NCBI GenBank assembly: GCA_004431415.1
Contig: QPMI01000628.1
Location: 1-64,000 of the forward strand
DNA from: Cyanophora paradoxa CCMP329
Taxonomy: Eukaryota; Plantae; Glaucophyta
Length of the DNA: 64,000 nt
Direction of reading: 5' to 3'
Numbering within the stretch: the stretch's first letter is position 1; every line of letters begins with the position of its first letter. Position numbers and translations under genes: made by a program. The notes beneath the pieces are model-generated. The model was not told where the DNA came from. It did no database searches and saw only the letters and a program-made list of their open reading frames with translations. Of the stretch, positions 1-64,000 are shown one piece after another.

Positions 1-387
1 TTATTTAAGTCGATATTTTGTGAGCTATGTGGTTTCGTAGCCGCCAAATCGCGCCCTTTGCGAATCAGACCGCGCCGCTTTGTAGTAGCGTAGAACTACT
101 CTATACGCGCACGGTTGCAAAGTATGACTAGTGGAGCCTCATGGGAACGCGCGCCGGCTCTCAGAATGTAGCGGACACCTCGATTTTCGGGCACTTGTGC
201 CTATGGCGAATTTGCACTTCTTGCCACGGTTGAGTTAGCTAGTCAAACTAGCACCAACATGCCCGGAATCAAGTTGTGAGCACGTAGCAATTGAGAGCGC
301 GCCGAGATCGGCTTCCTGTCCAAAGTTATGCGGGGAAAACGGAAGGGGGGGTCTCCGCGAAGTCGCGATCGCCGGTGTTATCGAGTC

Positions 388-429
388 GGGACTCGGGACT
401 CGGGACTCGGGGCTCGGGACTCGGGACTC
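388..429. repeat. (GGGACTC)n heptamer tandem repeat, ~6 units
   Basis: Direct reading: gggactc gggactc gggactc ggggctc gggactc gggactc. Confidence 0.9.
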
Positions 430-818
430 CAACTTTGCAACTTAAAATGCAACTGGCAAGTGTCATACTATGATAGTATAGGCTACCGCCGACCGCCGAG
501 TTGGCTCAGCGGCTCACCGAGTCACTGGGAGTCAGAGGCTTAGAGCCCCGCGATCGCATTTTTAAAAACTATGCATTTTACACATTATTTTTTGAGCCTA
601 TGAAACTTATATGGACGTGCTAGCCTCGTTAAGACGGTCACGGCGCTATTTTCAGTTTTGCAGGTGATGAGCTGGTGATGAGATACAAGCGTTTGACGAT
701 TTCCATCGAAATCGGTGTTTTGGTATCCCCCCTTTCGCTTTTCCCGTATGCCCCCTTTCGCCGATTGAATTGTGTGCGTTTTTGATTGGACACCGTAACC
801 TGAGCACGCTTTATTATA

Positions 819-1121
819 GCCAATCCTGATCCTGTCAGCCTGTCCTCAGCCAATCCCGATCCTGTCAGCCTGTCATCAGCCAATCCTGATCCTGTCAGCC
901 TATACTATCAGCCGATACTATCACCCTGTCAGCCTATACTATCAGCCTGTCAGCCTATACTATCAGCCTGTCAGCCTATACTATCAGCCTGTCAGCCTAT
1001 ACTATCACCCTGTCAGCCTATACTATCACCCTGTCAGCTATACTATCACCCTGTCAGCCTACTGTCAGTCTACTGTCAGCCTACTATCAGCCTACTCTCA
1101 GCCTACTGTCAGCCTACTATC
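819..1121. repeat. Compound minisatellite (30-bp, ~21-bp and 11-bp units built on CTGTCAGCC)
   Basis: gccaatcctgatcctgtcagcctgtc(c/a)tca x3, then gcctatactatca(g/c)cctgtca x~8, then gcctact(g/a)tca x~6. Confidence 0.9.
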
Positions 1122-1572
1122 GATGATCTCTTATCACATTACGATCAGCCATAACAGCTAATTTATCACATTACGATCAGACAACGTAAAAATACTACGC
1201 TATCGCATGCTATATGTTTTCGGAATCGCCGCGATGTGATGACCCCGAATACGTCGGTGACGCCGGTATATATATGTATATGTCGCCATATGAGAAAAAA
1301 AACAAACAAAAAACAAAAAATTCGGTTGTGCGCTGGATCACACACACGGAGGTTCGGACATATATACGAAATATATACATGACTAAATCGTTATTGTTTT
1401 CATAGAACTCGCATGTAGTTTGCATGTATCTTGCATAGTGGGCGGGGCGCGAGTGGTTCCAGTGCATTAAATGGAACATTTCGATTGAAGTCGCGAGTTT
1501 GTGCAGGTGGGCATTTTCGGCATGCTTGCTCATGCACATACTCGCTTTAAAAAATATAAAATGAAATTCGGT

Positions 1573-1899
1573 TTAACTCTTACGAGTTTTGCTATAACAC
1601 TCTCGGCATTGATAGTTGAGACCATCCTTCGTTCTTTGTCTTTATTAAACTCACTTGCAAGCTTCTCAATCTTGCAGTGCGAGCATATCTTCGATTGTAC
1701 TTCGATCTTCGGACGCGTTTTTAACACGAAATGATAAAGGTAATTGTGATAGTCTCGGTCGCAAACTTTGCACCTCCAATTCAAAAGTACATTCCCTGAG
1801 CTACCTACGCTTTTGCAATGCATAACTCGATGCCGGTTTTACCTTATCGCAAACATTGCACCGCTTAGTCTCAGGTAGATTTACTTGATTGCTTGCCAT
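1573..1899 (-). CDS. Small intronless protein with two tandem C4 zinc-ribbon motifs (two frameshifts in A-runs)
   Basis: Reconstructed MASNQVNLPETKRCNVCDKVKP...WRCKVC...KICSHCKIEKLASEFNKDK(RT)KDGLNYQCRECYSKTRKS*; needs two 1-nt corrections near 1810 and 1635. AT-rich context. Confidence 0.55.
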
Positions 1900-3939
1900 T
1901 GTTACAGTATATTAACTGGAAGTCTTTAAGTGGGGATCACTTGTTTAATTGGTGGGGCTCACCTTGATTTTTCAATTTGGGTAACTGAAAACAGTCCGGA
2001 AACGATCGGGAACATTTCGTAAAAATGAGGGTCTTACTGTCCTTACTGAGAGATCGGGGGAAAGTTAAAGGGCTTACTGGGAATGGTAAGGAATTAGAAA
2101 AATGAAGAATGAAAGGGTTTCGTGATTGGTTTCAGTAAGGAAGGGTTAGATGTTTGAAAAATACAATGTGGCTCAGTGCGAATTTGTGATTTTGTGACTG
2201 AGATTCGTGATGCTGAAAATGTGCTTATTGAAAATGGTCGCGGGAAGGTCGCGCAATTGGTGGGGGTGACCACCCTGCGAGCCCTCCTCAAGCGCCGGAG
2301 ACTACTTGTCAGTAACCGCCTACGTTCCGAACGCGGCCGATAAGCAGGCCGAGCTCGGGGAAGCCTCGCAGTTCGGCGACTTCGTCCTCCCCTCCCGCGC
2401 CCTCCCGTTTCGATGCGGCGCGTTTAGATTTCTTTTTCACATCGATCGCCCTTGCAGAGCGCCTCGTCGACCGTCGGAAGCGGGAATCGACCTCTACGCG
2501 CGCGGTCTCCATCGAACTTCATCATGACGCCGCAATCCCCTGCCCGCCGCCTTAAGCTCGCTTTCGCCTCACTTCGATGATCACTTCCTCCGCTTGCAGA
2601 GCCTCGCGGCGGGCTGGACTCGCGGACTCTGGACTGTGTTCCGTCTCGATTCCATCCTCGCCCAGCGTGGCACACCATCCGGTATGGCGACCCCGCTGCC
2701 CACATCTCCGCCCTTTACCCCCCAAAGCCCCCCCCCCCCCCCACCCCCCTGCCCGGCCGGCGAGAACCGGTCCGGCCCCCTTCCGACCCCGATCTTATAG
2801 CTGCGCACGCCTCTCGTCATATTCAAGTCATGCACACTGCATGCCGCCCTCTGTCTGAGCACGCGATGCCGTGGCTCGCTCCGTTGGCAGACGAACCCCG
2901 CTCGCGGCGGGTGTCGTCAGGAATGCCTTCAGAGCAGCCCGAGCATCACTCAGACACGGCTGTCTCACCACTCTCTCTGGTGCCGAGCTTTCCCCAGGGG
3001 ACGCATGCCCCTTTTTGCGGGTTTGGGATCTGCTGCCGCCACACGCATGCCAAGCCATTGCAGTGCTAGCCACCGCAGTCTTTGCATCACCAGCCAGCCC
3101 CGCCGCCTCGCAACAGGTTGAGCGTCGCCTTTCTTTCTTTCAGTGATATCTCTTTTTCTCCTACACTATCAAAAATTTCTTTTCCCCTACTTGTTTACCT
3201 CTTCGACAGGACCTCTTTCGATAATTCCTCTCTTTTGCTCCCTTGGCCCGACGTCCATAGACATAGAGGACCCACTAGGAGGCAAGCTCCGCGACCCCTC
3301 TTGGATAGCTAGGGCGGGTGTTTGCAGACACCCATCACCTAGACACTCCTCGGTCGCTGAGACAGAGGAGTGTTGAATATTACCAAAGACCCCGCTGGGG
3401 TCCCCACTAGACCGCATTAATATCGAAACGCTAAAAAGTGCTGTATGATTCACAGTATGAACCCCTTTAATTAAGTAATTAAGTAGTACTATAGTGCTGG
3501 TACTATATAGTACTAGTAATTAAGTAATTCACGGTAATTAAGTATTACACGGTACCGGTAGCCTAGTATAGGATGTATATAGATATAGACTGAGACAGTG
3601 AGTTCCAATTCAGGGTTACTGCACACAGTAACTTCCGAATTCGAATAACTTCCCATTGGCCAGGGTGCGCCGCTTTTCGCGATCGGTACCGTCACTACTA
3701 CCGTGTACGGTGTACGTACTAGCCTATAGCTACTAATAGGCTACTACTACTACGTACTACGGTACCAGATCTAGAGTAACCGGACCAGTGTTTCCGGGAT
3801 CCAGATAAATTTCAAAGGACCAGATAGAAGCGATAGAATCCAATAGAAGCGACGCCGCAGAGGGTTTAAGCGGCTCCGGCGCAGCTGCCGCCCGCGGCGG
3901 ACCGGGGCCCGCGCGACGTCGACGTCGGTTGTTGGAATG

Positions 3940-6900
3940 TGTGATTTTAAGATCACAAGGTTCCTAAGCTTCGACTTAACGGAGCGAGGTTTTACGACCA
4001 AGGCGCGAGCCCCTAGCCTGCCTGTCTATCTCTTTATCTCTGCGGCCCCTCTCTCCGCAGCCCTCCTCTGGGCGCGGGGTCGGGCACCTGCCAGGGGGAC
4101 GCCTCCATCCACCTCCCCCCCGGGATCCTGTACCCCCCGAGCTCGATCCCCCCCGGGGGGGCCATCCGCACGATTCTGCGGGGGGGCGGCGGCGTCGGTA
4201 TCGGCTTCTGGGGGGTGGGGGCGGGGCGGGGCGGGGTACGGGCGCGGGCGCACCCGGTGCCGGCGGCGGGGTACATGCGCAGGACCTCCTTCATGCAGGC
4301 CTCCAGGGGCCCCAGCGCTGCGAGATCGGGGCGTCGAGTTACTCGGGGGTACCTGAAAAAGGTACCTCCTCGGGCGGGTCGGCAGATCTAGATCAAGAGC
4401 GAAGGAGGGGGATCTAGAGCGAAAGGAGGGGGGTACAGAATGCAAGCCCCCGGGCGCGAGCTCGAAGAGACATAGGTCTGGCCGGGCATCCGAAGAGGAT
4501 CGAGTAGAAGGGAAGGGGGCCGAAGGCGGCGGCGGCGGACCCCCGACTCGAAGGCTTCTCTGGCAGATCGATGGATGTAAATTTAGAGTGCGAGGAGGGG
4601 GCTGGAGGTTCCCGGACGCAAGGGGGTTTGTGGCAGGGTCGAGCTTCGGCTCGCTTGCCTGAATGTGATCCTAGGGTAAGGACCGCGGCGGCGGCGGCGG
4701 CGGACGTACCCCGGATGTCGCCGTATTTGGGGGTACGCCTGCCGAGGGCCCAGTCCACATCCCCCCCGCAGCTCCATCTCGACCTGCCGGATCAAATGTT
4801 AATGAAGGTTCGAGTTCGATCAGAGTTAGGCAGCGAAGGAAGGGAGGAAGGTGCGGAGGCGCGATCTATGGGCGCGCCCCCCGTTCCAGAAGCGGCGGTG
4901 ATCATAATCGCCCCGGGCCCGCCCGCCCTGGACCTCTAGCCTGCGCCTCTAGATGGCAGCGCTATCGATAGTTAGTTCTGTAGGACCAGCGCTATGTACC
5001 CTAGGACCAGCGAAGGGAAAGGGGTAGCCTAGTAGGGGGTAGAGGGGGAATCACCTAAGGCTCCCCTCCCAGAAGCGGTGGTGACCGCCCCGGGCCCGCC
5101 CCGCCCCGAAACCTCCGGCCAGCGCCTCAGAGAGGGAGGGGGGAGGGGAGGCGGGGCGGGGAGGGGTACGGGCGCGGGCGCACGCGGTGCCGGCGGCGGG
5201 GTACAGGCGCAGGACCTCCTTTATGCAGCCCTCCAGCGGCCCCAGCGCTGCGGGATCTGGTTCGAAACGCCGGCTCAAAGGCTTCCCTGGCAGGCCGGCA
5301 GATCTAAATTTAGACCGCGGCGGCGGACCGCGCATGTCGCCATAGGTGGGGGTACGCCCGCCGAGGGCCCGGTCCACATCCCCCCGCAGCTCCCTCTCGA
5401 CCTGCCAGATCAAATGGGGAGGAGGACGGCGACGGAGATGGGCGACGGGTACGCGATGATAGGCGCGCTCCGATTCCTGAAGCGGCGGCTACCCCCCCCT
5501 CCCCCCCCCCCTCCCCCGGCCCCGCCCTATCTCTCGCATGCTCCTCCGGATGGCAGCGCTGTCAATAGCTAGTTCCGTAGGACCCTGAACGAATTTGATC
5601 CCTATGACCGGGCGCGGACCTCGAGGCAGCGGGCTCGGCGGGTCCCCTAGGCGCGACGCTCGGAGCAGCGGGCGAGGCAGGTCTAGGCGCGCCGCTTGTG
5701 TCTCGGGGCAGCGGGCGAGTCGGGTCTAGGCGCGACGCTTGTGTCTTGTATCTATAGCGCCTCGAACCTCGGCGCGGACGGACTTCGGGGCGGCGGGCGA
5801 GGGCGGCGAGCGCGAAGCAGAGCGTCGTCTGCGTCGTGTCGTGCCCCGCAAGAAGCAGGTCTACCCCCCCCGGACGGTGGAAAAAAGTGTTTCTTGAGGG
5901 GGATGAGAGGGGGGGCACCGTGGATATCGACGCGGACGTCCTCCATGGACGCGCCGGTCCTCTCCTGCGGGGCGGGGCGGGCGGGCGTGGGCGCGGGGGG
6001 TAGGGGGCGGGCGGGGTCCGGAGGTTGACGTTGGGACTTCGTTGGGAGCGGAGCTAAAGACAGGTCGGGGAAGGGGGGGCCCTGGAGGCGGGGTACGAAA
6101 TTCGTTGCTGGTTCGAAAATTCGTTGCTGGCCATGGTCGAGGGCCGGCACGGGGGCGGGCGGTTGGCGGGGGTAGGGGCTATAGACAAGTCGAGGAGGGG
6201 TTGGATCTAGGACTCAAGAAGAGCGAGGCGGGGCGGGGCGGGGCGGGCAGGGATCCCGGAACAGAGCTCAAGGCGCCCCCTTATCGATCCCGCCCCAGCC
6301 CAGCCCAGCGAAGCCAGGTCCAGCCTCCCCGGCCGGCCCTTAGCGGGTCCAACCCGGAGGGAGGGCGGGGCCCGGAGCTCGAGGCGGGGTACGGGGCGCT
6401 GCGCCGAAGAGGTCTGTACCCACCCGCGACTCGAGGATGGAATCGATGAGGTCGCCCTCGCCCTCGCGGTCCCCTTCCGCCCGCGCCGCCGCCCGCGCCG
6501 CCTCGCGCCCCCGCAGGATCGCCAGCTCGCACGCCTGCGCGAGCCGAGGCGATGCTTGAAACGGAAGCTTAAGTGACGAAGAAGCTCAAGCGTAGGCACT
6601 AGCGGGCACTAGAAGCATTGGACCTAGGAGCCTTGGCGAGCACTAGAGGGCGTCGGAGCGAGACTGTGAGAGGGCATCGGAGCGGGCGAGGCGATGCTTC
6701 GACCGCAGCCGCGTGAGCTTAGCACGCGGCTCGGTCGGTCGGAGAGAGCTTGGGCTCGAGCCGCGTAGGCCTAGCTCCGGCTTGGAGCCGCAGTCCCATG
6801 GCGCTCGAGCGGGCTCTCACTTGCGGCGGGGGCGCACCTGCAGGGATTCCATCGCAGCCTCGAGGCGGCGGAACTGCGGGGGGGTACAAGGATTAGACCA

Positions 6901-9900
6901 CGGGAACTGCGAGCCAGGGCCGGGATCCGGACCGCGGGTGTCTTGACGAAGCGCCAGAAGGCCGCCGTCTGTACCCCGGCGTCTGTACCCCGGCCCAGTC
7001 AGGGGTACGGCCCCGAGCGGGGCCTGAGGGCGGAGCCGGGAGTCGCGTACCCGGAAGTAGTCCGCGAAGAGCTGCGCGACGACCAAGTGAGCCCCACAAG
7101 GGCCCACGGGGTATTTGGGGGGGAGGGGGGGGGGGGGGGGGGGGGGGGGAATCCCGTCGAGCCCCCAGCCCCTCTCCTCCCCTCGCCTCCTCTTACCCCC
7201 TTCCCCCCCGGGGGGGTACTTTAGTGTAGACGGCGAAGTCCTCCGCGAAGCGCTCCCACGTGAGCCCCCCCGGCAGCACCGCCGACGCTGCCGGGTACGC
7301 GTTAAACCGGGGGGAAGGGAGGGGGGAGGAGGGGGGCGGGGTACCGGAGACTTCGACGGAGAAGCACGTCTGCGGGGCGATCAATGCTCGCAGAGCCCTT
7401 TGTTTATCGGTTTAACTCGGGGGCCGGGGGGGGGGGGGGGGGGGGGGGGGAGACGCGGGAGGGGTACGCGAGCGCGCCTTCATGAGGACGCCGCCCGTGA
7501 GGGATGTGAACGGGGCACGCGGGTCCAGCCACCCGCCCTCCTCGCACTCCCTCTGGGGTGATGGGGGGGGGGGTACCGGCGACCCGCGTCAGCGGGGAGG
7601 ACCGGAAGGCGTCAGAAGGGGGAGGGGGCGGAGCGGAATAGGGCGCGGGACGCGGCCCGGATGTTGCTATTCGGAACGCTTGAAAGGGGTACAGCTGCAG
7701 GCGATGCGGGGGGGGTACGCACGTCGAAGACGGGGAAGACGTCCCGCGCCATGCGCTCCGTCGTCGCAGCGAACTGAGCCGCCGCCGAGTCAGACGGGAG
7801 CGGCGGGGGAGGGGGGGGGGGTCCGGGGAGAAGGCTGGAGGCCTAGGGCGGATAGCTGGAGCTGAAGGAGAGCCAAAGGGGGCCGGGGTACGGGGCGCGG
7901 GCGGGCGGCACGCACCACCTTGCGGAACATGCGATCGTTCATCGCCCGGACGACCGTTCGTCGGCGCGCGCGGTGGAACGGCCCGTTCGACCCCAGCAGG
8001 CCTGCCGAGCCGAGTGAGGGGTGAGGGGCTTTGAATCTAGCGCTCGCCGCTGGACGAAGAGGCGCACCCCGGCCGCCCCAGGAGCAGAACTGCACGATCG
8101 GGGACGGCTGCGCGCGCGCGGGGCGGGGAGCCCCCGGTCAGAAGGCGGGCCTAGACCTGCACAATGCAATTTGATCGGGGGGCGCGATGCGGTCAGGCAG
8201 GAGGAGCATGCGGTGGGCGAGCTTCGCCTCCATGATCCAGACGATGGGCGTCCCGGCGAAGTAACACTGGGGAAAGGTGAGCTGGAGGCGCGGCGGAGGA
8301 GGAGAAGGAGCGGAGAGAACGCTCGCGCACCTGAACGATTGGGCCGTACTCTCCGCGCCAGGCGTGGGCGATCTGCGCGACGTGGCCGCCGCCCCACACC
8401 ATCCTGCGCGTACGTGTCCACGCCGCTCGGCACTGCCAAGCCGGGCAGCGGCGGCGCCGCGAATTCGATTGCAGGCTAGGTGGAGCGCACTCCGGCAAAT
8501 TGCCAAGGCGGGACAGTCTTGGGCCCGGGCATCTCCTTTCCTTCGCCGTCTCGGATCACCGACTTGGCGAGGTGCCTCTGCGCAGCGCCAGCGGCGCGCT
8601 CGGTCAGTCTCTGGTGGCATCGTCGGAGCTCTGGCGCGCCGGCGCGTTGTAGCGCGGAGCCCGCGTCCGCTTAGATGCGCTCTGCACCGGAAGCCGGCAC
8701 GCGGGTGGGCGCGAACCTGCCACGCCGCGACGACGGCCGCCGCGCCGCAGGCGGTGAGAGCGACGGCCACGGCGAGTAACTGCGACGAATCCATGGCGAG
8801 CATGCGAGCGCCGAACTGCGCGGAGCCGAACTGAGCAAAGTCGGTGCTTGCGACTTCGCAGTTGTACCCCGCGAGAACAGCGCACCGTACCCGTCGTCTC
8901 AGACTCGCTCTGACTCGGCTCATCTGAAGCCTGTGCAGGCACCCCAACGATGAAAACGATATCGATCGATATCAGCCTCTACAGCGATCCGCAGTCGCCG
9001 ACCCGCCCCGCCTCCGTCCCGCCCGATGGCGCCCCCGCACGTCGACGTCGCCATGACGGCCGTGCGCACACGCGCGCTGCGCGCCTGTGCAGCAAGAGCG
9101 CTGACGGCTCGCTTGTAGATGCCGAACGCGCCGAGCCCCGTCCCCGCGGCCGTCGCCGTCGCCCAGGAGCTCGAGCGCTATATATATAGCTAGCAGGCGC
9201 AGCTGCAGGCCGCGGCGGAGCTCGAGGCGGCCGCGAGCCTCAAGCGCCACAACGGCGCCGAGAGCGGTGAGGCTGACGGCGCGGGCGCGGGCGCGGGCGC
9301 GGAGCCCGACGCAAAGCGGGCGAAGCTCTCCGGTGCGCACGCGCATGCGCTGGGCCACGAGCGCCCTCGCGAGCGGTGCTGATCCGAGGGGGCGCGCGCG
9401 CAGAGGCCAGGGTGCGGCTGAACTACAAGCTGGACGGGCTGCCGGCCCCCTGCGGCTACGTCCACGTCCCGCTCTGCTGGAGCCTCGCCTGCCTCCGGGC
9501 CGATCGCGAGCTCCAGCGGGAGTCGGACCTCGAGCTCGAGATCCGCAAGTAGTGCGCTCTACTCTTCTCCCTTTCTCTCTCCGGACTCCGAGCGTAAGCT
9601 TCAGCTCATGCTCCCGCACACGCGCGCGCAGCGGCTTCGTCCTGCAGGACGCGCCGGCCTCGTCGCGGCAGGAGGCCGAGCTCCGCGTACCCGCGTACGC
9701 GTCTCGGGCGTCTTCCCCTGCGCCCTCCTCCGCACCCTCCGGATCCCCAAGGATCTAGGAGCTCGAGCGAGCGCAAGGCCAAGGAGGGCGGCGGAGAGGA
9801 GGGCGCCGAGCCGCTCTTTGCCGTCGTGAAGCAGAAGGCGAAGAGCCCGATCACGGGCAACGAGCTTGAGGCCTCCTGATCATGATTTGATCTCGCGGAG

Positions 9901-10020
9901 CATCCGGCGCGGAGGCACTAAGCCTGCGGAGAGGATGGGGCGGGGAAGGGGGGGGGGGGGGGGGGGGGGGGGCTCTAGATCTGCGGATCAACCCGGTGCC
10001 GGCGCGGGGAGAGGGGACAA
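3940..10020. repeat. Left arm of inverted segmental duplication (partner 43054-51650)
   Basis: Reverse-complement similarity of exons and introns throughout, e.g. 9975-10020 vs 43054-43100 and 8700-8940 vs 47550-47790. Confidence 0.95.
4088..8794 (-). pseudogene. Cytochrome P450 pseudogene, 3'-truncated inverted copy with an internal exon-pair duplication
   Basis: Exons MDSSQLLAVAVALT.., MPGPKT.., DLLLAGHDTTQTTL, KEVLR(L/M)YPAAGT (twice, ~5190-5230 and ~4250-4294), IELGGYRIP..ASPWQ. PERF and heme-Cys exons absent; 2-nt deletion near 8510 relative to the right copy. Confidence 0.85.
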
Positions 10021-12480
10021 GCGCTCTTCGCCGCCGTGAAGCAGAAGGCGAAGAGCCCGATCACGGACGGCGAGGCCGGGCGGCCCTTCCTCGCGCTCGA
10101 GGACGACGCCCTCGCTGCGTGCGCCCGCCCTCTCCTCCGCCTTCGGACCGCTCTCAGTTCTCTGCGTTGAAATCGCGCAGGGAGGTGCGGGGCGTGCTGG
10201 CGGGGCTCACCGGGGTACACGAGGAGGAGCCCAAGGCCCTGGCCGACGACCTCGCCTTCGAATTCCAGGTCCTGATTTGATCCCGTCGATTCCGATTTGA
10301 TCCCGCCAACTCGATCTAGATCTGGTTTAACGTTAACTTATTCGATCCGCAGCTCCCGGCCCTGCGCGCAGCAGCAGCAGCAGTAGCAGCAGCAGCGGGG
10401 GCGGCGGGGGAGGCGCCCCAGGGCGGAAGTCAATTACACCTTATTCGATCTAATTCAAGACTAAGCTTGGCAACCGATTGCCCTGGTCCGCGATCGATAG
10501 ATATCGCGACTTCTCATGTATATAATTATAATTACATCCCGGAGTCCTAGAATCGTTTAATTACATCCCAGAGTTTAGAATCGGTGTGGTTATCATACAC
10601 GATTTTCATTTCATGCCTTCCGTGTTCGAATCGCCCTGCGATGAGAATCACGCCTTCGAATCCCGCCCGTTCCACATAATTCCGTTCGATCATGCCCCAC
10701 CTTGCCTGTATACGCCCCCACAGTGCTGGAGTAGACTAGAGGCTGTGGCCGGTAATTCACCAAAAACAAATACATCCTAGAATTACATTAATTATAGTTG
10801 TAATTATAGAATCGTTTCTAGATCTATTAAATCTTAATCAATCTCTAGCTAATTTATAATTTGAGAGTCAACTCTGGCAAGCTTGGCAATCGCGACGCTG
10901 CCGAGCAGTTGATCATGAAGCATCTTAAAGGGAGTGATCATGATCACGGCGTTAGATCTGATATCGATGGGACTGCGGCCTCAGGTCTGCAACGCCGAGC
11001 ACGGCTTCTCGGATCCGGACGTCATCTCGGGCAAGGTGCGGCGCCCCCCTATAGCTAGATTTCGCTCGACTCGAAATTCGCCGCGCCAGATCGGATATAT
11101 GACACAACAGGCCTAGGATTATTTAGGTCGAGGGGTCTCGCTTCCGTCGACGTCATCGATGATACTTCGAATTCGGCTGCGATCGGCTTAGAGTTCTCGG
11201 CTTAGAGTTCTCGAAACAAGGAGCTAAGCTCGCCGCCACTGCGCCCTCGCCTTCGCTTGGTCGCCCGGCGAGCCGCTGAGCTCTTGGCGGCCCCGTCCCG
11301 CCCCGTCCGCCCTCGCGCAGGGCGGCGGCTGCATCTTCCTGCTGCACGGCGTCCCCGGGCCCGCCTTGGCCTGACCCTCAGGGCCGATCGCGAGTCCATC
11401 GCCGAGCTCGTCCGCCGGCCCCGGGGGCCCTCTACAGGCGACCCGGACCCACGGGCATCAGATCAATTGCAAGCGCCCGCGAGGTGCGCGCATTTCTGCG
11501 CCCCGCGAACGGGGGACGCCGCCGCTTCTTGAACGGAAGCACGCCGGCGCCTAGCGCCTCCGCCACACCCGCGAGGGACCTAATTCCCTCGCATTAATTC
11601 TACCGAGGCCGACGTCCTCCTCGGGCGGCGCACCCTCGCGATCGCCGACGTCGCCCGCAACGCCCCGGGCCGCCATGGTCGGCATCTTCCTCCGCCTCCT
11701 CCTCGATTCGATTCGATTCGATCTCGAGATTGAATTTGATCGCGTCCGGGCAGGGAGATGTTTCTGACGACGAACCGCGTCTCGGCGTTCGACCGGGCCT
11801 TCCACTCCCGCATCTCCATATGCATTGCCCTCAAGTGCGCTTCCTTTATATAATATTCAATTGCCTTCAGCCAGCTTATGTATTTCGCCTTCTATGAGCT
11901 CTCAGGCCCAAGGTTCGATAAGCTCATAGGCTCAATTGCAAGTTTCTATACGCCTTTGGGCTCCAGCTCACATTATAATTACTTGAAGCTATATATGGCC
12001 TTGGCCTGATGCCGGCGCCGCCCCAGGTACTCGCCGCTGAACGCGGGGGCGCCCGGCGCAGGAGGCGGTCTGGACGAACCTCCTGCGGGCGGGCGGCGTC
12101 GAGGGCGTCGCCCTCGCCGCCCTCGCCAAGCACGAGCTCAACGGCCGCCAGGTGCGATATAAATTAGATACCCGAGACAGATCTAGATTTGATGGATAGT
12201 AAGATAGAAATCTACGCAAAGAAAGCTTGACGATAATAGAAGGCCGCCCTCTAATTCGATGCTTGTATATATCGCAGATTAAGAACACGATCTCGCTGGC
12301 CCGGAGGCCCGGGTCGCCCCCGCCGACGTCGATGCAACCATCCCAGTCGCCGCCCAATTCCAGTCCGACGTGCGCCGAAATCACCCCTGAAATTAAATTA
12401 TTATTCGTCCGCCGTCTTTGAGTTTCGCCCCCGGCTCAGATCTTGGACCGCTCGTGCGACCTGGACCGCCAGGAGCTCGA
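8950..12480 (+). pseudogene. Multi-exon AAA+ ATPase pseudogene, head-to-head with the P450
   Basis: Degraded motifs in order: DVISGK|GGGCIFLLHG.PG (Walker A damaged), ESIAEL.RRP.LY, EADVLL.RR, RNA.MVGIFLRLL, MFLTTNRVSAFDRAFHSRI, YSPL..VWTNLL, ELNGRQ|IKNTISLA. This matches the GILFLTTNR/LNGRQIKN class of AAA+ proteins common in fungi and protists. Linkage of the 8950-10400 exons to the ATPase exons is inferred. Confidence 0.8.
10585..10770 (+). mobile_element. Short diverged 3' fragment of the LINE family at 18434-24317
   Basis: 10714-10765 gcccccacagtgctgg..ctgtggccggtaattcaccaaaa matches that LINE's 3' terminus; 5' boundary and TSD unclear. Confidence 0.65.
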
Positions 12481-12913
12481 GCCCCCCGCTTGGTTAACTT
12501 ATTAAATATTGCTTTCATGTTAAAGCCCTCGTAATTTATTGCTGATAGTAAAATATAACATGTCGTAGCGCTGAAAGATGGCCGCGACCCCAGTGTGGCT
12601 CATGATCAAATGAGGCGATTTCTTAATTCATCCGAAGGCCCTATTCGGAATGCAAATGGAGGAGATGCGGGGGGCGGGTGCTGGAATTTGAACTACGGAA
12701 TGCGAATGGAGGGGCCGCCGGGCAGCGAGGAGGGGCCGGACATCGTGATCATGACATCTACCGAAGTAAGGCGGTTTACCGATACCGCACCAATGCCGGA
12801 CCGATACCTTAGCCTGTATTGTCAAATTACACGTGCGTGTTGAATCACAGGTTCTGGCCCAACCTCTGGGTTCAGCTGCAGCAGATATAGAAAACATTTG
12901 CTGAGTCCCCCAT

Positions 12914-13143
12914 TAGTTGTTATACGAGGAACGTAGTATAACGTACTTCGGACAGCGTGAATAATGTATATTGTTACATAAATTTCGCACTCTTTGTTGC
13001 TTCGCAACAAGTACTTCTTGGGTACTTGTTGCACCTGCAACAAGTCCTACGAGCTTCCTAAGAGCTGCAGCAGTGAGCTATCGCTGCAGCTGCTGCAGCT
13101 TCTCTTCAGAGTTGCTTGATAGCAGCTTCGCTTCTTGCTCCCA
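12914..13143 (+). repeat. Split direct repeat A1 (230 bp)
   Basis: Appears identical to 14914-15143. Confidence 0.95.
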
Positions 13144-14202
13144 TGGCAGCCCTAGCGCGCCCCCGCGGGCGCCTCCAGCTCTCCCGTTTCGTCCTAATTG
13201 TGTGTCTCCTTGCGCTCCTCGTTTGCCCGGTCGCAAATGGCGCCCGGGGTGCGAAGAGAGCCAAAACCGCGACTCCCTCTCCCAATCCGCCCGATCCGAC
13301 TGTGGCGCCCTCTGCTGGCCCCAGTAGCCCACCCCTGTTCCTCCAACGCCCACCCTGAGGCGCCGGCCCCGGAGCCCGGCCCGCCAGTTATCACTCCTTC
13401 AGGCTCGAATATTTGCATCGGAACGCATGGCCCAACAGTGCCAACCCCATCCCAGCAGATTGCAGACCAAACCGTAGAGGCGTTCAATCAGCGTTTCGCA
13501 GCCATTGAACATTACCTCGGCGAAGTGATTGCAGCTCGTACCATAGGTACTGCCACCGCCAATCCAGCCCCGATTCCAACTCCGCCCATTTCGTCGGTCC
13601 CACTTGTCGATTTGACATCGAACAATGGCGGTGAAGGATCATCTTCGGGCAACACTGCGCGTGAGCGTGCTGCACGTACACGTGAGCCCCTTACTGAGCG
13701 CGAACGCCAACGTTTCCACTATAATATTACCCGTTGGAATAACCCTCTAAACAAAGAATTTGCTTTGGACACTCTCGATAATATAGCGTTAGCCGAGGCC
13801 CGTGATTATTCTGCTCTTTATATCGCACTTAGAGACCAACTCAAAAAGATCCAACGCATCAATCAGCTAGGCCTTGATCGTGCTCTTAGACTGCAAAATG
13901 TAAACCAGGCTACTGATGATTTTCAGGAGCGCCAACTTTTGTTAACTGAACAAATGTATCAGCAGCAGTTGCAGCAGTTTACGCAGAATACTGTCACAGG
14001 CATGCCGTATGGTCGCTCACAGAATTTCGCTGCTCGCCCTCCCGGCCCTCGTCTGGCGGCCTCTGGCCCTACTCGCCCACGGGCTTGCTATCATTGTCAC
14101 GATCCATCCCATATGCGTAATGTCTGTCCTGCTTTCCGTGCAGCTTGCCAGAACTGCCCTCCTGGCACTCGCCCGACTCCTCTGCCGACTCCAAACTCGT
14201 AA
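13143..14202 (+). CDS. gag: Gag-like ORF1 of the YR element
   Basis: C-terminal zinc knuckle CYHCHDPSHMRNVC (CX2CX4HX4C) and coiled-coil-like middle. Probable ATG at 13143 joined to the 13198-14202 frame across C-runs. Confidence 0.8.
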
Positions 14203-14852
14203 ATTTATTTCTTTTCACATCGATCCATCAGAATATCGATATTCATGAGTTTTTCGCTACTTATGTACGAGCAGTGTTTTGACGCCTGAGGGCATATCTT
14301 GATAGCAGAACCTGTGAACGTACTTGTGTTTTCTTGTGAGTAATTGATGATGGATTCGAAAATCGCTGCAATTTCTTGATGCCCCAAAATCGCCACTGGC
14401 GTGCATATGCATGGATGCAATTCGCGAAATCGCCTTTTTATGGCGTACATATTCATACATGTCGCAGCTCTGCCCTTTGTGGCATCTGCATGTCTTGTTT
14501 TTTGCTTTGAAAATCGCCTATGGCGTGCACTTACATCGACATTTATTGATTGCAAATTGTCAGGACAGCTCTGCCCTCGCGTGGCATCTGTTGCTGTATT
14601 TCTTTTCAGTGCACGGCACTAGTGCATACTCCCTCGCCGGAGATGGAGATTCGGTCGCCATTTTTCTTTCCCTTGCGCAGTTCAAGCATCTGGAGTTCAG
14701 GCACGCCTCCCCCCATAAATCGCTCGTTGCACTGACTGGCGACCGAACGCATCGATGGCATTATACATACGCATTTTACATATATGTGTGCTTCTGTGTG
14801 CCGTTAGAGGCCTTGCACTCGTCTGCAGGCTCTCGGCCTTCGCTCTTTTGCT

Positions 14853-15143
14853 CTTCATGGCAATTGTACAAGTAGTACCTCAATTGCAATATACGAAATG
14901 AGCGCTGTCCGAATAGTTGTTATACGAGGAACGTAGTATAACGTACTTCGGACAGCGTGAATAATGTATATTGTTACATAAATTTCGCACTCTTTGTTGC
15001 TTCGCAACAAGTACTTCTTGGGTACTTGTTGCACCTGCAACAAGTCCTACGAGCTTCCTAAGAGCTGCAGCAGTGAGCTATCGCTGCAGCTGCTGCAGCT
15101 TCTCTTCAGAGTTGCTTGATAGCAGCTTCGCTTCTTGCTCCCA
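14853..15143 (+). repeat. Internal B1-A2 junction repeat
   Basis: 62-bp copy of the right terminus abutting a 230-bp copy of the left terminus (..ctgtccgaaT/Tagttgtt.., one shared T). Confidence 0.95.
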
Positions 15144-15242
15144 CCCAACCCTCCCTAAATATATGGATGCTGTTCTGCTGTCTATATAATTCCCTCCCTT
15201 GCGTGCGGCCTCGAGCCTGCATTCTCGTGCACTATTAATTGC

Positions 15243-17167
15243 GTGCTGTTGTTTTTTCTGTCAGGTTTTACTGCTCGCTGTCTCGGAAGTGCGGATGCCT
15301 TGGCGGCATGGCGTGCAATCGGAACAAGTGATTACATCCTTTCATGGCTTCAGAACGGCTACCCTCTTGCTGGCGTCGAGCATCTGCCTCCTAGTGTACA
15401 TTACAATGCTGGTCAATCTCAGCGCCCTCGTGAGAGTACTTTCATTCGGGCAGAAATTCAGAAGCTGCTCGGTACCGGCGCTATTCGGGTGGCCCCCAAG
15501 CCCCCGAAAATTGTTTGCTCGCTATTTACGGTTCCAAAGAAGACTGGTGATAAGCTCAGACTGATTTGGGATGGCCGCCCAACAAATCGAGGTCTTCCTC
15601 CTGTCCCTTTTCGCTATGAAAATATGCGCGAGGTCATCGCCTTGCTGCGACCTGGCTGGTTTATGTTTACTATCGACCTCGAGTCGGGATATCATCATGT
15701 ACCGGTAGACCCGCAATATTTCTCGTACCTGGGCTTCCAGTACGATAGTACTTTCTTCGAATACACCGTTTTACCCTTCGGGCTCTCACATGCCCCATAT
15801 GCATTCACCAAGATCATACGTCAGGTCATTAAATTTCTCCGCGCACACGGTATTACCGTGGTATCGTATGTAGATGATTTCTGGTTTGCGGCTCCCACGT
15901 ACCAGGCCGCTGTTAATCTTCGCAATTTCATTCTCGATCTTTTTCGCCACCTGCACTTATTCATTAATGAGAAATCGGCCCTTGAGCCTGCACAGCGTGT
16001 CGAATTTTTAGGGTTTATTGTAGATTCCACATCTATGATGTTTGAGGTCCCTCTGCAGAAGCTTAGTAAGCTTCAGGACCGGCTAAAGGACGCAGCTAAG
16101 CGCATCCAGTCGTGCCAGGCTAGAGGCGTGCAATTTCAGATGTCAGCTCGTACACTCGCTTCGATTGTCGGTGTGCTTATGTCAATGGCCTTAGCTATTG
16201 CACCCGCTCGCATTCATACTCGATCCATTTATCGCAACATTGATATTACCCAGCGACAATTTCGGTGGAATGCCCGGCGGTGGTATCGCCGGAGGCCCAG
16301 GAGGAGCTTCTGTGGTGGCATGCAAATCTCGCCCGCTATAATGGGCGGTGTGCCATCCGGCCAGAGCGAATTTTCGTTGTTACGACGGATGCCAGCAAGA
16401 TCGGTCTTGGTGGTTTTGTCACCACCGAGGTTGGCGATATCTCATTCCAACAACAGTGGACTCCTGCAGAGTCGGCCCAGACGCCTGCATGGCGTGAGAT
16501 GACCGCCATTATTCGTGCTCTGCATCATTTCAGTCCTTACCTGCAGCACGTTAATTTACTAGTTCGCTCAGATAACACAAATGCAGTGCAGTACATTCTT
16601 AATGGTGGCGGTCGTAGCCCCGAGCTTACATTAATCGCCAAGGAAATTTGGAATTTCGCCTTGCAAAATTGTGCCTTCATGGATGCTGAGTGGATACCTG
16701 GAGAAACCAATAATTTCGCCGATTATCTTAGTCGCTGGTTTGCCCCTGCTGACTATCAGCTTTCCGATGCTGTTTTCCGTCGCATTGTTAACAGATATGG
16801 CTTGCCTGATGTCGATCGAATGGCATTAGCTTCCTCTGCACGTGTCCCTCGCTATAATAGCATTGATCCTTTTGACCGCCTTGCAGAGGCAGTAGACTGC
16901 TTCACTGTTGATTGGTCTCGTGATTTTAATTATGTTTTCCCCGACCCTGCAGTCCTACTGCGGGTGGTTCGTCATGCTCAAGCTTGTCGAGCTCGGATGA
17001 TTGTTGTAGTACCCGAATGGCCCTCACAGCCATGGTGGCCTATCTTGCAGGCTGCAGCTGTGGAGCCCCCTCTGCATCTTGGTCGGGGCCACACAGTATG
17101 CCTTTTCGGTCCAACTCGTGCTGCTCTTCCTGAGTGGCTGCTCCTCGCTTTTCTAGTTCAGTTTTAG
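15243..17167 (+). CDS. pol: Reverse transcriptase - RNase H - methyltransferase-like polyprotein (frameshift near 16270)
   Basis: KLRLIWD, IDLESGYHH, LPFGLSHAP, YVDD, FLG; RNase H TDAS..REM..SDN..NNFADYLSR; DIRS-type MT-like DRMA..DCFTVDW..YVFP..VVPEWPSQPWWP. Confidence 0.93.
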
Positions 17168-17204
17168 CTGTACCCAATTGCAAATTAGTGTCAAATAATT
17201 ATAA

Positions 17205-18170
17205 ATGCAATCGAGCGCACACCCTCATGCTTCTAACCATACCCTGCAGTGGATGCAGCTCGTTGGGCCCACATCTGTGCTCGCATTACGTTCTACGCAA
17301 ACCAGCATCTTGCCCCATCCACGCGAGATGCATATGCAATGTGGGTTGGCCGTTTTCGGCAGTTCTGCATTCAGCTGGGTGTTCTACCTTTTCCCGTCGA
17401 TGCTGAGCTTTTTCTGCAGTTCGTAATGAGTGTGAGACCTTGCGGTTTGATACCTCAGTTTTCAGCTCAGTGCTTATTCAGCACGTCCTCACGGGCTTGC
17501 GCCGAGTCCTAGGCGATGGCCCCACTCGCCCAGCGGCCGTCCTTTCGGTCGAACATATTCGCCGGCTAGCGGTAGCTTCCGATCGTGTTCCATCACAGAC
17601 CCATCGTCGCTCTATTGCTATGATCACCGTCGGTTTCTTTGGCCTCCTCCGTCGCTCTGAGATTGTGCAAATTCGGCGGTCTCATTTATCTTTCCGCCCA
17701 GATGGCATGGTCCTCCGCGTCCTCGCTCTAAAACAGATCAGACTCGGATTGGTCACGAGCTTTTTATTTCGGCTCTGCCAGGCAACGTGTTATGTCCTGT
17801 TTTTCGTCTTCGTGTTTATATAGCCACTCTGCCTCCTACTGTGGATGTCGTATTTGGACAGCTTCGCAATCCTAGTGTCGCCCTTTCTCCGGCGTCTGTC
17901 GGCTTCGCACTTCAGCAGCTTCTCAACCTCGCTGGTATTGACAAATCTGGTTTCGCCACGCACAGCCTGCGCCGCGGTGGGGCCTGTGCTCTTGCAGCTG
18001 CTGGTGTTCCCGACGACGTCATTCGCGCCTTCGGACGTTGGCATCCGGATTCTCAGGTCTATCGCCGCTACATTCAAGGTTCGGCGCGGCCCGGTCTCAC
18101 CAGCGCCATGGTTCTCGCCGGGAACATCCCGACTCCCTTGCCTTCGCCGTCATCTTCGCCTTCTGCTTGA
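17205..18170 (+). CDS. Tyrosine recombinase (several frameshifts)
   Basis: LAPSTRDAY..RFRQFC N-terminal region; catalytic set GLLRRSE, K-T-D-Q (frameshifted), HSLRRGGA, GRW, RRY. Confidence 0.9.
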
Positions 18171-18433
18171 TTCCGGCGTTGTCTTTGTCTTTGGGGGCGC
18201 GGGCACCCTTGCCGCCACTGCGGACGTGCCGCATGGCGGAGGCTGCCCGCTTACCCTTCTTTTATTATTCATATGCAGATTCATATTCCCATTCATTTGC
18301 TTTACAGCTGCATGAGCATGATTTCTCTTATGTCTGTCATGCATATGATGCATGAGCGCATTCATACTGTAGAATTAGATATAGAGTAGCTGCAGACTTT
18401 CTGCATTCATAGCTAATCATTTGTAGTCTCTAT

Positions 18434-21400
18434 TTTTTTTTTTTGGTGAATTACCGGCCACAGTCTCTAGACACCAGCACTGCGGGGGCTGCCCAGGGGG
18501 CATAAAGACAAAAAAGCAAAATAACTAAGACAAGAGCACGAAGAAAGATAAGACAAAGAGCCAAAATCGACAATAAAAAAGGAAAGACACAGAGCTCGAG
18601 ACAGATCGATAGCGAGAAGAGACGATAAATCGAGCAGATCTAGGGACAGAGGATAACTGACACGAAGAAGAGCCAGAGCTAGAGATACCATCAATATCAG
18701 AAGGAATTACATCACTAAGAAGCGGGGGACAAAATTGAGAAAGATAAATAACAGGAAGAAGACAAGTAAGAGGAACAACAAGACGACATGGAGGCGGAGG
18801 CGAAGCAGGACGATGCGAAAGGGCAGAGCTACGGCACGAGGTCGAGGAGGACACAGGAGGCGGAGCAGGCGGATCAAGAGCAGGCAAAAGGACAGTCAAA
18901 GGAATCACTAAAGCCGGCCAGGGTCGAGGCGGGCAATCGAACTGCAAACGACGGCGAACAACAGGTCGAGCACGAGGACTATAGCTAGTATTGAAACTAA
19001 CTCTAGCATCAACACTACGATCAGAATCCGAACCAGACCGAACTAAACTAGAAGACGAAGAAGTACGCCGGCGCCGGCGGGATACGATCGCGACCAGCGA
19101 AGCAGAAGACGAAGGCAAAGGCGGCAGTCCGGTATCAAGAACAAAGGCCGGAGGGTCCGGCCGGCAAACCGCCGGGGGAAGTAGAAGGAGCCGCAGGCTC
19201 GGCAAGCCGGCGACGGGTACGACCACGAGTCCGGGAGGAGATCGGGGAAGCCGGTCCCGGAGCTGAGGGCCCAGGAGCAGAGCCAGGAGAAGGTAAGCCC
19301 GGCGAGAAATCTGACCCGGAGCCGGAACCCAGCGAACGACGACGACGAAGAGGCCCCGAGGAGCCACGACGGGGGAGCTACCGAGCAAAGTACTGACAGC
19401 CGGCGCCGAACACGGCGGCGGAGGTACCCCGCAGACAGTGGCAGGCGGAGAGTCCAGGGTCGATCGAGAGATCCGCCGACGGGAATGCGGCGGGGGCCGA
19501 CGAGACGGAAGAGGCCTAGGCGAGGAGGGGCCGAGGAAGGGTCGGAGGCAGGGGAAGGGCCGCGAGCAGGTGACGGGGATCGCTGCCGGCGCCGAAGAGA
19601 GGGCAGCGAAGCTGGAGAAAGGTCGGGTGGCGCCGGATCAGATGACACGGAGGTCATGGCCATGGGCGGCGCAGAGAGAGACGAGCTCGAGGGCGCAAGG
19701 GCCCGACGAGGGCGCCGGCGGCGAATCTCACGAGCGCCAGGAAGCGGGATAGGACCCGCATATGGGACCCGAGGCGCCGAAGGGGGAGCAGGGAGCCGGA
19801 ATGACGGGGAGACCGAAAAGAGGACAGTCTCGCCAACACTCGGAAGCGGGGCAGAGGCCGAGGACCCGGAGCTCGAGGGGGGAGGGAGGCGGAGGAGGAG
19901 AGAGAAGGCGGCTATTCGAAGGGTATGGAGAATCGAGAGCGGAGGCGAGGGAGGCCGAAGTGATGGCGAGCTCTGGAGGCGAGGGGGCCTGCAAGCGGAT
20001 CCGGGAAAGTGGATGCAGATGCAAAGAGACCGGGGACGTAGAGGCGGGAGGGGCATGCAAAAAGATAGTGCCGCCCAGCGTCACAGTTGCAGAAGCGGGG
20101 CAAGAAGGATGGGCTGAAGAGGGGCTGAACCAGGAGGACGTCAGAAAGAGGGCCTCGCAGGGGCGGAAGTGGAGGAGCAAGGGGAAGAGGTAAGAAGGGG
20201 TATGGAGCTGCAAGATGACCAGGGACCTGCCGGGGAACAGGCAAGTGAAGAGGCCCCGTGACAGCAAGTTGTAAGGAGGGAGGAGGCAGAGGCGGGGCCA
20301 GAGGGCCAAGGAGCACAGGGATCGGGACCGCAGGGAATGGGGGGAAAGGAGCGTCGAGAGGGGCAGCGAGAGCAGGAATAGGAATGGGCCCAAGGGTCAC
20401 TACAGGGGCCAGAGCAGGAGGGGACGGCGCAGGAGGCGGGCGACCACCAGGGATCCCCAACGGGACATTCCCACGAACGGCAAACTCCGCAGGATTCCGG
20501 AGGACAGAATCGATGTCACGCGAAGAGACGAGGCTGTCAGCACCGCCCGAAGAAGGAGCGCCGGACGAGTCAGAATCAGAGCTTGAACTAGAACGATGAG
20601 AACCGGTACCAGACTCTGAATCATGTGCGTCATCATCCGAGGCAGCCTGATCATCAGCGTCAGCAGCAGCCAAGCGAGCGCGCCGCTCCTCCAACAAGGC
20701 CGAAGCCTGCGGAAGGGTGAACTCGAGGTACGACATATTTCTGTCCCAGGCGGCAACAAGCGCGGCGCGGTTGTAAGAAGGTGCATCAATGTCAGCCTCC
20801 TCAAGATCGCACCGAGCGCGAGCAACCTGTTGGATGGAAAATACGCCAGCAAGGATCGCTCCAAGTGAGCGAAGGCAGAAGGCGGGGTTAACTTTACTGC
20901 GCAAAATGGGTCCAGATAAATCCGGAACCGAGAGGATGTGGAAGAGAGAGAGGTCAGGCACTGCGACCTCTTCACGCTCATCCGGTGGAAGAGTAGAAGC
21001 CCAGAAATTCAGGCGCTCACGAATGAAATCCCAGAACGAACGAGAAAGCGGGCACTCAGAGAAAACGTGCGCGTGAGAGCGAGCAGATCCGTCATTACAA
21101 ACCCGACAGAAACGACGGCGGGGCGACTGTTGCTCGCCCAAACGATACAATTTGAAATGCAAACGGTAAAGAGCATCGATCCAAAGCATCGGGAAACACT
21201 GAAGGACGACAAGATTAGGAAGACGGGACGGAGACAAGGCGCCGGGAAACCCCCACTTAGCATCGGGCATCTGAGCGTGGCTAGACACATCGCGAAGCCG
21301 CTGGACCTCAAGGCAGTAGAAGCGACGAACAGAGGAGAGGCGGAGAGGGAGCATACGAGCGAAAGTGAACGCAAGATTATCAAGAGAAAGAAAGGCCGAA

Positions 21401-24317
21401 GGACCTGCGCCAAGAACAAAAAGGCCAGGCAGGGTCCCGCGACGAAAAGAGAGGAAGACAGCGCTGAAGCAAACATGCAGCGGGAGCAAACGGGACAGAA
21501 TTGAATTGGAGCTCGAGGATAGGCCCACAGGGTGGGAAGCCGCAGGGCGGCAAGGAACGCGCGGTACGTAGTCCAGCACCCGTGGAATTATCTGGTTATC
21601 GCGAACGGGGAAGGCAACAAAAGTACCACTTGGGCCTCGAAGGAGAGCAAACGAGGCGTCCGGTCCGGACCACCAGAGATGCTGAGGCGGCGGTGCAGGG
21701 GCCTCGAGAACCTGGCGCCAAGTAGCCGGGAGCGCAGAGCACAGACTAGGGAAAAAGGAGTGGAGGGCGGAGGAGGCAGCTGCTGGAGCCCGGAACCCCG
21801 GGCAGCACAATCCCAGATATCGCAGACCCGCAGCAAGCCGGACCGTGCACAGCGACTCCAGTCGACCTCGTCGCCGGGAGTACTGAACAGAGGATTGAAG
21901 AAAAGAGGTTGGGATAACACTTCGGGAGAGTTACGAGGTTGACACACGCCCTGGCGCTGAGCCCACTCGGAGAGAGTCTGCTTCCAAATAGGAGGCAAGT
22001 CAAGTCTGTCAAGTGGGAGGCGGAGCGAGACAAGGGCGGGGCCATAGGAAAAAGGTGCCAGCTGAGCGTCCAGTTTGCTCAAGAGGTACTCCTTCCAAGG
22101 AGCCGAACAAGAGGGGTCAGCGAGCAAGGCCACCCACTTCATTTTCAGCGATAACGAAAAAGCTCGAATATCCGGGCAGTTGAGACCACCTTGACGCCAC
22201 GGCAGAGGAGAAATATACTTCGAAAGCTGCCCGCTCACGCCAGCAAAAGCGCGAAGCTTCTCTTGCCATGTCGAATACTGAGCATCAGGGGGTCAAGCAA
22301 ATATAGAGCATAATGTAGGGACCCAATAAATACAGCCCAGGCAAGGAGAACGCCGGAACGCATCGGCATGCGATAAGTCTTCGCTTGCTGGACACGGATA
22401 TCAAGAGCAGCGTTCTTTTTCCGCCAGAACCGAGACAGATCGGGCTCTAGTGGAAAGCCCAGGTATTTTCGAATTTTTTCAGCGGGAGGGAGATCCGTCA
22501 CCTGAAGACGCCGCCAGGGGCAGTCCTCGACGCTAGGCCAGGCATGTGCGGGGATATCGCGGAGTGGAAGAAGGCTAGATTTCTCGAGATTAATAAGAGC
22601 TCCAGAGAGCCGGCAGTATTTATCAAAGCACTCTTTCCAGAAAGGCAATTCGGTAAAAGACGAGATTAAAGGAACAGTGTCGTCTGCAAACTGGAGCACC
22701 TTGCAAAGAGAGCTAGAGGACAAGCGGACACCTCGTATACGAGCATCAGCATTAATCAAAAGGGCTAAAAGGTGTGTGCACAAATTATATAGATAGGGCG
22801 AAAGGGGCCACCCTGACGTACACCGCATCGAATGGGGAAAGGGGCGGAGGTCCAGCCGTTAATGTGAACAGAACCCTGCAGATCAGAGTAGAGCAGGCGG
22901 ACCCACTTGATAAATTGGGACCCGAAACCGAACTGTTCGAGCGACCAGAAAAGGAAGCTCCAGTTAACGCGGTCATAGGCTTTTGAAAAATCAAGAAATC
23001 CGAAGCACAGCTGTTCGAGTGCAGGATTACCGCCCTCGTAATGCATGAGAAGATAAACAAGCATAACCTGGTGCACTGCGGACCGACGATGAATAAAGCC
23101 AGACTGAAAGCGGGATACAAGACCAGACATGAGTGGCGTTAAGCGGTTGGAGAGGGCGCGCTCGACTGCACGCTCTTCGACATTAGAGAGAGAAATTGGG
23201 CGGCGATTTGCAATCAAAGTAGGGTCCGTTGCCGGTTTAGTAATAGGAGTAATGAGGACGTGCCGCAAAGACTCGGACGGCTGCCCAGACTCATACATAG
23301 CAGCGATGTAAGCACAGAAATCGGGGCCAATCTCATCAAAAAAGTGAACGTAGAATTCAGCAGGGAGACCATCGATGCCAGGAGACTTGGCTCCGCCAGA
23401 CATCTCCTTAAAAGCACGAAATAGTTCTCCAGACGATAAGTCAGAGTCAAGATCAGCAGACTCAGTAGGGAGCAGGCGGTGAGGGGAATAGAGAGAGGCA
23501 ACGCCAGACCGCTCAGCTAGCGACCGATCAACCACGGCCTGAGCTGCAGCGCCGTCATATAGTTGAGCGTAATAGGCGGAAGAAAGCTCGAGCAAAGTGC
23601 GGGGGTCGTCCGACGCGGCCTCTGGGCCTTCGGTGTCGAGGGCCCGAAGCCCCTCCGTGAACTGAGCATGAGAATCCGGTAAATAATGCTCAAAAAAAGC
23701 TTTACTAGACCGTCCATCTTGAGTTGCGGCAAAACGAATTTCTTTGCGTGAATGCTGTCTGGCATAGTCAGACACAAGCGAATTCAAGCTGCGCATCATA
23801 GAAGTGCGCAGTGTACGGAAAGCGACATCATCAATAGAGCCAGCGGCGTGGCGACGGATGAGAGCCTCGAGAGCTCGAACAGCGGAGATGTAAGCGTCCT
23901 TCCGCCTGCGCTTCTCATCAAGCTCCCAGGCCCGAACACGACGCTGGAGCTCGGATTTGAGGGCGTCCCACCGACGGACGCGATCTGTAACTAATGGCCA
24001 CGCGGCGCGCCAGTCACGAATTATAGTAGAAATGAAACCAGAATATTCCGGGCATGTGCCATACGCCGCCCAGTTCATGCGCCAGCGACCGGGGCCACGG
24101 CGAGAGATTCCGGGGGCTTTAAGTGTGAGATAGATGCCTATATGATCAGAATTGCGTGGCTCGCCGACTGCAGAGTAAGCCGTCCACGGCCGAAGCGAGA
24201 CGGCCCAATCGCGGAGGGAGGACGAGAGGAAAAAATAATCGAGCCGGGACTCAATCGTCCCGCCCGCCGGCCGCGGCCGGCTCCAGGTTTTAAAGCACGC
24301 TCTAGTGTGAGGCCCGG
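18434..24317 (-). mobile_element. 5'-truncated L1/Tx1-like LINE nested in the 3' non-coding region of the YR element
   Basis: 16-bp TSD CATTTGTAGTCTCTAT at 18418-18433 and 24318-24333; poly(A) tail at 18434-18444; ORF2 domains. Confidence 0.95.
19912..24317 (-). CDS. LINE ORF2 (partial AP endonuclease, RT, CCHC domain, Pro/Ser-rich tail), frameshifted
   Basis: SRLDYFFLS..SDH; KSPGIDGLPAEFY; RPISL; LDFSKAYDRVNW; GVRQG; QFADD; YLG; GGLNCPD; CRVC..HVFSEC. Confidence 0.93.
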
Positions 24318-24490
24318 CATTTGTAGTCTCTATATCCTTTAGTACTCTTCTTTTCCTCAATATTCTCTTCAACCATTTATACACACAATCATTCGTAACC
24401 GAATGAATTGTAAACTAGCTGCTAGGAAATCCAAATCTTTGCTGCCATTGTTGTGAGCAAGTGTGTTCGCCTGCTATCAGGAAACCTTCA

Positions 24491-24552
24491 CTTCATGGCA
24501 ATTGTACAAGTAGTACCTCAATTGCAATATACGAAATGAGCGCTGTCCGAAT
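24491..24552 (+). repeat. Split direct repeat B2 (right terminus of the YR element)
   Basis: Identical to 14853-14914. Confidence 0.93.
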
Positions 24553-26096
24553 GTACTTTTGTTTTCTCATGTGTACATGTCGCGGACCTTCAGGGCCTTC
24601 GAACTCGTTTGGCTCCGCCCGCTGAGTGTTGTTGGCCCGCTCTGCTGTGCTGTGGCTGCCCAGCTGTGCTCCCAGCCCGTGCGCTACACGCGAGATTGCC
24701 CCGAGGGGTGGTGGGGCTGTATTGGGAGCCGTCGTGCGGTCCCGGAGGGTACAGCAAGACTACTGGATATGATACGATATGATCGACAGCAAGAGGGTAC
24801 TGGGGTACATGATACGAGTGGCTCGACTCAGTGTAAACCAGGCTGGCAACATGAGATATATATATCGATCGGTATCCGCAGGGGCCGCAACGGCCCTTGT
24901 TTGCATTCCCCGGATTTTGATCTGCATCCTGCACGTGGGAGCTGTTTAGCGGTGCTTTGGAATTGGTGCGAGATGTTTCCCTAATTATAAGAAACGAATG
25001 CATGTACATGTGCGCAAGGTACGTCGCACCTCATGATCAGCCATGGCCGAATTCAAGTCACAACGTGAACGTCATCGCATTTAGGCACATAGCATCCTGG
25101 ACGAGAAACAGCCACTTTAAAGAACCCCGCAAAAGCTGCAGACGTTTCCTGGCTAGCAGGGATACAGCTTCAAAGGGGGGGGAGGAGCCCGATAGGAAAC
25201 ACAGCACGACGTCGTCAAGCCAGACAGGTTGAAAAGCGGCGCTATTCAACCATCTAAGCGTTGCATCTAAGCACCAGACGATGTGCAGGCGTCGTTCTGG
25301 ACTCCCAGCGAGCGCCAGTGACGTAGTTGGCCAAGCCATGCAACTCGCCCGCGTTTCCCACCTGGCCCGTGTGGTGTTTCCCGACCAGCACGTTACACAG
25401 ATCGCTCTCCGGCGCGAGCCGCGGGTCTCGAGTTTGCTTTATCGATCACATCAAAGCACATCTGCAGCAGAATGGCGCGCCACCGATGCGTTCCGGGCTC
25501 TGACCAACATTTGATCGGCGGACCACGCCAACCCCAAAACACACGTTTTAGCCGCCTAGAACGTCTCCAAATGAGCTGTAAGCAACTTTGAACCGCACGC
25601 TTTGGTAGCGCGCGCTCGTTTCCTTGACGAACCCGGGCACAGCAGCAAACGGCCAACCGGGTCAATCTCAGAGTCTGGCCATCGGCTCTTTGCAGCGCCG
25701 TCATCAGCTATGTTGCTAAGGTCTGCGTACGCAGTGGCACAGCGCTGCGCCCCCGCGCTGCTGACTCGCCTCACGACCAGGCTGCAGCTCTGTTTCCCAC
25801 CTCCCGGGAAACTGGCGCATGTTTCCCAGCTGGCCGGGAAACCCGTGCATGTTTCCCCCGGGAAACAGACTTTCTTAAGCCCCAGTGATATCGATCTTAA
25901 ATGATAAGTGTGAGCTCGAGATTGTGTTACTGTGAAGCGCTGCATATGTGCACCATGGACGTCGACATATATAACACCTGGCAGTTGACTTAACGATATC
26001 GATATCCTTCAGCTTGCGAGAACCAAAACATGTCAGTGCACGTGGGACTGATCATGCATGATCATATGCATGATTACATAATATTAATAACTAGTA

Positions 26097-28841
26097 TTTT
26101 TTTTTTGAGAGACTACGGTGGGGCGAACCCCCCGTAGGTAGTGATATTAAAGACAACAAAGCAATCACAAATCAAAGATACAGTAAACTAGCACAAAATA
26201 TATACAGAATCAAGAGGGAGCACGAGAAGGGACACGATCAGAAGAACGCAAAAGATAAGGAGAACGAGCACGAGGAGAAGGAGTAGAAGAGCTCAAGGGC
26301 GTCGACACAGAAGTACTAGTCACACTAGAACGACGAGGAGCACGGGGACGCAGCAAATAAGGAGAACGAGCACGAGGAACTACAGTCGAAGACGAAGATA
26401 TAGACGAAGACGACAAGACAGAGCTAACAGCAGAACTAGAAGACGTAGTCGCAGGAGGCAAAGGCGGTAGAACAGTAGGAGAAGCGAAACGGAGGACACC
26501 ACTAGAGGGGAAAGTCGAAGCTGGCGGAGTGTCTAAACGGAATCGAGATTGTAGAGTTGGTAAAACAATGGACGGCTGAAGACTAATCTGAGGAACTGGG
26601 GACGACACGAGGAAAGGGGCAGAGCTCGGGTGCAGACTCGGAATCGGCAGTATAAGAGGAGGGGCGAAACGCAAGCCAGTAGTAACAGGGAAGGCAGACG
26701 ATGGGGCTGAACCAGGCGGGAGAGGCAAATATAGCGAAGTAGAAGAGAGAGAAGGGTACACACGAGGAACGTCACCATACACAAAATACTCGCTGCCAAA
26801 AACTATACGGTCTGACGGTCGCTGAAGATAAAGAGGCGGAACTGCCTGAGGGCTAACAGTGAGAGATGGAGGAGGAAGAGGCAGAGCTAACGACAAAGGG
26901 AACGGAATCAAAGGTACAGGGAAGGCATGGAATACACGAGGAACTGGAAGGTGGAGGGGGCCAGTGCTCCTAACTAACATCGATGAAGCATCTGATGGAG
27001 GTGACGGCAAAACAACTGAGGGTAAACTAAGTTGAGGTGAAGCGAAGATTGATACAAGACTATCATGAATCAAAGGGGGCCATGCAGGAACCGGCGGGCG
27101 AGGTGGATCTGGCGGGACAGCCAGAGGGGAAGCCGAAGGTACAGGAGAGGAAAGCCGCAGGCGCCGAGACACATGGACAAGGGACGGATCGGCATCGGGA
27201 GGCAAGGTTGAATTCGACGGAGACCGGGGGCGGCGGATTCGTGAAACGGAAGGTATCAGAGAAGGACTAGGGGGGGGCAGGGAAGTACGGAGCCGCTGAG
27301 CAGGTGGCGACGGTGAGGGTGCAGGGGAGCGAATCCGTCGCAAAGTCGGAACAGGCTGACGGGGCTCGGCATATGTAGCCGCAGCTGCAGGAGCTGGAGC
27401 AAGCACTGGGGGTGCCGGATCCGGAGACTGGAGGCGGGGGCGCTGGGCAGGAGGCACAGGATCTGGAGGATTCTCTGAACTAGAGGGGGTTCGAGGTCGG
27501 CGAACGCCACGGGCGTTAGCAGGATGTTTATCAGCCCGAACATGACGGTCACGATCAGCAGAAGACTGAAAGTTCTTCCCACAAATAGGGCATATTAATG
27601 TGGAGGCAGAAGCGGCGCTAGCGCTAGCATCGGCAGACGAGCTCAAACGAGAACTCGAGAGAGCCGGGACCGAAGCTGTATCAGCGCTAGCAGATGACCT
27701 CGCAATGTGCTGAACTTGAGGATTCACGCCGACGCCATTAACTGTAGCAGCAGGCCTAGGGGTAGCGACTGCAGGGGGGCCCGGGACCGCGACTGCTGGG
27801 GGGCCCGAGCGCTGTAGAGGGATAGCTCCGCGCACAGAAAAGAAGCTCGCATCAAAAATAGATTGAGGGGGCTAGGGCGGTCACGTGACTCAGGGTTTGA
27901 ACCATCGTAATCAGAGCCCTCCCCTAAATGCCGTAAACGAAGAAGCTCAATGCGCTCGACAGCAGGAGGCAACGTAATCTCGAGAATATCCAGAAAACGT
28001 TTCCACAGGTTTAGCAGAGCATTAACGGAGTACACTGGTACCCGCTCAGCAAGTAAATTATCGGGTGAGAGATATGCACGGGACAGCTGAAAAATTGCGT
28101 AAATGCCCGCCAAAATATAACCGAGATACCGAACACAGAAATCGGCATCCACAGAAGATGTGATCAATGTCCCCGCAACACCGGGAACTTGTGGATCTAG
28201 AATAGCGGAGAACGTAATAGGAGGCAATGGTAAAGAGGGCTGCACGTCCTCGGGCAAAGCCTCTGCTAAGGATGTGAGCTCAGCATGCATGGCCCGCCAA
28301 AAACCCTGCACCACAGGGCAATCAAAGAAAACGTGCCGCACTGAACGATGCTGCCCATCATTACAAGCGCGGCAGAAAATAGCCGCGACCGGCGGCCGTT
28401 GTAAAGATGGGAAAGCCTTATATCGGAGACGGAAGAGGACATCGAGCCACAGCATAGGAAAGGCACGAAGGGCGACGAGCTGAGACACGCGATTAAGAGG
28501 GAGATCCAGACCCCAGTGTTCTGAAGGCATCTTAGCCCTACTCCGCACCCGCCACAGTCGCTGTACCTCGAGCTGGTAAAAGCGCCGAACAGAAAAGCCC
28601 TGAAGCGTGAGCATCTTATCGAATGTGAAAGCAAAATTGCTGTAGGAAAGCGTAGCTGTCGAACCCGTGCCAAGCGAAACCAGAATTGGACGCGAACCTC
28701 TGCGCAAAGAAATAAAATACCGGGAGGAGAGCACATGAAGCGGCAAGAGGCCAGCTGGTACGCCAGGGTACAAGAGCGGATCTGGAGGGCGGCCACGGGG
28801 CCACGGGACGAAATCCAACACCCGTGGGACAATCTCACCTT
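26097..28841 (-). mobile_element. Second 5'-truncated L1/Tx1-like LINE (related, distinct family)
   Basis: 15-bp TSD TATTAATAACTAGTA at 26082-26096 and 28842-28856; poly(A). ORF 27724-28821 aligns by eye to the first LINE's C-terminus (SVRRFY.LEVQRL, CR.CNDG..RS..HVF..CP). Confidence 0.93.
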
Positions 28842-29048
28842 TATTAATAACTAGTAATCATAGCGATCTCGAAACTTCGCGATGGTCGTGTTATAATTTA
28901 ACAGTACAGCGGATCCGGACATAAATATCACGAATAGGAGCTGTGCACACAGCTGCAGCAAACGTGGAATTAAAGATCTCGGCGCCAAGTCGATATGCAG
29001 CTGCAGGAGTTGATTGTGGCGCTCATGATCAGTCGCGCCCCCGGGCCC

Positions 29049-35695
<6,647 letters not shown>

Positions 35696-36899
35696 CTTGG
35701 ATGAAGTCGGCTACCAGAATTTCGAATTCGGCCTGTGTGCCATGCCATATGCATGTCAGCGCGACCTGCAGCTGGCAGCCTGGCAGCGCTAGCCCGCACT
35801 GCGGCACAGTGAAATTTGAGCGAGCACGGCTAGACAGCTCAGTGGCTGCAAAGCACACAGAAGGCCTAGAACAGGTCCTAGACCGCGAGCGGAGCCCCAA
35901 GGGGAAAAGAAGCCTTGCAATGGAAGCTCTACGATCAGCTAAAGGAGAAACAAGAGAGAGAGCGGACCTGTGCGATCCGCGACCTGAGAACTTCGACGGA
36001 ACGTAAAACAAAGCTGTCTCAAGAGCCCAGACGTCGACCTGGAGGCTAGGCTTCGCGCGGCGCCTGCGTTACGCGTCGAATCCACGACTAAGGCTCTAAG
36101 GAATGTACAGCACCGGTACCGGACCGTCAACGGCGCTCACAGCTACTGACTCACTGAGTCACAGTCACTGCGTGCTGAGCTGCCAGGCCAGCTGCAGCTG
36201 GAGATCTACTAGGAGATCTACGAGCCTCGGAGCTCGAGGCTAGAAGCTCCGGGATCCTGCCCGCCGATGCCGGCCCGACGGGCCGCCGTGCCGCAGTGCC
36301 CGCCCGTCACGGCCCGTGCAGGGTTAGCCTACTAGGAGCAGCTCACTTGGCGAAGCTGCACTGCACTGCATGCGCACTAGTACTGCGGCAACGCCGAGTC
36401 CGACGGTCGGGAGTCCCGGCCGCGGCCGTCGGAGTCGGCGAGTCGGTCGGACTCCCGATCCGGACTCCGCGGCCGCGATCCGGAGACTTCTAGCCTTAGA
36501 AGTTCTAGGACGCCTCGGAGCCTCAGGGCCTACTAGGCCTAGCCTCGGAGGCTTGAATTTACGTTTTTCGGATACGAAGAGGAAACGGATACGTCGAATA
36601 CGATCGAACCAGGCGCGCACCGGCCGCGCCGGATGGTAAAGCTGACAGTTGATTGGATCGGGATCAAAAACCGTTAACATAACTATATATATTTTACTAT
36701 ATATATGATATGCACGTCCGACGTCGACGGTCAGTGACCGTCAGTCACAGTCTGCAGCTAGCGCTAGCTGCGATCAACAATTGCAATCACAATCAGCAGC
36801 GACTCAACAACAACATTGTCTCAATCGCGCGCGGAGTTCCGGTCCAACTTCCGGATCCAGATTCCGGATCCGATGTTAATAGGATTCATAGCCATGATA

Positions 36900-37440
36900 C
36901 TGGAGAGCTAAAAATCTTTAGTGGGCTGCATATTTATAGTACCAAAAGTTTTTGGGCGACCTACTAAATATTTCCCGCCTGCTAAAGCCGAGAATTTGTA
37001 GGGGTATACGTAGCTCCATCTCCGCCATACAAAAGCGCTAGCCCTGTCAAGACTGACCTACAGGCTACAGACATGAGACAGCCTCAGACATGCCCGGATT
37101 CCGGCCGCGGAGGTTGCCAAGTTGGCCGGCACAATAATTAATCGCGGGACGCCGGGATTCACCGCGCCGGCGCCGGCGTGGCGGAATGGAATAGCCTACT
37201 ATTAATTAATTTAGTTCAGGAAAATAATCAGTGATTCGCCAAAACTGCCACTTTAGCGGCTAGCAAATGTTTGGTACGTCAGTAAAATATGACTCAGTAT
37301 ACGTAAGTCTTCGCAGAGCTTTTGTTTTGTATGGCGGAGACGGGGCTACACCTGCGGCCCGGCTAACCCTACCGTGTAACACTTCATTAAGTAATACGCG
37401 CACTAAATATGCAGCATACTAAATAATTCTAGCTCTCCAC
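36900..37440. mobile_element. MITE-like element with imperfect ~40-bp TIRs, TA-flanked
   Basis: Left tggagagctaaaaatctttagtgggctgcatattta vs reverse complement of right end tggagagctagaattatttagtatgctgcatattta; inner IR tctccgccatacaaaa (~37020 / ~37326); TA on both sides. Confidence 0.7.
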
Positions 37441-37450
37441 TAGTACCTTT

Positions 37451-37567
37451 TTTTTTTTAAATCTACGGTGGGCGTACCCACTCGTAGTACACAACGAGGA
37501 TACAAGTCACAGTATCGGGAACCACGAGGGTTCGAAGTACAACGAAGCGGAAACAGCAGGAGCCGAA
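37451..37567 (-). mobile_element. Very short retroposed LINE/SINE 3' end
   Basis: TSD TCCACTAGTACCTTT at 37436-37450 and 37568-37582; poly(A); terminal hairpin like that of the 26-kb LINE. Confidence 0.85.
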
Positions 37568-38214
37568 TCCACTAGTACCTTTGAAAGGCTGCCGCCAGCT
37601 GCAGGCTCCGCATGCAGCCTGGCAGCCTGCAGCCTGCTGCTGCTGCTGCTGCGCGCGCGCGCGGCGCCTCAAACTTGATGTAATCGAACTCTAATTTGAA
37701 TTCGAAAGCTTCGAATTCGAACTTCGGATCCGGATCCGGACTTCCGCCGCGGCCGAATTCGAAGTTCCGGCCGACTCGAGCTCCCGGGACTCCGCGCGGC
37801 TTCGATCGAACTTGGTAACGTAGTAGTGGTACTAAACTACTACTAGCTATGACACCTGTTTCAGAAATGACAGCGCCCCACTCTGAACCCCCCCCCCCCC
37901 CCCCCTCCCGCCCCCGGCCCCCGCCCCCGCCCCCCGGCCCCCCTCCCCCCCGGCCCCCGCCCCCCCCCCCCGGCCCCCCCCCCCCCTCGGCCCCCGCCCC
38001 TCCTCCCCTCCTTCCCGGCGCGTGTAGGGAGGCGTGTATATATCATTACATTAACGGCGAATTGCCGGCTCGGGAGGGGGATCAAGCCCGGGCTCGAGGA
38101 GGGGCGCGTAACAACCGGGTACGACGGCTTAGCGCCTCCGCGGATCGGCCTTGGGTGACCCTTTGCCTGGATCAAATCAGATCGATCGAATTTATATGTC
38201 GAGGGGTACGTAGG

Positions 38215-41200
38215 CGCCCGGGAAGACGACGGAGTAGATGCGCATGACGCGAAGGAGCGCCGGTGCCGAGACCATCGTCGAGACCGCCCAGACCGCGCTT
38301 CGGTTCGCGATCGTGAGGCGCGGATCAAATTCTCGTGGGCGGATCGGGGGCGGCGCGGGTTGGACGCACACGACGCGCCACGCGGAGCCGTCCACGAGGG
38401 CCCACCCCAGCTCGAACCCGTCCTTCACCGCTCGCTGCTGCGACGAAAAAGAATGAGCGCGAGGCGGAGCGGAGCGGAGCAGGGCGGTCGGGCGGGGCGG
38501 ACGCGGCCGGTGCGGGCGAGGGCGGCGGAGCGGGCGGAGAGGAGGTGCAGGCCGGCGAGCCCGAGGGCGATGCAGGCGGCCGAGGCGAGGGCGGCCGCGA
38601 CGCACGCGGCAAAGTCGCCGTCGGGGAGGGCCGCGGGGTGGAAGGGGAAGAGCGGGGCCACGCGGGAGTACCGCAGCACCGTCGCGATCGCCACGAACTG
38701 CGAACGAAGGGGGGGGCGCTCAGGGAAGGGGGGGGGGGGAAGAAGCAGGCGGGGCCGGCCGGCGCGCCTGCAGGCTCGCCATCGTGCTCGCGAGGGCCTG
38801 CCGGCCAGTATTCGGATAGTGAGAAACGCAGCAGGGGTCTCAAGAAGAAGGGGGAGCAGAAGACGGGCTTGAGAAGAATCTAAGAAGGAGCAATAATCTA
38901 AGATCTAGATTCCAGTGATTAGAAACGTAGCAGGAGTCTCAAGAAGGAGCAGGAGCAGGGCGGGGATCATCGAGAAGCAGGCTTATTATCAAGAAGAGAC
39001 GAAGGCGTCGGTACCCTGTAACTAAACGAGACTAGAATATTAAAAGTGGGGCTGGTTATCTAAAGTGTCCTAAAGCACCCTCTCAGAGTCTAACAAATCG
39101 AATACTAAAAGCGGGGCCCCGGCCCGAGCGCGCCTGGAGGAAAAAAAAGGCGCGGCCGCCCTCCCGCGCGAGGGAGAGGCCCCTCTCGACGTAGCGGTCG
39201 GCCGCCCCGTCGAGGGGCGGGGCGGCGGCCGAGGCCGAGGAAGGGAACAGCTCGAAGGGCGCCGAGGGGGAGGGCGAGGGCGAGGGCGATGAGGAGCCGG
39301 GCGGGGGCGAGGGCGAGGGCGCGCCGGGGGGCTCCAGGGCCCACCCGCCCACCCGCGAGCGCCGCGGCCGAAGCAGCCGCGACAGCAGCTGCGGGCCAGC
39401 CGATGTCAATGCGAGCGGGGGTACGGCTCGGGAAGCCATGCGCTCGCGATCTAACCCGCCCCGGCCGTCCGGCCAACGTACGGGGGGGGGGGGGGGGGGG
39501 GGGAGGGGGGAGGGGGGGGCGACGCGGGGCGAAAGCCAAACCCGTGGCCGAAGCCCTTAGCGGACGGGAAGGCGGGATGGGAAGGGGCGAAAGCCGAAGC
39601 CGAGGGCCTCCGGGGCAAAGCGGGGCGGGGGCGGCGGGCGAGGGCGGGAACGAGGGCGTACCCGGGCGAGGCGGAGGTGGGCGGCGCGGGAGGCGCGGGC
39701 GACGACGAGTGGCGCGAAGGTCGCCGCCACGTCGCTGGGGGAGAGGGGGAGAGAGAGAGAGAGAGAGAGAGAGAATCAGCAGCGCAGGAGGCGGCGCTCA
39801 AGTATTTTAACCTCTTGCATCTAAAGCTTTTGAGCCTCGAGATCGGGCTTGGGCGAAGCACCCCCTGGCCTGGCCGGCTCACCTCACGACGCTGAAAGCG
39901 AGCACCCACGCGGAGGAGGCCCGAAACGAGCTCATCCTGTGGGCCCGTCGACGTGAGGGCGCGCGCGGGGGGGGGGGGGGGGGGGGGGGGGGGAGCAGAA
40001 GGCGTGCGTGGTTCGGGGCGAGTCGAAAGGCGAGGCGGGGGAGGCAGGGGAGGGAGCGGACTTGAGCTCAGGTCGGGGGCGGGGGGGGGGCGGGGTAGGG
40101 CGGGCGGGGCGGGTGGGGGGGGGGTACGGAGAAGCGGACGCACTCATTAGCTCACTATTAGGCGAGCGAACGGTCCGGGCGGGGGAGGGGGGGAGGAGGA
40201 GATGGAGGTAGCTTGTACGCTACGCTAAGCTATGCCTGTACGCTACGCTATGCATTTACGCTTGGGAGCCGGGCGGGCGGGGGGGGGGGGGGGGGCGCGG
40301 GCGCACAGGCGGAAGAGGCGGATGGAGTGGAGGAGGTAGAGAAGAACGAAGGCCTGGCCCCCGTTGTCCGGCAGCAGCGCGCAAAGCGGGCCCCGGAACA
40401 CCTGGAAAGGGTGGGTGGGGGGTGGGGGGCGGGGTTGGAGGGGGAGAAAGGTGGAGGGGGGTATCGAGCACCCGCAGGAACCCGAAGCACATGCCGGCGG
40501 AGACGAACGAGAAGCAGACGGAGACGGCGACCTGTACCCCAGAGAAAGGACGAACGTTATTTGGAATTTCAAGTTCGAAAAGCGTTCAGAATTAGGCTCA
40601 TGACCAGTTGTAAGGTTTGTTTTTAAAGGCTCATCAGCAGAAAAAGGGAGGGGGCGGGAAGGCGGGGGGTACTGCACCTGTGCCGCCCCGCTGTTCGCGA
40701 AGAGGGAAAACAGGAACAGGTACCTGCGCGGACGCGTCGGAGGGGGGGGGGGGGGAGGGAGGAGGGAGGCGGAGGGAGGGGGTACGGCGCACCCCCAGAG
40801 GGGGTACACGACGAGGAGGAGGCCGGAGAAGAAGATCATGAGGCGGGAGAGGAGGCGGCGGGCGCCCCCGGCGACGCCAGCAGCGACGCGAGCTCCTCGG
40901 GGTACGTGGGCGAGGCGGCCGACGGCCGGCGGGGGCCCCGGCGCCGGCGCCGACCGGGCCCGCCGGCGCGAGCCCGGCCCGCCCTGCGAGGGGCTCCGCG
41001 TGCGAGTCCAGCAGCGCCTCTCGGGAGGAGATGGTGGAGGGCCGGCAGGGGCCCGAGGGGGCCCGCGGCGGCGCCCGCGGCGCCCGCTCCGGGGTGGTAC
41101 CGGGGGTCTCCGGGGTCGACGCTCCCCCCAAGTCAAGAACCGCCACTGCAGCCGCCGCCGGCGGCTGCAGCAGCTGCTCCGCCGGCGGCTGCAGCAGCTG

Positions 41201-42130
41201 CTGCTGCGGCCGCCGCTCCGCGCCGCAGGCTGCTGCTTCGCCGGGATCTTCCGGTGCACCGGGGCCAGAGCCCGGAGCCGCCGCCAGCCCCAGGGGGGGC
41301 GCCCCGCGGGCGTTGAGCGGGAGGGGAGGTCGAGCGCCGGCCACCACCATCCCCTCCTCGGAGCCGTCGAGCGCGGCGACGTGGACGGAGGCGGATGCGC
41401 GGCCGCGGGCGGCGGCGGTCCAGGCGAGGAGGGGCGGCACGCAGGCCGGGAGGAGCAGGACGGAAATGGCGGCAGCCGGGGCGAAAGGCACCTCCAGCGC
41501 CCCGGGCGCCGCGTAGGCGAACGCGGCGCTCCCGCCGACGAAGAAGAAAGCGAGCGAGGCGAGGGGCGGCCCGAAGACGGGGGGCCAGCCGCGGGGCCGG
41601 GCGAGGTCCCACGGGAACACGAAGGAGGCGTACGCCAGGAGCCCGATCATGAGCGTGAGCCCCGCGCACGCCGCGCTGTACACTGCCGCGAGCGTAAGCG
41701 AGCGAGCGCGGTTCGCGCGGGCGGAGGCGGACGGGCGCGCGCACCGAACGCGGCCGCCCTGCCCTCGCTCCCCTGCAGGGGCCCCGGGTACGCGCCGCCC
41801 AAGCCCATCGGAAAGAGCGGCAGGACCAGCATCGCCGCGAGGCGCCGCATCCGCGGGCCGCGCAACGACTGCTGCTGCGGCTGCTGCTGCTGCTGCTGCT
41901 GCGGCTCCGGCGTGGCCCGATCATGATCATCCCGCCCGGACGCCGGGGACGCGTAGCGGGTGGAAGTAGCAGAGAACGAGAACTCGTGGTGGTCGGGGGT
42001 CGGCCGCTGGGCGACGCGGGCGGCCTCCAGGTCCCGGGCGGACGCGTCCCCATCCGAGGACGACCCGGGACCGCGGCTGGCGCTCCGCCCCTCCTCCCTC
42101 CTCTTCATCTTGCGCTTCTTCTGCATTCTA
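38215..42130 (-). CDS. Hypothetical multi-pass membrane protein, multi-exon
   Basis: Hydrophobic exons: MLVLPLFPMGLGG; LTLMIGLLAYASFVFPW; LASLAFFFVGG; LMIFFSGLLLVVYPLWG; VAVSVCFSFVSAGMCFGFLR; QAFVLLYLLHSIRLF; AALASAACIALGLAGL. Both ends approximate. Confidence 0.65.
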
Positions 42131-43198
42131 TTGCGCTCCAGGTTCTGACCGATGTCCTCCCCCGCCAGCCTGGCAGGGCGCGGACGCGCCGCAGCCGCTG
42201 CAGGAGGGGCTCCTAGACAAGCTGCGCTGTTGCCTGCGGTAGCGACTCGGCCGAGTGTTGATGCGCGAAGCGCGCGGAGCCGCTGCCGCGGCCAGCCGCA
42301 CGCGGGGCCCGCGGGCCGCCGGAGAGGGCGATGTGCGGGCTGCGGTGCAATGGGCTGGGATGGGAGATCTTGCGTGCACGCAGGCATCAGCAATCAGCGC
42401 GATGGAGCGCCCAAGAGCGACTACAAAGGATGCGCACCACAACCGCTGCACAGCCGCCGCCGCCCCGCACCACCACCAGCCGGTCAAGCCTACTGGGCTA
42501 CCGCCCCGACCGATCGCGACGGAAGCGCTCACCGCGGCTCACCTGCAGGCTGGGCGCCTGCACCAGGATCGCGATGACCCAGGGTTCGATTCCCCGACGG
42601 TCCCTTGCGAAGAGCTCGGAGGAGGCTGCTCTAGGTTCCAGGGACCCGAGTCACCTGACGTCTCCGACGAGCTCGCGATCGCGAGTCGGCGCCGCGCCGG
42701 CCGCAGCGTGGCATCGACATGTACATCGCCAGCGGCCGCGGCTCCGCGGCGGGCGCTCCGAAAATTAAACAGGCCCGGCGCCCTGCAGCTGAGGCCCGAG
42801 GCGCCCCGCGGCGCCAGGCGCCGCGCGCGCGCGCGGCCCTTGCCAAGCCTTGAAGTTGGCTAAGCTTAATTAAGGCCGCGGGCGAGCTTGCCGATTCCTG
42901 CACGGTGCCACGGTGCCGCATATGCATGCGCAGTGTACTAGTACTACCAGTACCGTCACGCGGCGTCGTACCGTAGCCCAGTTTTGAGTCGCGTGGCGCT
43001 GGCGCCGGCCCGGGCGCCCGGCGCGGCTAGCGCTGCCCGGTGCCGCTTGCCAAGTTGTCCTCTCTCCCCGCGCCGGCACCGGGTTGATCCGCAGATCTAG
43101 AGCCCCCCCCCCCCCCCCCCCCCCGCCCCATCCTCTCCGCAGGCTTAGTGCCTCCGCGCCGGATGCTCCGGATGCCTCCGAGGCCTCAAGCTCGTCGC

Positions 43199-43624
43199 TT
43201 TTTTTTTTTTTTGAAAGTCTGCTCCATTCGTACACACATGACAGCAGCCCCCCGCTCCGCGCCTACCGGATACTGGGAAAGCCAAGCTACACTGAGGAAA
43301 AGGGCGAGCTCGGTTCTATAGCTTGTTGTCGTAGTCGAGCTGATGCTGAAGCTGTAGCCGTCAGGTCGCCCCCAACACATAATATGCGCCGGTCCTCAAG
43401 TAGGAGGCGTAGGCATGCTGAGCTACACGGTCCTAGATGCCCTCTTGCTGGTTCTAAAACATGGCCGCGGGTCGCTCGTGAAGGGGGGAGTTGAGAGAGG
43501 AGGTGGGGAGGGAGAGATGGGGAGGTAGGTTCAGGTTGTTGCGCTGGGTCTTGGATCGCGCCGCCCAAGTCCACGGGTGCGGCGGGGTGTGGGAGCAGGG
43601 CGTCGCTGGTCGAACGTGGGGAGC
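43199..43624 (-). mobile_element. 426-bp retroposed insertion (truncated LINE or SINE)
   Basis: 18-bp TSD AGGCCTCAAGCTCGTCGC at 43181-43198 and 43625-43642; 14-nt poly(A); absent from the left arm near 9860. Confidence 0.92.
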
Positions 43625-44351
43625 AGGCCTCAAGCTCGTCGCCCGTGATCGGGCTCTTCGCCTTCTGCTTCACGACGGCAAAGAGCGGCTCGGCGCCCTC
43701 CTCTCCGCCGCCCTCCTTGGCCTTGCACTCGCTCGAGCTCCTAGATCCTTGGGGATCCGGAGGGTGCGGACGAGGGCGCAGGGGAAGACGCCCGAGACGC
43801 GTACGCGGGTACGCGGAGCTCGGCCTCCTGCCGCGACGAGGCCGGCGCGTCCTGCAGGACGAAGCCGCTGCGCGCGCGTGTGCGGGAGCATGAGCTGAAG
43901 CTTACGCTCGGAGTCCGGAGAGAGAAAGGGAGAAGAGTAGAGCGCACTACTTGCGGATCTCGAGCTCGAGGTCCGACTCCCGCTGGAGCTCGCGATCGGC
44001 CCGGAGGCAGGCGAGGCTCCAGCAGAGCGGGACGTGGACGGAGCCGCAGGGGGCCGGCTGCCCGTCCAGCTTGTAGTTCAGCCGCACCCTGGCCTCTGCG
44101 CGCGCGCCCCCTCGCATCAGCGCCGTTCGCGCGGGCGGGCGCTCGCGGCTGCAGCTGCGACCGCGGGCCGTGGCGCATGCACCGGAGAGCTTCGCCCGCT
44201 TTGCGTCGGGCTCGGCGCCCGCGCCCGCGCCCGCGCCGTCTTCCTCGCCGCTCTCGGCCGCGGGCGCTGTTGGGGCGCTTGAGGCTCGCGGCCGCCTCCG
44301 CCGCGGCCTGCAGCTGCGCCTAGGCATGCTCGAGCTCCTGGGCGACGACGA
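43625..44351 (-). pseudogene. Disrupted partial copy of the 5' exons of the AAA+ gene
   Basis: AEPDAKRAKLS, RVRLNYKLDG..VPLCWSLACLR and VLQDAPASSRQEAELR mirror 9200-9880. Confidence 0.8.
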
Positions 44352-47345
44352 CACTAGTAAAAAGGGCTCCGAACTGATCGAATTGCGACCTAATTGCGAC
44401 CTAATATAATCGATCGCAGTTCAGTCGGCCCGGCGATCTAATACGGATCTAATTGCAATTAGGTCGGAGTTAGGTCGGAGCTTGCGCCGCCTATAGCTTA
44501 TATCTTAGCCCTAGGCGTCCCTTATAACTAATTACAGCTATAGCTCGCTATAGCGCTATAGCGCTAGCCTTAGGCGAGCGCTAGCCCGCCCGGCCGGCGC
44601 CCCGGCCCCCCCGCCCCGCCCCGAGCTATATATCTAAAGCTCATGCTCATCATATATATAGACATCTATATGATCCATATGAGAAGCACTGTTCTATATC
44701 TAAACATGCAGCGGCGAGTGGGCAGAGGGTTCTCCAGGAAATATTCCGGGCCCGCGCTCCTCGCAGGCCGCGGCGTTGGACGCCGCGCTCGGCGTGGGGA
44801 TGGGCCGTGCCAATGCGCGCACGGGGAGCCGCGCGGAGCTGCCCGCGGCCGCCGCCGGGCCGAGACACCCGTCCTAGGAGATAATGTCAGAATAAGGTCA
44901 GACGATGGGTGTTTGGATGGGGGCGATCTGAAGGCGCGCAGCAGCGCGTATTGAAGAGTTATTTAAGATCATGTATAAAGCTTAAGAGCGGCGCCGTGGC
45001 CTGGCGAGCGCGCACCAAAAAAGCGCGGCACTCCGCTGCAGCTTCGCGTGGAGAGCTCGCCTGCAAAATCTGAAAAGTGATAAATTGATATAAGATGCAG
45101 ACTAGTGCGAGGGGAAAGAAAACAGCCGCCAGCCGCCAGGGGGGGGGGGGGGGGGTGCGAGGGGGAGGAGCGGCGGAGGACCCGCTCCGGATCCCGGCAA
45201 CGCCCCCAGGAAGTGTTCTCTTAAAAGTGAGCTGCCGGCCCGGCGGACCCGAGAGTAGGATCATTTAACTCGTATTGAAGTGTTTTATAAGCCTACGCGG
45301 TCGGCCGAAAGTCGGGTCTCCCTCCCCTAAGGACCCCGCGGACCTGGGCGAGCTCGGCGACGTCGAGGTCGCGTAGCCGAGGAAGCCGCCGGCGAGCGGG
45401 GGAGGAGCGGCGGAGGACCCGCTCCCGTGCGGCCGTTTCACGAGCATCTGAGGCGAGGATCACGGCAATGCGCAGCGATTGGGGCGGGGGCGCACGGGTG
45501 CGGCCGCGCGGCCATATGCATGATCATGAAACGTTAACTGCGGCGGGGGTCGGCGCTCGGGCGCGGCGCGGCAACGGGCGGGCTCGCCTGCAACGGGATC
45601 GACCGGAGAGCGGTTGTAGAGCGTTCAGCGTGCGCGCTGCAGCCAGGCGCTCTCGAGGCTGCAAGGAATCCGCACGACACCGGCAGGCCTGCACGGAATC
45701 GCATCGGATCAGGCTGAGAGCATGCAACTGGCATTCTTACATCGACGAAAGATCCCTGTGATGTAAAGCGGGGAGCTGCGCCGAGCCTGGGCCCGGATGA
45801 GCAAGTTCTCCCGAGGTCGGCGCAGCTGGAGAACGCAACGGGAGCTCTCGGGGACCGATCCAGCGCACCAAGCATCCCACGTAGCTCTCGGTGCGCTTCT
45901 GGGCGCGAGCGGCCTGCCGCGATGCCGCACTTATCTGGGCGACGTCGCCTACGGCGGCTGCGGCGACGGCGGCGCTCTCCACTTGTCATAGCTAGTGTCT
46001 TCAGTGCATAGCTGCGCTCGCCGCTTGTCTTGCATACCTCTAGCTAAGAGCAAGGTCGGAGGTCTTCGAACTTGGGTACCGATTTTGAACGGGGTACACA
46101 AGTCGCAAATATCGGAGTCCTCGCTGCCCGCTGCTGCGCCTTGCGGCGCCCGCGGGCGAGCGGAGCATGCAGCAGCGGCCTCTCTAGTGCTGTGTGCATC
46201 TCGTACGTGCGCAGGTCGGCAGCGAGAGCGGGCCGCGGGCGGACTTCGTCGAATCAGGTCCGTGGCCCGCCTCCCGCGAGCTGCCGACTTCTCGGCACAC
46301 TCGTTGCTGATCAGGAAGCTCTAGGAAGCGGGCAGCTTCCACCCGGAGCCCCGAACGGCATTGTCCGCAGCCCGCCAGGTCCAATCCGCGGAACGCGGCT
46401 AAACTCGTGCTCTCGGACGCGCTGCGGTCGCTCTGTGGGCTATTCGTGCTAATCTCCTCACGCAGGAGTGCTTGACGGGCCAGTGCTCTCGCTACCATGG
46501 TCTCTGACTCGCGGCCCCAGATCTTTGCCTGCCTCGAGGCGTGCAGCCCCGTGCGACTTCGCCTCGCGATTCTCGATGAAGGTACGCTCTCCTCCCGGCC
46601 GGCCGCTCGCCGGCGCCGGATCCCCGCCGGGGCCCGCTCGCCCTCTCTGACTCGCGGCCCCAGATCTTTGCCTGCCTCGAGGCGTGCAGCTCCGCGCGAC
46701 TTGGCCTCGCGATTCTCGATGAAGGTACGCTCTCCTCCCGGCCGGCCGCTCGCCGGCGCCGGATCCCCGCCGGGGCCCGCTCGCCCTCTCTGACTCGCGG
46801 CCCCAGATCTTCGCCTGCCTCGAGGCGTGCAGCCCCGCGCCACTTCGCCTCGCGATCCTCGATGAAGGTACGCTCTCCTCCCGGCCGGCCGCTCGCCGGC
46901 GCCGGATCCCCGCCGAGGCCCGCGACGCCCTTGCTGACTCGCGGCCCCATGATCTCGTTCGATATGAATGCGCATTGGCCGCAGCCGCCATATCTTTCTC
47001 CGTTAAGCTTTATATCTCCACCCCTTAGCTAGCTAGCTAGCTAGCCACCTAGATGGCTGTATAATGCGAGTAATCTGATTGCTACATGTATAACGGCAGC
47101 GCAAGGGTGGAACGGCGGGGGGCGGGGGCGGGCCGGGGCGGCGGGGGAGCGCGGGGCAGCCCCCGGCCGCGGGCAGCGGCGATCAAATTGCGATCTAACT
47201 GAGACCTATCTGAATTAGATCGCAGTTCGATCGCAATTCAGTCCATGTCCCCATTTTATGGTCGGAATTAGATCGGTGGCCGATCAAATATATTAGGTCT
47301 CAGTTCAGTCGTAATTAGATCAGTTCGGACCCCTTTTTACTAGTG
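44352..47345. mobile_element. Non-autonomous CACTA (En/Spm) DNA transposon, 2994 bp
   Basis: TIR CACTAGTAAAAAGGG(C/G)TCCGAACTGATC(G/T)AATT(G/A)CGAC at both ends; 3-bp TSD CGA (44349-44351, 47346-47348); subterminal repeats; single CGA at the paralogous empty site near 9155; no transposase motifs recognised. Confidence 0.95.
46503..46950 (+). repeat. 143-bp tandem repeat x3 inside the CACTA element
   Basis: Units begin cag|atct at 46521, 46664 and 46807. Confidence 0.93.
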
Positions 47346-47696
47346 CGACAGCCGCGGGGACGTCGACGGGGCTCGGCGCGTTCGGCACCTACAACCGAGC
47401 CGTCAGCGCTCATGCTGCACAGGCGCGCAGCGCGCGTGTGCGCACGGGCCGCCATGGGGACGTGTGGGGGCGCCATCGGGCGGGGCGGAGGCGGGGCGGG
47501 TCGGCGACTGCGGATCGCTGTAGAGGCTCATCGTTTTCATCGTCGGGGGCGCTGCACAGGCTTCAGATGCGCCGAGGCAGAGCGAGTCTGAGACGACGGG
47601 TACGGTGCGCTGCGCTCGCGGGGTACACTTGCGAAGTCGCCAAGCACAGACTTTGCTCAGTTCGGCTCCGCGCAGTTCGGCGCTTGCATAATCGCC

Positions 47697-50600
47697 ATGG
47701 ATTCGTCGCAGGTACTCGCCGTGGCCGTCGCTCTCACCGCCTGCGGCGCGGCGGCCGTCGTCGCGGCGTGGCAGGTTCGCGCCCACCCGCGTGCCGGCTT
47801 CCGGTGCAGGGTGCATCTAAGCGGACGCCGGCGCCGCGCCACGACGCGCCGGCGCTCTAGAGCTCCGACGATGCCACAAGACACTGACCGAGCGCGCCGC
47901 TGGCGCTTCGCAGAGGCACCTCGCCAAGTCAGTGATCCGAGACGTGGAAGGAAAGGAGATGCCCGGGCCCAAGACTGTGCCGCTCCTTGGCAATTTGCCG
48001 GAGTGCGCTCCACCTAGCCTGCATTCGAATTCGCGGCGCCGCCGGCAGTGCCGAGTGGCGTACGTACGCACGCGCAGGATGGTGTTGGGCGGCGGCCACG
48101 TCGCTCAGATCGCCCACGCCTGGCGCGAAGAGTACGGCCCCATCGTTCAGGTCAGCGCGGGCGATCCCTCCGCGTCTCCTCTCCGCTCACCTTTCCCCAG
48201 TGTTACTTCGCCGGGACGCCCATCGTCTGGATCATGGACGCGAAGCTCGCCCACCGCATGCTCCTCCTGCCTGACCGCATCGCGCGCCCCGGATCAAATT
48301 GCATTGTGCAGATTTTAGCCCGCCTTCTGACCGCGGGCTTTCCGCCTCGCGTTCGCGCGCGCGCAGCCGTCCCCGATCGTGCAGTTCTGCTCCTGGGGCG
48401 GCCGGGGTACGCCCCTTCGTCCGGCGGCGAGCGCGAGATTCAGAGCCCCTCACCCCTCACTCGGCTCGGCAGGCCTGCTGGGTTCGAACGGGCCCTTCCA
48501 CCGCGCGCACCGACGAACGGTCGTCCAGGCGATGAACGATCGCATGTTCCGCAAGGTGGTGCGAGCCGCCCGCGCTCGCCCCGTACCCCAGCCCCCTCGG
48601 CTGTCTTTCAGCTCCAGCTATCCGCCCTCTAGTCCCGGCCCAAGGAGACAGACATTCTCGTCTCAGTTCGCTCAGTTCGACATTCCCGTCTGACTCGGCG
48701 GCGGCTCAGTTCGCTGCGACGACGGAGCGCATGGCGCGGGATGTCTTCCCCGTCTTCGACGTGCGTACCCCCCCCCCGCATCGCCTGCAGCTGTACCCCT
48801 TTTAAGCGTTCCGAATAGCAGCAGCCGGTCCGCGTCCCGTTCCCTAGTCCTCTCCCCCTCCCCCCTGACGCCTTCCGTTCCTCCCCGCTAACGCGGGTCG
48901 CCGGTACCCCCCCCCCCGGGGGGCTCCTACATCACCCCAGAGGGCGTGCGAGGAGGGCGGGTGGCTGGACCCGCGGGCCCCGTTCACATCCCTCACGGGC
49001 GGCGTCCTCATGAAGGCGTGCTCGCGTACCTCTCCCGCGTATCCCGCCCCGCCCCCCCCCCCCCCCCCCCCCCCCGGCCCCCCGAGTTAAACCGATAAAC
49101 AAAGGGCCCTGTGGGCATTGATCGCCCCGCAGACGTGCTTCTCCGTCGACGTCTCCGGTACCCCGCCCCCATCCTCCCCCCTCCCTTCCCCCCGGTTTAA
49201 CGCGTACCCGGCAGCGTCGGCGGTGCTGCCGGGGGGCCTCACGTGGGAGCGCTTCGCGGAGGACTTCGCCATCTACACTAAGGTACCCCCAGAAATGGGG
49301 GGGAAGGGGAGGGGCTGGGGGCTCGACGGGATTCCCCCCCGCTCCCCCCCCTCTCTTACCCCCTGGACCTTCGTTGGGCTCACTTGGTCGTCGCGCAGCT
49401 CTACGCGGACTATTTCCGGGCACGCGACTCCCGGCTCCGCCCCGAGGCCCCGCTCGGGGCCGTACCCCTGACCGGGCCGGGCTACAGACGCCGGCCTTCT
49501 GGCGCTTCGTCAAGACACCTGCGGTCCGGATCCCGGCCCTGGCTCGCAGTTCCCGTGGTCTAATGCTTGTACCCCCCGCAGTTCCGTCGCCTCGAGGCTG
49601 CGATGGAATCCCTGCAGGTGCGCCCCCGCCGCAAGTGAGAGCCCGCTCGAGCGCCATGGGACTGCGGCTCCAAGCCGGAGCTAGGCCTACGCGGCTCGAG
49701 CCCAAGCTCTCTCCGACCGACCGAGCCGCGTGCTAAGCTCACGCGGCTGCGGTCGAAGCATCGCCTCGCCCGCTCCGATGCCCTCTCACAGTCTCGCTCC
49801 GACGCCCTCTAGTGCTCGCCAAGTGCTTCCAAGGTCCAAGGCTTCTAGTGCCCGCTAGTGCCTACGCTTGAGCTTCTTCGTCACTTAAGCTTCCGTTTCA
49901 AGCATCGCCTCGGCTCGCGCAGGCGTGCGAGCTGGCGATCCTGCGGGAGCGCGAGGCGGCGCGGGCGGCGGCCGCGGTGGAAGGGGGCCGCGAGGGCGAG
50001 GGCGACCTCATCGACTCCATCCTCGAGTCGCGGGTGGGTACAGGCCTCTTCAGCGCAGCGCCCCGTACCCCGCCTCGAGCTCCGGGCCCCGCCCTCCGGG
50101 TTGGACCCGCTAAGGGCCGGCCGGGGCCGGGGCCGGGCTGGGCTTGGCCTGGCTGCGCTGGGCTGGGGCGGGATCGACAAGGGGGCGCCTTGAGCTCTGT
50201 CCCGGGATCCCCGCCCCGCCCCGCCCCGCTTTGCCTCGCTCTTCTTGAGTCCCAGCTCCAACCCCTCCTCAACTTGTCTATAGCCCCTACCCCCGCCAAC
50301 CGCCCGCCCCCGTGCCGGCCCTTGACTCGTATCGAACCAGCAACGAATTTCGTACCCCGCCTCTCCTCCGGGTTCCGCCCTCCCCGGCCGGTCTTTAGCC
50401 CCGTTCCCCGCCCTGCGCCCGCTAGCAACGAAGTCCCATCGTGTACCCCCCGGACCCCGCCCGCCCCCTACCCCCCGCGCCCACGCCCGCCCGCCCCGCC
50501 CCGCCCCGCAGGACAAGACCGGCGCGTCCATGGAGGACGTCCGCGTCGACATCCACGGTACCCCCCCTCATCCCCCCCCAGGAAACACTTTTTTCCACCG

Positions 50601-53349
50601 TCGGGGGGGGGGGTAGACCTGCTTCTTGCGGGGCACGACACGACGCAGACGACGCTCTGCTTCGCGCTCGCCGCCCTCGCCCGCTGCCCCGAGGTCAGCG
50701 CCCTCCCCTCCCCCCCTCCCCCCCCCTTCTCGCGCACCAACCCCCTCTATCTACCCCCTACTCCTTTCCCTTCGCCCTCGCCCCCCATCCTCTCCGCAGC
50801 CTATAGGCTCCTCGCCTAGACCTGCCTCGCCCGCTGCCCCGAGCGTCGCGCAAGTTTATAGGGGTCAAATCCGCTCCGGGTACATAGCGCTGGTCCTACG
50901 GAACTAGCTATCGACAGCGCTGCCATCCGGAGGAGCATACGAGATATATAGGGCGGGGCCGGGGGGGGGGGGGGGGGGGGGGGACAGCCGTCGCTTCAGG
51001 AACCGGATCGCGCCTATAATCGCGTACCCGTCGCCTGCCTCCGTCGCCGTCCTCCTTCCCTTCCCTCGATAGAACGTGAATCGTAAATTCGATCTGGCAG
51101 GTCGAGAGGGAGCTGCGAAACGACATGGACCGGGCCCTCGGCGGGCGTACCCCCACCTACGACGACATCCGCGGTCCGCCGCCGCGGTCTTAATTTAGAT
51201 CTGCCGGCCTGCCAGGGAAGCCTTGGAGCCGGCGTTTCGAACCAGATCCCGCAGCGCTGGGGCCGTTGGAGGCCTGCATGAAGGAGGTCCTGCGCCTGTA
51301 CCCCGCCGCCGGCACCGGGTGCGCCCGCGCCCGTACCCCGCCCCGCCCCTCTCACCCCCGCACTCTCCCCCCCCGTGCACACACACGGCCGTACCCCGCC
51401 CCGCCCCGCCCCGCCCCCACCCCCCAGAAGCCGATACCGACGCCACCGCCCCCCCGCAGAATCGTGCGGATGGCCCCGCCGGGGGGGATCGAGCTCGGGG
51501 GGTACAGGATCCCGGAGGGGAGGTGGATGGCGGCGTCCCCCTGGCAGGTGCCCGACCCCGCGCCCAGAGAGAGAGAGATGGATAGACAGACGGGAGCTCG
51601 CTCCTTGGCCGTAAAACCCTCACCGAGTTCAATCTTAGTCCTGAATCAAAGATCCTCGTCGAGTTCCAATCTGAAGAACCTTATGAGCACGCCTTCATGT
51701 CTACTAGGCTAAGCCTTGAAGCTTGGGAAGAAGAAAGTAACTTTCGTAATCGAGCGTGAAAGATTCGCATCTGCTGGCCGCAGCTGCACCGCGACCCGCG
51801 GGTCTTCCCCGAGCCGGGGCGCTTCGCCCCGGCCTAAGACTAAGCTTAGACCTAATCTTTCTTCTTAAGATCTAGAACATTGCGCATGCGAAGAACAACC
51901 TAACAATCGTAATCAAGCTTAAGAAATCACACCCGCGGCTTATATATATATGTCGCGCGCGCCCCCCGCAGCTGCACCGGGACCCGCGGGTCTTCCCCGA
52001 GCCGGAGCGCTTCCTCCCGCGCCGCTTCGCCGGGCGCGACGAGGCCCGTGACCGCGCGTGGATCGCCTTCGGGTGCGCCTTTGGCTCGGCTTTGAGCCAA
52101 ACCAAAATAAATTGAGTTCTCTTACATGAGCTATGAAGCCTTAAGCTTAGAACTGAGCCTTATAATACGATTAGAGCCTCACGCTGGGCCTTACAACACG
52201 ATTAGAGTCTATATCTCTGTACTGTGTTTGCGCTGTGAGACGCGCGCGCGCAGCGGGGGCCCGCGGATGTGCGCGGGGGCGCGCTTCGCGCAGGTCGAGT
52301 TCGTCGCCGCCCTCGCCTGCCTCCTCCAGGTGCCAGAGGGCTATTAATAGCATGCAGCAGCGCCTGTCTCCCCTAGGCTATAGCTAGAAACTGCCTCTAG
52401 CGGACTCTAGATCACCACCTCCGCTAGAGGCGCCTGCCTCCTCCAGGTGCCAGAGGGCCAGACCCCCGATAGCTAGGCGAGATCTAGACCAGATCTACAC
52501 AGACTAGAAATTCCCTTTAGTGGATATATAGAGACTCCCTCTGGCGGACTCTAATCAGCAACTTCGCTAGACCAGATCTAGATCTAGACAGACTTGAGAT
52601 TTCTCATAGCTCCCCCCCCATAGCTCTAGATTTGGGCGCCAGACGTGCCCAGAGATCCCACGTGCACCTTATAATTACAGCTGGATAGAGAATATTAAAA
52701 GTATTCAGCAGCGCCTGCCTCCTCCGATCCAGGTGCGCATGCCAGAGACCAGCCTGGCAGAGACCAGCCTCCGGTAGAGGCGCTTCCTTGGCTGGGTAGC
52801 TTGCTTGCTCCGCGGCTCACCGAGCGGGCGGCCCCCCGCCCGGCGGGCGCGCGCAGCGGTACGAGGTGGAGGCGGCGCCGGAGGGGGCGCCCTGGCCCTA
52901 CCCCTCCTTCGGCATGACCCTCGCGCCCCAGGTGCGAACGAAGGAATCCAAGGCTGACGGAATCTTTGAGCAAGAGGGGCCCGGGTATAGGAATCTAGAG
53001 CGCGGAATTCTAGAGATCTCCCCCACTTCGCCTGCGCCTCCAGCTCCGCTTTCGTCGGGCGCCGCTGTCAATCTACTCTCATTACAAGAAAAGTCTTATG
53101 TAAGCGAAGGAACTTAAACACAGGAATCTATGGCTAGAGTTATAAATACATAGATGTTCTCAATTTAGTCTTCGAAGTCGTTTTTAGTCTAGACCTTCGA
53201 CTTCCCTCCGAGTCCCTCTGACCGGTACCGCGATCCTCGCGCTTCAGGCCGACTGCGCCGTGCGCCTCCGCCGCCGCGCGGCCGCGGCCGCGGCCGGGGG
53301 TGCGGCCGCGGGCGCCCCCGCGGCCCCGGAGCCGGAGCCCGAGGCGTAG
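47697..53349 (+). CDS. Cytochrome P450, multi-exon, apparently complete
   Basis: N-terminal anchor, MPGPKTVPLLGNL, I-helix AGHDTT, K-helix KEVLRLYP (ExxR), HRDPRVFPEPERF, heme motif FG|GGPRMCAG; last exon ..PEPEPEA* at 53349. Confidence 0.92.
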
Positions 53350-54319
53350 GCCCTCCTTGGCCCTTGCAGGGTTTCCGCCCGAGTTCCACGTGAGCACATG
53401 TGCTCCAGTGCCCAGCACTCGAGTATAAGTGCTCCAATTTTTGTTTTTGCAATGCCCAGCTGATCATGAGATCGATATCGATGTGCCAGCTGCATGCAAA
53501 GAGGGGCTGACCATGATCATGAGAGAGCTTGGGTCCCGGAGGGGCCACGGATGCTTATAATTAATTATAAATATAGGTCGAGTTTAGGCCAAGCTAAATC
53601 CATCGGTGCGGCTCTAGCGCGAAATCCACCGCCCATTGAGCACTTCACGGAAACTCTACGACGCAGGGGAAGTACTCGATAGGTTGAGGTTAGTTGAGGA
53701 CGCATTATTATTGAGCACATTATAATTAGTTGAAGGACTCGATAGGCCTCGCTATAGGGGCACGCAGACATCGATCGAGCAAAGCCGATTGCAATGCACT
53801 GTACATGTGGCTCGGTGGACCCGCCACGTGCAGTGCTGCGCTAGGGGCTCCGGGCGCCGTTCTCGCGGCCGCCGCCCGCCTCCTCCTCGTCGCTGAGGGG
53901 GGCGCCGCTGCTGAACTTGACCCGGAGCGGGGAGCCGCGGGCGGTGCGGAGGAGCCCGCCGATCCGCGGCGACTCGACGGCGGCGGCCGCCGCCGGGCTC
54001 GAGCCCGAGCGCGCGAGCCGCAGCGCCGCCTCTGATCCAGGCCATCCTCCCTGGTGGTCACGTGCCCCCAGGCCGCCTCGTGCCCGGGCTTGACCCCCCG
54101 CACCCCCCGAGCCGCCAACAGTTAATCGATCTAGACACCCCCTTCTTAAAAAAGTAGGGCCCCGGCCCGGCGGTGGGGGCAAAGTGCCGACGGGTAGCGA
54201 GAGGGGCGCTGTCATTTTGAAACAGAAACGTCGCGCGCCGACGGGGGCCTGAGCTCGAGGTTCGCCCTCATTGCGGGGGACCTAGGGGGCGCGTGAAGCG
54301 GGGTACCGGCACCCATCCC

Positions 54320-55609
54320 CTCAGCAGTCCGTGAGGCCCTCACCGTCGGTCATCTGCGGGGGGTACGCGGGGCGTTAGGGGCCCCCGGGGGCGCCGGAAG
54401 GCGAGGGGGTCACTTCTCAGGTCAGCCACCGCCTATGCTTCGAGTCCTGCTTAGAATTAGCCCGCCGCGCTTGGCGGGAGCGAGCCCAGCCTAAGGAAGG
54501 TCCAAGCCCCGCGCCCCGCGCCGTTCTCGATACTCACCGGAGTGAAGACACCTGTGCAGGGCCGCCCGGCCGGGCACTAATATTAGAGGCAGGGGGGTAC
54601 AAGCTGCGAGGGTGGGGAGGGGTGCGAACCCGATGGCTTCTCGACGCTGTACTTGCCTGCTCGGGGGAGGGGTACGTGAGCGGTTGGATAAGTGGAGGGG
54701 TACTGAGGACGCTGCAAACGTGCCTGTGCCATAGCCTGCAGGCCGGTCAGACGCAGTGTGATTCAGAGGGGGGAGGGGGGGAAAGGAGGTACTTACACTC
54801 GTAGCAGTGCGTGGTCTTCTCGCCGTTGCAGGCTGAAGGTGGGGGCACGACGGTCGGCGGGCCGCCAATCGGAGGGGGGGGGGGGGGGGGGGGGGCGAAG
54901 GGGGTAAGGGGGCGCACAGAGGCAAGGCTTTCTGGAAAACGGACGCATGTCTCCAACGCTGAAGTACGGGGTTACGCGGGAACGCCGCAGCAAAAAGCCG
55001 GGGCGCCCGCCCCGCGCACCCCTTACAGACGCCGCAGGTCACGATGCCAGTCCCATTGCACCGCTTGCAGGCGGGGAGCTACGCGGACAAGGACGTAAGC
55101 GCACGCACGCGCGCGAAGCAACATGTTAGAGGCTCGAAATGCGCGCGCACGGTCTCGAGCTCCTCGTCGTCGAAGCCCGGGAGGATGGGGCTCAAGAACT
55201 TCGCGGCGCTGAGGCCCAGGCGGTCCTCGATGGGCGGCAGCAGCGGCCATTCCTCGAGGTCCCCGAACCCCTTGGGCTTCCCGCTCTTCTTGTCCGCGCG
55301 GAACACGACCGGCCCGCCCGCGCCGACCGCCCCGCAGCAGCAGAACTCAACTCTTCGCGCCAGGGCCCGTGCCGACCTGCAGCTGGCGTTCGCATGCTTC
55401 GAGGCGCCGCTAGAGCTGCTGCTCGCCGCCGCGGCGCGGGCGGGCGCCGCCGATGACTCGAACGCGGGAGCCGGTGCTGGATCGGCGCGGTCGAACCACT
55501 GCGGCCTACGCGTCCTGTGCGTGGCTAATCGCTGTGCGGATGCATCTGGAAGCGCGCCGCTGGCGGCCAGGCCGGCCGCGAGGCGGCTGATGTCGAGCGA
55601 GCCGATCAT
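54320..55609 (-). CDS. DnaJ-type zinc-finger (CxxCxGxG) protein, multi-exon
   Basis: Exons CKRCNGTGIVTCGVCKG and ACNGEKTTHCYECK|.G.G; Ala/Ser-rich N-terminus resembles an organellar transit peptide. Ends uncertain. Confidence 0.65.
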
Positions 55610-56171
55610 AGGGCGCTGACCGCGGGCTGCAGCTGCCGAAGCCGAGCGCCCAGCTTAAAGAATCGGTAGGATCGTATGTCTTCGCTCTGGCTGCAAGAAC
55701 GCCTCTACAGCTACCAGGCTAGCTGTGCAAGCCAAGCCGCCGAAGAAGCTGCGGTGGGGGGGGGGGGGGGGTGCCGGATTTCGGCCGCCGGGCCGCTGAA
55801 GCGCGTCGAAGAGAAGGGAGAGACGCCCGCGCGACGAAGGGATCGGAGAGATCTAGAGCCCTCCGAGGCTCGCCGATCGGGGGGTGCCGGATTTCCAAGT
55901 TCGGCCGCTGGACCGGAGCCTCGGAGCGTGTCGAAGCTTGAAGGGAGAGCTCGAGACGTCGACGCCCGCGACGAAGGAATCGGAGAGATCTAGCTAGATC
56001 TAGAGCCCTCTGCAGCGCATACGTCCAGTCCGCTCGCCGCTAGCGCTCCTGGCTCCGCTCATGCTGCGTCCGCCCCCTCGCCCGTGCTGCGAGCAGCCGC
56101 CCCTCCCGCCCTCGCAGCGGATCGCGTCTCTCGTCCTCTCGGCACACAAACACACACACGCGCGCGCCACG

Positions 56172-59100
56172 CTATACGTCGCCGTCGTCCTCCTCGTCGT
56201 CGCCGCCCCTGCCGCCCTTGCGGCCGCCGCCGGCCCCCTGCCGAAGGTTCGCCATCGCTCGCAGGAACTTGTTCGGCGTCCAGACGTGCGTCGAGCCTGT
56301 CAGGCGGCGGGTTCGAATCCGGCGCGGGCCGGATGTGGGCGCAAGGGACGGGTACCGACGAGGATGTCGCGCTTGTTCGCGTTGGCCACTTCGTGCGCCG
56401 CCCGCGTCTCGCTGGGAGCGGCATCAGCGAAGTTGACGCTGGGGTCTAGGGGGTACGGGTCCACACCTGAAAGTCACGCCGCCCGCAACGAACACTATGA
56501 CGCGGGGCCCCGTCACCGTCTCCTCCTGCGCCGCGGGTTCGGATCCGGGCGGGGATGTTTCCCCAAAGGGGGTACACGAGCCTTGCCCTTCTTGCCGGCG
56601 CCCCAGGAAGGCTTCTTCGTCGACCGGCGCTCCTCGGAGGCCGACGAGGAACCCGCCCCCGGCTGCACCTGCGTACCACCAGCACGAGTCAGGAGGGGTT
56701 GAGAGAGATGAAGGGGGGGGAGGAGGGGAGAGCAGGACCTTGCGCGTGTCGTAGAAGGGGTATGCGTCCGCAGGCAACTCGTCCTTCACGAGCTCCTTTG
56801 GGGGGGGGGGGGGGGTCAGCAGGAGGGTACGGAAGTTGCAGGACACGAGGGGGGGTACGAGGGCCCACCTCGAGAATGGTGCGGAGGTGCGGCTGGTACC
56901 TCGAGAGCTCGTAGGGCACGTCGTCCGAGCGCTGCGGGGCGTGAGGGGGGGACCGGTGCAGGCGAAAAAAAAGCCTGGGGTACCCGCGTCTTCTTCCGCT
57001 TCTTCCCCCCGAAGAGTGACTTGGAGAGGCTCTTCTGGGGCTACGAGGGGGCGAGATCAGATCAGAAAAGATCGGATCGGATCAGATCGGATCAGATCAG
57101 ATCAGATCAGGTGAGATCGAATTCGAACCTTGGCGATGGAGACGCCGATCTCCTTCAGGTTGAGCAGGGCGGCCTGGCCGGCCGGCTGGCGTCAGCCGCG
57201 GGGGGTACGTCGCGGGGCCTGCCCTCTCCCAGGACTAGGATTGAGCACGCCTCCCATCCTCCTATCCGGCCGCGGGGTTCCCAAAGACGCCTCCCATCCT
57301 ATCCGGCGCGCGCACCTGGTCGGGCTATCCCATCCTATCCCTCCCAGCCCTGGGCACGCCTCCCACCCTACCCGCCCCGCCTCCCATCCTCCCATCCTAC
57401 CCGCTCTCAGCCTACCTGGTCGGCGAGGGTCAGGCCGGCGGACTTGAAGAGCTTGTCGCGGTCGCTCTCCTTGATGCCCTCCTGCGCGCGGCGCGGGCGG
57501 GGCGGGCGTGAGTGAGGCGGCGCGGCAAGTCGTCGCCTCCCGCGCATTGTGCAGGGGAGCTGGGCGCTGGACCCCGCGCCCCTCTAGCTAGCAACTAGGC
57601 GCTGGACCCCGCACCCCCATCACCTGGGTGATGATGTAGATCATAACTAGGGGACTAGGGGGACTAGCGCATGGAGCAAGGGACTAGGCGCTGGACCCCG
57701 CGCCCCTCCACCAAGTCCGGCGCCTCTACTCCCGACTCTCGCGGGCACCTGGGTGATGATGTAGATCATGAGGAGGCGCATCTTGTCCTCCGGGGAGCGC
57801 GAGGTGTCGGCGAGCAGCGGGATCAGCGCGTTCACGAGGCCACGCGGCGCGTTCCCGTCCACGTCCTCCCCGCACGCCATGTCCTGCGCTCGCATCGGAT
57901 CCGATCCGATCCGATCCGATCTGATCTAAGGCGGGGCTAGAGGCGGGGGTCGGGCGGGGCGCCCGGCCGACCTGCTTCTAAGATCTCAAAGCTTCGAAGA
58001 TCTAATTATCATAGAAGAAGGAGGCGTCGGGGACCTGCTCGAGGCGGGAGAGCTTCTCGAGGTCTAAGCTTCTAGATCCCAGAGCTTCTAGATCCCAAAG
58101 CTTCTAAGACCTAAGATCTTCTAAGACCCAAGATAGATCTTCTTGGGTACCGGGCGGACCTGCTCGAGGCGGGAGAGCTTCTCGAGGTCGAGCTCGTGGA
58201 ACTTGGCCATGCAGTTCTTCAGCAGCGTCATGTGCAGCGAGTACTGCGCGCGCGAGGAGCGTGAGAGGCAGAAGCGCAGCCGAGCATGCTAGGGTGCTAG
58301 GGTGCTAGGGTGCTAGGGTGCAAGGGCGCAGCGTTGCAGGCGTCGAGCTGCTAGAGCTAGAGGGCCGCCCGCCCAGCTAGGGGTCAAGCTGCTAGGGCTA
58401 GAGGGCCCAGAGAGCTAAAAGGCCCGAACGTGGAATCCAAACGAGGCGCGAATCTTAGCTCGAGCGGACCTTGGCGAGGAGCTCCTTGGCTAGGAATCTA
58501 AACTTAACCAAACTATCTCCAAATCCTGGGATCTACAGGGCGTACCTTGGCCAAGAGCTCCTTGGCCTGGGGCAGCGAGCGGATCGCCTCCATCATGTCC
58601 GAGAGCTCCTTCACCTCGCCCACCGACGCCCGCGCCGCCTTGTTGTTCTGCGCGGGATGGAAGGCCGAGGCCGAGCGGATCAGCGGGGGTTCTTCAGAAG
58701 GATCGGGTTACTGGAGCGGGCAGCAGAGATCAGGAATACTGCTAGAGTTCCGGTTGCCGCAGGCTGATACCGCCGAGCACTCTCCCCTAACCTCCAAGCG
58801 CCCTCGGCCCGCCCCGCGGCCCGCGGGGGCGGGGGCGGGGGAGGGGGCGGGGGCGGCTCGGGGAGGGCGGCCTCTTAGGCCGTAGGCCTCGTAGGCCGGA
58901 TCTCTGATCTCTGATCTCAAAAGCGGACCTTGAGGTAGTCGTTGAACTGGTCGACGACGGAGTTCATGCACTCCGCCACGTGGCTGTGCCGCAGCGTCTG
59001 AAGAAGAAGAGGAAGAAGAAGTCAGAAGAGCAGGGGTTGGGGGGGGGGGGGGGGGGGCGGTGGGGGCGAGGGGGTGGGGGGGTACTTCGCGGACCTGCCA

Positions 59101-62100
59101 GAGGGCGTCGTTCTCGCCCAGGACGACCTCGCGCTCCCCGGAGCCCGACGCCTGCGGCGAAAGGAACGGGTACGTGAGCGAGAGAGCCAGGGAAGCGGCG
59201 GGGGAGGGTGGCTGAGCCGGAGGGCTTGTGTCTTTTTATCCATCTCGTGGATCTCACTGTTAGCTTTTTGGGCCGCGCACCTTGCCCTTCTTGGCGCCGG
59301 AGCTGCTGCCCTCGTCGGCGGCCGGCGCGCCCTCCGCCTTCAGCCTGTCCCGAGATCGGATCAGATCGGATCGGATCAGATCAGATCAGATCTGACCTGA
59401 TGCGGTCGCCGTCCTCGACGTCGAGCAGGTCGTAGACCATCGCCTGCGCGGACATAAGGCTCGAGAAGGCTGACAGGAGCGCGGCGGGGCGAGCGGGGGC
59501 CGGCCGGGCCGGGGCGGGGCCGGGCCGGGGCGGGCCGGGCCGGGGGCCGGGCGGGGGCAGCCGCCTTCGTGGGTGAAGCACGACCCGATAGATAACTCTC
59601 TCTTAGTTCTCTCTTAGGCGCTGGGCCGGGGGCGGGGGCGGGAGTCTGCCTGGTAGGGGTACTCGTGGGTTACTAGCAGACTAGTACGAGGACTAGTACG
59701 AGGCTTCGAACATCGTCTCTCGGGGGGCCGGGGGCGGGCGCGGGGGCGGGGGTTTGCCTGGTAGGAGTACTCGTGGGTGAGGCAGGCGACGGCGTCGACG
59801 GAGCGGTCCAGGATCAGCAGCGTCGCCGGCTGCGGCGCCGTCGCCTGCCCAAGGAGGAAGGGGAAGAGGTTAGGAGGCGCTGAAACACCCTCTTCCAAAC
59901 TTAGACCTTAGACCCTTAAACCCTAAAGGGGAGGAGGTCGGGAGGCGGCGACCGGACGGGTCGCGCTGGAAGAAAGACCTCCCCCAGACTTTAGAACGTT
60001 AAAGCCTGGGAAACGGAGGGGAGGGGTCGGAGGCCGTAGTTGAGGAGGGACACGAGGCGTCCCAATGGCGTTCCTAGGGCCGCGCAGGACCCCTTCCCCC
60101 CCCCCCCCCCCCCGCCCCCTCCCCCCCTTCCCCCCGGGCGCGGCGGGCGGACCTTGATCACGCCGCTCTTGCAGGCGGCGGACCCTTAGACCCTTAGAAC
60201 CTTAGAGCCCGGGGATCGGAGCTTGGATTAGAGCCCTTAGCGTCTTAGCTTCGGCTTCTTAAGCTTCATAGCATCAGAATCCCCTTGAGCTCGCTCTTAG
60301 CGACTTCACAGCGGCGGGCGGACCTTGATGACACCGCTCTTGCAGGCGGCGTCGATCTTGCTGGCGGCGAGCTTCGCCAGCTCGGCCGCGACCTGGCCGG
60401 CAGGGCGGGGCGGGGCGGGGCGGGGCGGGGCCGGCGTCAGTCACGCGGGCGAGGGGAGCTCGAGGGCAAGCTTAATTGAGAAGCCGGCGCTGAGCAGCTC
60501 GAGGATAGTCGCTCGCTAAGCTGACCGCTTGAGGAGCCCTAGCGCTTAGCGAGCTTGTGGAGCTCATGAAGCTAAAGCTTGAGTAACTCAAGAAGCCGAA
60601 GCTGGGATCGAGGGGCGGCTAAACTAGCTAAGCTGACCTGGGAGTGCGAGTCGTGGCGGACGACGGGCTATGAAGCTTAAGAATCGTTCGCTATGAAGCT
60701 ATGAAGTTTCTAAGAGCGAGCTTAAGGAGATTATGATGCTATGAAGCTTAAGAAGCCGAAGCCAAGCGGACCTGGGAGTGGGAGTCGTAGCGGATGATGG
60801 GGTTCTCGCCCAGCGTTGCGCACAGCGTCATCAGCTGCGCCCCCGCCGGCGTCAGCGGGGGGCGGGAGGGAGGCGGGGCGAGCCGCCGAGCCCGGAGGCC
60901 GAGCTAGGAAAGCTGTAACGGAGGGAGGCGAGGAGAGCCGCCGAGCCCGGAGGCCGAGCCAAGGTAAATCGAAGCATCTAAGATGCAAGCCAAACTCGGC
61001 CCTTCTCGTTAGGCCTTAGCTTAAGCTGAGGCGGGCCGAGCGTGGCGTCTGCGCCCGTCTAGCCCGGATCGCCCCTCGCTCGCGCGCGTGAACCTTTTAA
61101 GGCCTCTAAGCCTCTAGATAGGCCCTGCTAGATAGGCCTCGAAGCAGAGGTGGGCCTAGCCTGGCGTCTCACGCGCCTGGACCATGGTGCGGTCCAGGAG
61201 CCCCCAGAGGCCGAGCTAAGTAGGTTAAACCGTAGCACCTAGGCTAGGCGAGCTAGGCGAAGCTGCAGCATCTAAGATGCAAACTAAACTTCTCAGTCTG
61301 GCCGGTGCGGTCCTTCTAGATGGGCCTCCAAGCAGACCTGGACCATGGTGCGGTCCTTCTCGATGGCGGCCTCGCGCTTGCCCTGGAAGTCCGGCGAGAA
61401 GAGCAGCGCCAGCGAGTCCGGCAGCTCCTCCTGGGCTGCGAAGGGGGGTAAGGGGAGGACGGGGGGGAGAGGGGGAGGGGGGTACTGCGCACTCTTGGCG
61501 CCGCCGGTGCCCCAGAAGCGCAGGAGGTCGGGCGGGTCGAAGAGGAACGTCGACCCCTTCTCGCTCCCCTCGTACGCTGATCCGATCCGATTCCAATCAG
61601 ATCGAATTCTTCGAGTTCGAATTCGAATTCGAATCTTAAATTTGCGTACCCAGGAACTCGAGGTAGACCTCCTTGACCGTCCGGATGCGCTTGATGAGCG
61701 GATCGCACGTGCGCAGCTTGCGGAAGAGGTCGTCGCTGATCTCTGCGCAGCGGGCGGGCGTGTCAACAGGACGGAGAAGGACCGGCGGAGCGGAGCGGGC
61801 GCGGGCGCGGGCGCACTGGAGGTGATGAAGAGGTGGACGGCGGCGTACTGGGGCCGCTTCGCGTCCTTAAAGTCTTCGCAGAGGGCGTCGATAGAGCGCG
61901 CCGTGGGCGAGATGATGTAGATCGCCTCCATCTGGGGGCGCAGCGCCCCGCGTCGGAAGGCTGCTGCGGGCGCGCGGCGCGGGCGCGGCGGCGGGTGGGC
62001 GGCGGGCGGACCTCGGAGAGCGGCTGGCGCTTGGCCTTGCCCTCCGGATCGATCTTTTCCACGACTGCGCGGCGCGGCGGTCGGCGGCGGGGCGGCGCGG

Positions 62101-62411
62101 CGCGCGGCGGGCGGCGCGGGCCGGGGCGCGGCGCGGCGCACGGGTCACGCCCTCTTCCATGATATCATACATGCGGCAGGCGGCCGAGACGATGCGGAGC
62201 GTGACCGCATCGCAGACGACGACCTTCCAGCCGCTCGACGGCTTGACAGAGCGCACGATGTCCTGCAGGAGCCCTGCGCCGCGCTCACAGTGAGTTGCCG
62301 CGCGGGAGAGGCGCGGCCGGCCGGCGCACTCTCTTTGACGAGCTCGCGGAGGCTGCGCGCGCGTGAGCGGGGGTTGGCGGCGGTCGGCGGTGGCGCGGCG
62401 GACCTCGGCAT
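56172..62411 (-). CDS. SEC1: Sec1/Munc18 (SM) family syntaxin-binding protein
   Basis: WKVVVCD..RIVSAACRMYDIMEEGVT; MEAIYIISPT..SI; YAAVHLF; LCATLGENPIIRY; LLILDRSVD..LTHEYSYQAMVYDLL; LW..LRH.H; YSLH; EQDMACG; DKMRLLMIY; YELSRY; RVIVFVAGGVT.SE.R. Confidence 0.96.
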
Positions 62412-62900
62412 GATCAGATGGTCAGTGCTGTAGTCAGGGAGGTCCTCGAGCGGGAGGCCGATGCTCCGACGAGAGCCGTGGAGGTCCGAATGGGCCGGGT
62501 GGTCTGAGACAAACCCGTGCCCTGCGCCGCGGCGGACGTTGAGAGTTGTGCGAGGCCTCTTCGACCCCGGAGGCGCGCACCGTCGAGAAGACGAACGGAA
62601 TCGGTTGCCCTACCTAGTGGTTCGTACTTCACGCTGAAAGCGGCGGCGAAAGGCGCGCAGTCAGAACCGAACAGAAGCGAGGCCGGGATGGCCGCAGGAG
62701 GGCGCCGGACCTTGGGTAAGGACTCTCACCCCTTTCGCTCATACAAAGCAGCGGTCAGCGTGACTGCCGACCCCGCCGACGAGCTTAATGCGCTGTACCC
62801 GTCGCAAGTTCGTCCCCCCTGCAACCGCTGTTTCACGCACGGGCTCCGCGGCGGGCCTTTGAGCACTCGGATCAACGGATTGGATGCGCTAGCTACGATC

Positions 62901-64000
62901 ATGGCAAGCGGGGATGTGGACTGGAGCCCCGACTGCCCGCTGTGTGAGGAGTTGTTGCGACAGCCTGTCGTGCTACCGTGCGGGTACGGCCCGGAGCGGG
63001 CATGTTTAAACTCCGTTTCGAGCCTTTCCGATCTCTGAACCACTCTCCGGGCACCGCCGCCTGGCAGCTGCTGCTTCTGCCTGCAGTGCATCAAGAAGTT
63101 GAAATCGAGAGTTTGCCCGCGCTGCGGACCTCCGAATGGCGTCCCGCAGACTCTCAAGGTCCGCGAAGCCTCGAATACGCGGCTGCGGTGACGCTGCACG
63201 CGCACCTCGAGCCCGCTGACGCAAGACACGCGCAGGTCTGCGGCGTGCTCGCCGGCGCGCTCAAGCGCATCCAGCTCCAGGACAAGGCGCGCGATCCTTC
63301 TCTCCTCCGCCCTGCCGCGCTGACGGGGGCGCGGGCAGGTGGGCGGGAGCTTCACGCACGTCGACCTGGGCGAGCTGGAGCTGGCCGAGCTGCTCGGCGA
63401 GGGCAGCTTCGGGAAGGTCCGAGGCTCGGGCGCTGCGCTCCGGCATCGCGCGTGCGCCCTGACTTCGTTCGCACGCGCGCAGGTCTTCCTCGCGCGCTGG
63501 AACGGGATGTCCGTCGCGTGCAAGTTCCTCCAGGAGGCCGGCACCGACGAGCTGCAGGCCCGCCCCGGATCGAATCCCGGATCGAATCTCTTCGCCCCGC
63601 CCCGCCCCGCCCCGGCTAAGACGGGGCGCGCAGGCCTTCGAGAAGGAGCTCGCCGTGCTGAGGTACCCCCCCCCCGCCCGCGTTCGATCTTTGTACCCCT
63701 CCGCCGGCCCCTCAGACCGCCCGCAGCCGCCTGAGGCACCCCAACGTCGTGCTCCTCCTCGGCGCCTCCCTGGACCCCGTGCGCCCTGTACCCCCTCCTC
63801 GTCCACCCCCCCCCCCAACTTTCGGCCGCAGCCGATGCTGGTGACGGAGTTCTGCGCGGGGGGCACCATCGAGGGCCTCATCGCCGCGGCGGCACGTACC
63901 CCCGTCCCGCCTCCCCCCCCTCCCCCCCTGCTTTCCTCACGTACCCCCCCGCAGGGCCCGCGGGGCCTGGAGCGGGACCTTGCGTACGCAGTCGCCCTCG
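62901..64000 (+). CDS. RING-finger plus tyrosine-kinase-like protein kinase, 5' part (runs off the window)
   Basis: CPLC..PVVLPCG|CCFCLQC..CPRC; LGEGSFGK|VF.ARW..VACK; FEKEL..LRHPNVVLLLGAS; MLVTEF. An upstream ATG at 62688 is possible. Confidence 0.85.

Follow-up and report, generated by a model that had tools for sequence, protein, structure and literature searches.

Copies of exon ends in the long introns of a Sec1 gene of Cyanophora paradoxa: probable scars of break repair

Several long introns of a Sec1 gene in the glaucophyte alga Cyanophora paradoxa CCMP329 contain a stretch that repeats the end of the preceding exon together with its donor site. Such an echo could take part in splicing, either as a station for stepwise removal of the intron or as an alternative exon end, or it could be a duplication that is simply tolerated where it spans a junction; all three readings had been put forward in an earlier note on this DNA. 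This analysis asks what the echoes are, how they may have arisen, and why they lie at donor sites. The window is the whole stretch that was analysed, 64,000 nucleotides of contig QPMI01000628.1 (assembly GCA_004431415.1, positions 1 to 64,000).

The gene belongs to the Sec1/Munc18 family, and its exons were modelled anew:

56172..62411 (-): Sec1/Munc18-family gene; 26 exons, 685 codons including the stop, 25 introns

In this model, reading frames agree exon after exon. Matches to the Pfam Sec1 profile (PF00995) fall on exons 2, 4, 10, 16 and 17, in profile order, with exon 16 stopping at profile position 349 and exon 17 resuming at 350. A transcript-derived Sec1 protein from the glaucophyte Gloeochaete (P0002) aligns collinearly over exons 2-26, its residue numbers being contiguous across the E10/E11, E15/E16, E16/E17 and E17/E18 junctions. 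The published gene model is mis-built at the echoes and terminates within the echo of intron 15 (58464-58490). The introns of the exon model fall into two length classes: 16 measure 50-129 nt (short) and 9 measure 242-503 nt (long). Introns of C. paradoxa are short, with a mean of 86 bp (PMC6704402).

The earlier note had claimed at least seven pairs of echo and exon end. All seven are present on the minus strand, at the coordinates given there; ungapped extension gives lengths of 20-63 nt and identities of 83-100%, with the boundaries listed below. Distances are given from source to echo.

61337-61356 (-): intron 7 source copy; exon 7 end and first intron base
61176-61195 (-): intron 7 echo; 20 nt, 100% identical, 161 nt downstream; donor GC, not GT
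60760-60801 (-): intron 8 source copy; exon 8 end (30 nt) and 12 intron nt
60626-60667 (-): intron 8 echo; 42 nt, 86% identical, 134 nt downstream; donor score on a par with real donors
60311-60351 (-): intron 9 source copy; exon 9 end (28 nt) and 13 intron nt
60140-60180 (-): intron 9 echo; 41 nt, 95% identical, 171 nt downstream; donor equal to the true donor
59716-59778 (-): intron 10 source copy; exon 10 end (21 nt) and 42 intron nt; true donor GC
59608-59670 (-): intron 10 echo; 63 nt, 83% identical (core of 48 nt: 90%), 108 nt downstream
58540-58566 (-): intron 15 source copy; exon 15 end (21 nt) and 6 intron nt
58464-58490 (-): intron 15 echo; 27 nt, 89% identical, 76 nt downstream; strong donor
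58156-58189 (-): intron 16 source copy; exon 16 end (30 nt) and 4 intron nt
58031-58064 (-): intron 16 echo; 34 nt, 100% identical, 125 nt downstream; sharp edges, unrelated flanks
57746-57769 (-): intron 17 source copy; exon 17 end (21 nt) and 3 intron nt
57621-57644 (-): intron 17 echo; 24 nt, 100% identical, 125 nt downstream

Each junction was turned into a probe, 40 bases of exon end joined to 15 of intron, and compared with its own intron and with 200 shuffles; the seven echoes score 19.5-36, and in each case 0/200 shuffles equal the score. A strong echo of the intron's own 5' junction is present in seven of the nine long Sec1 introns and in none of the 16 short ones; echoes of 3' junctions were found in 0/25. 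The long introns were also searched for copies of exon interiors, other exons and downstream exons, and none was found: the copied part is the end of the adjacent exon only, in direct orientation in all cases. Every echo extends 1-42 nt beyond the donor into intron sequence; the intron therefore predates the copying. In introns 16 and 17, the two copies match at all 34 and 24 positions, respectively, and the neighbouring bases are unrelated. These sharp edges indicate that the duplicated unit was the echo stretch alone, not a long tandem block that later diverged.

The junction itself is well kept, as the earlier note had observed: AG|G is intact in all seven echoes, the donor being GT in six and GC in the intron 7 echo, whose source has GT. 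Divergence in the exon-derived part amounts to 5.4% (9/168 sites), so that chance alone would leave a 4-nt motif intact this often. The synonymous or conservative differences that had also been pointed out are real (five synonymous and four non-synonymous changes), and synonymous changes are in no excess beyond that expected for a constrained exon and a free echo (p = 0.08). In donor score, six echoes lie below their true donor, one ties and none is higher. The echo donors of introns 8, 9 and 15 reach real-donor scores; those of introns 7, 10 and 17 are degraded.

Further echoes were found in Sec1 and in a P450 gene that lies next to it, on the plus strand:

61304-61323 (-): second partial echo of the exon 7 end, in intron 7; source 61347-61366; 20 nt, 95% identical; GAG has become TAG
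57314-57323 (-): weak echo of the exon 18 end and GT, in intron 18; 10 nt, p = 0.04 with the junction probe
50825-50843 (+): P450 5' echo
52431-52458 (+): P450 5' echo
51778-51825 (+): P450 3'-junction echo

Introns 10 and 16 of Sec1 hold additional degenerate junction copies. The P450 gene thus has three echoes, one of them at a 3' junction, and one is without GT. Counting 5' against 3' junctions, the bias is 7-8 versus 0 in Sec1 and 2-3 versus 1 in the P450 gene. Over both genes, the direct repeats are 19-63 nt long. Repeats of like size and spacing also lie entirely inside introns.

The two copies are separated by 45-140 nt of filler. Five of the seven fillers resemble the remainder of their own intron (scores 15.5-29, versus 5-11 for other introns), and in three introns local copies can be placed:

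60698-60766: inverted-repeat arm, intron 8; 69 nt, intron positions +6 to +74, part of the interval from exon 8 to the echo
60244-60312: inverted-repeat arm, intron 9; begins right at the end of the exon 9 source copy
57563-57584, 57594-57617 and 57683-57708 (-): intron 17 segment of 22-24 nt, present three times, once in the filler and twice downstream of the echo

The two arms are 90% complementary over 69 nt (RNA duplex -113.6 kcal/mol). Since the intron 9 arm starts where the source copy ends, the intron 9 filler opens with intron 8 sequence copied in inverted orientation. Likewise, the recurrence of the intron 17 segment downstream of the echo indicates that this filler was templated from the downstream intron. 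Templating holds for part of the filler only.

Fillers of different introns are unrelated to one another and have no common tail and no poly(A). Several finish beside the echo in two or three short tandem units, and these units all differ. General inspection of the fillers revealed no terminal inverted repeats. A mobile element was rejected as the nature of the filler because no dispersed repeat family was found within the 64 kb and because the filler consists partly of local copies. A functional RNA gained no support either: the filler folds no better than shuffled sequence (z-scores -1.8 to +0.4), and it has no Rfam matches.

Do the echoes act in splicing? Under recursive splicing, the echo AG|GT would serve as a zero-length exon; the true donor would be joined to the echo AG, and the regenerated donor would then be joined to the acceptor. 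The abutment of AG with GT or GC in all seven echoes speaks for this, as does a first segment of 76-171 nt, near the ordinary intron size of the gene, and joining the exon to the echo GT would restore the original donor. What argues against it is the region upstream of the echo AG. The branch-point motif YTRAY (CTGAC or CTGAT in this gene) lies within 50 nt upstream of 14/25 real acceptors but of 0/7 echo AGs (Fisher p = 0.009), and copied coding sequence, not acceptor context, occupies the 16-30 nt immediately upstream of each echo AG. The degraded echo donors of introns 7, 10 and 17 also count against such use, as does host intron length, only 242-503 nt. Known recursive sites occur in introns of many kilobases. 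The echoes resemble the ratchet points of long animal introns in the juxtaposition of AG|GT within an intron, but they are copied exon ends, have no branch point or acceptor context upstream, and lie in introns of less than 0.5 kb. Stepwise removal, which the earlier note had inferred, is therefore unsupported by the sequence, and recursive splicing at these sites seems highly improbable. Its other suggestion, alternative exon ends, is unsupported as well. Use of an echo donor would add 76-171 nt, with an in-frame stop in six of seven cases and a frameshift besides in five of these; intron 10, the sole open case, would place 36 extra codons inside the most conserved Sec1 motif. The echo donors are presumably unused or feed only nonsense-mediated decay.

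The echoes are probably scars of break repair, in which 20-60 nt were duplicated and filler was inserted, short introns were lengthened, and the events were tolerated mainly across the donors of short introns. Overhangs would be left by two nicks, one in each strand and 20-60 nt apart, or by a double-strand break with an equal stagger. Fill-in of both overhangs would make the stretch between the nicks (X) present twice, and the ends would be rejoined with 45-140 nt of filler between the copies of X; part of this filler would arise as nearby intron was copied in a stuttering manner, either directly or inverted. The outcome would depend on the position of X. If X were entirely exonic, the gene would be broken. 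If it lay across an acceptor, the upstream copy would retain the branch point and capture splicing. Across a donor, the upstream copy would remain on the exon and be used as before, and filler, second copy and old intron would be excised together. Given introns of about 50-90 nt and an X of 20-63 nt, most tolerated events in short introns must span the donor, which would account for the 5'-junction echo present in nearly every long intron.

Support for break repair comes from the class of Sec1 introns that carry echoes, the sharp edges, introns older than the copies, the restriction of copying to the adjacent exon end, the local filler, the lack of signs of a mobile element or functional RNA, the like-sized purely intronic repeats and the short introns of the species. 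Fill-in of complementary overhangs is known to yield duplications of tens of bp (PMC8355091), and young Daphnia introns have been lengthened by repeated staggered breaks with insertions (PMC4202315). We infer both the chemistry of the repair and the short ancestral state of the introns, and that the latter is assumed counts against the reading. Other points also count against break repair. Some introns contain two or three echoes, which would need repeated events or later block duplication, and the echo donors of introns 8, 9 and 15 are at real-donor strength, so that their non-use is not obvious.

The position of the echoes can be compared with a neutral expectation. In a model built from the exons of this gene, its short-intron lengths and the observed lengths of X, the donor lies within X in 64% of tolerated events, in agreement with the observed seven of nine (P(>=7/9) = 0.31); if the introns were already long at the time of the event, the probability is 6e-6. 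From the earlier interpretation, it is thus the neutral alternative, according to which junction-spanning duplications are the ones tolerated, that is favoured, while recursive splicing and alternative exon ends are unsupported. The strong 5' bias is explained solely by selection against acceptor-spanning events, which is assumed, and this counts against break repair. The edges, too, are rather regular: the exon-derived part is always 16-30 nt, with a length modulo 3 of 0 or 1 in 9/9 events (p = 0.026, post hoc), and the intron-side edge lies at 0 to +13 in 8/9. A random window would give more even edges, although faster decay of the intron part and the design of the probe bias this count.

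Regular edges and pronounced 5' polarity speak for a process aimed at donors (junction-biased breaks or template switches, for example tied to transcription or splicing) or for selection for spare donors as decoys, U1-binding enhancers or unproductive-splicing switches. The presence of more than one echo in single introns, three echo donors at full consensus strength, and fully intact echoes beside scrambled flanks point the same way. Such aiming or selection is nonetheless unlikely: the neutral short-intron model already places about 64% of events across donors, AG|GT is retained no better than the divergence predicts (with one GC, and one GT lost in P450), no echo donor outscores its true donor, and there are a 3'-junction echo and purely intronic duplicates of like size. 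It is likewise unlikely that events coupled to transcription or splicing made the duplications non-randomly at the donor junction, or that the spare consensus-strength donors of introns 8, 9 and 15 send some of the transcripts into nonsense-mediated decay as a means of regulation; a donor-junction process, if true, would account for the narrow exon part, the 0 to +13 edge and the near-absence of 3' echoes. Insertion by a retrotransposon enzyme, through target-primed reverse transcription of assorted RNAs, would make the echo a target-site duplication of variable and sometimes considerable length. It would accommodate flanking direct repeats of 19-63 nt and filler ending in two or three tandem units, like some LINE and SINE tails, and LINEs make up 2.47% of the genome (PMC6704402). 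It is very unlikely in view of fillers that share no tail, poly(A) or sequence, tandem units that differ in every filler, parts that copy the same or a neighbouring intron (one of them inverted), and the absence of dispersed copies within 64 kb. There is hardly any chance that haplotypes or reads were mis-joined and that the real genome has single copies. Several echoes do differ from the exon copy by few substitutions, as alleles might, but the genome is most likely haploid and its PacBio assembly was corrected with Illumina reads (PMC6704402). Moreover, a mis-join would not produce at least 11 events in two genes, all at splice junctions and with unrelated filler.

Among known systems, intron gain by tandem duplication of AGGT makes a new intron whose ends are the first copy's GT and the second copy's AG. 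The likeness is the duplicated AGGT at an exon end, but this route was rejected here, as the intron runs 139-341 nt beyond the echo, the echo itself carries as many as 42 intron bases, and no new intron results. Introners are intron-creating transposons, and the duplication of their target site provides a splice site that they co-opt (PMC12130899; 10.1101/2022.06.06.494994); they resemble the Sec1 case in that a duplicated target supplies or repeats a splice site beside inserted DNA. Insertion of an introner or other transposon was set aside, there being no multi-copy family in the 64 kb and a duplication length that varies (19-63 nt); the Sec1 inserts differ from introners in having no repeat family or visible terminal repeats and in being partly copies of local intron. 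Fill-in by CST-guided Pol alpha-primase followed by end joining (PMC8355091) likewise gives duplications of tens of bp with sharp edges, their length set by the distance between nicks. Those duplications are directly adjacent, whereas the Sec1 copies are split by 45-140 nt of partly templated filler. Young Daphnia introns (PMC4202315) share the direct repeats around an insert, one of which is the adjacent exon end, and the lengthening by repeated events. In Daphnia, repeats taken from the exon have 4-12 bp, and the introns that they mark are new; here the repeats are 19-63 nt and include the donor and intron bases, and in Sec1 seven of nine long introns have them. Because donor and intron bases are included, it is existing introns that have been expanded here, unlike the new introns of Daphnia.

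The Sec1/Munc18-family gene runs on the minus strand from 62411 down to 56172 and comprises 26 exons, with consistent frames and 685 codons including the stop. Its splice sites were read off the sequence, its exons are defined by coordinate, and every search was done exon by exon. Searched singly against Pfam, the exons match the Sec1 family and keep the order of the profile; position 349 falls at the end of exon 16 and position 350 at the start of exon 17. P0002, a transcript-derived Sec1 protein of the glaucophyte Gloeochaete, is collinear with the exons, and its residue numbering is contiguous across the E10/E11, E15/E16, E16/E17 and E17/E18 junctions. Profile order and collinearity thus identify the upstream copy of each duplicated junction as the true exon end; the second copy of exon end and donor (the echo) and the sequence inserted between the two copies (the filler) are intronic. 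Of the introns, 16 belong to a short class (50-129 nt) and 9 to a long class (242-503 nt).

The echoes are real and well above chance. All seven echo/exon pairs listed by the earlier note are present, with lengths of 20-63 nt, identities of 83-100% and spacings of 76-171 nt. Junction probes made of 40 exon and 15 intron bases were compared with the intron that they border. They score 19.5-36 in introns 7, 8, 9, 10, 15, 16 and 17, which is matched by 0 of 200 shuffles; in intron 18 the probe finds a weak 10-nt echo, and in intron 14 none. Strong echoes are confined to the long class. Counting weaker copies, some introns have two or three echoes. Of exon sequence, the long introns contain just the terminal part of the exon immediately upstream, in every case as a direct copy, and the corresponding probes for the 3' junctions picked up no similar match in the 25 Sec1 introns. 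The adjacent cytochrome P450 gene (plus strand, recognised by Pfam) has two echoes of 5' junctions and one of a 3' junction.

Echo pairs (upstream copy / downstream copy) in the neighbouring P450 gene
50675-50693/50825-50843, plus strand, 5'-junction echo pair
52314-52341/52431-52458, plus strand, 5'-junction echo pair, with additional degenerate copies near 52712-52745
51778-51825/51966-52013, plus strand, 3'-junction echo pair: acceptor and 42 exon bases, repeated 188 nt ahead of the real exon

Each of the seven Sec1 echoes extends beyond the donor, by 1-42 nt; since these intron bases were copied too, the introns predate the copies. The exon-derived part measures 16-30 nt in all events, and in 9/9 its length divided by 3 leaves a remainder of 0 or 1 (p = 0.026, post hoc); 8/9 events have their intron-side edge at 0 to +13. 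Tandem duplication of whole 76-171 nt blocks followed by divergence was considered as the source. It is rejected for introns 16 and 17, whose copies show 100% identity next to unrelated adjoining bases. The offsets of additional shared segments are collinear in these two introns, though not in introns 7 and 9. Periods of 76-171 nt were not reported by Tandem Repeats Finder, and a literature search on duplicated donors and junction duplications found nothing.

The fillers of separate introns are unrelated to one another in an all-against-all comparison. Together with a blastn search of the window, which found no dispersed family there, this rejects a repeat family as their origin; a hint from 10-mers common to fillers and P450 introns was reduced to short palindromic words. 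Nor are they structured RNAs: folding z-scores (-1.8 to +0.4) are no better than those of shuffles, and Rfam gave none at the gathering score. Older, decayed echoes are likewise rejected as their source, the mean score with known echoes masked being 8.9 for an intron's own probe and 8.1 for those of other introns (sd 1.5). What the fillers do resemble, in 5 of 7, is the remainder of their own intron, with scores of 15.5-29 as against 5-11 for other introns. In intron 17, a segment of 22-24 nt has one copy in the filler and two more downstream of the echo; the end of the filler consists of stuttered copies of this segment's tail. The first 69 nt of the intron 9 filler are an inverted copy (90%) of what follows the exon 8 donor, beginning exactly where the duplicated stretch of intron 9 ends. 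In composition, 6 of 7 fillers have a G+C content of 0.39-0.56, compared with 0.60-0.77 for the remainder of the introns, and TAG and TAA words are abundant in the fillers.

Exon 9 lies between the two arms of the 69-nt inverted repeat (60244-60312 / 60698-60766, 90% complementary), both of which start a few bases past a donor. Paired as RNA, the arms have a predicted energy of -113.6 kcal/mol with exon 9 looped out; such a structure could promote exon 9 skipping or circular RNA.

Other repeats occur in the window. The stretch 46501-46955 consists of 3.2 copies of a 143-nt unit with 95% identity; read along the plus strand, the unit resembles a branch point, acceptor, 61-nt exon, donor and short intron, and a whole exon-intron module thus appears to have been tandemly duplicated. 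The word GTACCCC occurs 73 times in the whole window (5.9 expected), including 56450, 56569, 56852, 56977, 57202, 59079 and 61479 in the Sec1 gene. On the sense strand of the Sec1 and P450 genes it forms the donor itself or lies 8-11 nt past the donor of short introns; a Ser-to-Pro change in the intron 10 echo incidentally makes this word. GATCY-type pentanucleotide arrays lie in introns 19, 16 and 11 (57054-57118, 57894-57926 and 59353-59392, respectively), the middle one being the inverse complement of the other two, which creates long-range inverted repeats of 29-40 nt with 83-93% complementarity. Intronic single-base runs of G or C of about 40 nt (60096-60135, 59039-59082, 49043-49083) may be error-prone spots of long-read assembly.

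The earlier note had offered recursive splicing, alternative exon ends and neutral tolerance of junction-spanning duplications as readings of the echoes. For recursive splicing, the echo AG would have to function as an acceptor. The AG|GT junction on which this idea drew is indeed kept in most echoes (one has GC); its retention is expected anyway for a 4-nt motif at the observed divergence, and one P450 echo is without its GT. A YTRAY motif, mostly CTGAC or CTGAT, lies in the last 50 nt of 14/25 real acceptors as against 0/7 echoes (p = 0.009), and two further points count against this reading: the echo AG is preceded by copied coding sequence, and the host introns are below 0.5 kb. As alternative exon ends, the echo donors would add 76-171 nt, with in-frame stops in 6/7. 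The seventh, in intron 10, is the sole echo whose use leaves the frame open (+36 codons; 59650-59757), and intron 10 has a GC donor (59756-59757) with the lowest score among the 25; use of the echo would place the 36 extra codons in a conserved Sec1 motif. When scored on a matrix derived from the 25 real donors, the echo donors of introns 8, 9 and 15 match real donors in strength, and no echo donor scores above its true partner. The differences described as synonymous or conservative were borne out, 9 of 168 exon-derived sites differing, 5 synonymously and 4 not; this split (p = 0.08) fits a constrained exon next to a free echo. On sequence evidence, neither functional reading is supported. 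With three spare donors as strong as real ones, RNA-seq at the locus would be a cheap test of spliceosomal choice among identical donors separated by 76-171 nt.

Spare donors also mislead gene prediction. P0001, the published 414-aa model tig00021438_g21453.t1, matches most of exons 2-15 residue for residue in a word search. On the minus strand, it omits true exons 8 (60772-60834) and 10 (59758-59844), of which exon 10 contains the conserved Sec1 motif; the true donor of exon 15 is joined to an AG within the intron 15 echo (58458-58493), where the model terminates, and exons 16-26 are absent. The skipped exons and the stop inside an echo show that the published annotation is wrong at echo-bearing introns. 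Word searches with a 282-aa open frame and with P0001 returned only P0001 and distant Sec1 proteins, and no further Cyanophora genomic or transcript sequence.

Most likely, the echoes are neutral break-repair scars that record intron expansion. Direct repeats with sharp edges that bracket partly templated filler are what error-prone repair of staggered breaks characteristically leaves. Short introns would have been lengthened by these events, the echo remaining as a scar, and its position at donors would reflect selection and geometry. Simulation favours this neutral tolerance: given the exons of this gene, the lengths of its short introns and those observed for the duplicated stretches, with the last 25 nt of each intron protected, 64% of tolerated events span the donor, compatible with the 7/9 observed (p = 0.31). 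With introns already long, 11% do so, which is incompatible with 7/9 (p = 6e-6). The mean intron of C. paradoxa is 86 bp (PMC6704402). The genome is probably haploid and the assembly is from long reads (PMC6704402), so haplotype merging is unlikely. The break-repair reading does not account for the length of the exon-derived part, its value modulo 3, the clustering of edges and the multiple echoes. This gives some room for a donor-directed process or for the spare donors being used, which, taken jointly, are rather improbable.

If the break-repair reading is true, this alga offers an unusually clear view of the growth of short introns. Because an echo diverges from its constrained exon copy (here by 0-14%), each growth step would be a dated scar, so that the rates at which introns expand, and the mechanisms, could be measured across the genome. 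Fill-in of complementary overhangs yields duplications of tens of bp (PMC8355091), and the same reasoning has been put forward for young introns of Daphnia, in which the inserts are bracketed by exon-end repeats of 4-12 bp and repeated events make the introns longer (PMC4202315).
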